A stretch of 62,563 bases of DNA, from IMG/VR virus record IMGVR_UViG_3300005613_000063, positions 1 through 62,563 of that record; one strand, given 5' to 3'. A program made the translations under genes and the position numbers. This document shows, piece after piece, positions 1-62,563 of the stretch. Numbering within the stretch: position 1 is the first letter of the stretch; each line of letters starts with the position of its first letter. The notes beneath the pieces were generated by a model. That model had not been told where the DNA came from, searched no databases, and saw only the letters and a list, made by a program, of their open reading frames with translations. The DNA is from a virus (lineage: Duplodnaviria; Caudoviricetes).

Positions 1-1416
1 GCGAGCAGCGAGGCGATGCGGATCTGCATTTGGGTTTGCCATCTCCTCGATTAGTTCTCTTACACCCGCACGACAAGCCATGATGCGCAGTTCGAGCTGG
101 TCTTTATCAGAGCCAATCATCACGCGGCCAGGTGGCGCTTCAAAGATTACCCGCCAGAGTAGGGCTACATTTTGTACATTAGGAGAGGAACTCCAACGGC
201 TACCTTTTTGTCCGGTGGGATTCCACTTAACATGCATGCGATTATCATTATAGATAGCTCTGGCATAGGCTCCAGGCTTTCCTTTGGGATCGAACGCATA
301 GTCCCCGGCATCCTTGAACATAGTGGAGTAGGCCATTCTGTCCTCGACATATTCAACGAACATACGTACGAATGGTTGCTCGAGGTGGTCAATGATTGCT
401 TTGTAGCTGGTGCTTGGCTCTTGTTCAATGGGCGTAAACTTAGTTGGTTGCAAGCCCAAACAATTGTGGTTGTTGGTGCCTGGTTTATCATACAGAACAT
501 GCCTTGTGTGCAGCGGTTTCTTTGGATTGTACTCCTGCCAATTTAGATATTCACGCATGCCATGGAGATTGCGTGCTATCTTTTCTTTAAGATTCTCCCC
601 GAGCTGTTTGCGTAAAGCTAAATTGATAGGGATGCCATAAATTTCAGCTCGAGCAGCAAGCTGTTGTCCTGCCATTTGATACTGTTCTAGCAGTGGCGTG
701 ACGCCTCTTGCGTATGCTTCCTTTCGCATAGGATGCAGCAGTTTGCCTGTGTTTAATGCATCTTTCCCATTGTAAACCAATAATTCTAGGATATCTGTAG
801 TCTGTGCCTGCTTGCGACCTTCGTGGTTCAGTTTCCATGGTTCGACATCCAACCATTGGTGGCCTATCCAACCCAAATCTTTTGGGTTATCAGGTTGGAT
901 GAGATGCGCATACGCTTGTGAATCAAGCATTGGTCCGTATATTTTATAGCCATGTTGCATGAGCACGGCATAGTCGAAAGGTCCGTTGTGGTATATTTTT
1001 GGAACAGATTCATCAGCCAACAAGCGCCGTAGCATTGCTACCAGTGGAGTTTCAACTTCCCATGGTAATGTATGCAAATCCTCCAACGTAAATGTTACGG
1101 CTGTGTTATAACCATCGACACCTGAGATAGCGATGGACCAAAGCTTGCAAGCCATAAATTCGACTGAGCTTGTTTCAACATCGACAGCGATAGTGCATTT
1201 GTTTTGTAGCCAGCGCTCCATCCAGGCTAGAGCTATTTGTAATGCACCATGCATTCCCAAGGGATTGGAAGGATGAACAACAACTATATTCTCTTCTTGA
1301 TTGGGGCCGAAATGTGCTACGCGCACAGCTTTCTGTAGATCTGCTATAACTACATCAGATAATTGAGCGCCGCGTAGAATGTGGGCGGGATGCAATGTTG
1401 GAATTACGTAAGCCAT
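1..1416 (-). CDS. polA: Family A DNA polymerase (3'-5' exonuclease plus polymerase; partial, runs off window) carrying the C-terminal piece of a family-4 UDG at its N-terminus
   Basis: Not in the ORF track; translated manually from ATG 1416. Starts MAYVIPTLHPAHILRG (UDG motif B). ExoI IAVDVET, ExoII YHNGPFD, ExoIII YNGKDA, then GSRWSSSPNVQN and motif A IGSDKDQLELRIMA. Confidence 0.93.
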   Translation of the reverse strand, partial: MAYVIPTLHPAHILRGAQLSDVVIADLQKAVRVAHFGPNQEENIVVVHPSNPLGMHGALQIALAWMERWLQNKCTIAVDVETSSVEFMACKLWSIAISGVDGYNTAVTFTLEDLHTLPWEVETPLVAMLRRLLADESVPKIYHNGPFDYAVLMQHGYKIYGPMLDSQAYAHLIQPDNPKDLGWIGHQWLDVEPWKLNHEGRKQAQTTDILELLVYNGKDALNTGKLLHPMRKEAYARGVTPLLEQYQMAGQQLAARAEIYGIPINLALRKQLGENLKEKIARNLHGMREYLNWQEYNPKKPLHTRHVLYDKPGTNNHNCLGLQPTKFTPIEQEPSTSYKAIIDHLEQPFVRMFVEYVEDRMAYSTMFKDAGDYAFDPKGKPGAYARAIYNDNRMHVKWNPTGQKGSRWSSSPNVQNVALLWRVIFEAPPGRVMIGSDKDQLELRIMACRAGVRELIEEMANPNADPHRLAAR

Positions 1417-1632
1417 CTAGAAGAGCACATTCCTGTAATCTACACCGAGTTGCCTTGTTGTTTCGTCTGTCTCTTCTGCCTCTTCTTCAAAGGCATCCGC
1501 TAATATTATTTCCATCATTTCTGTTATGGTAATACCACGTCTCTTCGCTTCATCACTGACTAATTTATATGTTTCACCACGAACGGATGCTTGGGTCGCT
1601 TTAGGCCTTAAGCGCTTTTTTGTCTCTTTCAT
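1417..1632 (-). CDS. Small ribbon-helix-helix/CopG-like DNA-binding protein
   Basis: QASVRGETYKLVSDEAKRRGITITEMMEIILADAF fits the RHH pattern. Start placed at MKETKK (1632); the ORF track extends to 1782. Confidence 0.55.
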   Translation of the reverse strand: MKETKKRLRPKATQASVRGETYKLVSDEAKRRGITITEMMEIILADAFEEEAEETDETTRQLGVDYRNVLF

Positions 1633-1840
1633 TAGTCTTGCCTTCCAATCTTCGTATGACCGCCAGGCAAGCGGTATAGCTTGCGCAGGGTATAGGTCCG
1701 ATTGCAGGCATAGCAAATCTACCGTTGGCGTCAACGATTCTAATGTCCCAACGGTCAGTCGTACTATCGTGGTATGCGACATAGCGACCCTTCCTTTTGT
1801 CCCATCTATTGGGTATGATTTCGTTATAATCCAAGGGCAT
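1601..1840 (-). CDS. Hypothetical protein (79 aa)
   Basis: Overlaps both neighbours in operon fashion. Confidence 0.5.
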   Translation of the reverse strand: MPLDYNEIIPNRWDKRKGRYVAYHDSTTDRWDIRIVDANGRFAMPAIGPIPCASYTACLAVIRRLEGKTNERDKKALKA

Positions 1841-2372
1841 CCTTGTATAATTGTTCAGATAAGGCAGCCAAATCTACCTCCATGCGACTGCCTCTGTATG
1901 CGTAAATTCCTGCTTTATCTATTTGTGTTATTTGTTTTAGGGCGGTGCTACCTAATGGAATGCAAATGACAGGATCGACAACCCTAAGTTCATCAATCAG
2001 TCTGCGATAGCAGCAGGCTGCTGCCATTTTCTGCACGGTGTCTTTGGGTAAGATAGCGCCATTCTCCAGCTTTACTTTTTCTGCACGACATAGCCTTGCA
2101 TTTGTAACCCAGCACTCATCACGAGTAAAACCAGCAGCTGGTGCGAATGATTCCCAAAGTAATTGTCCCGATGGACCGACGAAGCCACGGCCTATACGTT
2201 CCTCCTTTCCGCCTGGCTCTTCTCCTATGAAGGCGTATTTCGCAGGCACAGGACCGTCGGGTAGCACTTTTCGTTTATATCTTAATGGGCATCTATCACA
2301 ATCAGGAGCTGTGGAAACGATGCCGTGATAATAGGAGCCTAATACTCTATTAGGTCTTAAGTTAATATCCAT
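1824..2372 (-). CDS. Family-4 uracil-DNA glycosylase (SPO1 polymerase-related), N-terminal part lacking motif B
   Basis: CxxCPL Fe-S cysteines, GEEPG motif A, GFVGPSG, TNARLCR and LGSTA. No HP motif before the stop. Confidence 0.9.
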   Translation of the reverse strand: MDINLRPNRVLGSYYHGIVSTAPDCDRCPLRYKRKVLPDGPVPAKYAFIGEEPGGKEERIGRGFVGPSGQLLWESFAPAAGFTRDECWVTNARLCRAEKVKLENGAILPKDTVQKMAAACCYRRLIDELRVVDPVICIPLGSTALKQITQIDKAGIYAYRGSRMEVDLAALSEQLYKDALGL

Positions 2373-2417
2373 GTAATATTTCTTTATCTCTTTTTAATTT
2401 ATCTAATATCCTGCTAG

Positions 2418-2561
2418 TGTTCCCCTTTGGACTTGAACCAAAGATCTTAATGAATTATATTGTTTATATTCTTTGCTATTAATTATCGCCTGTAAAATTT
2501 AAGCAGTTATTTTCCCTCAAAAAATAATCCATTACGTCTTATCCACTTAGACTAGAGAACA
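2418..2561 (-). tRNA. tRNA-like RNA with a ~65-nt insert in place of the anticodon loop; identity unassignable
   Basis: Acceptor TGTTCTC/GGGAACA; D arm GTCT-AAGTGGATA-AGAC; extended stem TAATGGATTA/TAATTCATTA; T arm CTTTGG-TTCAAGT-CCAAAG. Confidence 0.65.
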
Positions 2562-2563
2562 AA

Positions 2564-2687
2564 GCTAGGTTTCCATTGCTCGAGACCAGCTTGCCCCACC
2601 AGTTCTCGTTACATTTCCACCTAGCAATGGCTGGTCAAAGGAGACTACTGCATAATTGCAGTAGCCCTTGCCCTCCTCGACAAGCCA
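2564..2687 (-). ncRNA. Two long intergenic hairpins just upstream of the tRNA-like element
   Basis: Stems GCTAGGT/ACCTAGC (2564-2625) and TGGCT..GCTACTGCA-ATTA-TGCAGTAGT..AGCCA (2628-2687), with G-U pairs favouring the minus strand. Confidence 0.45.
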
Positions 2688-2694
2688 CATTTAT

Positions 2695-3549
2695 TTATGA
2701 TTGTGGCACCTGGTCAACCGGTGGGGGTGGTGCAGGAAGTCCAGCTACTGGAGCAGCCGCTGGTTGTGCAACTGCAGGAGGAGCAACTGGCATCGGAACT
2801 CCAGCAGTTGGAGGAGCGACACCAGGAGGTTGTTGAAATGCAGTGGGTGCAGCTGCAGGAGGTGCTGCCATTGGAGGTGGAGCAACTTGCTGCTGTGGTG
2901 CCACTGCTTGCTGCTGTGGTGCCACTGCTTGCTGCTGCATAGGTGCTTGTGCGACTGGTGCTACTGGCGCTGCTGGCTGAGGCTGTCCATAAGTAGCCGG
3001 ATAAGCCGCTGTAGGATTAAATGCATTTTGTGGTGGAGCAGCAACGGGCGGTGCAGCCATTGGAGGTGCTGCAGTTGGCAATGGATTAAGTAGAGAAGCA
3101 GGCGGTGCACCAGCTGGAGCTGCTGCTGGTTGACCTGCGATACCACCATGGGTCCAAGCTGCTAAAGGTCTCTCGCGATCTACATTAGTGTATTCATTCT
3201 TCATGGAGATGCGTGCCATATATTGCTTGCCCGTAAACCAGTCGGTGTCCAACTGGCCGCCAGATGCTGCAATCTGTTCTTGTGTTACACCTGCCGCCAA
3301 AGCAAATCGCATTAAGAAAGGGCGACTCTTTTCAGATAGGTAGTAACTGTGCGTCAATGGTTTATTCTGCATTTCCAAAGATGAATTCGGCCCCATGATG
3401 ATATTGGTTTTGATAACAAGGCGATTGCCTGTACCATCCTTTGTGGGTTCCATTTTAGCTTCTTTCACTGATAAAATGTATTCACCAGCCGGGTAGTTGA
3501 AATCGTCTGCAGGTGCTACGCCCGCCACATTAATTGGTAGGAATCCCAT
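2695..3549 (-). CDS. DUF669-like single-stranded DNA-binding protein with long Pro/Ala/Gln tail
   Basis: DFNYPAGEY..VKEAKMEPTKDGTG..L N-terminus typical of DUF669; sits directly after a Sak4-like ATPase. Confidence 0.7.
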   Translation of the reverse strand: MGFLPINVAGVAPADDFNYPAGEYILSVKEAKMEPTKDGTGNRLVIKTNIIMGPNSSLEMQNKPLTHSYYLSEKSRPFLMRFALAAGVTQEQIAASGGQLDTDWFTGKQYMARISMKNEYTNVDRERPLAAWTHGGIAGQPAAAPAGAPPASLLNPLPTAAPPMAAPPVAAPPQNAFNPTAAYPATYGQPQPAAPVAPVAQAPMQQQAVAPQQQAVAPQQQVAPPPMAAPPAAAPTAFQQPPGVAPPTAGVPMPVAPPAVAQPAAAPVAGLPAPPPPVDQVPQS

Positions 3550-3576
3550 TTAGTTCTCCTTTAAAATTGTTGGGTT

Positions 3577-4419
3577 CTACTTGTAAATAAATTGTCCGAT
3601 TCGAGAGTCCATCGCCCTGAATGTGGGCCAACTACCGAATTCTGGATCAACTAAATGACCTTCTGGAAAAAGATCACCATATTTGTGTCTAACGTCTTTC
3701 GCTTGTAATGTTGGGTCCGTTCTAAATATAGGTCGTGAAACCATCTTACCAGTGGCGTCTGGTACTAATTGCTTATCTGCGTAAATAATGAATTTGCACA
3801 TGGCAGGTAGCTTGATACTTGCAGTTCCTTGCATGGCAGGGGCTACACCCTCTAGAAAAGTCTCACCTTGTTTATCTGGTCTGGACCATTTTTCTTTTTG
3901 TAACGATATCCAAATCACATTTAAGTTAGTTTCATGCAGCCGTTGTGCTAATTCTTTACAGAGATGTGCCTCCAGGAAACCCCAATCTCTTTGTTGCATT
4001 TGAGGCGGCATATTTTTATTTTGATATACATTAATTACTTCTCTTATATATATGTCCATATAAAAAGTGGTTGAGTCTATAACGACAGTTTTCCAACCAT
4101 ATTGTTTATATGTTCTGCATATGTATTCTACTTTGTCCTTCATCTTTTTAGTTGAATCAATATGATAAATAGGGGGCGTCTCTACCCCATAGAGTCTAGG
4201 TAGAAGCGCCAGTGAGTCATCACCACCCTCTTGCCCTGCTGATAGAAATATAGGCTGAGGCCATGTGCCAGCCCATGTAGTTTTTATGGTACCTACACCT
4301 CCGAACAAGAATACTGTAACGCCGTGCTGTGGGGCGCTCTGTCCTGGTATAATCAAATCTGAATCCCATATTTGTGGTTGAGGCGCTGCTGGTTGTGGTG
4401 CTGGTGCTGTGGCTGTCAT
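3577..4419 (-). CDS. AAA_24/Sak4-like ATPase (ssDNA annealing)
   Basis: FGGVGTIKTT P-loop, TVVIDS Walker B, RDWG, NVIWI and AKDVR motifs. Confidence 0.8.
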   Translation of the reverse strand: MTATAPAPQPAAPQPQIWDSDLIIPGQSAPQHGVTVFLFGGVGTIKTTWAGTWPQPIFLSAGQEGGDDSLALLPRLYGVETPPIYHIDSTKKMKDKVEYICRTYKQYGWKTVVIDSTTFYMDIYIREVINVYQNKNMPPQMQQRDWGFLEAHLCKELAQRLHETNLNVIWISLQKEKWSRPDKQGETFLEGVAPAMQGTASIKLPAMCKFIIYADKQLVPDATGKMVSRPIFRTDPTLQAKDVRHKYGDLFPEGHLVDPEFGSWPTFRAMDSRIGQFIYK

Positions 4420-4421
4420 AT

Positions 4422-4649
4422 TTATCCTTTATCAGCTTTTATATCTTTATTTAATATGCCTTTTATTTCATAGAAACCTTGTGGTGTCCCTATAAAAAAT
4501 ATAGGTATTTCATCTATGTTTTTATTTTGCTTTATGTGTTCTTTTATTTGTGTATTTAATGCATCTTCTATAACTTCTAGGGCGACGCACATTTTATTTA
4601 AATTATCTGCTTCTGTATCGGTTATTGCAGTCTCTATATATTCGACCAT
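4422..4649 (-). CDS. Hypothetical protein
   Basis: Tightly coupled ORF within the operon. Confidence 0.6.
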   Translation of the reverse strand: MVEYIETAITDTEADNLNKMCVALEVIEDALNTQIKEHIKQNKNIDEIPIFFIGTPQGFYEIKGILNKDIKADKG

Positions 4650-6487
4650 CAGACATCGTCCTCCGCTAACAAAGCACAGATTTGCTCTAAAGATTCTTTA
4701 GATGTAGCTGCAGGCGCCGTAGATAATTCGGCAACTAGTTTAGAAGACGGATCCCCTGTTTTTAAATTAGCAGTAGCAGCAGCCTTATCAATTAAATGCT
4801 TTATGAATAAATCATCTAATGTATTTCTAACCACCATATAAATAGATTCAACATCTTCATATAATGAACCATCTCTATGTATTCTAGATTCTGCTTGTGT
4901 TAATGTCGCTGGGTTCCAATGCAAGTCTACAAAAAGGACAGCGGAGGCCGCAGATAACTCATTAATTGAGATGCCTGCAGCCCCCAGGGTCGCCACGTAG
5001 ATACCATAACTGTCCTCGGAGAACTGTACGGCAAGCTTCTGCCGTTTAGGCTGCGTCATTGAACCATCAACAGGTCCATAGATTGTAGGCAAGCGAGGAT
5101 AATTCGCATCCCGATGTTTGCCTTCAGTCAGTAGTTTTAATTCTTCTACTATGTATTTAGCTGTTGCTCTTCTCCAGGTAAAAACAACAATGCGATCATG
5201 CTCCGCAGATATAGTTAATAATTCATCTATAACTTTATGTGATTTTAATGTGGATAAAATATCCATCATTTTAGATATAGCTCTGAGCCTTAAAGCCTTT
5301 GGTGCATTATCTTTTTTAGATACTTTTATTGTCTGCCCTTGAAACTCCACAGTGGTGGCACCTTCTACTAATTCACCTGTCTTTTTTAGGTATGACTTTA
5401 TATTATTAGAGGCCTCTATATATTCGGAGAGTTCTTCATTGGTGAAGTCTAGTTCAATAACTCTACGTGTTAATTTTGGTAAGGCACCAGAGACCTCATA
5501 TCTATTATACCAAAGTAAAGTGCCTGCTAATCGGCTACGCAACTCTATATTATTTGTGTCTTCATCATATATAAAGTGTGTACGTTCTGATTCTTCATTG
5601 CCTGCAGCAATCTCACGATGTCCATTGCAGTATCTACAGCCAAATGTGAATGCCTTGTCACTCCATTGTCTAGGTTGTACGCAGCGTAAGGTGTTCCACA
5701 AGTCCATTCTATATTTTGGAATCGGTGTTCCGGTAAGACCCAGCCTTCTTTTAATTGTGTGCCACCTAGATAATTTGGCAGCCTCCTCACTTCTGTTAGC
5801 AGTGACATGCATCAACAGGTGAATCTCATCAAAGATAATCCAAGCCGGTTTCAGCACAGTTGTAATCCATGCAGACCAGGCGGACAGTATGTCGTAATTG
5901 ATATAGATGTGGCGATGCTCCAAAAGATCTTCTAGTCGTGGGTCTTTCTTGCCCCTCACTTTAAATATATTCATATCAAAATATAAAGTGGGGTCGGATG
6001 TTTCACCACACCAGGCAGCGGCTGCACTCAGCGGACCGCAGATAATTCCAGGCTGTTGCAGCAAGCCATCTAAATAAAAGGCCTGCAAAGCCATTGTTAC
6101 CTTGCCTAAACCCATGTCAGCCCCTAAAATCAAACCTTCTCTTTGGGGTGTGCACTGTCGAATAAAGGACACAGACCTTCTTTGATGCAAGCGGAGCGTA
6201 CGACCGCCAAATGGCGTGACCTCGTGCGGGTCTGGAGGATAGCCATCAATCAATCCTGGATACCTGCCAGCATCTACAAGCGATTGCGGTATATAAAAAC
6301 CTTGTGGTATTTTCTTTTTTGGATTCCCTCTGTACGAATAGCGTCCAGGCATCTGCTGAAGGAGCTTGGCCTGCTCTTCATTCGATACTTCCAAGACGTG
6401 AACCAGGCCTGGCCATGCCGTGGGCGAGCTCAAGATGCATCCAGAGAGAACATCGGAACTCAAACTGCTTTGAAGCTCAATTGTCAT
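4649..6487 (-). CDS. SNF2-like SF2 helicase
   Basis: ADMGLGK, INYDIL, FDEIH, LTGTP, VVFT, GISINEL, WNPATLTQAESRIHR. Start moved to ATG 6487; the track's TTG 6526 is part of a TTGACA. Confidence 0.9.
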   Translation of the reverse strand: MTIELQSSLSSDVLSGCILSSPTAWPGLVHVLEVSNEEQAKLLQQMPGRYSYRGNPKKKIPQGFYIPQSLVDAGRYPGLIDGYPPDPHEVTPFGGRTLRLHQRRSVSFIRQCTPQREGLILGADMGLGKVTMALQAFYLDGLLQQPGIICGPLSAAAAWCGETSDPTLYFDMNIFKVRGKKDPRLEDLLEHRHIYINYDILSAWSAWITTVLKPAWIIFDEIHLLMHVTANRSEEAAKLSRWHTIKRRLGLTGTPIPKYRMDLWNTLRCVQPRQWSDKAFTFGCRYCNGHREIAAGNEESERTHFIYDEDTNNIELRSRLAGTLLWYNRYEVSGALPKLTRRVIELDFTNEELSEYIEASNNIKSYLKKTGELVEGATTVEFQGQTIKVSKKDNAPKALRLRAISKMMDILSTLKSHKVIDELLTISAEHDRIVVFTWRRATAKYIVEELKLLTEGKHRDANYPRLPTIYGPVDGSMTQPKRQKLAVQFSEDSYGIYVATLGAAGISINELSAASAVLFVDLHWNPATLTQAESRIHRDGSLYEDVESIYMVVRNTLDDLFIKHLIDKAAATANLKTGDPSSKLVAELSTAPAATSKESLEQICALLAEDDV

Positions 6488-6712
6488 GATATTTACTTTC
6501 CTATATTGATGAAATAAATGTGTCAAGAGTTAATCGATAAGTGTAAGTAACCTCTATGTATTTTTTTCTGTGTATCATTTAATGAGCAGAAAAGCTACAA
6601 TATATGTGCATGTGCGTAAAAAATTAAAGCAATGATTATATATGTTTGCAACGACGATATTGACGACCTTTGTGCGTAAGTTGTACTCATAAATAAATTT
6701 TCAAAAAATTTA

Positions 6713-7945
6713 ATGAGGATTTTAATGGCGGGCACAAATCACAAGCTCTACAGAATAGAAGATTTGCTCAGTCTCCAAGACGATGGGCGTCACTGGTTGG
6801 TCAAGAATATGCTTCCCAGAATTGGGCGGACGATTGTTTATGGGCATGGAGGCACTTACAAAACAACTATATTATTTGATTTAGCCATTGGCATTGCATC
6901 TGGCGGTGCGTTGCTTAGGCAATTTCCGATTGAGGAGCAAGGTCCTGTATTGATCGTATCGACGGAGAGTTCTAAATACGCAAACAGGGATAGAATACTT
7001 ACACACATTCGTGCAAGAGAAACGCAATCTCCTGAGCTTTTGCTTAGGGGCGGTCGGCCACCTATGCCAAATACAGAAGAGATGCCTATTTATTTTGGGC
7101 ACAAGGCTTTTGAGTTCGATGATATTAGAGAGCAAGAGGCCTTTAAAGAGCAATTAGAGATGATCAAGAAGGATACAGGCCGTTACCCTGTCTTCATTCT
7201 ACTCGACCCATTGGATAGTTTCATAGACGGGGACGAGAACTCTGCCAAGGAAACAAAACCATTCCGCAGGTTCTGCGATTCTGTTGTAGATGATTATGAG
7301 ACAAGTCTCTGCGTCATTCACCACTCGACAAAGAATCAAGAGAATCCATCAATACGTGGTTCAGGTGCTTGGCGTGGCTGGACAGACACAGCTCTGTTCT
7401 TTAAAAAGCAACGAGTCATTTATAATATGATGCAACTTCAATATGTGGATGTTGATTCTGATAAACAGAGGGATGGATCGGAGGGCAGGATATTTTCTGT
7501 GATACCAGAGTTCGACGCTGTTAGAAAGATGACGACGTTCACCTGCATGCAAGAAGGCATAGATCCAGATGTCTTGATGCAGAATGCAATACAACAACAG
7601 GTGCTGCAGCTCATTAGGAACTATGCACCTATTACGCAGAAAGAAATAATCAGCCTTACCCAAAGTACGCATAAGAGAATACGGGAGGCATTAGATGCAT
7701 TAAATGCTGATGGTGTTGTTGCGCAAGATGTTTCTGTCGAGAGGTCGACAAGTGCAGATGGTTCTAGGGCTAGAACAGTCCCAGCGTGGAGAGCAACAAC
7801 AAAAATTAGTCAAGTGGATGCAGCTGCTGCACTATTACAAGCTAAGAAGCGGAATGAAGAAGCAGATGAAGAAGGGTATAACGTGCAAGTAATCGGGCCG
7901 GTTCCGCTCGAAAGGCGTCATGCTATCCAAGAGATCTTTAATTGA
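6713..7945 (+). CDS. AAA_25/RepA-like replicative helicase with C-terminal winged helix
   Basis: WLVKNMLP, GHGGTYKTT, VSTE, LLDPL, DENS, IHHSTK, IRGSGAW, KQRDG. Confidence 0.85.
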   Translation: MRILMAGTNHKLYRIEDLLSLQDDGRHWLVKNMLPRIGRTIVYGHGGTYKTTILFDLAIGIASGGALLRQFPIEEQGPVLIVSTESSKYANRDRILTHIRARETQSPELLLRGGRPPMPNTEEMPIYFGHKAFEFDDIREQEAFKEQLEMIKKDTGRYPVFILLDPLDSFIDGDENSAKETKPFRRFCDSVVDDYETSLCVIHHSTKNQENPSIRGSGAWRGWTDTALFFKKQRVIYNMMQLQYVDVDSDKQRDGSEGRIFSVIPEFDAVRKMTTFTCMQEGIDPDVLMQNAIQQQVLQLIRNYAPITQKEIISLTQSTHKRIREALDALNADGVVAQDVSVERSTSADGSRARTVPAWRATTKISQVDAAAALLQAKKRNEEADEEGYNVQVIGPVPLERRHAIQEIFN

Positions 7946-8159
7946 TTTAGTCCTCCTCAGCTACTCCGATGATTTAGCATTCAAGCGATACGTGGATAGA
8001 ACCATAAATGATATCAAGGTGTATCATCCTGAATACTCCACCATGTCCTTTTTGGCTCTGCTAGATTTCATTTATGTAAATGATTCAGATAATTTAGCTA
8101 AAAGGCTTCTGGATAATTACGAGACGTTGAAGGGTAAAGAACCGTATTCAGTCAGTTGA
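7920..8159 (+). CDS. Hypothetical protein
   Basis: Overlaps the end of the helicase gene. Confidence 0.55.
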   Translation: MLSKRSLIDLVLLSYSDDLAFKRYVDRTINDIKVYHPEYSTMSFLALLDFIYVNDSDNLAKRLLDNYETLKGKEPYSVS

Positions 8160-8627
8160 TATGAGTTTCACAGTCAATACGCAAGGCAGGCTGTTGAGAC
8201 ATGCTTGGGCATCTTCATCCAATGTGAACTCTCGTAATAGTTTTATCCTCCTCTGAGAGAAGCCTTGTAACACGAGCCATTTATTGGCCACTTCATCGCT
8301 TTTTACTATTTGAAATAGTGCTTGTACAAGGCAACTTCTTGCTTGATAAATCTTATTAGCAGGCCGTGTGCCAGAAGTGTTTAAGACACGTTGAGGATAC
8401 ACTCTTAGTATAGAGCAAACGATCAAGACCAGCTGCTCCCAAACTCGCATGCTGAAGTCAAATGGGACAGGAACAAGGCCTGCAGTTGGATGATGAATGC
8501 AGGCTCCATGCTCAGTGGCTTGCCTGATATTATCATATGGCAATATAGTTTCATTGTCACCTTGAAGCTGCGCTAGTAAATCTGCGCAGTCATCTTGGAG
8601 TGATGTTTCGTTTTTGTTACAATTCAT
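8148..8627 (-). CDS. Hypothetical protein
   Basis: 159-aa ORF with no recognisable motif. Confidence 0.55.
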   Translation of the reverse strand: MNCNKNETSLQDDCADLLAQLQGDNETILPYDNIRQATEHGACIHHPTAGLVPVPFDFSMRVWEQLVLIVCSILRVYPQRVLNTSGTRPANKIYQARSCLVQALFQIVKSDEVANKWLVLQGFSQRRIKLLREFTLDEDAQACLNSLPCVLTVKLISTD

Positions 8628-8648
8628 TCTATATATCCTATAGTATAG

Positions 8649-8719
8649 GGTGAATTATAAGAATTGTAAGAGTTGTCCACAGGAAAACAGATACAATTCC
8701 AGTACGTTGTTATAATTAT
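8649..8719 (+). repeat. 71-bp element, copy 1 of an inverted pair, with DnaA-box-like TTGTCCACA at 8673-8681
   Basis: GGTGAATTATAAGAATTGTAAGA-n-TTRTCCACAG...AATT-n-CAGTACGTTGTTATAATTAT matches the reverse complement of 14885-14955. Confidence 0.9.
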
Positions 8720-8738
8720 GAGCTGGTATATCTAGCTA

Positions 8739-11700
8739 TCAAGCTTCCACCTTGTTTCCCTTATGATTCTCAGACGTTGTTATAATTTCAAGGTGGTATT
8801 GCACTATCAACAAAAAATTCGACACATGCTCATTTTCGCTTGTGTCGATTCCGCATGAATGAGTGAGTACACATTCCTTTTTGGCGCGTGTAATCGCCAC
8901 AAAGAGAAGTCTGAGTTCCTCATCTTCATCTTGTGCCTTGGAATGTGGGAAACGGCCTTCGACCATATCAATGACCCGCACGTTCTCCCATTCCAATCCT
9001 TTGGCTCTATGGATGGTGGATAAAGTAAGAGCTGGTTGTTGATTTCTTTCACTTAATTTGAGCCCACCGGGCTTGCTTGCGGCTGCGATGGCCCGCTCGA
9101 GTGAAGTAACATAGTCCAGAAATTCTGAGGTAGTTTGGAATAACTCTGCGATTCTCTGCAGTTCGTAAATAGCGGCGAGTCGATGGTCGTCTTCTCCTAA
9201 ACCCTCTTCTGCACGCAAAGCGGCAATGTAATCCGTGCGTTGCAATACCATTGCAAGCATCCTGCCTGGATTGTTCCTTGTGATACTTTTCGTACCACCC
9301 TCTTTTGCATCCAAAGCATCTTGTGCACCAGAAACTGCGATGCGATTCAATGAAGTAAGTAAGCTGATGAACTCTTTTAAATTGCGAGCGGAGGAAGGTG
9401 GTGCTTCATCAATTAATTCCTGCAACATATCGAGCATGGCTACATTTTCTTTCCTTGCCTCGCTCTCACACATATCTAAAAAAGGTCTACCAATGAAGCG
9501 GAAAGGTGCATTGACGATCCTGCGTAATGTCTTCGTGCTGCTGTCAGCACCTGAAGCAACTTTGATGTAAGCTAGAAGATCTTTAATCTCTTTGGAGGAG
9601 AAGAAGTTACCCGATGCCATCTTGCGATACGGTATGCGTTGTCTGATGCATTCAATCTCTGCAAGATTCAATGCCATGGATGTGCGAGACAATATAACGC
9701 AGCTATTTAGACCCAGTGGATGATCTACAGCTATCTCTATAGCCCATTTTAATGCACCAGCAGCTTCGCCCTCAGGTGTGCTATACCCCTTGATGACAGG
9801 TAGACTAGCAATCATGTCATCATCGCTGTTAACGCCACTTGGAATCATTTCACCGCAAAGATGCCAAGACTTGTCTGCAACGATGGCTGATCCCAAGGCA
9901 CATATACCAGGTGTGGAGCGATAGTTGTATGGTAGTGGTATTCGTTTAACGCAATCATGCTTAGCAAATTCCACAAAGAGCTTAGGCTCAGCATGTCTGA
10001 AACGGTAGATCGAATTGTGAGTAACAATGCCATTCGCAATATACAATTTATCATGTGATACATCTAATGAATACACAGAGCCTTCGAATTGCCTCGATGT
10101 ATTTCTTACTACAGGCTGCCAATTATTTCGTCCCTCTGGTAATGGGATAGACATTATCCCCTGCATTATATTAGCTGCATGTACAATGAAATATGTAGTG
10201 CGGCCTATTTTTGGTTCTGGCCATGGGTATAGAGGATAGGCACCATCTCTATGGTGTTCTTGCAAGCAGGTGAGTGCCCTTTCTGTATTCTCCCCATTAA
10301 TATTCATATCTTTGTATACTGCCTTTATATTATCCGCAGTGTACAGTGGATTAGTATTTGGTTTGGGCTGAAACATTATAGTAGGTAAGCCCCAATGAGC
10401 TGCAACATAACTTTCATAAATGCTAGCTTCATCTTTGCTGTAATGCACTCTTAGTATCCAGGCAGCATCTGCCTTTTCAATAAGAGCCCGCCGGCCTAAA
10501 TGAAAACTATTATCATTTTCTTTACGGTTTATGAACAATTTACACCAACCAACTCTGTATCCTAAATCTCGGCGATGCATCATGTATGTCACCCATACAC
10601 TTTTGTTGGTTCTATCTGTCCAACGACATAAGAATTTATGGCCTGGTGTACAATCCAAATATGTATCATCTACTTGAATACGATGCATAGAGCCACTATG
10701 CTTATGCACTGCTGTTTCTTTTACGACCCCTGTATGCACTGCATATTGTGCATGTCTATCCCATCGTGTGATAACATCACCCCTAACTAAATCTTCTATA
10801 TTGCGCCACTCCCTCGATCCTATTTGTATTTTAGTGCCGGCTGGATGACATTGTGATGGGTCCCCGTAGACATATAATGCGGTGTTCGCATCATCGCTAC
10901 CTGTGGGCAATTGCCTTGTTCTTGTTTCAATATAGCCACCAGCCCCTTTTGCTTCAGCGCCTTCTGGTCTTAGAATACAAGACTTCATGCCGGCCAGCAG
11001 CCTGGCGAGGTCCCATTGCACAGGATTAGAATCCTGCGCTTCGTCAACAATGATCATATCGTATTGTGAACGCCAATACTGCAGGTTGTCTGCGTTGCCA
11101 ATCAATAACATCCAAGTCCATAGCAGCATGTCATCAAAGTTATACAGCCCTTTAGTTACTCTACGGAAATCTAATTTTTTATATATAGTAGCAAGTTTGC
11201 TATTACCCAAACCAGATTCAGAATACCAACGTTTGCCCTCTATATATACAGAATCGGCTAGCCGCATGTTAACTTGAAAGGGGTCATTTTCTACAATGGC
11301 AGTACCGCGTGATTTACAAGCGGCAATAAAGCTCTGTACTCCCCCTCTATCCATGCCATGTCGGGGCAGGTCTCGACTTCTTTGCATCTCATTTAACAGT
11401 ATCTTTAGTTCTATGTCCATGCGATTGCGGTCATCTAATTTGAGCGCATTCATCATTGAAGGCACAGAAGCGTGTAATATTTTGTTGCATACAGAGTGAA
11501 TGGTGCCCACTGTAACATTAGGAATACCAATTGATAACAATCGAGAGCTCATCTCTCGAGCGGCATTGCGAGTGAACGTCATGGCTAAAATACGTGTCGG
11601 GTTTACTCCGTCGGCGACACAGCGTGCCAACAAACTAATTAATGCGCGAGTTTTACCAGCCCCAGGCACGCCTAAGATGGCAGCCTTGCCTCCATTGAGT

Positions 11701-11804
11701 TGAACAGCATCTAATTGAGCAGGATTTAATTGCAGGAATACCTGCTGCAACCCTTGAGGGTAGCGTGAAATATCTAACATTGAGATCCTCCTTGAGTAAT
11801 GCAA
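8739..11804 (-). CDS. uvrD: UvrD/PcrA-like SF1 helicase, intein-containing
   Basis: GVPGAGKT, MTFTRNAA, GTIHS, VDEAQD, GDPSQ/SIYRFR, NYRS, TIHRAKGLEW, EELRLLFVAITRAK. Confidence 0.93.
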   Translation of the reverse strand: MHYSRRISMLDISRYPQGLQQVFLQLNPAQLDAVQLNGGKAAILGVPGAGKTRALISLLARCVADGVNPTRILAMTFTRNAAREMSSRLLSIGIPNVTVGTIHSVCNKILHASVPSMMNALKLDDRNRMDIELKILLNEMQRSRDLPRHGMDRGGVQSFIAACKSRGTAIVENDPFQVNMRLADSVYIEGKRWYSESGLGNSKLATIYKKLDFRRVTKGLYNFDDMLLWTWMLLIGNADNLQYWRSQYDMIIVDEAQDSNPVQWDLARLLAGMKSCILRPEGAEAKGAGGYIETRTRQLPTGSDDANTALYVYGDPSQCHPAGTKIQIGSREWRNIEDLVRGDVITRWDRHAQYAVHTGVVKETAVHKHSGSMHRIQVDDTYLDCTPGHKFLCRWTDRTNKSVWVTYMMHRRDLGYRVGWCKLFINRKENDNSFHLGRRALIEKADAAWILRVHYSKDEASIYESYVAAHWGLPTIMFQPKPNTNPLYTADNIKAVYKDMNINGENTERALTCLQEHHRDGAYPLYPWPEPKIGRTTYFIVHAANIMQGIMSIPLPEGRNNWQPVVRNTSRQFEGSVYSLDVSHDKLYIANGIVTHNSIYRFRHAEPKLFVEFAKHDCVKRIPLPYNYRSTPGICALGSAIVADKSWHLCGEMIPSGVNSDDDMIASLPVIKGYSTPEGEAAGALKWAIEIAVDHPLGLNSCVILSRTSMALNLAEIECIRQRIPYRKMASGNFFSSKEIKDLLAYIKVASGADSSTKTLRRIVNAPFRFIGRPFLDMCESEARKENVAMLDMLQELIDEAPPSSARNLKEFISLLTSLNRIAVSGAQDALDAKEGGTKSITRNNPGRMLAMVLQRTDYIAALRAEEGLGEDDHRLAAIYELQRIAELFQTTSEFLDYVTSLERAIAAASKPGGLKLSERNQQPALTLSTIHRAKGLEWENVRVIDMVEGRFPHSKAQDEDEELRLLFVAITRAKKECVLTHSCGIDTSENEHVSNFLLIVQYHLEIITTSENHKGNKVEA
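10014..10850 (-). mobile_element. Intein (279 aa) in UvrD motif III
   Basis: Splits GDPSQ|SIYRFR. Begins CHPAGTKI, block B CTPGHKF, ends VYSLDV..YIANGIVTHN, followed by Ser+1. Confidence 0.93.
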
Positions 11805-11847
11805 TGCATGTATAGGATCGAATAAACTACATGCACGCTAGAATGTT

Positions 11848-14061
11848 TTAAGATGGGTAAGCTGCAGTCTCACTGTCGGCTGCAGCTACATTTTGTGTGG
11901 TAGGATTCCACCATTCTTTGGTAATCAGGGTTGTCAATGAGCCCCAAGTCCAAGAGCTTCTCACACCATCAAGATTCCAAATCAAGCCCTTCTCTGTAAT
12001 ACGAATATGAGCCGTTGCATTCTTAGCCCCGAGATGCGCTGCACCTTCTGCCGTAAGCGGTATATCAAATTCGGTACCGACTTCCCATGCATGCTGTATC
12101 TTCTCATTATAAGCAAACTTAACTTCTTTGGCAGACCAACCATGCCCCAACACCTCAGACATTTTGAAACCATCATACCTTTCAAAGTAATGAAATAGCG
12201 CACTGGCTACGAGCTGTTTCGCCCTATCCCGCATAACCTTAGCTGCAGCCCTCTTGTTTGCTGCATTCGTAATCTCTGCTTCAGTTTTACCAGCCTTCTG
12301 CTTGTATTCATTCGTGGGCTGCCGCAGGTTATCCAAATTTTTGATACGGTCTGCATCCACTGTGTACATATCATTCATGATTGCTTCTTCACCGCCTGGA
12401 GGGCAGTCACAAATGTCAAAATAGAAGCATGGTCCATATTGCCCAACGCAGGACGATGTGCACTTAGGCCACTTCTTCATATCATCTGCATCGTTCTTCA
12501 AACGCGTGTAGAAATCAATGGCAAGGGGACGTACTTCGTCTTGATAAAACTCTTCTACAGAGCGGAAGTCACAGGATGTATGGATGCGCTGCAGGTGCTT
12601 GTCTGGATCGATCCTCTTTGGCTTTGCAATCAAAGAGACAATGACACCTGCGAGTTCACCGAATTCAGCTGCTTCTGCATAAGTGTAGATGAGAGCATTC
12701 ATCAAGAATTGTCCATCGCGGCCATATCCTTTTGACAAATCATATGTAATTGCGCGGCAGGTTTTCCAGTCCACAACAAAACAGCCTCCAGGAACGGGTT
12801 GCCCTGGGGGTGTGCAAGGCGCCCCTGGCTTTCTTAAGCCCACAATTAAATCGTGACGACAGGTGAGTGGGATATGAACTGTCCTCCCCCCAATTTTTGC
12901 AGGTGGCATGAACCATGTTCCTTGATTTTCGATGCCACGTACATCCCAAGTGGCGGCTTCATCTCCTCCGAATTTTTGCAATTGGGCGTAGACAAGACGA
13001 CGAGCTTCCGCAGCAATATCCACTGCGCCGGCAGCTGCAACAACATCACATGGTTCGAATGTTCGCTGTCCACCTGTCCTATAATGCATCTCAAAACAGG
13101 CATGCACAAGGGTGCCTACGGCCAAGGCTGAGGACTTAAATTTCTTCTGCAGTCCTAAGACATGTGTAAAGTAAGCCTTTCTGGGGCACTGCTGGAGGGC
13201 CATGAGGTCATGCCAGGAGAAGCCTCCAGATGAAGGACCCCCTTCTAGACCTTCAACTTTGGATAGAACTTCATCGATATTAATTGCTGATTGGTCATCC
13301 ATCCCCGCTAAGTTCATGCCAGGCAAAAAGCTGGTGCTCACAGGTGCAAGTGGTGAAGATTGTGGCAGGTTCAACGGTGCTGCAGGTGGCGGTTGAACGG
13401 TAGGAGGTTGAGCAGGTTGCTGCTGTTCATTCACCAAAGTGACCTGCGGTGATTGCGGTTCAGGCTGAGGCTGCAGCTGCATCTGCTGCTCTTGTGACAC
13501 TTGTGACACTTGTGGCGCTTGTGGCGCTTGTTGCGCTTCAATTGCTGGTGGATTAATATGGGTAGTTAGTGCAGTTGATGGCGTGACTTTGATAGCGCTG
13601 CATGTAGTTTCATTAGGCACGGTAGGTCCTGGCACCTCTGTATTATGTATCTCCCGTACGGGGGTGGAAAACCCAGGACTGGGAATGTTTAATGGCAGCG
13701 CCGGCTCCATCGCTATTGCCATGTGCATTCCTTTGTCTTTGTCGTTGTTTGATGCCGATTTCTCAACGACGGGCGTTAAGGCAGCGGTAGGCACAATTAC
13801 TGCCTGACTGTCTTGACGCCCAATTTTTTGAAATTTCTCAGCGCAATTTAAGCAGACAGCTCGAACGGTTTCAGGAGAAGAGCCCAACATCAGTGATGGA
13901 TTGGGACAATTCTTGTTGGTGTATAACCGCTCAGCCGCAACATCTTGAAATAGGGGAAGCGAAAAGCCGCAAGAGCCTCTGATTTCTAGTTTCTTTTCAG
14001 TCATTTCTGAACTCCGTGGTAAAAATGTGGTAAGTGCAGTAACTACTACCAGGGAATTCAA
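11848..14061 (-). CDS. PD-(D/E)XK (Cas4/RecB-like) exonuclease with low-complexity N-terminus
   Basis: QCPRKAYF, GTLVHACFE, HDLIV, VVDWKT, QFLMNALIY and C-terminal C..C..C.YFDIC Fe-S pattern. Likely start near 14004. Confidence 0.8.
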   Translation of the reverse strand: MNSLVVVTALTTFLPRSSEMTEKKLEIRGSCGFSLPLFQDVAAERLYTNKNCPNPSLMLGSSPETVRAVCLNCAEKFQKIGRQDSQAVIVPTAALTPVVEKSASNNDKDKGMHMAIAMEPALPLNIPSPGFSTPVREIHNTEVPGPTVPNETTCSAIKVTPSTALTTHINPPAIEAQQAPQAPQVSQVSQEQQMQLQPQPEPQSPQVTLVNEQQQPAQPPTVQPPPAAPLNLPQSSPLAPVSTSFLPGMNLAGMDDQSAINIDEVLSKVEGLEGGPSSGGFSWHDLMALQQCPRKAYFTHVLGLQKKFKSSALAVGTLVHACFEMHYRTGGQRTFEPCDVVAAAGAVDIAAEARRLVYAQLQKFGGDEAATWDVRGIENQGTWFMPPAKIGGRTVHIPLTCRHDLIVGLRKPGAPCTPPGQPVPGGCFVVDWKTCRAITYDLSKGYGRDGQFLMNALIYTYAEAAEFGELAGVIVSLIAKPKRIDPDKHLQRIHTSCDFRSVEEFYQDEVRPLAIDFYTRLKNDADDMKKWPKCTSSCVGQYGPCFYFDICDCPPGGEEAIMNDMYTVDADRIKNLDNLRQPTNEYKQKAGKTEAEITNAANKRAAAKVMRDRAKQLVASALFHYFERYDGFKMSEVLGHGWSAKEVKFAYNEKIQHAWEVGTEFDIPLTAEGAAHLGAKNATAHIRITEKGLIWNLDGVRSSWTWGSLTTLITKEWWNPTTQNVAAADSETAAYPS

Positions 14062-14067
14062 GGAACA

Positions 14068-14841
14068 TCAACTACCACATTGAGAAATTGCACAAAGGAT
14101 AAAGATGATGAGGACAGGCCATTGCAGCCATGCTGTGAGTTCATCACGCTGCTCACAGAAAATTTCTACAGGTGACATGTCAACTTGCTGTAATTGTTCT
14201 TGTTTCTTTCCGTTAGCAGAACCACTGTAATTACAATCAGTTGACTTTCCCGCTCGAGCACCACGTTTCGTGCCAGACTTTGAACTACTTAATATCTTAT
14301 CTAAATCGGGATCACAGAATGTCGCATTTTCGGCAGCTACTTTTGTCCCCGAGTCATCGCAGATGAATCCGGAGATGTCGTAGCCACCGGCAACATAATT
14401 CTTATATCGTGCTTCGAGGTGCTTATCGAAATTAGAGACAGCGACATCATAGATAGTGAAGTCATCTTTATCAGAAGCTAACCTTGTCCCACGACCAGAC
14501 TCTTGCTTCAATCCAATAGGGGCGGAACCACCGGCAGCCCGCACAACGGACTTCAAATTTGGCAAGTCTATCCCGGTTGCCCATACTGAGGTGGCCACAA
14601 CACCAGAAATTTTGCCAGCAACGAAGTCATCGGCAATGCGCTGACGCTCGTCATCTGGCATGCCACCATGCACATGCAAAACAGTTGTTGATAACTCTGT
14701 AGATAGTGCAGTAGCTAAAGCTTCAGTGGAATCTCGCCGCTTAACGAAGCAAACAAATGGCCAAGCTATTTCATTTTCGGAGAAAGCTCCGAGTACATAT
14801 GAAACTATCAACTCAGAATTATAACATGTATCTGATTTCAT
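14068..14841 (-). CDS. SF2 helicase C-terminal (RecA2) domain protein with hydrophobic C-terminus
   Basis: VCFVKR, VHGGMPDDERQRI, VATSVWATGIDLPNL, QESGRGTR. Confidence 0.85.
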   Translation of the reverse strand: MKSDTCYNSELIVSYVLGAFSENEIAWPFVCFVKRRDSTEALATALSTELSTTVLHVHGGMPDDERQRIADDFVAGKISGVVATSVWATGIDLPNLKSVVRAAGGSAPIGLKQESGRGTRLASDKDDFTIYDVAVSNFDKHLEARYKNYVAGGYDISGFICDDSGTKVAAENATFCDPDLDKILSSSKSGTKRGARAGKSTDCNYSGSANGKKQEQLQQVDMSPVEIFCEQRDELTAWLQWPVLIIFILCAISQCGS

Positions 14842-14884
14842 TATATAAACCTCCTGCCTACCTGATAGTTTGATATACGTCGCT

Positions 14885-14955
14885 ATAATTATAACAACGT
14901 ACTGTAATTACAAACAAATAGCTGTGGATAAGTCTTACAATTCTTATAATTCACC
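14885..14955 (-). repeat. 71-bp element, copy 2 of an inverted pair, with a perfect DnaA box TTATCCACA (14923-14931, minus strand)
   Basis: Reverse complement of 8649-8719. An extra GAATTGTAAGA lies at about 14980-14990. Confidence 0.9.
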
Positions 14956-15073
14956 GTGTATTAATATAGGGGCATAGGAGAATTGTAAGAATCAGCCTTG
15001 TAAAACTGTACAAGAATGCAGCAAACGCCCTTGTAGATGCATGCTATTGATATGAAGCTATGAATTATAGTTA

Positions 15074-15874
15074 TCAACAGAAGACCACTTTTCCTGTTGA
15101 TAAAAATCCCGCTGAAGTTAAATCTCGAACTCCAACACGGTAGATAACGGGTCCAAGCAGACCTACAACCAAAGGGTTTTTATCATCGGTTCGATCAAGG
15201 GGCGTGCCAGACAATCCATATCGCAGACCTCCTCTGAAACATGCCATGCATTGTGCCCGAGTGCGCGCCGATATGCCATGGCATTCATCAATGATAATCC
15301 CAGCATAGTCAGCACTCTGAAAATCCCTTTGGTTCCAACCAACAGATGTGATAAGACTAGTATTAGCCTTGAGTTGTGTGGATAGCGTTCGAAATGATGT
15401 AGCAGATTGTGAGACCAGGTCCCGACCATAAACGCAATAGAGCCAGCGTCCTCCTCCTGCTGCATAAGCGAGACCCCAGGCGACCCGAGTCTTACCCGCT
15501 CCAGTTCCTAGCTCGATGATACCTCGGCCCAGCGGTGCTGTCAGGGCGGCCCTGATAGAGGCAATTTGATAGTCTCTCCAACCCTCTTGTTCCAAAGCTG
15601 TCAAGCGCAACTCTAATCCATAATCGCCAACGACATCATACCCAACAGGCCAGTCATGGTCTGGCCAGGCGACGGGCAGCAGGCCAGCCAAACATTTTAT
15701 CAGCCCTGCAGATCTAATGAAGGGAGGTACGCCACGCAATTTAGTGCGGCCCGACACTTGTCTAGAGGCATTTTCTAGTGTATATTCAATGCTATCGAGA
15801 CCAGCTTCTGCCCCTTTAAATTCTGCCCAGATGCTACATGCATCTAACGAAACTGAAACACGGTGGTCCATCAT
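15074..15874 (-). CDS. SF2 (ResIII/UvsW-like) helicase N-terminal ATPase domain protein
   Basis: RDYQ, GTGAGKT, IIDECH, GLSGTP. Stops before the RecA2 domain. Confidence 0.85.
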   Translation of the reverse strand: MMDHRVSVSLDACSIWAEFKGAEAGLDSIEYTLENASRQVSGRTKLRGVPPFIRSAGLIKCLAGLLPVAWPDHDWPVGYDVVGDYGLELRLTALEQEGWRDYQIASIRAALTAPLGRGIIELGTGAGKTRVAWGLAYAAGGGRWLYCVYGRDLVSQSATSFRTLSTQLKANTSLITSVGWNQRDFQSADYAGIIIDECHGISARTRAQCMACFRGGLRYGLSGTPLDRTDDKNPLVVGLLGPVIYRVGVRDLTSAGFLSTGKVVFC

Positions 15875-16892
15875 GGCTCCTAAAATCAGCAACGGCATCC
15901 TTCCTCCAGAAATAGAAGAAGTGCACGATTATATTGAGGAAAGGCGTAGCCAAGTGCTAAAAGCCACGCCTCAAACTTATGAAGGACTACCGCCAATCAC
16001 AGGGATAAATCCTCCTGGCTACAGAATTCCAGAATCAAAAAAAGCACGGGCAGAACGAATCAAGACAGAAAAGGAAGCGCAATACATCATTCATCCACCC
16101 AAACAAGAAGATAGGCATTACGAAATTGAACAAGGATTAACTAAAGACAGTTGGCAAAAAGTATTCAATGCGTTTGCCGTAACGGGCAAGCCGACTATCA
16201 TTTCACAAGCAACAGACATACCCGCCAAGGCAGTCAAACACATACTCGATCATGGCATCTTAAGATTAGGGCTACCCAGCATTAAGCAACACAGCATCGA
16301 TCAAGCCCAACTTAATCTTGACATACAAGAGACAAAAGAAAAGCACAAAAAGAAACTTATGCAGAGCGATGTCACCGAGGCCATCCAAAAGCGAGCAACG
16401 CAGGAAGCTAGTTCGGCAAAGCTCATGCTCGATCAAACAATGGAAGTTGGAACCATCGTTGGTGGTTATGTCAAAGCCTTCTTCAATACGTTAAAGAAAG
16501 GTGACGCTACGCTGGCAATACCGGAACGGGTTGATTTAGATACCTTGGAAAATCTTACGAAGGTACTAGACTCATATACTAAATCAATGGAACGTGCAGT
16601 GAAGCTCGTGAATCTAACGCAGGGCAAACCAACAGAACGAGTTGAGCATCAAATCGGTGCTATGCTAGCAGTCTGCACAACAAGAGAGCTTGAAGAAGCA
16701 CAAAACTCTGGCAAGTTACCTGCGAGGCTCACATCCAGATTAGGAACCGCAGAACCAATGAAAGAAGGAGACAGCAATATCATTGAAGCACATGCCGTAG
16801 AGATACAAAAAAACACAAGCAACAATGACGAAACACCAGAGTGGCTCACAAGTATAAAACCCCCAGAGGGGGAAAGCACAGAAGATGAATGA
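15873..16892 (+). CDS. Hypothetical protein, candidate terminase small subunit
   Basis: Directly upstream of and overlapping terL; helical, with a possible HTH. Start taken at MAPKIS. Confidence 0.5.
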   Translation: MAPKISNGILPPEIEEVHDYIEERRSQVLKATPQTYEGLPPITGINPPGYRIPESKKARAERIKTEKEAQYIIHPPKQEDRHYEIEQGLTKDSWQKVFNAFAVTGKPTIISQATDIPAKAVKHILDHGILRLGLPSIKQHSIDQAQLNLDIQETKEKHKKKLMQSDVTEAIQKRATQEASSAKLMLDQTMEVGTIVGGYVKAFFNTLKKGDATLAIPERVDLDTLENLTKVLDSYTKSMERAVKLVNLTQGKPTERVEHQIGAMLAVCTTRELEEAQNSGKLPARLTSRLGTAEPMKEGDSNIIEAHAVEIQKNTSNNDETPEWLTSIKPPEGESTEDE

Positions 16893-18702
16893 TGAATGGA
16901 TGAATGACGAAGAACTAGAAACAGAGATCCCTTCAGTCATAGTATCACCAGATGAAGACGAAGATTATGATGAAAATGGAAGAAAGCACAAAAGATACGT
17001 GCCGCACATCAACGTAGACTTCAACGACTACCCAGAGAGTCAAGCCATCAACAGCAGCAGCAATAGCAATAGCAACAGCGACAATGTCATCTCCCTCACA
17101 GCGAAAAGAAGAGAGCAGCACAGAAGAACGCAATCCACTATCAAGACCGGAGCAAGGCTCGAGAAAATGCTCCGTGAAGCAAGAGAGCATCCATTAGGGC
17201 TCTATCGCCTCTGCTTCAAAGATGATTTCGGTGAAGCCGTGACTCTCAAGTGGTTTCACAAAGAGTGGAGCGACATGATCTTAACTTCATCCCACGTCAT
17301 GATTGAAGCTCCAAGAGGATCGACCAAAACGACCTTCATCATATGTTGTATCTTATGGATATTCGGACACAATCCAGAACTGCGCATCAAATTGATCTGC
17401 GGCAATGATGTCAATGCAGCAAAGAGATTAGATGAAATCAGGAGTCACATAAACAACGATCAACTCTACCAACTCGTGTTCCCGAATGTAAAAGAAGATC
17501 CACAAAGAACCAACAACACACTAGTCCTCAACCTCAAGCGAGCACGGCATACGAAAGATGCAACCCTCGAAGCCAAGGGGGTCCTCTCAGATGGAACTGG
17601 AGACCGAACAGATGTTCTCGTGCTTGATGATGTCTGCACCAGAAAAAATTCAGTGGATGAACCAGCGACCAGACCAAAAGTACTAGGCAAACTACGAAGC
17701 GATTGGTTAAATACGTTAGACCCAAGACAAGGAAAAGTATGGAGTATCTTCACCCCATGGCATGCAGAAGATGCCAACTCAATACTCAAAAAAGAGACCA
17801 AAGGAAGATGGGCCTACAAGCGTTATGCTCATGGCAAACCAGGCAACCCGCACTTCTCTATCTTTCCAGAGCTGTTCTCAGAAACCTATCTAAGGAAAAA
17901 GAGATTAGATATTGGTACGATAGAGTATTCGGCAGCCTATCTGTGCAAAACGGTCTCAGGTGATGTTCAGCTTGTCCGGAGCAATTGGCTCAGACCATAC
18001 AATAAACAAGACCTCGCACCCACCACGCTCAAAAAAGCCACAGTTCTCATCTCTATCGACCCTACAGGTGCTAAAGGCAAACAAAGCAAGAATAAAGACC
18101 CAGATTACACGGGTGTATCAATCTTGCTAATCGATACAGCACCCCATGAAACATACCACCAGCACGGGCGACCTGAAGCACCCAACAGGATCTTCGTCGT
18201 TGACGCTTATCAATTCAGAGCTAGCACCGCACATACAGCCCAGCACACCCTAGAGCTGTACAGAAAATGGAGACCAGATGTAATATGCATAGAAGCACAA
18301 GGAGCACAATCGCTCCACGAGTGGGTCTACGAGTTGGATGCGAGTATACCCATAGAAACAGTGTCGGCCACACTAAGCAAAAGAAGCAGGCTAGAGTCCA
18401 TAACTCCATGGTTACAAGATCACAGGCAAAGAGTACTGTTTCATCCCCAAGTAATCGAACTTGAACCCCAAACTTTCACAGCAAGCATCGGTGGCCCCAA
18501 TCCCACAGTCATTGAATGTCGTAGAACCCTGCGACATCAAATGCTTAATTTTCCCACCACGCATGACGATGTGCTCGATTCGACAGTCCAAGGCCTGAGA
18601 TTCACCAGGCAGTGGATACTACCATATGAGAATGAGGATGAGGACAACCCACCAAGAAATACGGCAGAGGTTGACATGAAGGTTCGTGTTATTTCTGCTT
18701 AA
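16885..18702 (+). CDS. terL: Terminase large subunit
   Basis: IEAPRGSTKTT Walker A, VLVLDD Walker B, FTPWH, ISIDPTG nuclease motif, IEAQ, FP..HDDVLDS. Confidence 0.92.
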   Translation: MNDEWMNDEELETEIPSVIVSPDEDEDYDENGRKHKRYVPHINVDFNDYPESQAINSSSNSNSNSDNVISLTAKRREQHRRTQSTIKTGARLEKMLREAREHPLGLYRLCFKDDFGEAVTLKWFHKEWSDMILTSSHVMIEAPRGSTKTTFIICCILWIFGHNPELRIKLICGNDVNAAKRLDEIRSHINNDQLYQLVFPNVKEDPQRTNNTLVLNLKRARHTKDATLEAKGVLSDGTGDRTDVLVLDDVCTRKNSVDEPATRPKVLGKLRSDWLNTLDPRQGKVWSIFTPWHAEDANSILKKETKGRWAYKRYAHGKPGNPHFSIFPELFSETYLRKKRLDIGTIEYSAAYLCKTVSGDVQLVRSNWLRPYNKQDLAPTTLKKATVLISIDPTGAKGKQSKNKDPDYTGVSILLIDTAPHETYHQHGRPEAPNRIFVVDAYQFRASTAHTAQHTLELYRKWRPDVICIEAQGAQSLHEWVYELDASIPIETVSATLSKRSRLESITPWLQDHRQRVLFHPQVIELEPQTFTASIGGPNPTVIECRRTLRHQMLNFPTTHDDVLDSTVQGLRFTRQWILPYENEDEDNPPRNTAEVDMKVRVISA

Positions 18703-19102
18703 CAAAATCGCTCAATCTCCTTGGAACATCAGCATGTAGAGCTGCATGACGTGCCTTAACAATCCCAGGATTAGCCAAACACACAGCACCTGCATATGTT
18801 CGCAAATCCAAGGCTGTCATACCACACCGATGGCAGTATGCACCAGGAACGTAACCAGCTTCCAAGGCCTTCAGTTGGCGACCCCGGATCAAAGGCGACA
18901 TCTCACTCAAAGCTGACTCAGAGGCCGCAGACAGCACCAATTCATGACTAGGCTCAAAGCCCCAAGGTCGAGACCATATAAAAGTCTTAGGTTTTAAAAA
19001 AGTTTTGAGAAGCTTCCGTTTCATGAAGAGATCCTCCCTCCTTAGACTGCACCCCCCGGCACCTGCGTAGCGAAGCTTAGCACAGATATAGTCGAGGCTC
19101 AA
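18689..19102 (-). CDS. Hypothetical protein (CxxC)
   Basis: ORF within the minus-strand run. Confidence 0.5.
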   Translation of the reverse strand: MSLDYICAKLRYAGAGGCSLRREDLFMKRKLLKTFLKPKTFIWSRPWGFEPSHELVLSAASESALSEMSPLIRGRQLKALEAGYVPGAYCHRCGMTALDLRTYAGAVCLANPGIVKARHAALHADVPRRLSDFVKQK

Positions 19103-19812
19103 GCAGTAAAATGGTTCTCGCTACTGAAAAATAGATAATGTAATAACATCACGCCTGTAGATTTCAGTACCTCAATCACATAATTCGGAACAAATGCTGG
19201 GGAACCACTTGTCCAACTAGGGATCGGCACTGCATATTCTGGCCTGATCAAATCAAGCGGCAGCAGGCGTGCATCCCGTTGCTTTTTGTCTTTTTTCCAA
19301 CGCATTGAGATCTGCTGCGCAGCCAAGGATATAGCATCATGAATGGTGAATAGCGCATAAAAGCCACAAGATTCATTGAAGTCAAATTCTGCTTGGAGAG
19401 CAGCTGCCAATGCACCAAAGCCATCATGCACAGTGAATTGCGCTGTGCCCACATCCTCAAAATTATCATATGTGTGCAAGATAGTATCGCGCTTTCGTGG
19501 TGCTTCAAACAATACTTCGGTTATATACCGCATGGCTGCCGCAGTGGATGGCTGTTCTATTGTCGCTTCTTGGTACATAGACGTAATAGTAAGTACATCA
19601 TCCTTGTACTTGTCGATATCCAATTCATCGTCTGCCATATGAACAATGCGTCCTGGTTCGGCATCATCATGCAGCCCTTGGAAATCGAATAAAGCCAGAG
19701 GAGTGAGACCTGCCATTCGTGGGGATTGCATGTCTCCTTCCTCTGCACGATATGCATTATACAATTCCGTATTCAATGTCTTTTCTAACTCTTCTTTTGT
19801 GTGTTCTTTCAT
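19099..19812 (-). CDS. Hypothetical protein
   Basis: 237-aa ORF. Confidence 0.65.
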   Translation of the reverse strand: MKEHTKEELEKTLNTELYNAYRAEEGDMQSPRMAGLTPLALFDFQGLHDDAEPGRIVHMADDELDIDKYKDDVLTITSMYQEATIEQPSTAAAMRYITEVLFEAPRKRDTILHTYDNFEDVGTAQFTVHDGFGALAAALQAEFDFNESCGFYALFTIHDAISLAAQQISMRWKKDKKQRDARLLPLDLIRPEYAVPIPSWTSGSPAFVPNYVIEVLKSTGVMLLHYLFFSSENHFTA

Positions 19813-19852
19813 AGAAATAAACTATACACAGAATCATACAATGCACTATATA

Positions 19853-20737
19853 TTATTTAGCTTTAACAGAGGGCGTTTTAATGAAATCTGCTAGTGCCGC
19901 GAAGATGGTATCGGCGGTAGCAGGATCGTCTGTTTCCATTGCAGCTTTGGTAAGGGCTTGCACACCGGCCACAGACAAACGCGTCAGCGATTTTTCGGTC
20001 AAGCCATCTGGGATGGGAGAACCATCGGCTTCCCATTGTTTCAGCAGATTAGATAGCCAGACAACGAACTTGCCACGTAATTCGTAAGAGACAACGGTTT
20101 CAACGTGTGGAGCAATGTCTAGTCCTTCTTTGCGATAGGACTCAATGGTAGCTGGCGTAATTTTTGTGCGGTTTCCGTCTTTGGTTGGGTCATTCAATGA
20201 GACAGTTACTTTACCCCCTGCGCCATCTTCAAATGCAAAAGAGTTAATACCAGGCTCAGCATTGCGAGAGGCGCTACGTGCCAGTCTACGGAAGTCCTCT
20301 TTCATTGCATCTGCTTCATCCTCAAGCCAAGCTAAAGTAGCCAATTTGGCTTGCAGAGCTTTAGCCTGCATCTCATACCCTGGGATGGAGAGTATAGCAG
20401 CTCCCTTGGCTTTTCGTGGTGCAGCTGCTACTGGAGCAGGGATGTTGATGCTAGGGACATCGATAGTTCCGTCATTACCGTTATTAGATTTTTTAGCCAT
20501 GATTACATTCCTTTCATTCATGTACAGACTCATTAAGTCTGCACGAAGTTTGACGGTTACGCCGATCATGTCCTGCCGAACATGAACAGGGTGTCCGCAA
20601 TTGAGTTCACAATACAGCAATCCGTCCCATGACATACGCCATACTCGACCACCTTGGCCTTTATGGCAGCATTCATGGGTTGGATCATCCTTCAGATAAA
20701 TTATGTCGTCATACTTATGTTGTAATAGGTCTTTCAT
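19853..20737 (-). CDS. Hypothetical protein (alternative internal start MAKKSN near 20500)
   Basis: 294-aa ORF with an internal RBS-like AAGGAA. Confidence 0.6.
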   Translation of the reverse strand: MKDLLQHKYDDIIYLKDDPTHECCHKGQGGRVWRMSWDGLLYCELNCGHPVHVRQDMIGVTVKLRADLMSLYMNERNVIMAKKSNNGNDGTIDVPSINIPAPVAAAPRKAKGAAILSIPGYEMQAKALQAKLATLAWLEDEADAMKEDFRRLARSASRNAEPGINSFAFEDGAGGKVTVSLNDPTKDGNRTKITPATIESYRKEGLDIAPHVETVVSYELRGKFVVWLSNLLKQWEADGSPIPDGLTEKSLTRLSVAGVQALTKAAMETDDPATADTIFAALADFIKTPSVKAK

Positions 20738-21027
20738 TAAAATTGTAAATCGGTAAACATTGTTAAGAAGCGCTTCGTTGGTATCACAGTCACCGTTCCA
20801 ATGCCACCTAGCTTTTTATAAATTTCAGCTACGATGTGTTCAGCCCACCAACCAACTTCAGAGCGCAATTTCAATGTCTTGGACACATCTGTATTTATGC
20901 AAGTAACTACAAATGAAATCCACTTTCGTGCAGCAGGGTCGTTGTCTTCTGCAAAGAAATCCAACTTCCAAACGACACCCTCACCCGGCTTCGGCTTGAG
21001 CCTGCGCGGCTTCCGCCCATTTTCCAT
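20737..21027 (-). CDS. Hypothetical protein
   Basis: Coupled ORF. Confidence 0.55.
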   Translation of the reverse strand: MENGRKPRRLKPKPGEGVVWKLDFFAEDNDPAARKWISFVVTCINTDVSKTLKLRSEVGWWAEHIVAEIYKKLGGIGTVTVIPTKRFLTMFTDLQF

Positions 21028-21304
21028 ATTGAGATCCTTTCAGCTGCGTTTCAGCTTGTGCGTGGGTTAATGCCGTGACAACTGAGCGATTAGCACCATT
21101 GCCCCTAATTACAAAGTAGACAAGAACTCCATTCAATAAGGCACAACATAGTGTACGTGAATGCGTCTGACGCACAAGATGTAGATGCTTGTTTGCATCT
21201 ATGGCAGCAGCCAAATCCCATGCCGAAGCATTATAACGCTGTACTAATCGTGCGGCAGCATGCTCTGTGACAATACATCCTTCGCCCTTCTTCCGTCTTC
21301 CCAT
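20981..21304 (-). CDS. Hypothetical protein (TEHAAARL motif, DUF4258/RelE-like fold possible)
   Basis: VTEHAAARLVQRY...SVVTAL pattern. Confidence 0.5.
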   Translation of the reverse strand: MGRRKKGEGCIVTEHAAARLVQRYNASAWDLAAAIDANKHLHLVRQTHSRTLCCALLNGVLVYFVIRGNGANRSVVTALTHAQAETQLKGSQYGKWAEAAQAQAEAG

Positions 21305-21305
21305 T

Positions 21306-22001
21306 TCATTTATCCTCCAATCGTGGGGCAGGTGCTTTCAATCCCGGACCCCCGTGTAATGTGATTCCAGCCCCAGCTTTTCGACCGGCAGCATGGCCAT
21401 CACTATTATATGTATAGCGTCTTCGTTGCGTTTTAATAAAAGGATATGTAACTTTTAAATACGTATTAACTCTGGCATCCTCTGCACACACCATTGCTTG
21501 TGTCGACCCCTTCATAGCAGCAAACGCATCATTTTTCTGTGCCTTTAGTCGTTCTTCTATAACACAAACACATCCTAATCTAAATGAGTTCATGAATCTC
21601 TGCCGTGAGCTATGCGCAGGCCCTGAAGTCTTGGAAGCTATTTTATTAATCTCTTTAACTAAATACCTGTATAGATACCATACAGCATGCACATCTGATT
21701 CAACGCCGACAATAAGCAATTTAGCAGAACCAACCAAACATTGGCAGTGATGAACTGCACATAATGCATGACAGAGCTGTGATTTCCAAGTCATCACTCT
21801 CTTGGCACCAGCAATTATATTGAGTTCGATTACAGCTTCATTGGCATCTGCATCTAATTCAAGCATAGATATTTTATGCTCAGTCATCAACGCATGCATA
21901 CGTGCAGCTGCAACCTCCGCCTCTGCTACTGAATTATTGCGAGTAACATCGGCAAGAGATTGCAGCTTCCGCAACAAGTCTACGATTTTATCCTTGGACA
22001 C
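21306..22001 (-). CDS. DUF2786-domain protein
   Basis: KIVDLLRKLQSLA..AEAEVAAARMHALMTEHKI and NSFRLG. Confidence 0.8.
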   Translation of the reverse strand: MSKDKIVDLLRKLQSLADVTRNNSVAEAEVAAARMHALMTEHKISMLELDADANEAVIELNIIAGAKRVMTWKSQLCHALCAVHHCQCLVGSAKLLIVGVESDVHAVWYLYRYLVKEINKIASKTSGPAHSSRQRFMNSFRLGCVCVIEERLKAQKNDAFAAMKGSTQAMVCAEDARVNTYLKVTYPFIKTQRRRYTYNSDGHAAGRKAGAGITLHGGPGLKAPAPRLEDK

Positions 22002-22007
22002 TATAAA

Positions 22008-23033
22008 TTACCTCCGTAAACGATGCTGTCTATTGATATAGTCTTGATTACGACCATCTTTGTACGTACGTAAATCCCGCGGTGGTCTCGGTCGCGGCAC
22101 TTCTGGAATGGCATTTAATACCACGTCTAATTTATTGCAGGGTATTCTTTTAAGCTTACAACCTTCGCTGCGTATGCCTTGTGAGATGTCTCGCATAGCC
22201 TCCTCATAATACCTGATATTTTTGGACAAGTCGTACACATCGCGCTTGCTATAAACGCCATGCCGTTTAGCATACTGACGCACCTTACGCATTTCAAACT
22301 TCACATCTTTCAAGCCAACTTTCATTCCACAATATTTTGAAGCTTCCATCACCAATGCCCATAGCAGTTCATTATTAACTCCGCTTCTGCAACGCAACAA
22401 CTTACGCACTTTGGGCGTAGCTAATCTTATGGCTTCGGCATATGCAGATCGAGCTTTCAAAAACAGTGTAGTTTCAATACGACGCTGATTAGCCGCTTCA
22501 GCCTCCTTCAATGCTGCCTCACGAAAAGCTTCAGCAACCATTTTGATGTACTTGGGGCGCAAGCTACTTAAATGTGCATGTGCAATGCGTTCATTGGCCA
22601 TACGATTCTTTTTCCATTGCTGAGCGATGCCTGTCATCTTGAGAAACGGCAAATTGGGGCAGCGATCTAAGGCATGCAAGACATGATAAATATCCGTAGG
22701 TCGCTTGCGAATCATAGCCGCAATGACAGTGTTATTGTACTTCACGCTTGCCGCAGATTTATGTAACATGCCGAATGATTTATTCCGCAAGAAAACATAA
22801 GTAGCAAACAGCTTGCGTTGGCACAGCACATTATCAGCTGGTACTGCAGGTAGATACTTCGACAAGTCGCCAGGCAAATTAGTAGCCCAATTATCAGGCA
22901 CAGCAGGAAATTTGGATACATCCACCTTCAATATAGATGTTTCAAACGTTTGCACCGGTGCAACCTGCGCAGCACAAAGAGCAGGCGGCAGTAATGCCAG
23001 GCTAATCGCCAGGACCAGGAATGTATTTCTCAT
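22008..23033 (-). CDS. Putative exported protein
   Basis: Signal-peptide-like MRNTFLVLAISLALLPPALCAAQ. Confidence 0.6.
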   Translation of the reverse strand: MRNTFLVLAISLALLPPALCAAQVAPVQTFETSILKVDVSKFPAVPDNWATNLPGDLSKYLPAVPADNVLCQRKLFATYVFLRNKSFGMLHKSAASVKYNNTVIAAMIRKRPTDIYHVLHALDRCPNLPFLKMTGIAQQWKKNRMANERIAHAHLSSLRPKYIKMVAEAFREAALKEAEAANQRRIETTLFLKARSAYAEAIRLATPKVRKLLRCRSGVNNELLWALVMEASKYCGMKVGLKDVKFEMRKVRQYAKRHGVYSKRDVYDLSKNIRYYEEAMRDISQGIRSEGCKLKRIPCNKLDVVLNAIPEVPRPRPPRDLRTYKDGRNQDYINRQHRLRR

Positions 23034-23796
23034 ATTTACCCTCCATTTCCGTAACAACGGCATCTGCGGCTTTGACGGACCCGTGGGTCGTAAAGCCAAT
23101 TATAAAATCTCGATCAGTCCATGTACACATAGGACCTCTCCGACCTCCACAATTGGTGCACTGAACATTCTTATTAAATTCGGCCGGGCAGCGCAAGACT
23201 CGCACACCCAAAGGCGTACGAGCAGAACGCCAATCTGCAGAGCCCCAATCTGAATGCATTACGGTCACAACTGGAGCAATCCCCAGTAGATATAATGCAT
23301 CGGCTTTATGCAAACCTTCAGCTGAAATATTCAATGCGAACCCATGAGCAATAGCATACTTAACAGCAGCGCGATTATGGCTCGTGATAGCATTGGTAAA
23401 CACCGTGACCGTATTGTCCAAGAAATGCACAGGCTTGTGTGTATATCCAAACCCAAGAAGACCTTGATTGGCGGCACACAATTCACGAATGGCAGTCTTC
23501 GAGATGAAGTGATCAAACATGATACCTTCTCCTGGTAGGTCTCCGGACACGCCGTAGCGCCACACGGTATCAGGCAGTATGCAACGAATGCGCTTCATGA
23601 GTTCATTCCATGAGTAGCCATCTCCGTCGTCGAGATCGTCTTGATGTTTGAGCAATGGCCAAGTGCGAACATAGCAACCTCGATCCATGAATGGACATGA
23701 GGCTGGACATGTACCAGAGCTGCACATAACTACGGGCATAGGCCCAGTTTTGCGGTTCCCGCTCTTCATAATCAATTTATAGATTCCACAAGACAT
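23002..23796 (-). CDS. Cys-rich phage protein (DUF7227/Gp88-like)
   Basis: SGNRKTG, TCPASCPF..CY, WRYGVSGDL, GYTH, CPAE..C..C. Confidence 0.65.
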   Translation of the reverse strand: MSCGIYKLIMKSGNRKTGPMPVVMCSSGTCPASCPFMDRGCYVRTWPLLKHQDDLDDGDGYSWNELMKRIRCILPDTVWRYGVSGDLPGEGIMFDHFISKTAIRELCAANQGLLGFGYTHKPVHFLDNTVTVFTNAITSHNRAAVKYAIAHGFALNISAEGLHKADALYLLGIAPVVTVMHSDWGSADWRSARTPLGVRVLRCPAEFNKNVQCTNCGGRRGPMCTWTDRDFIIGFTTHGSVKAADAVVTEMEGKYEKYIPGPGD

Positions 23797-23862
23797 AGTA
23801 ATACCTTCTCCTTTCTCTTAGTAAAGAGTTCGTTACGAGACAGTGCAGTTAATAAAGTTTAC

Positions 23863-24081
23863 TTAATCAGATATTTTATAATCTAGGGCTTGGCGATGTT
23901 CGACAGAGTCGATGCAATCTGCTGCACGGTTCTGCTGTCGAACCAAATCATACCAGTAGTCATCGTCTTCTAGTATCGCCCTAATTTCGTGCGCCTCAGC
24001 CTCAATTGGCACTTCAACTTCAATTGAGGCGGTATAATTAGTAGATTCTGTCCATGCAATTTGAACGTTCACTTTTTTCAT
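23863..24081 (-). CDS. Hypothetical protein
   Basis: Small acidic ORF. Confidence 0.55.
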   Translation of the reverse strand: MKKVNVQIAWTESTNYTASIEVEVPIEAEAHEIRAILEDDDYWYDLVRQQNRAADCIDSVEHRQALDYKISD

Positions 24082-24089
24082 TCCGGGTT

Positions 24090-24506
24090 CTATTGTTGCT
24101 CCTCCTCTTCGTAGATCACAGATGAATCGAGATCTACAGAAATATCATTCCAGTTGTCTAGCGTTAATGAATACTCCTCAGATGATTTCTCATAGTCAAC
24201 AAACAAGTATATATAGCGCTCACCTTTGGCAATGTCATCTTCCACATGGTCTAAACCTGAGGAGTGTCGGTCTGCTACATACCGCGCCAAGCCAATCCTG
24301 CGAGCACTTTTCAATTCGGCTTCCAATTCATCCAAGGCATCACTACGCCGTTCTTCCCAGCAAGAACAGCCACCTTCGGAGGCATGTACACGAGAGCCAC
24401 ATCCTTCGCACTTAGAATAGTAGCTACCCCAATCATCTGGCAATCCTGGATCTCCTCTCATAATATATCTACTCCTTTTCAACATTGACGGCATAATGCC
24501 AGCCAA
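24090..24506 (-). CDS. Hypothetical protein (Zn-finger-like)
   Basis: CEGC..H..GGCSC. Confidence 0.55.
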   Translation of the reverse strand: MAGIMPSMLKRSRYIMRGDPGLPDDWGSYYSKCEGCGSRVHASEGGCSCWEERRSDALDELEAELKSARRIGLARYVADRHSSGLDHVEDDIAKGERYIYLFVDYEKSSEEYSLTLDNWNDISVDLDSSVIYEEEEQQ

Positions 24507-24949
24507 TCTCTATTAGTGTTGGATCGTACCATGTTTGCATGGCACACTCATGGGCATCTTCCTCAGTCTCCACTGTGAATGTCCCTCCATGACTTGTAGA
24601 AGCGGTACCATCTGGCATTAGCCAGCTAAACTCCACCTTATATCTCTCCATTATCAACCTGACTCCTTTTGCATATGTGGTGTCATGTCCAAGATGACAT
24701 GAATGATTGTTTTTACTTCTGCTGATTTCAGTCGATACAAAGTCAACAGGCGGCGCTGCGCGCCTGCACCGCTTGTTGTAGATTCCACATAAAAACCAGA
24801 CATCGGCTCCACATCCACAACAGAGACGGCAGACAAATGGTCCAATTCCGCAGCACACACAAGGCATCTGTCAACGTGACAAGCATTGGCATCCTCAAAC
24901 CAAGATGACCCACACTCCGTACATGACCATAAGGTCCACTGCAAGGTTT

Positions 24950-25222
24950 TCATTTGGGACCTCCTACACGATTCCAACGAGCGGGCATGTGGTCACCGCG
25001 AGTGATCCATGTATCAACATCCAAGACCTGCCGGGCTAAATCAAGAGCTAAGATGTAAAACTGTTCTTGCTCAGCCTGACCCCCAGGCAAAGATTCATTG
25101 GCCAATATCTCTTTAGCTCTTTCTAGTAAAGCAGATACCGCTTCATCAATATACATCACTATTCTCCTTTGCTTGCGTTTTGCCTCTTCTCTCCTTTTAT
25201 ATGCAGGCTTATACCTTTTCAC
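24950..25222 (-). CDS. Hypothetical protein
   Basis: ORF within the minus-strand run. Confidence 0.5.
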   Translation of the reverse strand: MKRYKPAYKRREEAKRKQRRIVMYIDEAVSALLERAKEILANESLPGGQAEQEQFYILALDLARQVLDVDTWITRGDHMPARWNRVGGPK

Positions 25223-25315
25223 TCTTTATCTCCCATAAAATTCTTAGATGCCACAAGCGACGCTGCACAGACGCACAGTTTGGTTGGAGTCTCTTGTAGC
25301 ATCCGGGAATTCTAC

Positions 25316-25627
25316 TCAAGCGTCAGTAATACAGTCATCGAAGTACTTATCAATTGATTCGGTGCAACCATTTTCTTCAAGCCAAGATAGGGCATCCTCG
25401 GCACTCATTGGGCGAATGCCATCCCCTTCACAGTATCCGCCACCGTGTGCCTCGCTGTATTTAGATGCAGCTCCACCCCAATAGTAGAGGAAGAAAGCAC
25501 CCTTCTTAGTTCGATATAAACGTTCGGACACAGCATGGAAATCTGAGCATCCCCTTCCATTTGTGTAGTGTCCTAATTCTTCGGCAGTATCAGTGTTATA
25601 CCGCTTTTTATTAATTACTCTGATCAT
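25316..25627 (-). CDS. Conserved phage hypothetical protein
   Basis: INKKRYNTDTA..ERLYRTKKGAFFL..GGAASKY pattern; GGAGG RBS before ATG 25627. Confidence 0.75.
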   Translation of the reverse strand: MIRVINKKRYNTDTAEELGHYTNGRGCSDFHAVSERLYRTKKGAFFLYYWGGAASKYSEAHGGGYCEGDGIRPMSAEDALSWLEENGCTESIDKYFDDCITDA

Positions 25628-25665
25628 TGTATTGTCCTCCTGCCAAAAAAGGGCGATAGAGAAGT

Positions 25666-25723
25666 TAAACGTCACGTCGCTAAATCAAACTAAACGTCAC
25701 GTCACGTCATTAAACGTCACGTC
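25666..25723. repeat. Three copies of TAAACGTCACGTC
   Basis: Copies start at 25666, 25691 and 25711. Confidence 0.85.
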
Positions 25724-25733
25724 GTACTGAACT

Positions 25734-26981
25734 CTAATCCAAATTGTTATAGGCTATGTTCTCGACGGTATTTCCAGGCAGTGAAATGCCTGCATAGATA
25801 TGGGCATAAGTCTGTTCTAAATGCTCAATGCTCATAGCATCCGCGGCTTGGATGACTGCATTTTCATCAAAGGACAGCTCTTCAATTGGCGTGTCCTCGA
25901 TGCAAAAACAGAGACGTGCAACATCAGTTGGCTTAGCCCGATACCACAGCAACTCCACAGTGTCGGGCAAATCAACTTCTCCAACTAGTCCAGATGAGGC
26001 TAGCAGCTTTTCAGTGCAGTATTCGCACAAGGACCACCCTTTATCAGCGACGTTGGGATCATAGGCCTCAAGTACAGTGCAACCGGCGTCCGAACAGACC
26101 TGACACATCCCTTCACGGGCACACTCGTCGCACATGACGTCGGTGTAGTGAATGCAGATGCCCCCACCCCCATGGTATCCAGTGGGTTCAGGTTGACCTT
26201 CCCCATCTCCACTAAATTCAATCGCGGCTGAGCACTGTGAGCATTCCCAAGTCAAATACAGCCCATATTCAGACGATGCAACCTCAAGGGCTTTCATCCA
26301 GTATCGCTCGCCCGCAAACGACGCATTGTTTATTGGTTCATCAAACGAACCAACTTCCCAACTATCAATACGCCCTGACGAGTGAGAACCCATTTCACTC
26401 CCGTAGCGAGTGCCATCTAAAGCAAAGGGCCAGGACTCACGGTCGGCCAATGACGATGCATCCTCATCCAGAACAACCTCAAGCAGGTCCGAGAGAGAAT
26501 GAATAGCATCTAAGCCAATTCCCTGCCCCGAAGCATAAAGTGGCCACACACACAACTCAGGTTGCTTCATCGCTGGATATTGCTGAGCGATATCAGCCAT
26601 CTCACAACGCATGATATTTATGGAATCATCCAATTCCATCCATTTATCGAACAGAGTGCAGAGAGATTCTCGCATCTCATCTGTGAACGGCCTGTTCCAA
26701 GAATAGCTGTTTGCATTGATAAAGTCTGACCAGGCGTGTTTGACCGCGCCCAATGCATATTGATGTCTCATCCGCAGGTCTTCATACTTCTTCGAGAATG
26801 TCTCCCGAATAGGGTCATATCGAGACGGGATGTCTGACATCAGCGTCGATTGCAAATCGCACCCAATTGGTGTCACCAACCAGATGTTGGGTTCATAAAA
26901 GCAACCAGAGTACGGTGAATGGACCGTACCGGTTAGATAAAACGGCTTTCCACGCTCCCACGCGGCTTTGATCTCTTCCAA
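25734..26981 (-). CDS. Acidic Cys-rich hypothetical protein
   Basis: 415 aa with several CxxC motifs; AAGGAG RBS before TTG. Confidence 0.7.
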   Translation of the reverse strand: MEEIKAAWERGKPFYLTGTVHSPYSGCFYEPNIWLVTPIGCDLQSTLMSDIPSRYDPIRETFSKKYEDLRMRHQYALGAVKHAWSDFINANSYSWNRPFTDEMRESLCTLFDKWMELDDSINIMRCEMADIAQQYPAMKQPELCVWPLYASGQGIGLDAIHSLSDLLEVVLDEDASSLADRESWPFALDGTRYGSEMGSHSSGRIDSWEVGSFDEPINNASFAGERYWMKALEVASSEYGLYLTWECSQCSAAIEFSGDGEGQPEPTGYHGGGGICIHYTDVMCDECAREGMCQVCSDAGCTVLEAYDPNVADKGWSLCEYCTEKLLASSGLVGEVDLPDTVELLWYRAKPTDVARLCFCIEDTPIEELSFDENAVIQAADAMSIEHLEQTYAHIYAGISLPGNTVENIAYNNLD

Positions 26982-27117
26982 AATCTCACTCCTTTCTGAA
27001 GTCGGCTACGACTCCTGCAAATTTGTCTTCTATCATTACCATTTCGTTCCTCCTCAGGAATATATAGAATTGCATTGACTCAGTCTATTCTACATATTCC
27101 CGAACAGGATGAAGATG

Positions 27118-27182
27118 AAGGGTTGGAACTAAGGGTTGGAACTAGGGGTTGGAACTAAACTAAGTTGGAACTAAACTAAGGG
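27118..27182. repeat. Four copies of GTTGGAACTA
   Basis: Copies start at 27122, 27135, 27148 and 27164. Confidence 0.85.
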
Positions 27183-27199
27183 CTGGATTGTAACTTAGG

Positions 27200-27820
27200 G
27201 AATAATCTGCTATAACCCATAGTTGGGAGACGCTCAATCTACTGCAGGGGGTTGAGTGTATAAAATGTATGGCAAGACACAAAGAATTCCGATTGCCATT
27301 TGTTATGTGTTTCGGGCATACACCATGCCCTGATTTTAGCGCGCTGTTAGGAGGTTAGCTGCTTGAGCTGTCAGATTTCACACGAGTGCAGACTCAGGCT
27401 TAATTCGAGGGCTCACTCTTATGCAGAAATAGCGGAATTCAAGGGTGGAATCAGGAGCTTGAAATCAACATCAGGCAATGATCTGAGCTACAAACCCGGG
27501 CAACCATGCCGTCAAAGGCGGCTGAGCGTGTGAACTGGTTTGTAGCGTACCTCTGTAGGATTCCCTTGTGTGAGGAGGTAATGCCTCATACACATGCATC
27601 TCCCTCTTTTCCTTCTATGACATTCATAACGGTGGGCTCTGTCGGCTTACACGACACCTCGGGTTGTCACTGATAGCTGTTCCCCACTGCAAATGGGTGC
27701 TGCTTTTAACGTGTGGCTAAAGCTTGCAGATCTCTAGCCTCCCCGTGTTCTCTTATAGTTACCACTATCGGCCCGTATTTTTTCGATAGCTCTAGCACCT
27801 GCATGTGGGTCTTTGCAACC
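27200..27820 (+). ncRNA. Candidate large structured non-coding RNA
   Basis: No ORF of 60 aa or more; at least six stems; G-U pairs favour the plus strand. Confidence 0.35.
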
Positions 27821-27830
27821 TCTTTTCCTT

Positions 27831-28064
27831 CTATGCTCCGATTGGGATCATATATTCTAGTCTGAGAAATTCATGGACGGCTTCGTATAGGTCGGAGCCC
27901 TCATACATGGAGATTCCCGTACGTCCCAAAACTACCCAGGTTGGACTGGATTGGGTGGCTGTATGGTAGGTCCCAATTGAGTAAACCTGGCCCAACATCA
28001 GACCACGGCTTAGAACTGCTGCGCAGGTCTCGAATAGATCTTCAAATCTAATATGGAACTCCAT
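27831..28064 (-). CDS. Hypothetical protein
   Basis: AAGGA RBS upstream. Confidence 0.55.
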   Translation of the reverse strand: MEFHIRFEDLFETCAAVLSRGLMLGQVYSIGTYHTATQSSPTWVVLGRTGISMYEGSDLYEAVHEFLRLEYMIPIGA

Positions 28065-28082
28065 GAGTGCGTTCCTTCTGGC

Positions 28083-28379
28083 CTAGTACCAAGTATTCAA
28101 CTCTGTGAGATGCCCTTGGTAGCATTCACACAGTTCAATGTGACTGGTGCCAGTCCTGAGCCAAATTTCAAACCGGCTATCATGCACGGCTTGGATGTTC
28201 ATGAATACCCAAGTCTTTATGCCTAAATACCCTGCTAACCAACAATAACGGGCATGACCCACCAACTCCCCACTATCAGGGTTGAAAATGCTGCGGTATG
28301 CCATGGTTGGCTCTGTGCTATCCGGCACTATAGGCCCAAAGCGCAGATAGTGCGAAGTAATCTGTTTGACCAATAGCAT
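28083..28379 (-). CDS. Hypothetical protein
   Basis: 98-aa ORF. Confidence 0.5.
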   Translation of the reverse strand: MLLVKQITSHYLRFGPIVPDSTEPTMAYRSIFNPDSGELVGHARYCWLAGYLGIKTWVFMNIQAVHDSRFEIWLRTGTSHIELCECYQGHLTELNTWY

Positions 28380-28965
28380 CTATGAACTGGCAGGAGTCAG
28401 ACGCTAGATGTTTAGCTATTCGATGATAGCTCATTGCGTGCTTACGATTCTTACGATTCATGCGAATCTCTCCATGGTCTAGGTGTTTAGAAAAATGACC
28501 GTTCAGTCATAATTCGGCTATACTTAGGATTGAGTGCTTTTAGTTGAGTTTGTATCACAAACCCTTTACATACCAATGCCTAAGTATTGAGAATCTTTCA
28601 TGATTCCTATAAAGTTTACATAATCCAGTTAGTCGGCACTCACTTATTATCAGTGAGAAATCTGTGCCAACATCTGAGTTTCAGACCCTGTTTATGTCAG
28701 ATATAACCCCAGAAAACCCGGAAAACCGCGGTGGAAGTGGGCGTGTTTTCCCTCCTTATATCCCGATATTGGCGTATTTCACCACGAAATATTTTTGCGG
28801 CTTTCCACCCAAAAATTGGTGGCCGGCTTAAGTTGCGGCTTAGTGGTAGCGCCGCCGCGCCCGCGCACGTGCCCGCGTTTCGTCTGCAACCCCCCGTACG
28901 TACTAGGGAATTTTCACTGTGTATCTTTGACTACAAATACACACTACCCTACATGTAACCCCTGG

Positions 28966-29138
28966 AAAGTTGCTTAGAGACTGGATATGAGGATATCAGA
29001 AATTGATATCTCAATATAGAGCTATAATCCAAAATGAGGTATCTCAAACACTCTCAAATCAACTTTTATTGAATCAGGGTCAAATCATGCATTGATTCAA
29101 TAAAAGTTGCTTAGAGACTGGATATGAGGATATCAGAA
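28966..29138. repeat. 36-bp perfect direct repeat (28966-29001, 29103-29138) plus 17-bp perfect inverted repeat (29060-29076 / 29093-29109)
   Basis: AAAGTTGCTTAGAGACTGGATATGAGGATATCAGAA twice; CAACTTTTATTGAATCA/TGATTCAATAAAAGTTG. Confidence 0.92.
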
Positions 29139-29142
29139 TATT

Positions 29143-29185
29143 AAATAGAAAACAGGGATGTAAGTACTAGACCTACATCCCTGTT
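29143..29185 (-). terminator. Intrinsic terminator
   Basis: 12-bp stem AACAGGGATGTA/TACATCCCTGTT followed by a T-rich tail, downstream of ORF 29206-29745. Confidence 0.7.
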
Positions 29186-29205
29186 AGATTTGGTGAGTCT
29201 GAAAG

Positions 29206-29745
29206 TTACTTATTGCCACGCCGTCGTCGACGGTGCCGACGTGACCTCACGGTCCTACTACCGACGAGAGATCTAAGCTGGTCCCAGTGTGGTGAATTGT
29301 CGAATACCAAGTCAGACGTACGAATCTCACGTCCAACCCCGGACACTGACATACACACAGAGCGAATGTCCTCCTCGGTAGCACATCGTGATACACTGCA
29401 TGTCCCACGTTCCACCCTCGACATACGTCGGATAACGGGTGCCAAGGTGCGCTTATCACCCTCGCGTAGGTTAGCTCGGTACGACGCCACCCCCTCGCGT
29501 ACACCGTGGGACATGTAGTCACATTGTGCTACAAGGTCTCGAGTATAGGGTGACGTGGTCACGTCCACCCCTTCGTCGGAGAGTGTGTGTAAAACGGTGC
29601 GGATGTAGGACACGGAAGCGCGATCTGCGACCCTACGTAGTAGGATCATTAGCTCCACATGCCTACCCGCACCTACCTCCCCGTCCGCACGCTGAATCTC
29701 ACGTGCCAGCCATAGGGGAGATAGTGCAGGTATCATCGTAGACAT
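29206..29745 (-). CDS. Hypothetical protein with Arg-rich tail
   Basis: Coupled to the upstream ORF; locally higher GC and CpG content. Confidence 0.6.
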   Translation of the reverse strand: MSTMIPALSPLWLAREIQRADGEVGAGRHVELMILLRRVADRASVSYIRTVLHTLSDEGVDVTTSPYTRDLVAQCDYMSHGVREGVASYRANLREGDKRTLAPVIRRMSRVERGTCSVSRCATEEDIRSVCMSVSGVGREIRTSDLVFDNSPHWDQLRSLVGSRTVRSRRHRRRRRGNK

Positions 29746-30122
29746 TAGCTCAAATCCTCCGCTACAATGACGTCATCTGTGGTGGGAGGTGCGATATCAG
29801 CAGTCTCGGTTTCGACATCATCCTTAGCAGGTGTGGGAGCTTGGATAGCCGCCTTAGCGTTTTGAACTTTGCTACGGTCAGTCTCAGACAGACCTAACAG
29901 AGCATCGGACTTTGCTACGAGCGCAGCCACGTACTGATCAGCTTTCGCCCGCAACACCCTCGAGTCCATACTCTCCTCTATCTTGCTCACAGCAGCTGTA
30001 ATGCGAACCTCTCGTGCGTGCGTGCACGTGAGCTCGAGTGCCTTTGCCACCAGTTTTTCATTATGCTTAGTACGCTGTTGAGGTGTAGCACTTGCAGCCA
30101 ATTCGTTGATAATATCTGACAT
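29745..30122 (-). CDS. Hypothetical protein
   Basis: AGGAG RBS. Confidence 0.7.
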   Translation of the reverse strand: MSDIINELAASATPQQRTKHNEKLVAKALELTCTHAREVRITAAVSKIEESMDSRVLRAKADQYVAALVAKSDALLGLSETDRSKVQNAKAAIQAPTPAKDDVETETADIAPPTTDDVIVAEDLS

Positions 30123-30232
30123 GTCGTCTCCTGTCCCACCGAGGTGGGATTTGATTGTTATCGCACACCGTGTGCGGTTGTAAGCTCGACCTTGTTGGGG
30201 TGCAAGCCTACAACCCCATGCGGGGTACTACG

Positions 30233-30454
30233 TTAGCTTACAGTGAACTCTCGTGAGTCCAAAGTAGGACACTCGAGCATGAGCTGTGATAGGAAGGTAC
30301 AACAGTCACCGAATGTGCCTCGGTATACTACACTGTCCCCATGTTTTAATTCCATTGTATGCACGGGTCGTGCAAAGTGTGTAGGGTTCAGTGCAAAGCC
30401 AGCGTGGTCTACAGAAATAACTACATGTGCTACTCGTCGGTTAACTGTGGTCAT
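30233..30454 (-). CDS. Hypothetical protein
   Basis: AAGGAG RBS. Confidence 0.65.
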   Translation of the reverse strand: MTTVNRRVAHVVISVDHAGFALNPTHFARPVHTMELKHGDSVVYRGTFGDCCTFLSQLMLECPTLDSREFTVS

Positions 30455-30542
30455 GATAAGACTCCTTTGTGAGGACTACAATCGACTACAGTGTAGGAGA
30501 GTCCCCGGTTTTTTGTTTTTTCCCTTTTCAAAGAAAGAATAA

Positions 30543-30558
30543 TGCAAAGTTGATACCA
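30543..30558 (-). promoter_or_regulatory. Sigma54-type promoter
   Basis: TGGTATCAACTTTGCA (GG-N10-GC), upstream of ORF 30454. Confidence 0.6.
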
Positions 30559-30587
30559 CAATATTGAGGTATGAATTGATATAGTAA

Positions 30588-30686
30588 TATCAAGTGGTTA
30601 CATTTCAATACATGTCAGGTCACTATGACAATTATCTCATGTAAGAAATGTAGTTGATATGATTATATAGTGATATCAAGATATTA
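30588..30686. promoter_or_regulatory. Two IHF consensus sites
   Basis: TATCAAGTGGTTA (30588-30600) and TATCAAGATATTA (30674-30686) match WATCAANNNNTTR. Confidence 0.55.
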
Positions 30687-30756
30687 AGTAGTGTCCAAAA
30701 ATAGGTCAGCATTGACAGAAATGTCATAGTGTGATATTTTGGTATCAAACCATGCA

Positions 30757-30772
30757 AGCAAGGATCATGCCA
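30757..30772 (-). promoter_or_regulatory. Sigma54-type promoter
   Basis: TGGCATGATCCTTGCT (GG-N10-GC, near consensus). Confidence 0.65.
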
Positions 30773-31038
30773 TGACACATTGTGTCATTTAGGGATCCAA
30801 TGATTTCAATAGGATAGGATCCTTGGATCCATTGGATCCGACTCAATAAAGATCAATGATATCATATAGTTAGAAGGGGGTGGTTACATTCCCTACCTGT
30901 GGGGAGATGTGTTCTTACCGAGGTACACCCCCTCAGAAAAATAGTAATTTTCTGTAAGTTTTTCTCAAAAAATAGTAAATTTCTATAGAAAAAGATGTAT
31001 ACAATGATATCACAGTATCAATATGTAAACAGCTTAAA

Positions 31039-31437
31039 TTATTCAGAAATAGTTTTCAGGCCAGATTCAGCCTTACAGACAGTTTGCTCCAAATCGAGCA
31101 AGGAGGAGAGCACCGGCACAAATGAAGATAAGTCAGCAGCCCCCAACTTCTTTCCTTCTAAGTCCTCAACCACCCCCAACAAAGCCTGAATCAAGCAATG
31201 CCGGGGAGTTCCACACAACAGAGCTTCAGCACATAGGCTCTGCACCAAGTCCTCTAGACGGTCGGCAGAGTGCCCCCAGTGCCCGGCAGCAATTCCCCGC
31301 AAATCAGCCCGAATATACGGAGCATTCGGTAAGACCGAAGCCGAAGCCTCCGCCCGATTTAAGATCACCTCGTTAGGTCCTAATTCTGCCTCATTCATAC
31401 TCATACTCATAGATGTAGATTCAAGCATATTTGGCAT
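31039..31437 (-). CDS. Hypothetical protein
   Basis: 132-aa ORF. Confidence 0.55.
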   Translation of the reverse strand: MPNMLESTSMSMSMNEAELGPNEVILNRAEASASVLPNAPYIRADLRGIAAGHWGHSADRLEDLVQSLCAEALLCGTPRHCLIQALLGVVEDLEGKKLGAADLSSFVPVLSSLLDLEQTVCKAESGLKTISE

Positions 31438-31555
31438 AGTGAGGGCTGGTCCTTAGCAAAAAAGAAAAAAAAGAAAAAAGGAAGCCCTAATCGTAGCACA
31501 ACACACCCGACAAGACCAAGCAGAGAGTTCTTAATCAAATCCAGCAACTATGAAA

Positions 31556-31984
31556 CTATGAACCAAGGAGCATCTTAAGAGCATCCTTGCACCCGCGACT
31601 CTGCTGAGCCTCCTTCAAATCCCATGCTCGAGCATTCCAACGGGCGCAAGCCTCAGACCATGTGGGAGCCACAGAACCACGCCCACAATCGCAGGGGATC
31701 CAATACGTCAGCCCTTCAGTAATATTGTGTTGCACGCATGATTGAACGGTCTTACACAAAATGCAGGTCATCACCACCCCCTTACCACCCGACATGATCT
31801 TATCCCAAGCCTCCAGCATCTCCTTCCACAAAGCATAGGCCTCATTGCGAGTATAGGCTGAAACCCCAGGCCCACATTTGCAGCCCACTTTATAGAGCTG
31901 CCCTCCATTGCGTTCAGAGGTCATCAAACAATAAGCCCCCTCACACCTAGGACACAATTCTAAATCAAGCATCAAATCCAGCAA
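31556..31984 (-). CDS. Tandem Zn-ribbon protein, Lar (restriction alleviation)-like
   Basis: Two CxxC..CxCG..EA...W(N) units. Confidence 0.55.
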   Translation of the reverse strand: MLDLMLDLELCPRCEGAYCLMTSERNGGQLYKVGCKCGPGVSAYTRNEAYALWKEMLEAWDKIMSGGKGVVMTCILCKTVQSCVQHNITEGLTYWIPCDCGRGSVAPTWSEACARWNARAWDLKEAQQSRGCKDALKMLLGS

Positions 31985-32000
31985 TTATCAACTCCGATCA

Positions 32001-32255
32001 TCAACCTCGATCAAACGTAGGGTCTGTAATATGCCAATACTTCGATACCAATGGTACCCAAGTATGACGCAACTGATTGGTATGCACCACCTGCAAATAA
32101 CCCTTCTCCACCAAAGAGGCCATGTGACGTGAAGCAGCAGCACGAGACACGCCAAAATGAGCAGCCACCCCTGCACAATCTGGACCCGAATAGCACCGAA
32201 TCCTGTGCAGGATCCAATCCAAATACCGAGCTTCAGTATCTGTCAGAGGTTCCAT
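32001..32255 (-). CDS. LexA-type winged-helix DNA-binding protein without peptidase domain
   Basis: LTDTEARYLDWI..P....VAAHFGVSRAAASRHMASLVEKGYL. Confidence 0.75.
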   Translation of the reverse strand: MEPLTDTEARYLDWILHRIRCYSGPDCAGVAAHFGVSRAAASRHMASLVEKGYLQVVHTNQLRHTWVPLVSKYWHITDPTFDRG

Positions 32256-32263
32256 TTTCCTGT

Positions 32264-32590
32264 TTAGACATCTGAATACTCCCTTTGTTTACGGTAGTTC
32301 CTCTCGTTCTTCAGTACATACTCCTCGGTCCTGGTTGCAAACACATCTGCTACATACCAACCATATTGCCATGAGCCATCGATTTTCATCTTAAGCTGCT
32401 TGCCCTTCTTGGCAAACTGCTGAGGGATCCAAGCAGTAGAGATGGTAGTAGAAACTGTACCATCCTCCATCTTTCTAGGCCTTCTCAGGCTGCACTGGGT
32501 GTACATCGTTGACATCACTCTCTTCCTTGATTCAAAAGGGCGTCTGCAGAGCCTGGCTGCCCAATTATCTGCATTTGTAACCATTCCCAA
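32264..32590 (-). CDS. Conserved phage hypothetical protein
   Basis: YTQCSL..TAWIPQQFAKKG. Confidence 0.6.
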   Translation of the reverse strand: MGMVTNADNWAARLCRRPFESRKRVMSTMYTQCSLRRPRKMEDGTVSTTISTAWIPQQFAKKGKQLKMKIDGSWQYGWYVADVFATRTEEYVLKNERNYRKQREYSDV

Positions 32591-32636
32591 GTATCTGGGT
32601 AGCAGGCTATATACACCCCCGGTCCCCAGCGACGTG

Positions 32637-32665
32637 AGCGTAGCAATAAGTTAGGGGAATGTCAA
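32637..32665 (-). promoter_or_regulatory. Sigma70-type promoter
   Basis: TTGACA-N17-TACGCT with TGn extension. Confidence 0.55.
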
Positions 32666-32670
32666 CCCCC

Positions 32671-32883
32671 TTATAGGTCTTTAAATTCACCTGCAATCAA
32701 CTCATCTGGGTATCGCGTAAAGAGTGTCTCCTTCAGTACATCAATAGCCGCAACTAAGCGTGATTCCTCTGCTTCCAACTTACGCAGTTGCTCTGATACT
32801 GAGATAATGCAGGCTGTTTGGCTCTTAATCAAGGTCACCAATTGAGCCTTGTCATAATGCTCTAACGGCATAATTTTGGCCAT
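32671..32883 (-). CDS. Hypothetical protein
   Basis: GGGAG RBS. Confidence 0.55.
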   Translation of the reverse strand: MAKIMPLEHYDKAQLVTLIKSQTACIISVSEQLRKLEAEESRLVAAIDVLKETLFTRYPDELIAGEFKDL

Positions 32884-33054
32884 GTGGAATCTCCCATGTT
32901 GTTTTCTGTTTTCTTTTAATCATCAATGCGATATAAAGGCAACCTAAGCACCAAGTCGAAAATTAATGGGTCGCTGAAGAATTCTTGAGCCCTTGCAAGT
33001 GGCGCAGGGATTTCAAAGCAAAGATAAAGCCTAGGGTCATGACCTCCCTAGGCT

Positions 33055-33267
33055 TTATTTTTCTTTGCAGCTATCTATCTTGTTGCCTATAGCATCCAAT
33101 CTTTTTATTACCATACTTTTGAATTCATGAAATTCTTGGATAAACATAGACAACTTAATATCAGTATTGACTGCTCTATCTAAATCGCCTGTATCTACAG
33201 ATCTGCGAGGCTGCGCTGCCAACCAACGCTCTCGCTCCTGTCTTACTTCATGCTCACTTATTGCCAT
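33055..33267 (-). CDS. Hypothetical protein
   Basis: GGAGGAG RBS. Confidence 0.6.
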   Translation of the reverse strand: MAISEHEVRQERERWLAAQPRRSVDTGDLDRAVNTDIKLSMFIQEFHEFKSMVIKRLDAIGNKIDSCKEK

Positions 33268-33321
33268 GTTCTACTCCTCCACCATCTTTGCTACCTCCAT
33301 AATTAGTTTGAAAAGTATTCT

Positions 33322-33675
33322 TCATTCACTTTTCCATGCAGGTTCATAGGTAGCCTCAAAGATGTCGTCCTTACAAGGATAGAACTCGCCTTTAACTCCA
33401 GTGATTATCCAATCTCCTGGGCAGACTATCATGAGGCCTTCTAGCGTTTCTACAGACCCATGCTCCAGATATGGTTTTTTGCAACCAGGGCAATTATCTA
33501 CACCAACATACTTAAGGTCTGGGTCATGGAAGCGTCCTACAACTTCACCCTCACTGAGGCAGTATTCATAATTGAGGGGGTTCATTATTGTTACGCTATG
33601 GTCTTTTGGATGATCTCCATTTTTAAACCATTGCACAGCATCGATGACTACTGGTTTTTTTCTATACTTTGCCAT
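33322..33675 (-). CDS. PGDYG-like phage protein
   Basis: KYRKKPVVIDAVQW..TLEG..PGDWIITGVKGEFYPCK.DIFEATYE. Confidence 0.8.
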   Translation of the reverse strand: MAKYRKKPVVIDAVQWFKNGDHPKDHSVTIMNPLNYEYCLSEGEVVGRFHDPDLKYVGVDNCPGCKKPYLEHGSVETLEGLMIVCPGDWIITGVKGEFYPCKDDIFEATYEPAWKSE

Positions 33676-33844
33676 TTTATTTCCGTCCCCTCTTTATCTC
33701 GATGATATTATGGCAATCTGAACAAGAATAAAGCCCAAGCCAAACATCAATACAGATATGAGTAACAGGTGCAACCACCTAGGTTTAACATGGAATAATT
33801 TTTTGTCAGATTTAAATCTGCGCATCTTTTCCCTTCTCTGTAAT

Positions 33845-34702
33845 TTATGCGTCCGTATCTTCTACGTCATGTATCTTTCCGGCAACACAGGTTATACTAG
33901 GCGGTACTGGATGGCTGTTCACGGATGTATGAGCCTCTTCCAACAGTATAATGCGCTGATTAAATGCAAACAGCTGTGCATCCATCTTTTCAAGAAGCAG
34001 CTCTAATCTAGTCGCAATGCCCTGAGTGACATCATCGCCTATGTCCCAATTCTGCTTCATGACTTTCTCACCTATTTGATCCCAATATTTTCTAAAACTA
34101 TCTGGCATTTCCTCAATTTCGGGTTGACACTCATCGTCAGATGATGCATCGTCACTGGACGCCGGGGTGCGTCCTTTTTCCGTTCTAAGTTGTGCCTCTA
34201 ATTCATGGACGCGATCATTAATTCTTTTCAGATGTTTAGCGTTGCTTTCAAACGTCCGATTCAACCCGGCTATGGCATCCTCTGTTATCGAAGCCTTTAA
34301 CTTTTGTTCTAAGGTAGTAATGCGTTCGGACAGATTCTGGCTACCGCTCCTAAGTGCTGCTCTTTCATCATTAGCTGTGTCAAGCATGTTAGCGTGAAGT
34401 TCACAAGCCGTCTCTGTGCGCTCGACACGACCTGTGATTAAACTCATCACAGCATAAACGGCAGCAGCTACCATCCTTTCGATGTACTCATGCTCCTTCA
34501 ACACATACGTTTTCCACTTAGTATCATTGTCCTCCTTTATTGAAACTGCTTCATTTTCAATATGTTTAACGCAGGTCTGTATGATATCATCTTTGAAATC
34601 ATTATTGAGAATTTTCATTTCTACTTCATTTAAACGGAACTCGAAATCCTTATCCTTGTTTCCATTGCGGCCATTTATGCTATCATGTATCGGCTCTTCC
34701 AA
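33845..34702 (-). CDS. Coiled-coil hypothetical protein
   Basis: Heptad-rich sequence. Confidence 0.6.
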   Translation of the reverse strand: MEEPIHDSINGRNGNKDKDFEFRLNEVEMKILNNDFKDDIIQTCVKHIENEAVSIKEDNDTKWKTYVLKEHEYIERMVAAAVYAVMSLITGRVERTETACELHANMLDTANDERAALRSGSQNLSERITTLEQKLKASITEDAIAGLNRTFESNAKHLKRINDRVHELEAQLRTEKGRTPASSDDASSDDECQPEIEEMPDSFRKYWDQIGEKVMKQNWDIGDDVTQGIATRLELLLEKMDAQLFAFNQRIILLEEAHTSVNSHPVPPSITCVAGKIHDVEDTDA

Positions 34703-34855
34703 TTTATCTACACGCTTAGTTAAATGACCGAGCGAATTTGAGTACTCAGCTTCAAGCTTTGCTTCAATGTATCGCTTTACTTCTGTGATAAGGATCTCTT
34801 CTCTTGTTTGATGCGCTGCCTCTAATTTTTCTATTCTGCCTATGATTTCAAAGTT

Positions 34856-35530
34856 TCAATATCCCTGTAACTCCTGCCTATGCTCATCAAGCTGGGCCTG
34901 CAATTTATCAATCTGTACCGATTGTGCGTCCGCTACGGCTGTAAATTCTTGTCGTAAAGAGACACCATACTGTAAAGCTTTAGATTCTAAATCCCTAATA
35001 CTAGCAGTTGCTGCAGTTTCTACTTCAGCTAACTTCGTGTCAATATGAGCCCTCTCTCCATGTTGTAGATTGTCATACTTTTGGTGCAGCGCAATGCTCT
35101 CCTTTTCATATTCTGCTCGTAACAGCTTTAGGTTCTGAATGATTTCATTGTCAGCTCTTGGCGCGTCTGCTTGCAACTTCCGTATATTATCTTCGAGCTT
35201 TAGTAGAAATTGGCTCTGCTCCTCGAATACATTGTTGTTGTGTTTTATGCTGGTATGGATTGCGATTAATTGCATCTCTATATTCTCTACGCGCTTATCC
35301 ACATCAGTAGCTGGGGTGTTCGTGCTCTCAGCACCTCTTTGGCCCTGTATGATTGTATCGAGCATGTGTTGTTGCTTTTGATTTTGTGCTATAATCGTCT
35401 GCAGTAAATCTTTTTGTTTCCTCGCAATTCCATTGCGTTGAGATTCTTCATTAGCCTGTTGTGCTGCGTTCATCATATATCCTCTCATTCTCTTTGTTTT
35501 GTGTTGTATGTACGTTGGATGTATTGCCAC
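34856..35530 (-). CDS. Coiled-coil hypothetical protein
   Basis: Q/E/K-rich heptads. Confidence 0.6.
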   Translation of the reverse strand: MAIHPTYIQHKTKRMRGYMMNAAQQANEESQRNGIARKQKDLLQTIIAQNQKQQHMLDTIIQGQRGAESTNTPATDVDKRVENIEMQLIAIHTSIKHNNNVFEEQSQFLLKLEDNIRKLQADAPRADNEIIQNLKLLRAEYEKESIALHQKYDNLQHGERAHIDTKLAEVETAATASIRDLESKALQYGVSLRQEFTAVADAQSVQIDKLQAQLDEHRQELQGY

Positions 35531-35816
35531 ACCCCTTGGACCAAATATGCTCTTGGTACACTATATGTTCTGTGCATAGAGAACAAATTGGACCCCTAAT
35601 CCGTGGCTCTTCTTCCATTCTATCTATGTTTACTGTGTAACTATTTGCTAGTTCTACTTCACGCTTGCATATGCGACAGACAATATACGAAGGGACGTCA
35701 GATGCATCCATCGTTATTTGATTCTCGCCTGCCTTTTTGAGCAGTCTACGCATTTGTCTTTCTAGTGTGCTTGTGCGTCCGCCAATGGTCATGACTTTAT
35801 TGACGCCTATTTCCAT
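35451..35816 (-). CDS. Zn-finger hypothetical protein
   Basis: CRIC...CSLC. Confidence 0.55.
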   Translation of the reverse strand: MEIGVNKVMTIGGRTSTLERQMRRLLKKAGENQITMDASDVPSYIVCRICKREVELANSYTVNIDRMEEEPRIRGPICSLCTEHIVYQEHIWSKGCGNTSNVHTTQNKENERIYDERSTTG

Positions 35817-35932
35817 ATTGTCCAGTCTCTCTTTAACTGTGTTTTATATACTCATTGATTCTATATAAGGTGGGGTCTAAAAGGGTGCCGAGAAATTCTG
35901 TAATATCCATTGATATTGCCTTTAATTCTTTA

Positions 35933-36424
35933 TCATTCATCTTGCCTTTTTCTCCTTTTTCGTTGCTCAATATCCTGTTCCAACTGCTTGATATCTATAT
36001 CCACTTGGGTATCACCCTGTCCACAGATATCGTGCCAACACGATGCGCATAAATGCTGTCCGTCCGTCCGGACAGTTCTATCATTCTTAATGTCTATTTG
36101 TGCCCCACATATGGAGCATATTTGACGAACCAACCAAACTCTATCTGGCCTAGACAGTAATAAAATTAGGCCTCTAACGAAATCCCTATCTGCTGTAATA
36201 CTCGAGGATGAGGATGAACATGAACTGCTTTGAGTGGAACTGCCTTCGTCTTGATTCACGGAGATATCATACTCATCGGATGATGACAAGCGTCCTATTT
36301 GCTCGGCGCGCAGACGTAGCGTCTTGGGTGTCGGTGATTTAACATGGATGACACCCGATACGGAAGAGGATATTGGGTTGCGGCGCCTATTCCTATCTTT
36401 CCTTTTGGACTCACGTTTACTCAA
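35933..36424 (-). CDS. Zn-finger hypothetical protein
   Basis: CSIC...CASC. Confidence 0.55.
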   Translation of the reverse strand: MSKRESKRKDRNRRRNPISSSVSGVIHVKSPTPKTLRLRAEQIGRLSSSDEYDISVNQDEGSSTQSSSCSSSSSSITADRDFVRGLILLLSRPDRVWLVRQICSICGAQIDIKNDRTVRTDGQHLCASCWHDICGQGDTQVDIDIKQLEQDIEQRKRRKRQDE

Positions 36425-36683
36425 CGATTATCCCGGCATCTATCAGCGCGCTCTTGCGCACTGTCAGGTCTATTAGGCGTCCGATAAGATCACACGTGAC
36501 ACCAAAGTCCCCCAATTGTCTTTCGGCTGCCAACATCGTTCTAGCTTGCTCCTCGTTCATCTCAACACCAGCTTCCTCACAGCGCTCAATAGCAGCCTCA
36601 ACTTCAGACTCAACGACCCGAAGGTCTGCTCTGTCCATGACGGTACTCTCCGGTACTTTTCTCGAAATCTTGCGTAACAGCAT
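36417..36683 (-). CDS. Hypothetical protein
   Basis: GGAGG RBS. Confidence 0.6.
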   Translation of the reverse strand: MLLRKISRKVPESTVMDRADLRVVESEVEAAIERCEEAGVEMNEEQARTMLAAERQLGDFGVTCDLIGRLIDLTVRKSALIDAGIIVE

Positions 36684-36952
36684 CTTATTAGTACCTCCGA
36701 AATAATGTAACTTGCCTGAATTATGTCTCTCTTTTATAGCATATCTGCAACTTTATACCAGTATACCTGTATACAATCATATCTATATATACAGTGTATG
36801 CTGATGTGCGCAACACCTAAATGAGGATTAATACTAAATTTATTGAGCTGTGTAGCGTTGAAGCAGCCTATCAGGCGCTGCGCAACCAAGAGAATGATTT
36901 GTATGATCGCATAGATATACCCCTCCCCCACCCGGGTTTTCTTGAGTGAGAT

Positions 36953-37174
36953 TCAGAAGGTCGGTAGTAAGCCTTTTGTCTGCAGTTCGCGGCCCGCAGC
37001 CTGAAAACACTTCAAACAGATTGTGGCTCCGCTACCAGAGACAACGGCAGTACTTAAGGTATCCTGCTTACAGAAAGAACACAACCCTTTTTCTGCCTCG
37101 GTAAGCAGATGGATAAGAGCCCGGCGACCTTCCACTATCAGCACTTGCTTCTCTTCTTCTGTTAGTTTAGTCAT
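36953..37174 (-). CDS. ClpX-type C4 zinc-finger-like protein
   Basis: CSFCK...VVSGSGATICLKC. Confidence 0.6.
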   Translation of the reverse strand: MTKLTEEEKQVLIVEGRRALIHLLTEAEKGLCSFCKQDTLSTAVVSGSGATICLKCFQAAGRELQTKGLLPTF

Positions 37175-37382
37175 CTGAGATCTCTCCTCTTTGAATGCGC
37201 TTTATTATCATAAGATTGACCACATTATTATACATCTTTTCGCACTCCGCTTCTCCGCAAAACGGCAGACGTATTTTCTCGTCAATGATTATGGTCGTCT
37301 CATGACGGCCGCCACAAATACATGTCAGCTGCTCATGTTTGCATTTGCAACCGGGTACGCTACAGGTCATCATCTGCCTCAC
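37167..37382 (-). CDS. Cys-rich hypothetical protein
   Basis: Coupled ORF. Confidence 0.5.
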   Translation of the reverse strand: MRQMMTCSVPGCKCKHEQLTCICGGRHETTIIIDEKIRLPFCGEAECEKMYNNVVNLMIIKRIQRGEISDD

Positions 37383-37728
37383 TTAGTAAGGAAGGATTGA
37401 ACACTCTCTCATGTAATTTTGGAGTTAAATATTGCAGCGTCACGGAGATCATCTTCCGGGCCTCAATTCGAGCTTTCTCCTTATCCTCCTCAGATAGCTC
37501 TGCATATGGTGTATGCATCAAGTTGCGCCAACGCCGTGTCCATTCTGCGGGAATTAATTCTATTCCCTCTGCCATTACCCAGACCCGGATCGTTTTCGCA
37601 AAAACATGCTCCATCCAACTTGCCCGCATGCTGTGAGATAACTCTGCAAGTGCTTCAACAATAGGTTCTGCATAACAATACTTCTCTTTATTAAAAAACT
37701 TTTCAAATAGCTCTCTATTAATCTTCAT
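37360..37728 (-). CDS. Conserved phage hypothetical protein (RyR-repeat-like motif)
   Basis: LAELSH...W....TPYAELSEEDKEK.R. Confidence 0.6.
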   Translation of the reverse strand: MKINRELFEKFFNKEKYCYAEPIVEALAELSHSMRASWMEHVFAKTIRVWVMAEGIELIPAEWTRRWRNLMHTPYAELSEEDKEKARIEARKMISVTLQYLTPKLHERVFNPSLLSEADDDL

Positions 37729-37729
37729 C

Positions 37730-37930
37730 TTACTTCCCTCCTGACAGATTCTGAGCGATTTTCCACATCACTAGAAACACGTTTCCATCTATGTGGAATG
37801 TAGAGCGCAGATGCCACCCGCGTTCTCGTTGCTCCTCGATAACATCAGTCACACGCAATGCAATTTCAGTCGGTGTAATCTCCCTGACTAAGACAGGGAA
37901 CGTATTGTAGACAGCTTCTTCTTGCTTCAT
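37730..37930 (-). CDS. Hypothetical protein
   Basis: Coupled ORF. Confidence 0.5.
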   Translation of the reverse strand: MKQEEAVYNTFPVLVREITPTEIALRVTDVIEEQRERGWHLRSTFHIDGNVFLVMWKIAQNLSGGK

Positions 37931-38176
37931 CTAAGTATTACTCTTCCATGCTAGTGGTCGCCAACACCGATTGCAAATTGGAAACGTGTAGCCATCATAT
38001 TGATCTTCATCTATTTCGACTTCGTAAAAGCAGCCTACGCAATATAAAGTGACTTTAGGCTTTTGCACCGGTGGCGCTATGGCCAAAGGGCAACCGCAAG
38101 AAGAACACCAAGTGCATGAAGCGGAATCAGAGCAAACGGTTTTTTGCCCACATCTGTGACAGGTGACTGCTTGCAT
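37931..38176 (-). CDS. Zn-ribbon protein
   Basis: Four CxxC motifs. Confidence 0.55.
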   Translation of the reverse strand: MQAVTCHRCGQKTVCSDSASCTWCSSCGCPLAIAPPVQKPKVTLYCVGCFYEVEIDEDQYDGYTFPICNRCWRPLAWKSNT

Positions 38177-38186
38177 CGCTCATTGA

Positions 38187-38531
38187 TCACTCAGTATAAA
38201 GCTTCCGTTCCCCTGCCGCAGCATAGGCTTCTCGAGCCGCCTGAGATACCAGCAGCCTAGAGCCATCGCTCTGCTCAAGGATGCAGACATCCGGGACGAA
38301 TGTCAGAGCTTCTGCGACGTTATCTCCTTGCTGCGTGGTGACTTGTATAACGCAGCCGATGTCTTTAATCTCCATCGCTTTAGTAGACTTCATCCATCTT
38401 TGCGACTTACTGGAGGCCTTGCAGATAAGCTTGAACAAGTCTCCATCACCAAAGACTTTCAGATCTGTTATATTAGCCTTCGCCCCTTTTATATCCGTGA
38501 TATCCATATCCTTCTCCACATTTATCGTCAT
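38187..38531 (-). CDS. Conserved phage hypothetical protein
   Basis: VFGDGDLFKLICKASS...WMKSTKAMEI..VAEALTFVP. Confidence 0.7.
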   Translation of the reverse strand: MTINVEKDMDITDIKGAKANITDLKVFGDGDLFKLICKASSKSQRWMKSTKAMEIKDIGCVIQVTTQQGDNVAEALTFVPDVCILEQSDGSRLLVSQAAREAYAAAGERKLYTE

Positions 38532-38995
38532 GCTTTCTCCTTTGCCAGCCCTTGTTCTAGTTCTTTTTCCATAGCGAGCAGTTCCTCTAAGGGCGTTTGT
38601 GCCAGGAATGCAGCCAATCCTAAACGAAACTGTGGTGGGAATACCAGGCCTGAATCTGTGAAATCAGATGCCATTTGGTACAGAGCCTTATTATCTTTTA
38701 TCACCTTAAGCGCATCTCTGTCTGTCATGGCATCTAATGCAGCTTCATCTGTTTGCAATGCTTGCATGCGCGCTGACCCGGCATCAAATTCCATAAGTTT
38801 CTTTGCAAGCGTTGCGGTCTCATCATAGCAGCAAGCTATTTCCTCTTTGGAGAGGAGCCCTTTTTTGATTAAGAGATCGACGAACTGAGCATTAAAGGCC
38901 ATAGATGCCACTTGAATTGCGGACAAAACATCCTTAAAACCACCAGCTATACCCCTAGCTAAATCACCGGATTTATATCCCATTTGTCGCTCCAT
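38528..38995 (-). CDS. Hypothetical protein
   Basis: 155-aa ORF. Confidence 0.6.
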   Translation of the reverse strand: MERQMGYKSGDLARGIAGGFKDVLSAIQVASMAFNAQFVDLLIKKGLLSKEEIACCYDETATLAKKLMEFDAGSARMQALQTDEAALDAMTDRDALKVIKDNKALYQMASDFTDSGLVFPPQFRLGLAAFLAQTPLEELLAMEKELEQGLAKEKA

Positions 38996-39097
38996 ATTTA
39001 AGTAGGTAAGAGAAACTATTAATGGTATAGATGCACCCCCGGGCCGCTGACGCTTAGCGTCGCACAGTTTGTTCGAGAATGCAACCCCTAATTTGAA

Positions 39098-39925
39098 TTA
39101 TCTTCTGCCAGATTTGGCCTGCTCTTGGGCTATACCTTCCATTTTTTCCAGAGCTTGCTTTCCCGACTGGGTCTCCAGAGCTGCCTTGGCGATTTCATTA
39201 TTCTGTTTGAAGATTTCAGATAGAGCCTGCTCTGAATTCACCAGTCTTTCTTGTAGCTCGGCTACTTCTCTTCCCAATCTTATGATGTCCGCATCTGCAA
39301 TCTTGATTTGAGCTTCATGACTTGTCTCAAGCTGCTTCATCTTGAATTCATATTCGCGTTTAACACTCGCTATCTGCTTGGCAAGTTTGGCTTCTAAGTC
39401 TTGTTTGTATGCTTCTGCTTTGACTTGGATTTCATTTATCTCTGCTTCTTTGCGGCTGATGTCTCGTAGGCGGTCTTGATAGGCTAAGTCCCTTTCTCGG
39501 TCTTGGTCTTCATACTCTGTTTTTCTGCTGCGCTCCTCTGATTTCTCCTTGTATTCTAAATCCTCCTCCGCTTTTTCTTCTATTCTAGCCATTGCATCGA
39601 TAGCTTCTTTATGCTCTTCTTTGATGCGTTCCAGCTCTTTATTGAGTTTGTACTTATTGTCTTTGAACGTCTCCTCTAAATCTTTTATGCTTAGTGCTAA
39701 CTTCTCTTTGCCTATAAGTTCTGTCAGTTCAATTTCTTTGTCACCAATAAGGTTCAGCAATGCGTCCAATTCTGCCTTTTTGGTTATGAAGGCTTCTGTT
39801 AAATCTGAGATGGTCAGTCGAGCTGCGTTTTGCAGTTTTAAAAATTCTTCTGTTAATTGATCTGCAGACTTTGCTGCTACTACTTCGATTTGAGCTGCTT
39901 TTTTGACTGGTCTTTTGCTGGGCAT
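39098..39925 (-). CDS. Long coiled-coil protein
   Basis: E/K-rich heptads. Confidence 0.7.
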   Translation of the reverse strand: MPSKRPVKKAAQIEVVAAKSADQLTEEFLKLQNAARLTISDLTEAFITKKAELDALLNLIGDKEIELTELIGKEKLALSIKDLEETFKDNKYKLNKELERIKEEHKEAIDAMARIEEKAEEDLEYKEKSEERSRKTEYEDQDRERDLAYQDRLRDISRKEAEINEIQVKAEAYKQDLEAKLAKQIASVKREYEFKMKQLETSHEAQIKIADADIIRLGREVAELQERLVNSEQALSEIFKQNNEIAKAALETQSGKQALEKMEGIAQEQAKSGRR

Positions 39926-40221
39926 TCTAATATATTCCTTTCTTTCGCTGTCGCTTTCAGTGCATCATAGGCACTTAAGGCTAGGTTTTTAATTACTACA
40001 TTCAATGTATCGAGGACGTGCGCACGATCCCATAAAGGGAATCCGCTCCATACATGAAGTAATGAATTTATCTTATATGAATAGTTTGCTTTTTGTATCA
40101 CCCGGCTTGGTTTTAATTGGGATAGAATGAGTTCGCGCCATAGAGCTAGTAGGTCTTCGTCAGGTAGTTCTGCTATGCACGCATCGGTGAATGCAACAAC
40201 CATACGCTCATTGATTGCCAT
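39880..40221 (-). CDS. Hypothetical protein
   Basis: Coupled ORF. Confidence 0.5.
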   Translation of the reverse strand: MAINERMVVAFTDACIAELPDEDLLALWRELILSQLKPSRVIQKANYSYKINSLLHVWSGFPLWDRAHVLDTLNVVIKNLALSAYDALKATAKERNILECPAKDQSKKQLKSK

Positions 40222-40450
40222 CTATTGCACCCTCTGCCCTTAACTTCTCATTTATTTCTTGGGAAGCCTGCTTTGCTGTTTTGATGTGATCTAACCGTTT
40301 CAGTTGTATTTTAAATCCAACCCAGTCACATTCAATGCATTGTACTGTATAACCGCCAAGTGACTTCATTCCTTGTGTGCAGCTTGCAGTCTCTAATTCT
40401 TGAGATTCGCATTTGGGGCAGCATGCTTGCGTGCTATGAACTCTGGCCAA
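40208..40450 (-). CDS. Zn-ribbon protein
   Basis: CPKC...CIECDWVG. Confidence 0.55.
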   Translation of the reverse strand: MARVHSTQACCPKCESQELETASCTQGMKSLGGYTVQCIECDWVGFKIQLKRLDHIKTAKQASQEINEKLRAEGAIDGNQ

Positions 40451-40455
40451 TTGCT

Positions 40456-40905
40456 TTACTCCGTTGCTGTTGTTTCCGCTTGCTTCATCGCGATGGCATC
40501 TTCCTTTATTATTTCATCTGCCATCTTGGATGTCGCGATTTTAACTTCTTCTTGTTTGGATGTTGGTTTTGCCGCATGCATCTGTTCAATCTTCCGCTTC
40601 GCTGCAGCTAATTCATCTTCTTGTTTTACCTTCTTTGCTAATCCCTGCGCCCGTCGTATGAGGGCCAGCATCTCTTGATAATGATCTAAAGGTACAATCG
40701 CAAAGCGGTCCAGCTTTATTAGCATCTGTCCGCTTGCTAATACCTGTTTTGGTTCTGGGCCTCGGAGATTGACTAAGCTGTTGGTTGTTTGAAAGATGGC
40801 ATTACTGAACGCATCGGGTATGTCATCCTTTATTTCAATGCGTTCTTTCTGCGTTGCTAAACTTGCTGCTTGCTTTTTTCTTTTAGCTCGATTGCTTTTG
40901 CTCAT
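40456..40905 (-). CDS. Hypothetical protein
   Basis: 149-aa ORF. Confidence 0.6.
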   Translation of the reverse strand: MSKSNRAKRKKQAASLATQKERIEIKDDIPDAFSNAIFQTTNSLVNLRGPEPKQVLASGQMLIKLDRFAIVPLDHYQEMLALIRRAQGLAKKVKQEDELAAAKRKIEQMHAAKPTSKQEEVKIATSKMADEIIKEDAIAMKQAETTATE

Positions 40906-41626
40906 TGCTTGCCTTTCGTTTCTCTGCTGTATCTACTGCGAAATGAGCTGCCTGTAAAAACATAGGTGCGCCATATGTAATAGGCAATGACCATCCATAT
41001 TTTCCAGAGCAGACTGTTCCTGCAAATGCGATTGCTCTATTATGAATATAGTCTGTAGTGTATGTACCCAATTGTAGACCTATTGTCCAAGCATACATGC
41101 ATGCATCTGATTCGAACCAGCATCGTAGATAAGCAAAGCCCAAAGGTAAAGGGGTTAATAGATATAAAATGGCATAAATTGGCAGTCCAACCCATGGATG
41201 AATACCAAAGCTGCACCAGCGTGCCTGTTGTGTGTGTCGTCCTTCATGTAGGATACTACGCAGTACGCCGGCTATCGATTTGCTTTTTGGATAGAAGTGC
41301 AAAGGCCCTATTGTTGTTGAGAATTTCTCCATAAATGTTTTGCGTGGCATTGAACCAAAAGTGCATATGACTAAAAGCCATGCAAGCAATTTGCAAAACC
41401 AATTGTCTTTTGTGTAGAGCTTTATGCTGGGGTCTATAGCACGTGCTAAATTTGTTAAGCGCCGTTTGTCATATATCCAGCTTATCTTTTCTCGATCAAC
41501 TATCTCACCAGGAAAAAGAAGGCTGCGATATGAATCAAAGTACGGATATGCATCCGTAAATGGTTTCATATCCATCCTTTGAATATTGTCTTTGATGAAT
41601 GACACGCATTTACCTCCAGCAGACAA
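40883..41626 (-). CDS. Membrane-associated HExxH zinc metallopeptidase-like protein
   Basis: STTIG..HF, ILHEGRHTQQ, hydrophobic segment, then R..FE.DA. Confidence 0.65.
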   Translation of the reverse strand: MSAGGKCVSFIKDNIQRMDMKPFTDAYPYFDSYRSLLFPGEIVDREKISWIYDKRRLTNLARAIDPSIKLYTKDNWFCKLLAWLLVICTFGSMPRKTFMEKFSTTIGPLHFYPKSKSIAGVLRSILHEGRHTQQARWCSFGIHPWVGLPIYAILYLLTPLPLGFAYLRCWFESDACMYAWTIGLQLGTYTTDYIHNRAIAFAGTVCSGKYGWSLPITYGAPMFLQAAHFAVDTAEKRKASNEQKQSS

Positions 41627-41769
41627 ACCAGTGCTTTAGACGTTTCCATCTGGTGTCTAATGATCTATTGCAATAAATACATTCTACATTGCACCACTTC
41701 AATTTGCGACTTTGCGCCGTACTGCTCTTAAGACAGTTTTGGATTTGCCACCTGTTCATTGCATACACC

Positions 41770-42936
41770 TTATACATTGTATCCAAATTGTTTTAACCTA
41801 TATATTAATTCAGCCCTTGTCTGAAGCCCCGGTATGCTATCAACCTTGAGTTTATTACCTTTGTACTTGGGGTCATGCGTTGAATATTGAAATATATTGG
41901 TAGCAGTATATAGCTCTTTTTCAACTGCGTTTACATCTTCAACATAATCATTAGGTAGTATGCAATAACCCAATACACGTAGGTTGGCCCTGATTTCACG
42001 CAGATGGTTACGCCAGGACTTTCCTTTCGATTCATCAAAATCCAAGGGATCTAGTGGCTCATATATTTTTTCGAATACAGCGTAATCTTGATCTCTATCT
42101 GTATCCAAGATTGTTGTGTCCAGTTCTTCTACCAATTCGGTTAGTGGCAAAGTCATAGAGCAGTCATAACTCATGAGCCATGGTATGCGTTCTGCAGGTA
42201 CGTCGGAGAATATAGCATCCCGTATCAATTCTGTAGGATAAGCTATTCCTGGATCCATCTTAGATCCCCAGACAGCTGAATGACCAAGGACCCAACAAGG
42301 ATCAAACTTACAACCCCTCCAACGGCGTAGCATTTTACCAATATTAATTGTGCAAACGAGTTGGTCTTTGGTATATGGTTCCCAATATCTATTGCGTATG
42401 TATATTGGTATCTTGTCCTGCCTGGTGTAGTATTTTCGACGGCCAGACCTACGATAAGGTCTACCCCTAGCGGCGCCAGATAACATACCTAAATTGCGAT
42501 GTTCTACGCCTATCGTGCGATTGTTAGTCCAGTTGCCGTGCCGGGTGCCTTTATGGATATCAGCGTGCAAAAGTGCAGTGACCGGTAAAAATTTTGCTAC
42601 TAAAGGGTAGTCCTGAGTTAATTCTTTTAGTTCCTTTATTCGGTGATCTAATATAGTTATGTGCCATGAAGATCCCCGATTATCTTGATTCTCATTGCTC
42701 CAACGCATGGATGCTATGCCATTGGGTCCACCCGTATAATGCAGCAGCATACCTACAGGTCCGTCTGGATCTAGCCATGGACGGGTCTTGGCTACTCTAA
42801 TCCCAGAATCATTTGTGTAATATGGAAATAAAGGACATCTCGGGGCAATAATATTCAGGGCATCACGAGTGAAATCCAACCACTGTGCAAAGAAAGCCAA
42901 AGCATCTATGGCATCCTGATTCAAAAACGAAGACAT
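41770..42936 (-). CDS. N-acetylmuramoyl-L-alanine amidase (Amidase_2) with C-terminal peptidoglycan-binding domain
   Basis: LLHYTGG, SSWH, IGVEH, LGHS, KMDPG; C-terminal FQ..LKVDSIPGLQT. Confidence 0.88.
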   Translation of the reverse strand: MSSFLNQDAIDALAFFAQWLDFTRDALNIIAPRCPLFPYYTNDSGIRVAKTRPWLDPDGPVGMLLHYTGGPNGIASMRWSNENQDNRGSSWHITILDHRIKELKELTQDYPLVAKFLPVTALLHADIHKGTRHGNWTNNRTIGVEHRNLGMLSGAARGRPYRRSGRRKYYTRQDKIPIYIRNRYWEPYTKDQLVCTINIGKMLRRWRGCKFDPCWVLGHSAVWGSKMDPGIAYPTELIRDAIFSDVPAERIPWLMSYDCSMTLPLTELVEELDTTILDTDRDQDYAVFEKIYEPLDPLDFDESKGKSWRNHLREIRANLRVLGYCILPNDYVEDVNAVEKELYTATNIFQYSTHDPKYKGNKLKVDSIPGLQTRAELIYRLKQFGYNV

Positions 42937-42957
42937 AGCTCCTCCTGGGTGAGGGGG

Positions 42958-43275
42958 TTAGCCTCTACCTTTTATTCGTACAACAGAACCATTGTACAAG
43001 ATAAGGTCCCAGCAGCCATCCTTCTCTGACATTTGTGCACTTTTCCAATGGTCCTTCAATTCTACTAAGAGAGCTTCCTTGAAGATCAATCGGTTATCTG
43101 CATCATCACACTCTATCGTAATGAGTGCATCAGAAGTTACGAGAATTGCGCGAGCTACCTCTTTGATTTGCATATTATTTTCGTCAAATTGCCACTGCTG
43201 TTTACCAAGCGGTAATTGCAATTCATTAGTAATTTCGTCTTTTTTGGCTTGTCGGGCTGCTGATGTTGAATACAT
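42958..43275 (-). CDS. Hypothetical protein
   Basis: AAGGAG RBS. Confidence 0.55.
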   Translation of the reverse strand: MYSTSAARQAKKDEITNELQLPLGKQQWQFDENNMQIKEVARAILVTSDALITIECDDADNRLIFKEALLVELKDHWKSAQMSEKDGCWDLILYNGSVVRIKGRG

Positions 43276-43289
43276 TGGACACTCCTTAT

Positions 43290-43793
43290 TTACTTGTTGT
43301 AGCCGTTGCGGTATTGCAATAAATCTGCTGTGGTGAGTCCCACACTCGCTAAGTGAAAGGCGAGGTTGTGTCTATTGATCGCTAACCTCTTGCTGATTGC
43401 TGTCATGTTCCCATTGTATTGTTTGCCGACTGCCAACAGCAGTTCCCTTCCTGCTTCGATTTTGGCCATGCGCATGTGGAATGCTAGAATGGATTCGCCT
43501 TGCCTGGGTCCCAATTTTTTCAATATGTTTACATAGTCCGGACCCGGTATACCTTCTTCTGGGTGCTTCAAGGATTTCCCCTTCGCAGGCTTTCTTTTCA
43601 AAACAGCCTCTGGTACCTCTTGCATAGGCAAATAATCCAGCTTGGCCGCTGGTACCTCTTTTTGAATTTCTGTTGGTGGATGAACAGGTGATTCCGAATC
43701 ACCCAGTTTATCCAATTCATCCCATCCAGGTGGTGGTATGTATCCAATAATAAACGTGTTTTCTTTTTCTTTCGTCATCGGCTGGTCCCTCAC
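43290..43793 (-). CDS. Fis-type (HTH_8) helix-turn-helix protein
   Basis: RELLLAVGKQYNGNMTAISKRLAINRHNLAFHLASVGL. Confidence 0.7.
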   Translation of the reverse strand: MRDQPMTKEKENTFIIGYIPPPGWDELDKLGDSESPVHPPTEIQKEVPAAKLDYLPMQEVPEAVLKRKPAKGKSLKHPEEGIPGPDYVNILKKLGPRQGESILAFHMRMAKIEAGRELLLAVGKQYNGNMTAISKRLAINRHNLAFHLASVGLTTADLLQYRNGYNK

Positions 43794-43850
43794 TTTTTGT
43801 TTTGTTATATGTTCATATTGACATATACGGCTATCAAGTCAAGTGTCACA

Positions 43851-43867
43851 TGCACAATTTTTGTGCA
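43851..43867. promoter_or_regulatory. NtrC-like palindrome TGCAC-N7-GTGCA in the divergent intergenic region
   Basis: TGCACAATTTTTGTGCA, with a second imperfect copy at 43873-43888. Confidence 0.5.
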
Positions 43868-43942
43868 TTTTATGCACATTTTTTTGCAACAAAATTGGTG
43901 ACGGGGATTGACATGTAACAAAATCATTGAGATACATCAAGT

Positions 43943-44230
43943 TTGAAATATATTTTCAGGAGTGTTTCTGTGACTACTAGAGTACGGAGACAGAAAAGTA
44001 GGAAGTCCAAACGCAAGACTTTCTTTATTGACCACCCAACTTTAATGGATCTGAATCTGATACAAGTGGCACAAAGAACCACCTCTACGTCAGAGGCAAC
44101 TCGTATAGCCATACGTAAGATGGCTGAGCTAATTCGGTATGTGGATACAGGTAAGGTGGTGCATGTTTTAGATCCCGAGCATGCAGAAGAGCGCATCGTG
44201 TTAGATATACCTACCAGTGAAGTGATTTAA
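43943..44230 (+). CDS. Hypothetical protein (possible RHH regulator)
   Basis: KRKTFFID..L..L..VAQRT...SEATRIAI. Confidence 0.5.
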   Translation: MKYIFRSVSVTTRVRRQKSRKSKRKTFFIDHPTLMDLNLIQVAQRTTSTSEATRIAIRKMAELIRYVDTGKVVHVLDPEHAEERIVLDIPTSEVI

Positions 44231-44559
44231 TGCCAGATAAAACGATTACAGAGGAAAACTTGTTGGATGGACTTTTAGACAAGTTGGATAAAGACGAGCT
44301 CCGTTGCATAAATAGTATCATTTTAAAAGCGAGAGGCTTTGAAGATGCATGCACATATTGGCAGCAACAGTGTGCTCATTCTCAATTATTTCTTGCTGCT
44401 GTCATTCGCCATTTGGGCGGCATATATAAAATGAAGGCTCTGGATTTACAAAGTACACCTATGGATTCAGTTGTTGCTGTTTATCCAATAGAAGAGGCCG
44501 GCGTGCCATTTTTGCATTTTAAGTATAGCAGTGATGCTGCTTCTACAGGAGGCAATTAA
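44230..44559 (+). CDS. Hypothetical protein
   Basis: Coupled ORF. Confidence 0.6.
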   Translation: MPDKTITEENLLDGLLDKLDKDELRCINSIILKARGFEDACTYWQQQCAHSQLFLAAVIRHLGGIYKMKALDLQSTPMDSVVAVYPIEEAGVPFLHFKYSSDAASTGGN

Positions 44560-44561
44560 GC

Positions 44562-45131
44562 ATGTCGAGACTTATTATAGGCATTGGTTATCAGAGCCGT
44601 GTAGGTAAAACAGAATGCGGGAATATATTTAGGGAATATCTTGATGATTTTCAAATATGCTCTAATGAATTGAATTTCTCAGATGGTATAAAGCGTACTG
44701 CCGCTGATGTTTTCGGTCTAAATGCTGCGCAGCTATATGGGGATGAGAAGGATACGGTGGATGCTTATTGGAAAATAGCACCCAGGATGATGTTTCAGCG
44801 TATAGGTGACATGATGCGCGACCTTTTTGGTTACGATGTTTGGATAAAGTCGTGGTCTCGTGCGGTAGAATGTCTTGATCCCAAGTTGGCTGTTGTGTGT
44901 TGTGATGTAAGATTGACTGGTGAAGCTAGGAAGATTAGAGAGTTGGGTGGCTTTTTGATTAAGGTGGAACGGGGGTCCACGGCTCTTAGATCGGAGCATC
45001 CTACTGAGGTTGATTTGGATGAATGGACAGATTGGGATCATACAATTTGGAATAATAAGGCACATGGCAAACTTGTGACTCAGGCTCGATCTGTTATGGA
45101 AAAGATATTAAAAGCCAGGGATCTATCATAG
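44562..45131 (+). CDS. Deoxynucleoside monophosphate kinase
   Basis: IIGIGYQSRVGKT, FSDGIK, PR..FQRIGD..R, DVR..E, HPTE. Confidence 0.88.
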   Translation: MSRLIIGIGYQSRVGKTECGNIFREYLDDFQICSNELNFSDGIKRTAADVFGLNAAQLYGDEKDTVDAYWKIAPRMMFQRIGDMMRDLFGYDVWIKSWSRAVECLDPKLAVVCCDVRLTGEARKIRELGGFLIKVERGSTALRSEHPTEVDLDEWTDWDHTIWNNKAHGKLVTQARSVMEKILKARDLS

Positions 45132-45581
45132 ATGCTCCTCGTACATTTTTGGCTTTCTATATTTAGTGGTATAGGAATTTCCCATGTAGAAACAGGTCGG
45201 CTCTCTATGTATCATCCAGGCGATGGCCATTGTGGTACGCAAACGGCCTGTGGCAATACCTTCACAATGAAGTCTCATCACATTGCTCATCGAAGATGGT
45301 ATCGGTTGGGATGTGGTCGAGAGGTCATCGTTTGTGCTGACGCTACTGAACGCTGCATTGCTACTACTGTTCAGGATGGTGGCCCTTATGGTATTTACTA
45401 TGGAAAGATGAAGCACGCCGTGAAGCAGGGTAGATGGAAGGTGTGGACAAAGTATAAACCACCTAAGGGGTGGAAATGGCGAGCGATTGTAGATCTGTCT
45501 TGGGCCCTATGGGTGGATCTAGGAAAACCTAGGGCATTATCCCGAGTTCAGTTATACTTTCTCGTGCAACCGCAGGAGTAA
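45132..45581 (+). CDS. RlpA-like double-psi beta-barrel (lytic transglycosylase-like) protein
   Basis: SMY..G..TACG...IAHR...CG..V...VQDGGPY...IVDLS. Confidence 0.75.
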   Translation: MLLVHFWLSIFSGIGISHVETGRLSMYHPGDGHCGTQTACGNTFTMKSHHIAHRRWYRLGCGREVIVCADATERCIATTVQDGGPYGIYYGKMKHAVKQGRWKVWTKYKPPKGWKWRAIVDLSWALWVDLGKPRALSRVQLYFLVQPQE

Positions 45582-45880
45582 TGATGTCGAACATTTACAA
45601 GGGCACGGTAGGTTTGAGAATGCGTGTACACCTAGGCATCGATATATCCGGAAGTGGTGTTGCACAAATCAGGGTAGTTAAGCCTAACGCAGATATTGTT
45701 GAATGGAGTGCCATAATTGAATCTGCAGAGATGGGTATCATTTATTACGACACGCAGGCAAATGACTTAGATGTAGCAGGCTTATGGTACCTCAATGGTG
45801 TGTGGGATCCCACCGGTGATAACATTTTCTATGGCAAAACTACATGCTTTGATGTTCTTGAACTAGGTGTTACTTGTTAG
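45581..45880 (+). CDS. BppU-N-like virion protein
   Basis: IRVVKPNA..W.A....G.IYY....DLDVAG.W. Confidence 0.6.
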   Translation: MMSNIYKGTVGLRMRVHLGIDISGSGVAQIRVVKPNADIVEWSAIIESAEMGIIYYDTQANDLDVAGLWYLNGVWDPTGDNIFYGKTTCFDVLELGVTC

Positions 45881-45903
45881 CGCTCTTATAAGGGGTTTAT
45901 TGC

Positions 45904-46218
45904 ATGCGGTTAACGCCTTCCATAAATATTGTCGATGGCGATCCATCCCTATGTAACCTCCGCCGTAATATAGTTTTGTTAGGTGATAAGAATGGGGTTA
46001 ACCTTGTTTTTACCACGCCTGAGATATTCTTGCGTGTGCCATTTACTGAAACATTGTTCAGAAATGGAGTAATACAAGAAGAGGGTGCTAGCAATGACTA
46101 CATAGTTAGTGAAGGGGGTGGTGTAGGCACAGGATTTAATACGATCACATTAACAGACGCACAAAATGCTCCTCTTGCTTGGGAGAAGTTATCTATGGAC
46201 TATTTGACAGGCACATAA
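45904..46218 (+). CDS. Putative virion structural protein
   Basis: GDKNGVNLVFT..LFRNGVIQ..NDY module. Confidence 0.6.
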   Translation: MRLTPSINIVDGDPSLCNLRRNIVLLGDKNGVNLVFTTPEIFLRVPFTETLFRNGVIQEEGASNDYIVSEGGGVGTGFNTITLTDAQNAPLAWEKLSMDYLTGT

Positions 46219-46277
46219 ACTGTCTAAAGTTCCGCTTCTTCATATAATGGTTAATAGCAATATATGGAGGAGCATAG

Positions 46278-49200
46278 ATGGCCAGGACCTTCGTTCGACC
46301 TCAAGCACAGATCAAGAAAACCAATACATATGACGATACTAAGACGGTTGGTGCATCTTTAGAAACCGGCCAGTCTAACTTAGCTGATGACCTCAATGCT
46401 TTAAGATCTCAATGCAAGCGTGCCTTATGGGCAGATGAGTCCGGCAATTGGTATGATGATGTTCCAACACATACTGCCAAGAAGCGCGGCTTGGACGCAC
46501 TGAATGAAGATCTGAACGATATTGAAGTAAAAACCTTTCTTGTCTGTAATGCCAATTTAATAGATGTCTCTGTTGCAACAGGCACTAAAGCAAATGGCAC
46601 TCTCACTTTAACAGGGCAACCTGAAGAAGGGCATGAAGCTGAGGGCATATTAGAATTTACAGGGAATGCAAATAATGCTGACACAGTTACCATTGGTTCT
46701 AAGACTTATACTTTCCAAGATACTCTCACTGATGTCGACGGTAATGTTAAGATTGGCGCAAGTGCTTCTGCTACCATTGACAACTTGATTGCGGGTATCA
46801 ATCTTGGGGCTGGTGCGGGCACTGCTTATGCCGCTTCGATGACAGCCAATGCGGATGTTGCAGCTGCTACTGAATTCGGAGATTCCATGCGTGTTACTGC
46901 ATTGGATAAAGGCACGGATCCCAATTCGACTGCAACAACAGAGACTGGTGATAATCTATCTTGGCGTGATGCAACTTTAGTAAACGGAACAAATGCAAAA
47001 CGTGCTGGAGGCGTTTTGACATTAGCTTCTAATTTTATTGGAGAAGTGGCGGCTACCGGAACATTGACTGCATCTGCAAATGTCTCTGGTGGAGTTGCAG
47101 CTACTCAAACGTTGACTCTTGGTAGCAATCTCAATGGTATCCTGCCCGCTAAATTTCGTATTCAGATGGCCTTGAATATTACTAGTGCTCCTACCAACGG
47201 TTCTACAATTACTATTGATAGTACCGTTTACACATTCACCAATTCTGTAAGTTCGGCATATGATGTTTATATTGGTTCTTCTCCAAATTCTAATCAAGCC
47301 GCTTCGCATTTAGTAACTGCTATTAATTTAACTGGTACACCCGGTGTAGAATATGGTTCAGGCACTGCCATTCATCCCACAGTATCTGCCGTTTTGAATC
47401 TCTCGTCTGCAGTTATGACAATAGAGCTTACTGCCAAGACTGCTGGAGCTGCCGGAAACGCTATAACCGTAAGCGATTCAGGAAATTATGCTTGGTGGAA
47501 GTTTTTTGATAATCCGCCTAATCAAGCTACTCCAAATACATTTTGTAATGGTCGTGACGCAGATACAGTCACCATCGATACGAAGACCTACACTTTTCAA
47601 GAGACATTGACCAACGTCGATGGCAATGTGCACATAGGAGGTAATGCTTCTGCTACCTTGGATAACTTAATTGACGCTATCAATCTGGGGTCGGGCGCAG
47701 GTACAGATTATGCTGCAGCAATGACTGTACATCCCACTGTCTCCGCAGCAGCGGGTGCCGGTGACACTATGGATATTACTGCGAAAACAGGAGGTACAGG
47801 TGGTAATTCTATTGAAGTTGATGCTACCAATGGCGATGCTTATTGGACTGAGTGGAAACTGACTGGGGGTGCTGTAGGGGTTAAAGCTACTGGCACTATT
47901 ACTTTTGATAGCAATGCCGTGCGAGGGGAATCAGCCAGAGCTAATATATTTGGTGATACTATAAATGTTTATGACGGTAATACGGTAACCATTGATGGCA
48001 AGACTTACACATTTAGAAGTAGTTTAACAGGTTACCAAACTGTAAATGGAGTAGTTCTTAGGGGTGCATCAACATGGATTAGTATAGTTAATTTGGTTGC
48101 GGCTATTAATCTGGCATCTGGTTCTGGTACCACCTATTCATCTGCCACTACAATACATACAACAATGGGAGCAGCCGGTGGTTATGTAGAAGGAATTAGA
48201 GGTTTCTTACGTGTAGCTGCCAAAGTTCCGGGGTATGAGGGCTCTGGCATCTCGCTTAGTGATTCCAGCCCTTGGACAAGGATGCCTAGCTCAACTACAT
48301 ATCTACCGACTGAAGGAGATTCAGTAACAATAGATGGCGAGACCTATATATTTGTTGGAGATATCTCTAGTTCTTATTATAGCAATCAGAACATACCTAA
48401 TTTAGTTGAGGTAGGGGCTACAGCAAATGTCTCTATTAATAATTTAGTTTATGCAATAACAGAAAATGCTACGTGGAAAGGTACATTTTATTCTAACTCA
48501 ACTACTGCTCATTCAACTGTAACCGCGTCTAATGGAACAGGTGATACTTTAGATATTGAGGCATTATCTGCAGGTACCGGTGGCAATTCTATTGTATTTA
48601 GTGTCACTAGAGCATTGGGTAATTTGTCTATCGCCACCGACACAATGTCTGGGGGCGGTGACGGTGACACGGTCACGATGGACTCCAAGACTTATACTTT
48701 CCAAGATACATTAACGGACGTGAATGGAAATGTGAAAGTTGGAGCTTCTGCTTCTGATTCTTTAGATAATCTTATTGCTGCTGTTAATTTAGGTGCAGGT
48801 GCAGGTACTAAATATGCCAATTCCATGACATTACACTCCACAATGTCTGCTGCAGCTGGAGCAGGTGACACTATGGATGTCACAGCTAAAACCGCGGGCA
48901 CAGTTGGTAACTCTTTAGATACCACAGAAACAGGAGCTAATTTAAGCTGGGGTGGTTCTACACTATCTGGTGGATTAAATGGAGAAACTATAACTATAGA
49001 CGCGAAAGTCTATACGATGACTAATTCCCTCACTGATGTTGATGGACGAGTATTAATAGGCGCCGGGTCTGCAGACTCGATTAACAATTTGGTTGCTGCC
49101 ATTGGTCTGTTGCCCGGCGCCAATTCTTTATATGCCAATTCCATGACGATACATCCTACTTGCTTGGCTGAAGTAGGAACTGGGACATCTATTGATGTTT

Positions 49201-50876
49201 CAGCTAAGACGGGCGGTACGGCCGGAAATTCAATTGCTACGACAGAGACGGCTAGTAATGCTTCATTCGGTGGTTCCACTTTGAGTGGAGGCCTGGCAGA
49301 AGAAACAGTAACAATTGATACCAAGACTTATACATTTCAATCTTCTTTAACTGATGTTGATGGTAATGTCAAAATTGGTTCTGATGTAGATACAACTATT
49401 GCTAATTTGGTCAATGCAATCCTTCTGGGTCCTGGCACTGGTACAGCTTATGCAGATTCTATGACAGAACATTCTACTGTCACGGCAGCTGAAGGTGCTG
49501 GCGATACCATGACGGCAGCTGCAAAGACGGCCGGCACTGGTGGCAATTCAATTGCTACTACGGAAACCTTAGCCAACGGTAGTTGGGGCAATTCAACTTT
49601 ATCTGGTGGTACGGCAGGACCTGGTGGTGAAGTAAACTTTGTTGTTTTGTCTAAGGCTGCTGGAGAGATACCAAATTTGGATGCAGCTGTCGATGCCGTT
49701 TTAACTAGTGGGATGGTCGTGGCCTACAATTCTTCATTTGGTGCACATTCATTGAATGCGGTAGCTGGACAAACTGCTATATCACCTAAGAATATATGTG
49801 CAATAAAGCGGGTGTCCGACGGTCAACGCATATATTCTGGGGGCAAAGTTGTGCACGCACTACTTCAGTGCGAGGATAATACGGATGGTCACACATTTGA
49901 CGATACAAGCAAACGTGCAATGCTCTCATTTGTTCGTGAGAATTCTACTGGGGATGCTTTAGAGGCTTGTCCTGTTGCAGATATCGATGGGGAAGCTGTG
50001 CATTACAGTTACATCGAGCGCGTTGATTATGATTCTATTGATGAATCTGCCTTCCTAAATAACTATCATGATGTTGTTACGATACCTGCAGTGGATGTGA
50101 ATTTGAATGATTGCATCGACAATCAATCTGGTGCTGCGACTCAAGCTCAAGATATTGATGTGGACATCCTGGATACCAAAGCTTGGGTCTTTAGAGATTC
50201 AGCTGCTGCTGATTTGTTCAAAGTATATGGCAATGCTGCTAGCAGTTCAACAGAGGTTGAAATTGGTTCTGCTGTAGACATTTATGATAATAATGCAGCA
50301 GATGTAGACTTTCATAATGGGGCCGCTATAGGTTCTGCTGGGACTGAAATTGCTATTAATGAAACTGCTGGTGTGATCGAACGAGCGGCTAATTTAATAT
50401 TGCGAGCTTCCGGCTCTGGGGAATTATACCTAGATGATGGTAATCAACCAGGCAGTTGGGCACAAACGGATGGGATTAAATTATCGGAAAATGAAACTGA
50501 GTGGTCTGATTTCGAAACGGAGTTTGGTGGTGAGGTCTCATTGCTCAAGGCCATTACTCAAGCTTCCAATGCAGCTGCAAGGTCTATAGGTACGGCTGTA
50601 TTACAAGATGATGTTTCAGCAAACAATGATGTAGATGCGACCACGACTAGCAATTTGGACGTAGACTTGCCAGATTATTCTGGGGTTACTTCTTTTGTGA
50701 CAGATGTGGATGTGTTTTTAAATGGTAAATTACTTAATAATGGTGCGGATGCGGCTGCCAATGAAGATGTATACCCAGGCACTACACCTGCACAAGGTAT
50801 GCTTAAATTCGAATTTGACTTAGACGGCACGAGTCCAAATCCTGACGTCTTGTCAATGATAGTCTGGGGTGAATAA
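46278..50876 (+). CDS. Large virion protein (fibre/decoration-like) with eight nested sheath-like insertion modules
   Basis: Eight TVTIDxKTYTF..GNV.IG..NL.AAIN..TAK..G..GNSI..L.GG bodies; N- and C-termini paralogous to the next ORF. Confidence 0.8.
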   Translation: MARTFVRPQAQIKKTNTYDDTKTVGASLETGQSNLADDLNALRSQCKRALWADESGNWYDDVPTHTAKKRGLDALNEDLNDIEVKTFLVCNANLIDVSVATGTKANGTLTLTGQPEEGHEAEGILEFTGNANNADTVTIGSKTYTFQDTLTDVDGNVKIGASASATIDNLIAGINLGAGAGTAYAASMTANADVAAATEFGDSMRVTALDKGTDPNSTATTETGDNLSWRDATLVNGTNAKRAGGVLTLASNFIGEVAATGTLTASANVSGGVAATQTLTLGSNLNGILPAKFRIQMALNITSAPTNGSTITIDSTVYTFTNSVSSAYDVYIGSSPNSNQAASHLVTAINLTGTPGVEYGSGTAIHPTVSAVLNLSSAVMTIELTAKTAGAAGNAITVSDSGNYAWWKFFDNPPNQATPNTFCNGRDADTVTIDTKTYTFQETLTNVDGNVHIGGNASATLDNLIDAINLGSGAGTDYAAAMTVHPTVSAAAGAGDTMDITAKTGGTGGNSIEVDATNGDAYWTEWKLTGGAVGVKATGTITFDSNAVRGESARANIFGDTINVYDGNTVTIDGKTYTFRSSLTGYQTVNGVVLRGASTWISIVNLVAAINLASGSGTTYSSATTIHTTMGAAGGYVEGIRGFLRVAAKVPGYEGSGISLSDSSPWTRMPSSTTYLPTEGDSVTIDGETYIFVGDISSSYYSNQNIPNLVEVGATANVSINNLVYAITENATWKGTFYSNSTTAHSTVTASNGTGDTLDIEALSAGTGGNSIVFSVTRALGNLSIATDTMSGGGDGDTVTMDSKTYTFQDTLTDVNGNVKVGASASDSLDNLIAAVNLGAGAGTKYANSMTLHSTMSAAAGAGDTMDVTAKTAGTVGNSLDTTETGANLSWGGSTLSGGLNGETITIDAKVYTMTNSLTDVDGRVLIGAGSADSINNLVAAIGLLPGANSLYANSMTIHPTCLAEVGTGTSIDVSAKTGGTAGNSIATTETASNASFGGSTLSGGLAEETVTIDTKTYTFQSSLTDVDGNVKIGSDVDTTIANLVNAILLGPGTGTAYADSMTEHSTVTAAEGAGDTMTAAAKTAGTGGNSIATTETLANGSWGNSTLSGGTAGPGGEVNFVVLSKAAGEIPNLDAAVDAVLTSGMVVAYNSSFGAHSLNAVAGQTAISPKNICAIKRVSDGQRIYSGGKVVHALLQCEDNTDGHTFDDTSKRAMLSFVRENSTGDALEACPVADIDGEAVHYSYIERVDYDSIDESAFLNNYHDVVTIPAVDVNLNDCIDNQSGAATQAQDIDVDILDTKAWVFRDSAAADLFKVYGNAASSSTEVEIGSAVDIYDNNAADVDFHNGAAIGSAGTEIAINETAGVIERAANLILRASGSGELYLDDGNQPGSWAQTDGIKLSENETEWSDFETEFGGEVSLLKAITQASNAAARSIGTAVLQDDVSANNDVDATTTSNLDVDLPDYSGVTSFVTDVDVFLNGKLLNNGADAAANEDVYPGTTPAQGMLKFEFDLDGTSPNPDVLSMIVWGE

Positions 50877-50969
50877 CTCTTTGTAAAATGTTTTTTAAAA
50901 ACTGTAGATGTAGTAAAACTATTTACTGCTGATACACCGCTAATGAGAAGTATGCAGGAGGAAAATTAA

Positions 50970-52874
50970 ATGGGTAGAACATTTCTGCGACAGGCCGCAC
51001 AAGTTCGTGAAAGCCAAGTTTATGATGACACCAAATCTGCTGGATCTACTCTAGAATCCGGTCAGACTCACATTGAAGACGATCTTAATGCATTGCGCTC
51101 GCAATTCAAAAGAGCAATTTGGGCTGATGAGTCTGGTAATTGGTATGACGACATTACCACACACAATTCCAAAAAGCGCGCTATCGATAAGCTGAATGAG
51201 GATCTCGATGATGTTGAAGAACATCGATTTCTGTTCAGAACACAGGTTCTGACAGACATCTCTGTGCCAGCTGATGCCGCGGCAACTGGCACCTTAACTT
51301 TTGGTTCAAATCCTTCTGCTACCCAAACTGTAACAATCGACACAAAGACTTATACGTTCCAAGCCACCTTAACGGATGTTGATGGCAATGTTCATATTGG
51401 AGCTACTGCTTCTGACTCCCTTGACAACTTGATTGCCGCTATCAATTTGGGTGCTGGTTCTGGTACTGCTTATGCAGCCTCCATGACACTCCATCCGACA
51501 GTTTCTGCTGCTGCAGGCGCTGGTGATACGATGGATGCAACTTGCATATTAGGTGGAACTCAAGGTAACTTGATTGCGACTACTGACACTGTTACAGGCA
51601 ATCCAAACTGGGGGGCTGTAACTCTGACAGGCGGTACTGGAAACTCTGTTGTTCTTTCTGTTGCAGGTTCTGAAGCTCCAAGTCTTACAGCTGCAATTGG
51701 TGCTGTAACTACTGAAGGCGCCGTCGTTGCTTACAGCGCTAGTTTTCCTAATCATACAATGACAGAAGTTGCTGGACCAAGTGCGATACGACCAGACAAT
51801 CTTTGTATTGTCCGTCAGCAACAATCTGGTGACCCTATCCTCTCTGGTGGGAAACAAGTTTATGCCCTAATCCAATGTGAGGATAATACAGACGGGCATA
51901 CGTTTGATGATGATGATGAGCGAGTCATGTTAGCCTTCATTATTGAAAACTCAACAGGTGATGACTTGATCATTTGCCCAGCAGCTGATATCGCTGGGGA
52001 AGACATTAACTATTCTTATGTGCAACGTCTGAAATTCGATTCGTTACCAGAAAGTGCCTTCTTGCAGGGTGTGTTTGTCGATCAAGCCGCAGCGGTTGAC
52101 GTAACACTCGACAATGCAATTGATAATCAATCTGGTGCAGCAACCCAGGTTCAGGATATCGATGTTGATATCACTGATACCAAGGCATGGGCCTTCCGCG
52201 ACAGCGCGTCTGCAGATCTCTTAAAGATCTATGGAAACGCTGGTGGTTCTACCTCTGAGGTAGAGATTGGTGCTGATGTCGATATATATGACAATAATGC
52301 AGCCGATGTTGATTTCTCCTCTGGTGCCGCTTTTGGCTCCGCTGGAACAGAGATCGCTATCAATGAGACAGCCGGTGTTGTTGAACGCGCCGCTGATTTA
52401 ATATTGCGAGCATCTGGTTCTGGTGAGCTGTACCTTGATGATGCAAATCAACCTGGCAGCTGGGCTCAAACAGATGGTATCAAGCTGTCAGAGACAGAGA
52501 CTGAATGGTCAGACTTTGAGACCGAATTCGGTGGTGAAGTCTCACTGTTGAATGCCATCGTGCAAGCTTCTAATGCTGCGGCTCGAACCAAAGGTTCAGC
52601 TACTCTTCAAGCTGATGTTGCGGCTGACACGGACGTTGATGCAACCACTTCGTCTAATTTAGATGTGGACCTTCCAGATTATTCTGGCGTTACCTTTTTA
52701 ACTGATGTTGATGTGTTCTTAAATGGGGTGCTGCTTCGTAATGGTGCTGATGCTGCAGCCAACCATGATGTTTATCCTGGTACAACGCCTGCTCAAGGTA
52801 TGCTCAAGTTCGAGTTTGCTTTGGAGGGTACGTCTGATCCCGATCAGCTCACCATGATCGTCAACGGCGACTAA
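50970..52874 (+). CDS. Paralogous virion protein with a single module
   Basis: Same termini as 46278-50876; one contiguous ATGTLT..TVTIDTKTYTF..LTGG unit. Confidence 0.8.
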   Translation: MGRTFLRQAAQVRESQVYDDTKSAGSTLESGQTHIEDDLNALRSQFKRAIWADESGNWYDDITTHNSKKRAIDKLNEDLDDVEEHRFLFRTQVLTDISVPADAAATGTLTFGSNPSATQTVTIDTKTYTFQATLTDVDGNVHIGATASDSLDNLIAAINLGAGSGTAYAASMTLHPTVSAAAGAGDTMDATCILGGTQGNLIATTDTVTGNPNWGAVTLTGGTGNSVVLSVAGSEAPSLTAAIGAVTTEGAVVAYSASFPNHTMTEVAGPSAIRPDNLCIVRQQQSGDPILSGGKQVYALIQCEDNTDGHTFDDDDERVMLAFIIENSTGDDLIICPAADIAGEDINYSYVQRLKFDSLPESAFLQGVFVDQAAAVDVTLDNAIDNQSGAATQVQDIDVDITDTKAWAFRDSASADLLKIYGNAGGSTSEVEIGADVDIYDNNAADVDFSSGAAFGSAGTEIAINETAGVVERAADLILRASGSGELYLDDANQPGSWAQTDGIKLSETETEWSDFETEFGGEVSLLNAIVQASNAAARTKGSATLQADVAADTDVDATTSSNLDVDLPDYSGVTFLTDVDVFLNGVLLRNGADAAANHDVYPGTTPAQGMLKFEFALEGTSDPDQLTMIVNGD

Positions 52875-52992
52875 GTTCTAAATCTGAGTCAACACATCCA
52901 GTAATCTAGCGAAATCCTACACCTACTGTATATTTTTGCAGTACTCCGTGTTCTTTCCTACAATTCAAGTAAATATAAGGAATGAGGGACTT

Positions 52993-53691
52993 ATGAATTT
53001 TTTGACGAAGATTGCAGTTAAGAAAGGAACGATTGACGAAATCGGCAATAAATTAGATGGTTTAAGGGAGGAGGCAGAGCGGCACTCGCAGCAATTTGAG
53101 GGATCAATTACCTCATTGAAGCGCGCCGCTAACCATGTGCTCAACTTGCACAAGAACATTGATGCTGATTTTGATGCTGGGAAGATAGCTGAGGGTATGA
53201 CAGCCAATGAGGCTCGCGGATTACTGAAGCGCTGGATCGAACGGGCTTACGGTGTTGTAGACAATTTAGCAGAACAGGCTGGAGCTTTGAAGCAACAGGC
53301 CATTGGTAAACAGACAGCTTTTAAGACATCAATCGAATTTGCTAAAAAAATGATGGAGGCGGAAATCATTAAGGAAGAGCGATTCATTGCTAGCCAAAAT
53401 GGAGAAGTTATAGGGGACGTGGATAAAACAGGCCGCCCACAGAGCAGGCCTGATGGCGTTCATCCCGGAGCTTCAATTAAGCAGCGTAGATTACAGGTCG
53501 TAAAGGATGTGCCAGCTAAAGATAAAGAAGTGAATAAAGAGATACCAAAAGCTTCAAAGGCTTCGAAGGTCTCGAAGGTGTCCAAGCTCGGAAAGGTGCC
53601 TGCGGCCAAAAATGGTAAAACAAAGCCAGTTGCTAAGAAGATGTTAAAGAAGGCCGTGAAGAGCAGGCCTAAGGCTGCCCGTAAAAAGTAA
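52993..53691 (+). CDS. Hypothetical protein with Lys/Ala-rich tail
   Basis: ATG after GAGGG; ends KASKASKVSK..KAARKK. Confidence 0.65.
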   Translation: MNFLTKIAVKKGTIDEIGNKLDGLREEAERHSQQFEGSITSLKRAANHVLNLHKNIDADFDAGKIAEGMTANEARGLLKRWIERAYGVVDNLAEQAGALKQQAIGKQTAFKTSIEFAKKMMEAEIIKEERFIASQNGEVIGDVDKTGRPQSRPDGVHPGASIKQRRLQVVKDVPAKDKEVNKEIPKASKASKVSKVSKLGKVPAAKNGKTKPVAKKMLKKAVKSRPKAARKK

Positions 53692-53747
53692 GTTAGTTGA
53701 GTGGGGTGATATATTATATTGCTAGATTTTAATAGCAACTGACAGGA

Positions 53748-54665
53748 GTGGTACAGATGACGATAGATCCAAAGTATGTTTTGTATACGGAAGATGGGGC
53801 GCCCATTGGGGCTATCCTTGACGGTTCAACTTGGCGTTTGGCCGTTGAAGGTGCAGCGCCAGGTACTAATATTGGTGATGTGGGCGTCTTGAATTCTAGT
53901 GACGTTCAGATTGATCCAGCCACAGAGCCTACAGCGATTGCTGCTAAAGGTGTCTTGGATACGATAGATGCTGCTATTGCTTCCGTCAAGGATACAGATG
54001 GTGTTAAGAAAATTACGGATGCGTTACCAGCAGGCACTAACAAACTTGGTACCATTGAGATATCGGATTCGATCTTAGCTGGCGACAATACTATCGGACG
54101 GGTTAAACTGACGGATGGTACCAATGTTGCTGGTGTGGATGCCAATAATCAACTTAAGGTTATTGCAGCAGCTAATACAATACCCGCAGTGTTAGCTAAC
54201 TTCGTTGATACAGAATTATTAAATGGTGCCGCAAGTCATATGGGCGTAGATGGCTCTGTTACACCAGTAGAATTTTCTTACACTCCAGGTGTTGGAGAGA
54301 CTATCAGCTTAACCGAACTACGCTTTGTCTTCGTCTCCGACGATATTTTGTGGGACCCCACGAAGTTTGGTACGGAAGCTGCTTTAACGAATGGTATGGC
54401 CATAAAAATAAAAACAAATGGTGTGGAAACAACACTTCGCACTATCAAGACCAATATTGACTTCCTTAAACTTGCATCTGCTGACGGTGTTTACTCTGAT
54501 CTATCCGGGGCCAAAGATATATTAATAGCTTCCCTGTACATGGGTGGTTCTATTTTACTGAAGAATAGTACTACAGATCATATTAAGGTAGTGATCAGCG
54601 ATGACATGGACAAAGGTTCATATCAAAGTCTGACTGCAACTATTAAAGGTTCAAAGGTGGTATGA
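53748..54665 (+). CDS. Putative virion structural protein
   Basis: LPAGTNKLG/AGDNTIG fibre-like motifs; VDGSVTPVEF. Confidence 0.6.
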   Translation: MVQMTIDPKYVLYTEDGAPIGAILDGSTWRLAVEGAAPGTNIGDVGVLNSSDVQIDPATEPTAIAAKGVLDTIDAAIASVKDTDGVKKITDALPAGTNKLGTIEISDSILAGDNTIGRVKLTDGTNVAGVDANNQLKVIAAANTIPAVLANFVDTELLNGAASHMGVDGSVTPVEFSYTPGVGETISLTELRFVFVSDDILWDPTKFGTEAALTNGMAIKIKTNGVETTLRTIKTNIDFLKLASADGVYSDLSGAKDILIASLYMGGSILLKNSTTDHIKVVISDDMDKGSYQSLTATIKGSKVV

Positions 54666-55639
54666 TGAATTTTCTGCATATTTCGTACCCTGTTTGGAAA
54701 ACAATAGCACAAGCGAACACATTCCCTTTCTATCACAAGGTCGACGGCAGTGATAGCATCGTTGCCTTTACGGGGGATAGGGCAATGGTGTACAGAACGT
54801 ACGCAATTGGTGCTGATTATACTGATTGGGCTGCAGCCTTTTTAGCTGATTCTGCTGTTGTTACTGAGTTAGCAGATGGACAAGCTTCTGTATATGGATT
54901 GAGCAGCGTTGCTGCACCGGTGGCAAAAGATGGTCGAAGAATACAAATAGCTTCCGCTATTGGTGACGATCAAGACGTGCAATATACAGGTGCTGGCGAT
55001 AATATTGTAACTGGCGCCCGTTTAGTCGGCCAGGACTTCCGCAGTGCTATCGAAGAAATTTCATTAATTACTGTTGATTGGCAATTTATGGAGTGGATAG
55101 AAATAACTGGTGGTAGAGTTCGTAATGTTGGAAGCACAGATGGTGATTTTTATCATTATGATATTTATGCACCAGCAACAACTGGCGTATCGAATCCTGG
55201 TGCAGGCGCATTCGATAAATATAATCTTGGAGGACCCAATAACATGTTCGTGCCCAATCCTACTAATGAAGGGGATTGGGATGTAGATATTGCAGAAAAG
55301 CACAATGCTAATGTTGTATTTACTAAAGCAGTTCCAGTTATAGCTAAGGCTAAGGATGGCTATTTTGATTGGGACCCGGTTACATACGCCTTGACTGTGA
55401 ATGCGACTGGTACTGGAAAATATTATCTATTTGATTTTGAAGTGGCGTTGATACGCGTGATAAATAAACATTGGATGGTGCCTGGAACATTAGATGAATT
55501 CCTTGCGCCAGCTGCTTATGCTGCTAAAAAATTGCTGCCGCAATATATACATCAGATGACAATCAACAAATCTGCGGAAGCGGTTTCCACTTATCTGTAT
55601 TGGGAACTTCTTTTAGGCAGGGCCGACACTACATTGTAG
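54662..55639 (+). CDS. Putative virion structural protein
   Basis: Beta-rich 325-aa ORF in the late block. Confidence 0.55.
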   Translation: MMNFLHISYPVWKTIAQANTFPFYHKVDGSDSIVAFTGDRAMVYRTYAIGADYTDWAAAFLADSAVVTELADGQASVYGLSSVAAPVAKDGRRIQIASAIGDDQDVQYTGAGDNIVTGARLVGQDFRSAIEEISLITVDWQFMEWIEITGGRVRNVGSTDGDFYHYDIYAPATTGVSNPGAGAFDKYNLGGPNNMFVPNPTNEGDWDVDIAEKHNANVVFTKAVPVIAKAKDGYFDWDPVTYALTVNATGTGKYYLFDFEVALIRVINKHWMVPGTLDEFLAPAAYAAKKLLPQYIHQMTINKSAEAVSTYLYWELLLGRADTTL

Positions 55640-55649
55640 GAGTTATGTT

Positions 55650-55781
55650 ATGGGCAAGGATATATCGAAGATGCCTACGTTAGATGCAATCAGTAAGATA
55701 ATAAAGGAGACAGGGGTTAAAGAAAAATACAAAGAAAAAGTGGAAAAAGCGGAGAAGGAAAAAGCCAAAAAACAAGACTAG
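55650..55781 (+). CDS. Small Lys/Glu-rich protein (43 aa)
   Basis: AGGAG upstream; MGKDISKMPTLDAISKIIKE. Confidence 0.45.
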   Translation: MGKDISKMPTLDAISKIIKETGVKEKYKEKVEKAEKEKAKKQD

Positions 55782-55802
55782 CTGTAAGAGGAGATCTGCA
55801 AC

Positions 55803-56663
55803 TTGAAGAACGCCTTAGTGATAAGTGGTGGCGGGAGTAAGGGCGCATTCGCGATAGGCGCCATAGAGCACTTGCTTGAACTTGGTATCAAGTTCGATAT
55901 TCTTATTGGAACCAGCACAGGTGCTTTAATAGCACCTATGCTGGCCACGGGGCATTTTGAGACAGTAAAGCATGTTTATCAGAACGTGAGGACCAGAGAT
56001 CTGCTGCGAAGGCATTGGTGGATAACTATGCCTTGGCGTAGATCTATTTACAGCACCAAAGGATTGAAAAGTTTAATAGATAAGCTGCTGCTCCCTGGTA
56101 TCTATTCGGACTTATTGTCTTTGGGTCTGCGAGAAGATAAGCTTGTATTAATTTGTACTACTAACTTAAATACTGGAAGTACACATTATTGGGCACCGCA
56201 TGACACCCCCAACAGAGAAGCTTATGTAGATTGCCTTTTAGCAAGCTGTAATCAACCAGGTCTGATGACCCCTGTAAAACTTCGTGGCAATGAGTGGCAT
56301 GTAGATGGTGGCGTTAAGGAAATAGCGCCAGTGCAAGCTGCTATTGATGCTGGTGCTACTAATATTTATGCAATCGTATTAGATACACCTAGACCATTAT
56401 ATATACCAGATGAGTACAAACGTATTCCTCAAATACTATTGCGTGCATTGGACTTGATGTTTTATGAGATCAGGGAAAATGATATTAGTATTGTGGAAGA
56501 AGAGTGTTGTAAGGCTATATATAAACGCAAGCTTGTTCTAATTAGACCGGAAGAATCATTGTTTACAGATGGCCTTGAATTTATACCAGAGCAAATGCAA
56601 TCAATGATGCGCATTGGGTATGAAAGAGCGAAGGAAGTTATGTGTGAAGAGAAGCATGAATAA
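55803..56663 (+). CDS. Patatin-like phospholipase
   Basis: SGGGSKG oxyanion loop, GTSTG nucleophile and DGG catalytic Asp. Confidence 0.92.
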   Translation: MKNALVISGGGSKGAFAIGAIEHLLELGIKFDILIGTSTGALIAPMLATGHFETVKHVYQNVRTRDLLRRHWWITMPWRRSIYSTKGLKSLIDKLLLPGIYSDLLSLGLREDKLVLICTTNLNTGSTHYWAPHDTPNREAYVDCLLASCNQPGLMTPVKLRGNEWHVDGGVKEIAPVQAAIDAGATNIYAIVLDTPRPLYIPDEYKRIPQILLRALDLMFYEIRENDISIVEEECCKAIYKRKLVLIRPEESLFTDGLEFIPEQMQSMMRIGYERAKEVMCEEKHE

Positions 56664-57153
56664 TATTATACATGTTCTTATTATTAATAATTGCTTGGAT
56701 GATGTGAAAGAATACAGGAATCTTTTATGCAAGGAAAACACTGACGGCAATATTTATCATGTAAGTTATACCAATGATTTTAATGAAGCATTAATATCTT
56801 TGGTTAGAAATAAATTTGATGTTGTTCTTATGAGTCACGCAACGCCAAATATGGAGGTAACTGCATCTGAATTAATTGGCAGAGCAAATGCAGGTGGTTG
56901 CAGGACGCCTGTGATCATAGTGGATGAAATCCCGCATGATGAAAAAGATGAAGCTGCAATGCAACAAGGTGCTGTAGATTGTTTGTATAAAAGTTATGAT
57001 CTTATGGGTACGCATGCTGCTAGAGTGTTGAAGCGTTCTATTAAGCATGCCATACAGTATCATGCGCATTTGCAAATTATGCAGGAAAAGACCGATCTAT
57101 TGTTGAAGCAAGTGCAGATACTTATCAAAGAAGTAAAGATGCATATAAAATGA
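56656..57153 (+). CDS. Receiver-domain (pseudo-receiver) protein
   Basis: HVLIINN..FDVVLMS..P..TPVIIV..AMQQGAVDCLYK; acidic pocket and phospho-Asp are substituted. Confidence 0.75.
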   Translation: MNNIIHVLIINNCLDDVKEYRNLLCKENTDGNIYHVSYTNDFNEALISLVRNKFDVVLMSHATPNMEVTASELIGRANAGGCRTPVIIVDEIPHDEKDEAAMQQGAVDCLYKSYDLMGTHAARVLKRSIKHAIQYHAHLQIMQEKTDLLLKQVQILIKEVKMHIK

Positions 57154-57497
57154 ATCTGCATGAAATTTCTATGAAGTTAGTAGAGCATGGGGCTGTAGGC
57201 CTCATGGCTTATATTTTTTATAAACTATATGTAAAGGAAAAGTTGGGACGAGAAAAATCAGACGAGAGGTATGTGCGATTGCTGAAGGACTGTCTAAAAA
57301 TGACAGATTCATTTGAGGATATGTCAGGTGCTATGACTAATCTGGTTAAACACAAAGACCCATCTATTGTAGAGATACTGAACAATACAAGAGAGCTACG
57401 TAAAGACTATGACGTAGAGAAAGAAGTGCAGCAGCGATTACATTCTAGCCCATATATTCAAGTGCGTGGACGGGATAGAGGAGGCGAAAAGCCATGA
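57150..57497 (+). CDS. Small membrane protein (holin-like)
   Basis: One N-terminal hydrophobic helix followed by coiled coil. Confidence 0.5.
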   Translation: MNLHEISMKLVEHGAVGLMAYIFYKLYVKEKLGREKSDERYVRLLKDCLKMTDSFEDMSGAMTNLVKHKDPSIVEILNNTRELRKDYDVEKEVQQRLHSSPYIQVRGRDRGGEKP

Positions 57498-57856
57498 AGC
57501 AAGAGCGCACCGCAATACAAGAGCTCACAAAGCTATTTAGGGACATCGATTTGTTAACAATTGAGGAATCTAAATACATACAGACAGTGCAACTTGAAGA
57601 TGCTACACATATCCTACTTCAACTTTTATTAGAACGTGGCATTTACAATATGAAAGAAATAAAATTATTAAGGCCTGATATAGAGGCGTGGGCTAGAGGT
57701 AATATAAAGTGGGGTAAAAGAATTGAGTTGCGTAATGGTCTGTATGAAGCTATGGCTAGATATTACAAGTGTAAGATACAAGGGACCAACAATAAGATTA
57801 AAAGGAATCGCAAAGAAACAGCTGAATGGCCTGCTGTTTGCATTGAAGCAAAGTAG
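57494..57856 (+). CDS. Hypothetical protein
   Basis: Coupled ORF. Confidence 0.55.
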   Translation: MKQERTAIQELTKLFRDIDLLTIEESKYIQTVQLEDATHILLQLLLERGIYNMKEIKLLRPDIEAWARGNIKWGKRIELRNGLYEAMARYYKCKIQGTNNKIKRNRKETAEWPAVCIEAK

Positions 57857-57876
57857 ATAAAGTAAAGTGAGGCTCT

Positions 57877-58428
57877 ATGAATTCCAGTGTATCGACAGGT
57901 GTTATCATTCCTATAGAGGTAGTTCCTTTAATCAATCGTACAACGAATGCATTGGTTACAGGTGCAACGAACATCAAAGCTAAAATACGTCGGCAATCGG
58001 ATAGTCTTATCTTAGATTGGGACGATATGACGTTTAAGGCAGCACCTGTTACACAACTGTTGCAAGCCTTAACTGAAGTAGACAATGTAAATTTCCCTGG
58101 CGAATATGCATATAACTTTGATCCATCTTTAATAACTAATTATGTATCTAATGATTCATATTTTGTAACAGTTATAGAAGATGGTACTTCAATTATAGGT
58201 AATTTACCACAAGCCGGTCAGGTTGATGTCAGTCTCGCACAGGATGATGCCATATTAGCACGCAAATTAATGGACAATAAACATACATTGGAAGATGGTG
58301 ATACTAATAATATGGTAATATATGATGATAATAAAACATCTATATTGCGAATATATAATGTTAAAGATAAGACAGGAGGTCCTATTGCTATTGGAAATAG
58401 TGTACCTGCCAATCGGGAACCTGTATAG
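57877..58428 (+). CDS. Putative virion structural protein
   Basis: LTEVD...PGEY and IYDDN.T modules. Confidence 0.55.
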   Translation: MNSSVSTGVIIPIEVVPLINRTTNALVTGATNIKAKIRRQSDSLILDWDDMTFKAAPVTQLLQALTEVDNVNFPGEYAYNFDPSLITNYVSNDSYFVTVIEDGTSIIGNLPQAGQVDVSLAQDDAILARKLMDNKHTLEDGDTNNMVIYDDNKTSILRIYNVKDKTGGPIAIGNSVPANREPV

Positions 58429-58438
58429 TTAATACAAC

Positions 58439-58633
58439 ATGTTACCTACTAGAGGATATGGCGTTGGTAGTTGCATTGTTACTTGGGGCTATGGTTGTCC
58501 TTCCACCCTTCTCGCGCCTGCTACATGTAATTTTTATTCAACGATTACAAAACAGTTAAATATTGCAACACCTATAACTACTATTTTTACAGATATTTCT
58601 TTAATTGATTTAGAAATAAATTTGAATCATTAA
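58439..58633 (+). CDS. Small hypothetical protein (TRGYG/TWGYG)
   Basis: 64-aa ORF. Confidence 0.45.
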   Translation: MLPTRGYGVGSCIVTWGYGCPSTLLAPATCNFYSTITKQLNIATPITTIFTDISLIDLEINLNH

Positions 58634-58779
58634 CTGCTATTAAAATACTGTTAGAATCTAAGATCACCCTACAGCTGGATTTCTCTTCTATTCCCTGCGA
58701 TTGTTAGTCACAATATAGTTATTAGTATTTAAATACGATACTGCTGTATCATATACAGAAAACATCGAAGGAGAACGTC

Positions 58780-59289
58780 ATGCAAAATGGGCATCTATTG
58801 CGTCTTATGTTATTGATGGTATTCGTAGCAACTATTACAGCATTGTCGACGGTAACATTATGCTACGGCGCGTCTGATGCTCAAGTTGGAATAAGTACAA
58901 TCGTGACGGGCCCAATGGCACCTAAGGATGTGGGTGTTGTCAATACCATACCTGGTGCACCGCTACCTGCTGTAAATGCAGAAGATCCTGGACAAATTGT
59001 CAAATTCATATTGCAAGCTATTAAAGAATCCAAGTGGGCCTGGTTGGTCGGTCTCTTATTAATGTTGCTTACATGGCTCGTTAATAAGATATTGAAAAAT
59101 AAAATACCAAAGAAGGTGTTACCATGGATAGCAATAAGTCTGGGCGTGGCGACGAGCATAGCGATGTCCTTCGCATCCGGGATGCTTTGGTACGAAGCGA
59201 TAGGCAACGGAATATCATTAGGGCTCGCTGCCGCAGGCGGGTGGTCAGTGGTTGGCAAACAGCTGTTGCCAACGCAAAAGAAGATGTGA
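58780..59289 (+). CDS. Multi-pass membrane protein (holin candidate)
   Basis: Signal-like N-terminus plus three hydrophobic helices; AAGGAG RBS. Confidence 0.65.
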   Translation: MQNGHLLRLMLLMVFVATITALSTVTLCYGASDAQVGISTIVTGPMAPKDVGVVNTIPGAPLPAVNAEDPGQIVKFILQAIKESKWAWLVGLLLMLLTWLVNKILKNKIPKKVLPWIAISLGVATSIAMSFASGMLWYEAIGNGISLGLAAAGGWSVVGKQLLPTQKKM

Positions 59290-59294
59290 GTCAC

Positions 59295-59630
59295 ATGCAA
59301 TGGTGGAGAAGAAACTGGAGGTATATGTTGGCTTTAAGTGTGGCTTCTATTGGTTGCTTTGTAGTCGTGTTACTTTATGCGTTGAAGAAAAAGGCTGACG
59401 CTTATAAGCTTGCAGATGAGTTAAGGGTTCTGCAAGCAGGGGCAGAAGTTCAAGGCCTTCTCGCAGACAAACAAGCACGAGCTGTAAAACTAAAGACCAA
59501 TGAAGCAGAGAGTGTCAAATTAGAAAAGGAGATTGCAGCAGCGAAGAGGAAGACTGTTGCAGTCCTGCGTGAGGTTAGTAATCTATCAGACGCTGATATA
59601 TCGAGTGCCTTTAAACGGATGGGATACTGA
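59295..59630 (+). CDS. TM plus coiled-coil protein (i-spanin-like)
   Basis: MQWWRRNWRY, a TM helix, then heptads. Confidence 0.5.
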   Translation: MQWWRRNWRYMLALSVASIGCFVVVLLYALKKKADAYKLADELRVLQAGAEVQGLLADKQARAVKLKTNEAESVKLEKEIAAAKRKTVAVLREVSNLSDADISSAFKRMGY

Positions 59631-60256
59631 TGGCACATCCTCATTTCATGCATCGGTCCCGAGCAACCAAACTGATACGCATACTCCTAGTGATTATGGC
59701 ATTCACGTACGTTTTCGTTCTAAATACAGACGCGAAAGCACAAGAACGAGTTGGCTCTACACTCGGCAGTATCATACGCAAGAAGCTAAATTCCGGAAAG
59801 CTGAAGATAGAGACGAGCGTAAAGCTAAGCGCAGGTCAAAAGCTAGCACAGATTGGGCCCCAGAACATTACATGCCCATATCACGGACGCGATTTAGCAA
59901 CAAAGGAATCCTCAGGGGTTCTGTGCTTAAGGGATACCCCAGGGATGTGGTTCCCGTGGGGCGTAGCCCGCCTAATGTTACAAGATTTGGTAAGGGGTCG
60001 ATCTGCAATCAACCTCTTACCAACCCTAGAAATGCAGATGGCAAAAAAAGAGCGTACTATCTTCTTGCTAAAAGAGCAGGCACAGAGCGATCAAGAGATA
60101 TCCAACCGTTACAAGCAACTCAGCATAGCACAGCATAACCAGTTGAAATCACAGTATAAGTGGTACAAATCAAAACCATTTTGGTTCACAGTAGGGGTCG
60201 TCACAACAATAGTTGTGGGAATTACTGGTGCTAAAATTTATCAAGGATTGAAATAA
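59630..60256 (+). CDS. Protein with N- and C-terminal TM helices (spanin-like candidate)
   Basis: N-terminal signal/TM; C-terminal KWYKSKPFWFTVGVV. Confidence 0.5.
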   Translation: MAHPHFMHRSRATKLIRILLVIMAFTYVFVLNTDAKAQERVGSTLGSIIRKKLNSGKLKIETSVKLSAGQKLAQIGPQNITCPYHGRDLATKESSGVLCLRDTPGMWFPWGVARLMLQDLVRGRSAINLLPTLEMQMAKKERTIFLLKEQAQSDQEISNRYKQLSIAQHNQLKSQYKWYKSKPFWFTVGVVTTIVVGITGAKIYQGLK

Positions 60257-60894
60257 TGAGCGATACTAAAGATACGCACGATGGGCCCCCTCATAGAAAA
60301 CTCGAAGGTGAAAAAACGGCTGGTCTATCACCTTCGGGCTCCTTTTTAATTCTTAAGGGGGCCCGCTTTAAAAAATGGATAGTAGTTATACAGGCAATCA
60401 CAGTTGCTATTGTGGCTGCCTATGGTGCCACTCGATCAACCGGTGAAACGGATGCACGCATTGGTTACAACGAAACGACTAAGCATCTGCGCACCCTGCA
60501 GTCTTATGCAAAAGCCAATGACAAAGAGATAGAAGCATTACGTAGGGAAATTACTAAAGCCAACAATGAAGTGTCCATGCATTGTAAAGCGGAGGTTCAT
60601 GCCATCCGTCTCTATGTCACTGGCTACCTATTAGCATTAAGCAACAGGAGTCCTATCATTAATAGAAGGGAAGACAGAAAAACGAAAGCAGCTTTACGCG
60701 TTTTGTTGAAACAATCCGCTGCAAATGGTGTAAAGCCTAGTGATATCAAGATACTAAGGAAATCGATTATGATAAGAAAGCGACCCAAGCTTAAGTCACC
60801 TCCACCTTCTTTGGACGAGTTGCTCCAGAAGCAGAATATGTCTTCTTTGAAGCAGCAATCTTCTGCGCAATCAAAACAGCCTGCTGCGCCTTAG
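60256..60894 (+). CDS. TM plus coiled-coil protein
   Basis: WIVVIQAITVAIVAAYG helix. Confidence 0.55.
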   Translation: MSDTKDTHDGPPHRKLEGEKTAGLSPSGSFLILKGARFKKWIVVIQAITVAIVAAYGATRSTGETDARIGYNETTKHLRTLQSYAKANDKEIEALRREITKANNEVSMHCKAEVHAIRLYVTGYLLALSNRSPIINRREDRKTKAALRVLLKQSAANGVKPSDIKILRKSIMIRKRPKLKSPPPSLDELLQKQNMSSLKQQSSAQSKQPAAP

Positions 60895-61192
60895 CCTTAG
60901 CTAAGTTCTTTTCCTTTATCTTACTTCGATCTATGCCTGACTGAGCCTTTCGTGCCACCTGCTCCAAATAAATAGATACCCTCTCTATTGTGTTCAAATG
61001 AGGCGTGAACTTCTGCAGATTCTTCAAAGTAACCAGGTCCACCCCAGTTTCGCGAGATACCACCCTGAGATTCAAATCATATCTTTTGATGACCTCCATG
61101 AGCCTCCTGCCCGCCCCACGACGGGCAACAGATTGTTTATTTGCTTTTGCTGTCATGCCATTATGCCTCCTATAAGATTTTGCCCAGAACAA
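60791..61192 (-). CDS. HTH DNA-binding protein
   Basis: NLRVVSRETGVDLVTLKNL..P...TIERV (XRE-like). Confidence 0.55.
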   Translation of the reverse strand: MFWAKSYRRHNGMTAKANKQSVARRGAGRRLMEVIKRYDLNLRVVSRETGVDLVTLKNLQKFTPHLNTIERVSIYLEQVARKAQSGIDRSKIKEKNLAKAKAQQAVLIAQKIAASKKTYSASGATRPKKVEVT

Positions 61193-61248
61193 GAATGTAG
61201 TCTAGCCTAACGACTAGACCTTTATGCCCCTAATACAGGAGTAAAGCT

Positions 61249-61620
61249 ATGCCTGTCAGTTTGTATGTTAATCAAAATCGTTTCATGACGGTGCGTCATC
61301 ATGCCACCGTTATTGACAATGATACCCTGCCAATACCTATGAGTCTAGCGAATGATCAACGCTTCGATGCTCAGGGCGCACGCAATATTGTATTTTATTG
61401 GTCCAAGGTTGGCGGCGTTCTTGCCGATATGGACATAACTGTTTATTACCTAGACGGCGATGAAGGTAAGTTCTTGATCGGCGACAAGGTTTCAAGTCTC
61501 CCGCCGGACACACCGGCAGAACTTCAGTGTCTATTTTCATCTAATGCGGTCCTTGCAATATCAGGTATTGGAGCACCTGTGTCTGCGAGTTACAAAATAA
61601 GGGCTATGGGCATTACGTAG
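61249..61620 (+). CDS. Hypothetical (putative virion) protein
   Basis: AGGAG RBS; beta-rich. Confidence 0.6.
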   Translation: MPVSLYVNQNRFMTVRHHATVIDNDTLPIPMSLANDQRFDAQGARNIVFYWSKVGGVLADMDITVYYLDGDEGKFLIGDKVSSLPPDTPAELQCLFSSNAVLAISGIGAPVSASYKIRAMGIT

Positions 61621-61635
61621 GAAAGAGGCAAACAC

Positions 61636-62563
61636 ATGACAGCACGAGTTAAGGGTGTCGAGCATCTGCCACCGGCTTCGGCTGAGGCATTGATTACTAG
61701 AACTAATCTCGGTGAGGTATTAGTTCAAAAGGCAGAGCCCACCAAAGCTGATGATTCGGAAGATGCTGCCAAGGGCGGAACTGAATTAAGTACTAGGTAC
61801 ATTGATTATGTGACACCGGCTAATGATAGATCGGAATCAGAATTTCCGAACATGAGCGTAGTCAGCGGTGTGACATTCCTAGAACCACCAGAGCACCCAG
61901 AATCTATGTACAAAATGTATCAATTATCGGCATATGTTGAGCCTGTAATTGATGCCCTACAAACGAATGTTTACAAAGCGCCTTACACATTACACTCCGT
62001 GATTCCCTTTGATCGACCAATTGAAGCTGCCATCATGGTTAAAAATGCCATGATGTGGGAGCGAGTATCTCAGACTGCCCGCATTAATTTTGACAACATC
62101 CCAGAAATTTCGGATGAGGAAGTGGAAAAGCGCATCGAGATATTGAAGAAGCGTGCTGTCTTAGAAAAGCACTATCTTGATCGATTTTTTGAAGAAGCTG
62201 TCCCAGACATGTCATATCGAGAATTGGGCGCTTTGACTGGTCAAGACTATGAGATTACAGGCAATGCATATTGGGAAGTTAGTCGTGATACAGCGGGTAA
62301 TATTTCAAGATTTCAATGGGTGCCGTCTTTATCAATGCGCTGCACACCACAGAGGCACGAACAAATAGGCTCAACTAAATATGTACGCAATTCTGTTTTG
62401 AGTTGGGTTAAGACTCCACAGATCAGACGCTTTCGGCAGTATGGACAAATGCGCACTTTGCGCAATGAGACAGACATCATTGCTTGGTTCAAAGAGTTTG
62501 GTGATCCACGCGTCATGTCCAGAAAGTCAGGTAAATACTATGATACCATGGAAGAATTCCAAG
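61636..62563 (+). CDS. Portal protein (PBSX-like), partial
   Basis: Manual translation gives LEPP..P..M, D.EITGNAYWEVSRD..G.I..F.WVPS..MR and WFKEFGDPR. Confidence 0.85.
   Translation, partial: MTARVKGVEHLPPASAEALITRTNLGEVLVQKAEPTKADDSEDAAKGGTELSTRYIDYVTPANDRSESEFPNMSVVSGVTFLEPPEHPESMYKMYQLSAYVEPVIDALQTNVYKAPYTLHSVIPFDRPIEAAIMVKNAMMWERVSQTARINFDNIPEISDEEVEKRIEILKKRAVLEKHYLDRFFEEAVPDMSYRELGALTGQDYEITGNAYWEVSRDTAGNISRFQWVPSLSMRCTPQRHEQIGSTKYVRNSVLSWVKTPQIRRFRQYGQMRTLRNETDIIAWFKEFGDPRVMSRKSGKYYDTMEEFQ

What the first reader, a model, noticed from the sequence alone, without database searches (positions are those of the whole stretch)
46580..49620. Recursively nested, branched domain tree in the 1532-aa virion protein
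Seen: the paralog at 50970 shows the intact module as an opening strand (AAATGTLTFGSNP) followed by a ~106-aa body (TVTIDTKTYTF..LTGG). The long protein has eight opening strands (KANGTLT, EAEGILE, RAGGVLT, AATGTLT, AATQTLT, PAKFRIQ, KATGTIT, SARANIF) and eight bodies (about 46679, 47202, 47562, 47979, 48318, 48666, 48984, 49302). Their order is O O B O O O O B B O O B B B B B, which balances like brackets: 1(2() 3(4(5(6()) 7(8())))). Inference: each module was inserted into the same loop of another, giving a branched antler-shaped chain with two forks rather than beads on a string. The distal bodies (6, 8, 7) are the most divergent and aromatic-rich, as expected for receptor-binding tips. Known: linear Russian-doll insertion occurs in contractile tail sheath proteins; I am not aware of a branched self-similar version. 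The strand-to-body pairing is deduced, not observed.
Basis: partly seen in the sequence, partly recalled or inferred. Interest (0 to 1): 0.85.

Follow-up and report, generated by a model that had tools for sequence, protein, structure and literature searches.

The report
Self-nested insertion-domain tree in phage protein
A 1532-residue phage protein carries eight copies of one small surface domain that seem to be inserted into one another like a branching set of Russian dolls, a rare architecture that turns out to be common in this domain family.

Summary
ORF 46278..50876 (1532 aa) holds eight homologous 106-120-aa bodies and eight 16-20-aa opening units, in the order O O B O O O O B B O O B B B B B.

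O plus body is one insertion domain. All 15 module-less relatives lack exactly both parts. In the AF2 model of the paralog, O is a confident strand of a fold like tail-sheath, FliD and flagellin outer domains.

Nesting is supported in two ways. Other proteins with this domain show N-part runs, then a whole copy, then C-part runs, split at about five different loops. Where split points are mixed, the parts close last-in-first-out and never first-in-first-out. A complex prediction docks O3+O4 on B4+B3 with score 0.78 against a best control of 0.12. There O4 touches B4 and O3 touches B3, as the bracket tree requires.

The one-chain AF2 model did not confirm the long-range pairs, because those O strands have pLDDT under 50. 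Three of the five long-range pairs remain untested.

Recursive, bifurcating self-insertion is already published for cyanobacterial RNA polymerase Si3. I therefore rate this a new variant of a known kind. A receptor-binding role for the tips is untested.

The parts
46278..50876 (+). ORF of the 1532-aa host protein (P0001), a phage structural-like protein
   Evidence: an identical protein P0122 is in the protein collection
46278..46586 (+). N-terminal flank of the host protein (aa 1-103), conserved with the paralog and its family
46587..46634 (+). O1, opening strand unit aa 104-119; deduced partner B1
   Evidence: pairing deduced from bracket order, not tested; pLDDT 35-69
46635..46682 (+). O2, aa 120-135, adjacent to its body B2
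   Evidence: one profile match over aa 121-237; strand at pLDDT 69-92; structural matches span O2+B2 (model range 24..141)
46683..47000 (+). B2 body, aa 136-241
47001..47048 (+). O3, aa 242-257; partner B3
   Evidence: partner residue 152 (aa 247) touches chain-1 residue 877 (aa 972, in B3)
47049..47096 (+). O4, aa 258-273; partner B4
   Evidence: aa 257-264 touch aa 865-870, 877-878, 890 and 896-900, all in B4
47097..47144 (+). O5, aa 274-289; deduced partner B5
   Evidence: pairing deduced only; pLDDT 24-33
47145..47204 (+). O6, aa 290-309 (20 aa, divergent), adjacent to B6
   Evidence: module profile matches aa 298-407 from profile position 5
47205..47564 (+). B6 body, aa 310-429; most divergent, 9.2% F/W/Y; a tip of the tree
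47565..47882 (+). B5 body, aa 430-535
   Evidence: pLDDT 85-98
47883..47930 (+). O7, aa 536-551; deduced partner B7
   Evidence: pairing deduced only
47931..47981 (+). O8, aa 552-568 (divergent), adjacent to B8
   Evidence: module profile matches aa 560-662 from profile position 8
47982..48320 (+). B8 body, aa 569-681; divergent, 8.8% F/W/Y; a tip
48321..48668 (+). B7 body, aa 682-797; divergent, 7.8% F/W/Y
48669..48986 (+). B4 body, aa 798-903
48987..49304 (+). B3 body, aa 904-1009
49305..49622 (+). B1 body, aa 1010-1115; closes the outermost module
49623..50876 (+). C-terminal flank of the host protein (aa 1116-1532) and stop codon
50970..52874 (+). Paralog P0002 (634 aa), same host protein with a single module
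51273..51635 (+). The paralog's single module (aa 102-222: O strand plus body), the unit missing in module-less relatives
   Evidence: 15 of 15 lack aa 102-222, or 100-220 in one

Best explanation
P0001 is a tailed-phage structural-like protein. At one surface site, after aa 103, it carries eight copies of a ~122-aa alpha/beta insertion domain. Each copy consists of strand 1 (the 16-aa opening unit) and a ~106-aa body. Seven of the copies are inserted into the strand1-strand2 loop of another copy, so strand 1 of a host copy is separated in sequence from its body by its guests. Read last-in-first-out, the order gives the tree 1(2, 3(4(5(6), 7(8)))), with two forks, at modules 1 and 4. Each O strand lies inside the sheet of its own body, antiparallel between the strand at body positions ~66-73 and the last strand. 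This puts the N and C ends of a module side by side and makes the module insertable. The result should be a branched, rigidly linked cluster of domains projecting from the virion protein. Its three most distal domains (B6, B7, B8) are the most divergent and aromatic-rich; I infer, without any test, that they make contacts with a surface. Shown: the anatomy, O+body as one unit, the fold, the family grammar, and in silico the pairs O4-B4 and O3-B3. Inferred: the other three long-range pairs, the overall shape, virion location and function.
For: (1) Anatomy: 8 O and 8 B, O units exactly 16 aa apart, segments abutting without linkers. (2) One unit: 15 of 15 module-less family members lack paralog residues 102-222 (100-220 in one), that is O plus body. 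(3) AF2 of the paralog with a 117-row alignment: module pLDDT 94-97 and O is strand 103-110. Structural matches start at model residues 101-105, so they include O. The best are the cyanophage A-1(L) sheath 8kee_A (Z 10.0, rmsd 2.6, 90 aligned), Mu sheath 9khy_a (Z 8.1), FliD (Z 6.3-7.5) and P. aeruginosa FliC (Z 6.6). (4) Family grammar: among the 344 proteins fetched, split copies appear as [1-x] runs, a whole copy, then [x+1-118] runs. Split points lie near profile positions 16, 33, 44, 61 and 82, and nests reach 7 levels. Of 97 proteins with a split at position 33 or later, 55 are valid typed-bracket strings, against 22.4 expected when token order is shuffled. With the O class included, 64 of 147 are valid against 24.2 expected. 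Among proteins with mixed split points, 7 of 23 and 4 of 9 parse last-in-first-out, and 0 parse first-in-first-out. (5) Forks occur elsewhere: P0282, P0223, P0328, P0276 and P0221. (6) Complex prediction (ESMFold2) of O3+O4 (aa 241-273) against B4+B3 (aa 796-1009): ipSAE 0.78, 0.78 and 0.75, best of 3 controls 0.12. This mark was reached by 58 of 80 solved complexes and 2 of 110 mismatched pairs; those counts hold only roughly because my own alignment was used. Partner pLDDT is 90-91 and the runs agree in at least 98% of contacts. O4 residues touch only B4 residues among the listed best pairs, and O3 residue aa 247 touches aa 972 in B3. The interface residue sets in B4 and B3 are offset by 106, which means the same slot in each body. 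(7) Bodies are 29-64% identical in protein and 61-64% in DNA, so these are old, maintained copies and not a recent repeat or an assembly artefact.
Against: The single-chain AF2 model of aa 96-1125 (47-row alignment; mean pLDDT 66.6, pTM 0.42) folds B2, B5, B4, B3 and B1 at pLDDT about 85-98. It leaves O1 and O3-O6 at pLDDT 24-48 and B6-B8 mostly under 50. Ranges of structural matches on that model suggest O4 with B3 (ranges 159-163..898-914), O7 with B4 (one row, Z 3.8), and a strand of B6's tail with B5 (295..439). That is not the bracket pairing. Co-divergence of O and B does not pick out the nested pairing among the 120 ways to pair the five long-range O/B: 75-83% of pairings score as high. 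The automatic parser calls many proteins invalid, P0001 itself among them, because 16-aa units are hard to detect. The complex pass may partly reflect memory of solved sheath-like domains. It also cannot tell pairing within one chain from pairing between subunits.
Confidence: 0.72

Rival explanations
1. Beads on a string. The bodies are complete domains on their own. The O runs are linkers, or a small separate beta structure, and the equal counts are a by-product of how the repeats were duplicated.
For: In the single-chain AF2 model five bodies reach pLDDT about 85-98 while O1 and O3-O6 stay at 24-48. Flagellar hook and flagellin relatives carry the same module as plain tandem copies (P0168, P0195).
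Against: Those tandem copies each keep their own O (profile matches from position 1-2). O is a pLDDT ~96 strand within the fold. O and body are lost together in 15 of 15 relatives. The O run docks into equivalent slots of B4 and B3 at 0.78 against 0.12. The family shows complementary split parts at five different loops, which linkers cannot explain. The O runs form no confident domain of their own.
Confidence: 0.08
2. The strand-1 slot of every body is filled, but not by the bracket partner. The structure would be domain-swapped or shifted, for example O4 on B3 or a neighbour's tail strand on B5, so the real topology would differ from the deduced tree.
For: Match ranges on the single-chain AF2 model: 159-163..898-914 (O4 strand with B3), 439..804 (O7 strand with B4, one row at Z 3.8), and 295..439 (B6 tail strand with B5). 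Recursively inserted HABAS domains of RNA polymerase Si3 are reported to exchange secondary-structure elements (PMC11515920, passage read). The last strand of each body resembles the O motif (sequence).
Against: The strands concerned have pLDDT under 50, and B6-B8 are unfolded in that model for want of alignment depth. With only O3, O4, B4 and B3 present, three runs give O4-B4 and O3-B3 with expected errors of 0.5-0.7 A. Mixed split points in relatives close last-in-first-out.
Confidence: 0.12
3. Complementation between subunits. O runs of one copy of the protein complete the bodies of a neighbouring copy in the virion, as in donor-strand exchange, instead of folding within one chain.
For: The complex prediction was run in trans and passed, so it cannot exclude this. 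P0247 and P0325 begin with a C-part [43-118] and end with an N-part [1-42], which could be closed either within a chain or between chains.
Against: Abutting segments without linkers, and a guest module whose N and C ends are adjacent (antiparallel O and last strand), make folding within one chain the simplest reading. Single-module relatives fold in cis in the AF2 model. No oligomer was modelled.
Confidence: 0.05

Closest known systems
Si3 insertion of cyanobacterial RNA polymerase beta' (HABAS / sandwich-barrel hybrid motif domains)
   Same: Homologous domains are recursively inserted into one another. The papers report a six-level nest with bifurcating nodes where one host holds several guests (PMC13114784 and PMC11515920, passages read).
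   Different: The fold is different (a beta hybrid motif, not this alpha/beta sheath-like domain) and so is the host (an enzyme's trigger loop). There the architecture is fixed in a lineage. Here depth (2-7 levels), branching and insertion point (about five loops) vary widely among relatives.
Outer (insertion) domains of contractile tail sheath proteins, called a 'Russian doll' in the sheath literature
   Same: The module's best structural matches are sheath domains: cyanophage A-1(L) 8kee_A (Z 10.0), Mu 9khy_a (Z 8.1), PhiTE 9cb9_A (Z 7.7) and Milano 8fop_T (Z 6.0, 29% identity). Sheath proteins among the sequence hits carry the module (P0152, P0176, P0184, P0188).
   Different: From recall, sheath dolls nest different domains in a linear way, not copies of one domain in a branched way. 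For the term itself I saw only a search listing (PMC6088184).
Outer domains of flagellin, hook FlgE and cap FliD
   Same: Fold matches to FliD D2-D3 (Z 6.3-7.5) and P. aeruginosa FliC 4nx9 (Z 6.6). The same sequence module occurs in a FlgE (P0168, 6 copies) and a flagellin (P0195, 9 copies).
   Different: In those flagellar proteins the copies are tandem, each with its own O strand. They are not nested.
Donor-strand complementation in chaperone-usher pili (recalled, not tested)
   Same: Works alike in one respect: a sheet missing one strand is completed by a strand supplied from elsewhere.
   Different: In pili the strand comes from another subunit. Here it most likely comes from the same chain, hundreds of residues upstream. 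There is no homology.

Membership tests
Sheath / FliD / flagellin-type outer insertion domain (structural class) | Shared alpha/beta fold | tested here: met
   8kee_A Z 10.0 (rmsd 2.6, 90 aligned), 9khy_a Z 8.1, FliD chains Z 6.3-7.5, 4nx9_A Z 6.6. All cover model residues ~101-225. Foldseek alone gave only E 0.035. By the tool's own note, Z of 7-8 can mean only a common arrangement.
Sheath / FliD / flagellin-type outer insertion domain (structural class) | Present as an insertion within a host protein, gained or lost as a unit | tested here: met
   15 of 15 module-less relatives lack aa 102-222 (100-220 in one); the module occurs in hosts carrying flagellin, FlgE, tail sheath and other Pfam families.
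Sheath / FliD / flagellin-type outer insertion domain (structural class) | N and C ends of the domain adjacent | tested here: met
   O4 runs antiparallel to the last strand of B4. Partner residues 162-164 touch 804-805 and residues 168-169 touch 795. This is a predicted model only.
Recursive self-insertion architecture (as in RNA polymerase Si3) | A domain is interrupted by a homologous domain, and the parts are complementary | tested here: met
   [1-x] ... [1-118] ... [x+1-118] patterns; 55 of 97 valid against 22.4 expected.
Recursive self-insertion architecture (as in RNA polymerase Si3) | Interrupted parts close last-in-first-out | tested here: met
   Mixed split points: last-in-first-out valid in 7 of 23 and first-in-first-out in 0 of 23; 4 of 9 against 0 of 9. 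The rest fail both orders, mostly through undetected or mislabelled tokens.
Recursive self-insertion architecture (as in RNA polymerase Si3) | Physical pairing of the separated parts in this protein | tested here: inconclusive
   O4-B4 and O3-B3 are supported in silico. O1-B1, O5-B5 and O7-B7 were not tested. The single-chain AF2 model has low confidence and partly differs.
Pfam PF05354 Phage_attach (lambda FII-type head-tail joining) | Profile match over the family's length and above the curated cut-off | tested here: inconclusive
   one stretch, aa 634-693, profile 28-84 of 99, 31.5 bits against a cut-off of 26. It spans the end of B8 and the start of B7. The paralog has no hit at E up to 1. 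NCBIfam tail_join_FII scores only 17.6 bits (cut-off 25) in a FlgE relative. I read this as local motif likeness, not membership.
Tail-fibre-like host protein (conserved N-terminal anchor, variable C-terminal part) | Relatives share the N-terminal part and differ downstream | tested here: met
   P0132, P0345, P0346 and P0348 align to paralog aa 1-452/488 and then continue with 1,700-2,100 unrelated residues. This is a pattern only; no fibre family was matched.

The most novel reading that the evidence does not exclude
This insertion domain is a self-compatible building block that obeys a bracket grammar. It can host copies of itself at about five different loops, and phages use it to grow tree-shaped (dendritic) surface appendages of variable depth and branching. 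Growth of balanced nests would then need either a dedicated copy-into-self DNA mechanism or strong selection acting on unbalanced intermediates. P0001 would be the largest tree seen: it gave the top score among 1.84 billion representative proteins, though the search profile was built from its own bodies.
Probability: 0.2. Interest if true: 0.85.

Novelty: new variant of a known kind. Interest (0 to 1): 0.62.

Why it matters
If the tree is real, this family is a natural test bed for three questions. How far can a domain tolerate insertion of copies of itself? How is folding order handled when strand 1 of a domain is made about 900 residues before the rest? And how do balanced nests arise at the DNA level? 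It also gives annotators a rule for such proteins: count and pair the split parts, and do not call the bodies tandem repeats. Finally, it offers protein engineers a set of permissive loops in a small, widely spread surface domain of phage tails, sheaths and flagella. It does not open a new category, because recursive branched self-insertion is already published for RNA polymerase Si3.

Tried and rejected
Searches by sequence gave no name. PHROGs had no hit for either paralog. Pfam gave only the short PF05354 stretch. NCBIfam gave nothing above cut-off. PDB sequence searches with the paralog and with the body profile found only chance hits. tblastn against 50,697 phage records found no match.

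The host protein's role stayed open. BFVD gave PhiJL001 gp68 (E 7e-11) and an 'uncultured' major tail protein, among mixed names. The protein atlas gave only scores under 0.8. The laid 'genome' is only the window itself. Neighbours show a tailed phage: DNA polymerase, helicases, primase, large terminase, dNMP kinase, and weak portal and spanin matches. No tail or head module lies next to the gene.

Alignments for a single-chain fold were a problem. MAFFT alignments of aa 1-1200 with single-module relatives spread the relatives' flanks over the bodies and were rejected. One local MAFFT run timed out. The alignment finally used (A3, 47 rows) covers B5, B4, B3 and B1 well, B2 poorly, and B6-B8 hardly at all. 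This limits the model.

Detecting 16-aa O units by profile works for consensus-like units only. A second profile built from 637 units was no better. The parser therefore undercounts O units, and it marks P0001 itself invalid.

Co-divergence of the two halves of split copies gave a positive correlation for last-in-first-out pairing in 7 of 8 proteins, but single p-values were 0.03-0.58, and P0124, P0126 and P0127 are related. For P0001 the nested pairing lies in the top 4-5% of all 40,320 pairings. That rank comes from the adjacent pairs; among the five long-range pairs it is not distinguished.

A search for longer relatives of the host family found no second multi-module member at this site. 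Tree topologies therefore could not be compared among orthologues.

Literature searches were badly aimed and returned nothing on this domain. I found no paper describing nesting of this domain in the searches. That is weak evidence of absence. Supplements were not opened.

Full report
WHAT IS THERE. The window is part of a tailed-phage genome. It encodes DNA polymerase, helicases, primase and the large terminase, with weaker portal and spanin matches. ORF 46278..50876 on the + strand encodes 1532 aa (P0001). It is followed at 50970..52874 by a 634-aa paralog, P0002.

Eight bodies start at aa 136, 310, 430, 569, 682, 798, 904 and 1010. All bodies align with one another and with the paralog's single body. 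The order is O O B O O O O B B O O B B B B B, and the segments abut without linkers.

The bodies are old copies: 29-64% identical in protein and 61-64% in DNA for the closest pairs. This is therefore neither a recent tandem repeat nor an assembly artefact. B6, B8 and B7 are the most divergent, the longest (113-120 aa) and the richest in aromatic residues, at 7.8-9.2% against 2.8-5.7%.

WHAT THE MODULE IS. The paralog's family is large: 789 proteins at E <= 0.001 among the candidates scored, with 120 listed. Most members are ~630-660 aa with one module, and some are ~511-521 aa with none. In the 117-row alignment A2, all 15 short members lack exactly paralog residues 102-222 (100-220 in one). 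That stretch is the opening unit plus the body. O and body are therefore one insertion unit.

AF2 on the paralog with A2 gives mean pLDDT 82.6, with 94-97 over the module. The opening unit is strand 103-110. A structure search that does not rely on Foldseek matches model residues ~101-225, O strand included, to outer domains of contractile sheaths: cyanophage A-1(L) 8kee_A at Z 10.0, Mu 9khy_a at Z 8.1, PhiTE at Z 7.7 and Milano at Z 6.0 with 29% identity. It also matches a domain of T7-like tail proteins (Z 7.3-8.6), FliD D2-D3 (Z 6.3-7.5) and P. aeruginosa flagellin (Z 6.6). Foldseek alone reached only E 0.035.

By sequence the body is not in Pfam, PHROGs, NCBIfam or the PDB, apart from a short PF05354 stretch that I read as motif likeness. 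A profile of the nine bodies finds 4,684 proteins at E <= 0.001 among 1.84 billion representatives. P0001 scores highest, but the profile was built from it. Hosts include flagellins, FlgE hooks, tail sheaths and many unnamed phage-like proteins. The module is thus a widespread surface insertion domain.

THE FAMILY OBEYS A BRACKET GRAMMAR. I built a 118-position profile from 100 single-module relatives, with O as positions 1-16 and the body as 17-118. I then mapped all 344 fetched proteins onto it. Many show runs of N-terminal parts, one whole copy, then an equal run of complementary C-terminal parts. Examples:
- P0124: six [1-44] parts, one whole copy, six [44-118] parts.
- P0126 and P0127: five parts on each side.
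- P0216: three [1-34] and three [33-118].
- P0333: two [1-81] and two [84-118].
- P0125: one copy split at 59/64 that encloses five O units followed by five bodies.

Split points cluster near positions 16, 33, 44, 61 and 82.

Of 97 proteins with a split at position 33 or later, 55 are strictly valid typed-bracket strings, against 22.4 expected when token order is shuffled. Depth reaches seven levels. Several failures are rescued when weak hits are admitted. With the O class included, 64 of 147 are valid against 24.2 expected. That count is lowered by poor detection of 16-aa units, and P0001 itself fails the automatic parse for this reason.

Proteins with different split points in one chain are the decisive ones. 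They close in reverse order: 7 of 23 and 4 of 9 are valid last-in-first-out, and none is valid first-in-first-out. P0220, P0222 and P0268 are examples. I excluded P0122, which is identical to P0001, from these counts.

Forks, meaning one host holding two guests, also occur elsewhere: P0282, P0223, P0328, P0276, and P0221 with guests in two different loops. In the FlgE and flagellin relatives the copies are plain tandem units, each with its own O. Both architectures therefore exist for one domain.

DIRECT TESTS ON P0001. (a) Single-chain AF2 of aa 96-1125 with the best alignment I could build (A3, 47 rows). The alignment covers B5, B4, B3 and B1 well, B2 poorly, and B6-B8 hardly at all. The model has mean pLDDT 66.6 and pTM 0.42. 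B2, B5, B4, B3 and B1 are at about 85-98. O2 is a strand at 69-92. O1 and O3-O6 are at 24-48, and B6-B8 are mostly under 50.

Ranges of structural matches on this model show that distant strands are placed in the strand-1 slot, but not as the bracket tree says. O4 goes with B3 (ranges 159-163..898-914; for example 8es4_E, Z 6.8, 89 aligned). O7 goes with B4 (one row, Z 3.8). A strand of B6's tail goes with B5 (295..439). Given the low confidence and the unfolded inner modules, I treat this model as inconclusive, and I record it as evidence against the exact pairing.

(b) Split-chain prediction (ESMFold2 with controls). Chain 1 is aa 796-1009 (B4+B3). The partner is aa 241-273 (O3+O4). Both were cut from A3. 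The scores are 0.78, 0.78 and 0.75, and the best of three controls is 0.12. This mark was reached by 58 of 80 solved complexes and 2 of 110 mismatched pairs, though these counts hold only roughly because my own alignment was used. Partner pLDDT is 90-91, and the runs agree in at least 98% of contacts.

The listed closest pairs put O4 (aa 257-264) against aa 865-870, 877-878, 890 and 896-900, all within B4. They put O3 (aa 247) against aa 972, within B3. The interface residue sets in the two bodies are offset by 106, which means the same slot. The O strand runs antiparallel between the strand at body positions ~66-73 and the last strand. It is therefore an inner strand, and the two ends of a module lie side by side. 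This is the nested pairing, not the crossed one.

Two caveats apply. The pass may lean on memory of solved sheath-like domains. And a test in trans cannot tell pairing within a chain from pairing between subunits.

(c) Sequence co-divergence. In linear nests of relatives, the last-in-first-out pairing of halves gives a positive correlation in 7 of 8 proteins, but each result is weak on its own. In P0001 the nested pairing is not distinguished among the five long-range pairs.

MOST LIKELY MECHANISM. Each module needs its own strand 1. A guest module, whose ends are adjacent, sits in the loop between strand 1 and strand 2 of its host. Reading the order last-in-first-out gives 1(2, 3(4(5(6), 7(8)))), with forks at modules 1 and 4. 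I put 0.72 on this.

Shown: the anatomy, the unit character of O+body, the fold, the family grammar, and two of the five long-range pairs in silico. Inferred: the other three pairs, the antler-like shape, exposure on the virion, and any binding role of the divergent, aromatic-rich tips.

The host protein is unnamed. Relatives share its first ~450-490 residues and then diverge into long, unrelated C-terminal parts. That pattern is typical of fibre-like phage proteins, but no fibre family was matched. How balanced nests grow at the DNA level is open. A single unequal crossover in an O run or a B run would unbalance the protein. Growth therefore needs either a copy-into-copy insertion or paired events filtered by selection. 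This is inference only.

RIVALS. Beads on a string (0.08), shifted or swapped strand partners (0.12), and complementation between subunits (0.05). Evidence for and against each is in the fields above.

COMPARISON AND NOVELTY. Recursive insertion of homologous domains into each other, with six levels and bifurcating nodes, is published for the Si3 region of cyanobacterial RNA polymerase beta'. I read passages on this in PMC13114784 and PMC11515920.

Three things appear new, as far as my six literature searches show (weak evidence). The recursion occurs in this sheath/flagellar-type surface domain. It occurs across many host proteins, with varying depth, branching and about five insertion loops. 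And it reaches an eight-module, two-fork tree in a phage protein. No second multi-module member of this host family was found. I rate it a new variant of a known kind, with interest 0.62.

Noticed in passing
proteins P0247 and P0325: Both start with a C-terminal module part [43-118] and end with an N-terminal part [1-42], with whole and split copies between. This could be a circularly permuted outer module closed across the whole array, or a module completed between subunits.
   Followed up: no
proteins P0168, P0180, P0242 (FlgE-like) and P0195, P0196, P0205, P0207 (flagellin-like): Flagellar hook and flagellin proteins carry 5-9 tandem copies of the same module, each with its own opening strand. 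These would be giant outer regions built from the domain that is nested in phage proteins.
   Followed up: partly
window 48177-48356 (aa 634-693 of P0001): The only Pfam hit above cut-off is PF05354 Phage_attach (31.5 bits against a cut-off of 26). It spans the end of one body and the first hairpin of the next. The same family is precomputed on FlgE and flagellin relatives. This may mean the Pfam model picks up this module's hairpin motif.
   Followed up: partly
window 55803-56663 (+): A 286-aa ORF with a strong patatin-like phospholipase match (PF01734, E 3e-32) lies within the phage late region.
   Followed up: no
window 52936-53691 (+): The 251-aa ORF just after the paralog has no family match. 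It ends in a lysine-rich, repetitive tail and could be a scaffold- or DNA-binding-like protein.
   Followed up: no
window 16001-18000: AT skew of +0.33 in this 2-kb bin, far above the rest of the window. It overlaps the large terminase gene at 16885-18702.
   Followed up: no
proteins P0132, P0345, P0346, P0348: Host-family relatives of 2,182-2,626 aa keep one module at the same site and the first ~450-490 residues, then continue with long unrelated C-terminal parts. This suggests a fibre-like protein with exchangeable distal ends.
   Followed up: partly
window 45132-45581 (+): A 149-aa ORF upstream has a weak DPBB_1 (lytic transglycosylase-like barrel) match, E 8e-4 and below the cut-off.
   Followed up: no
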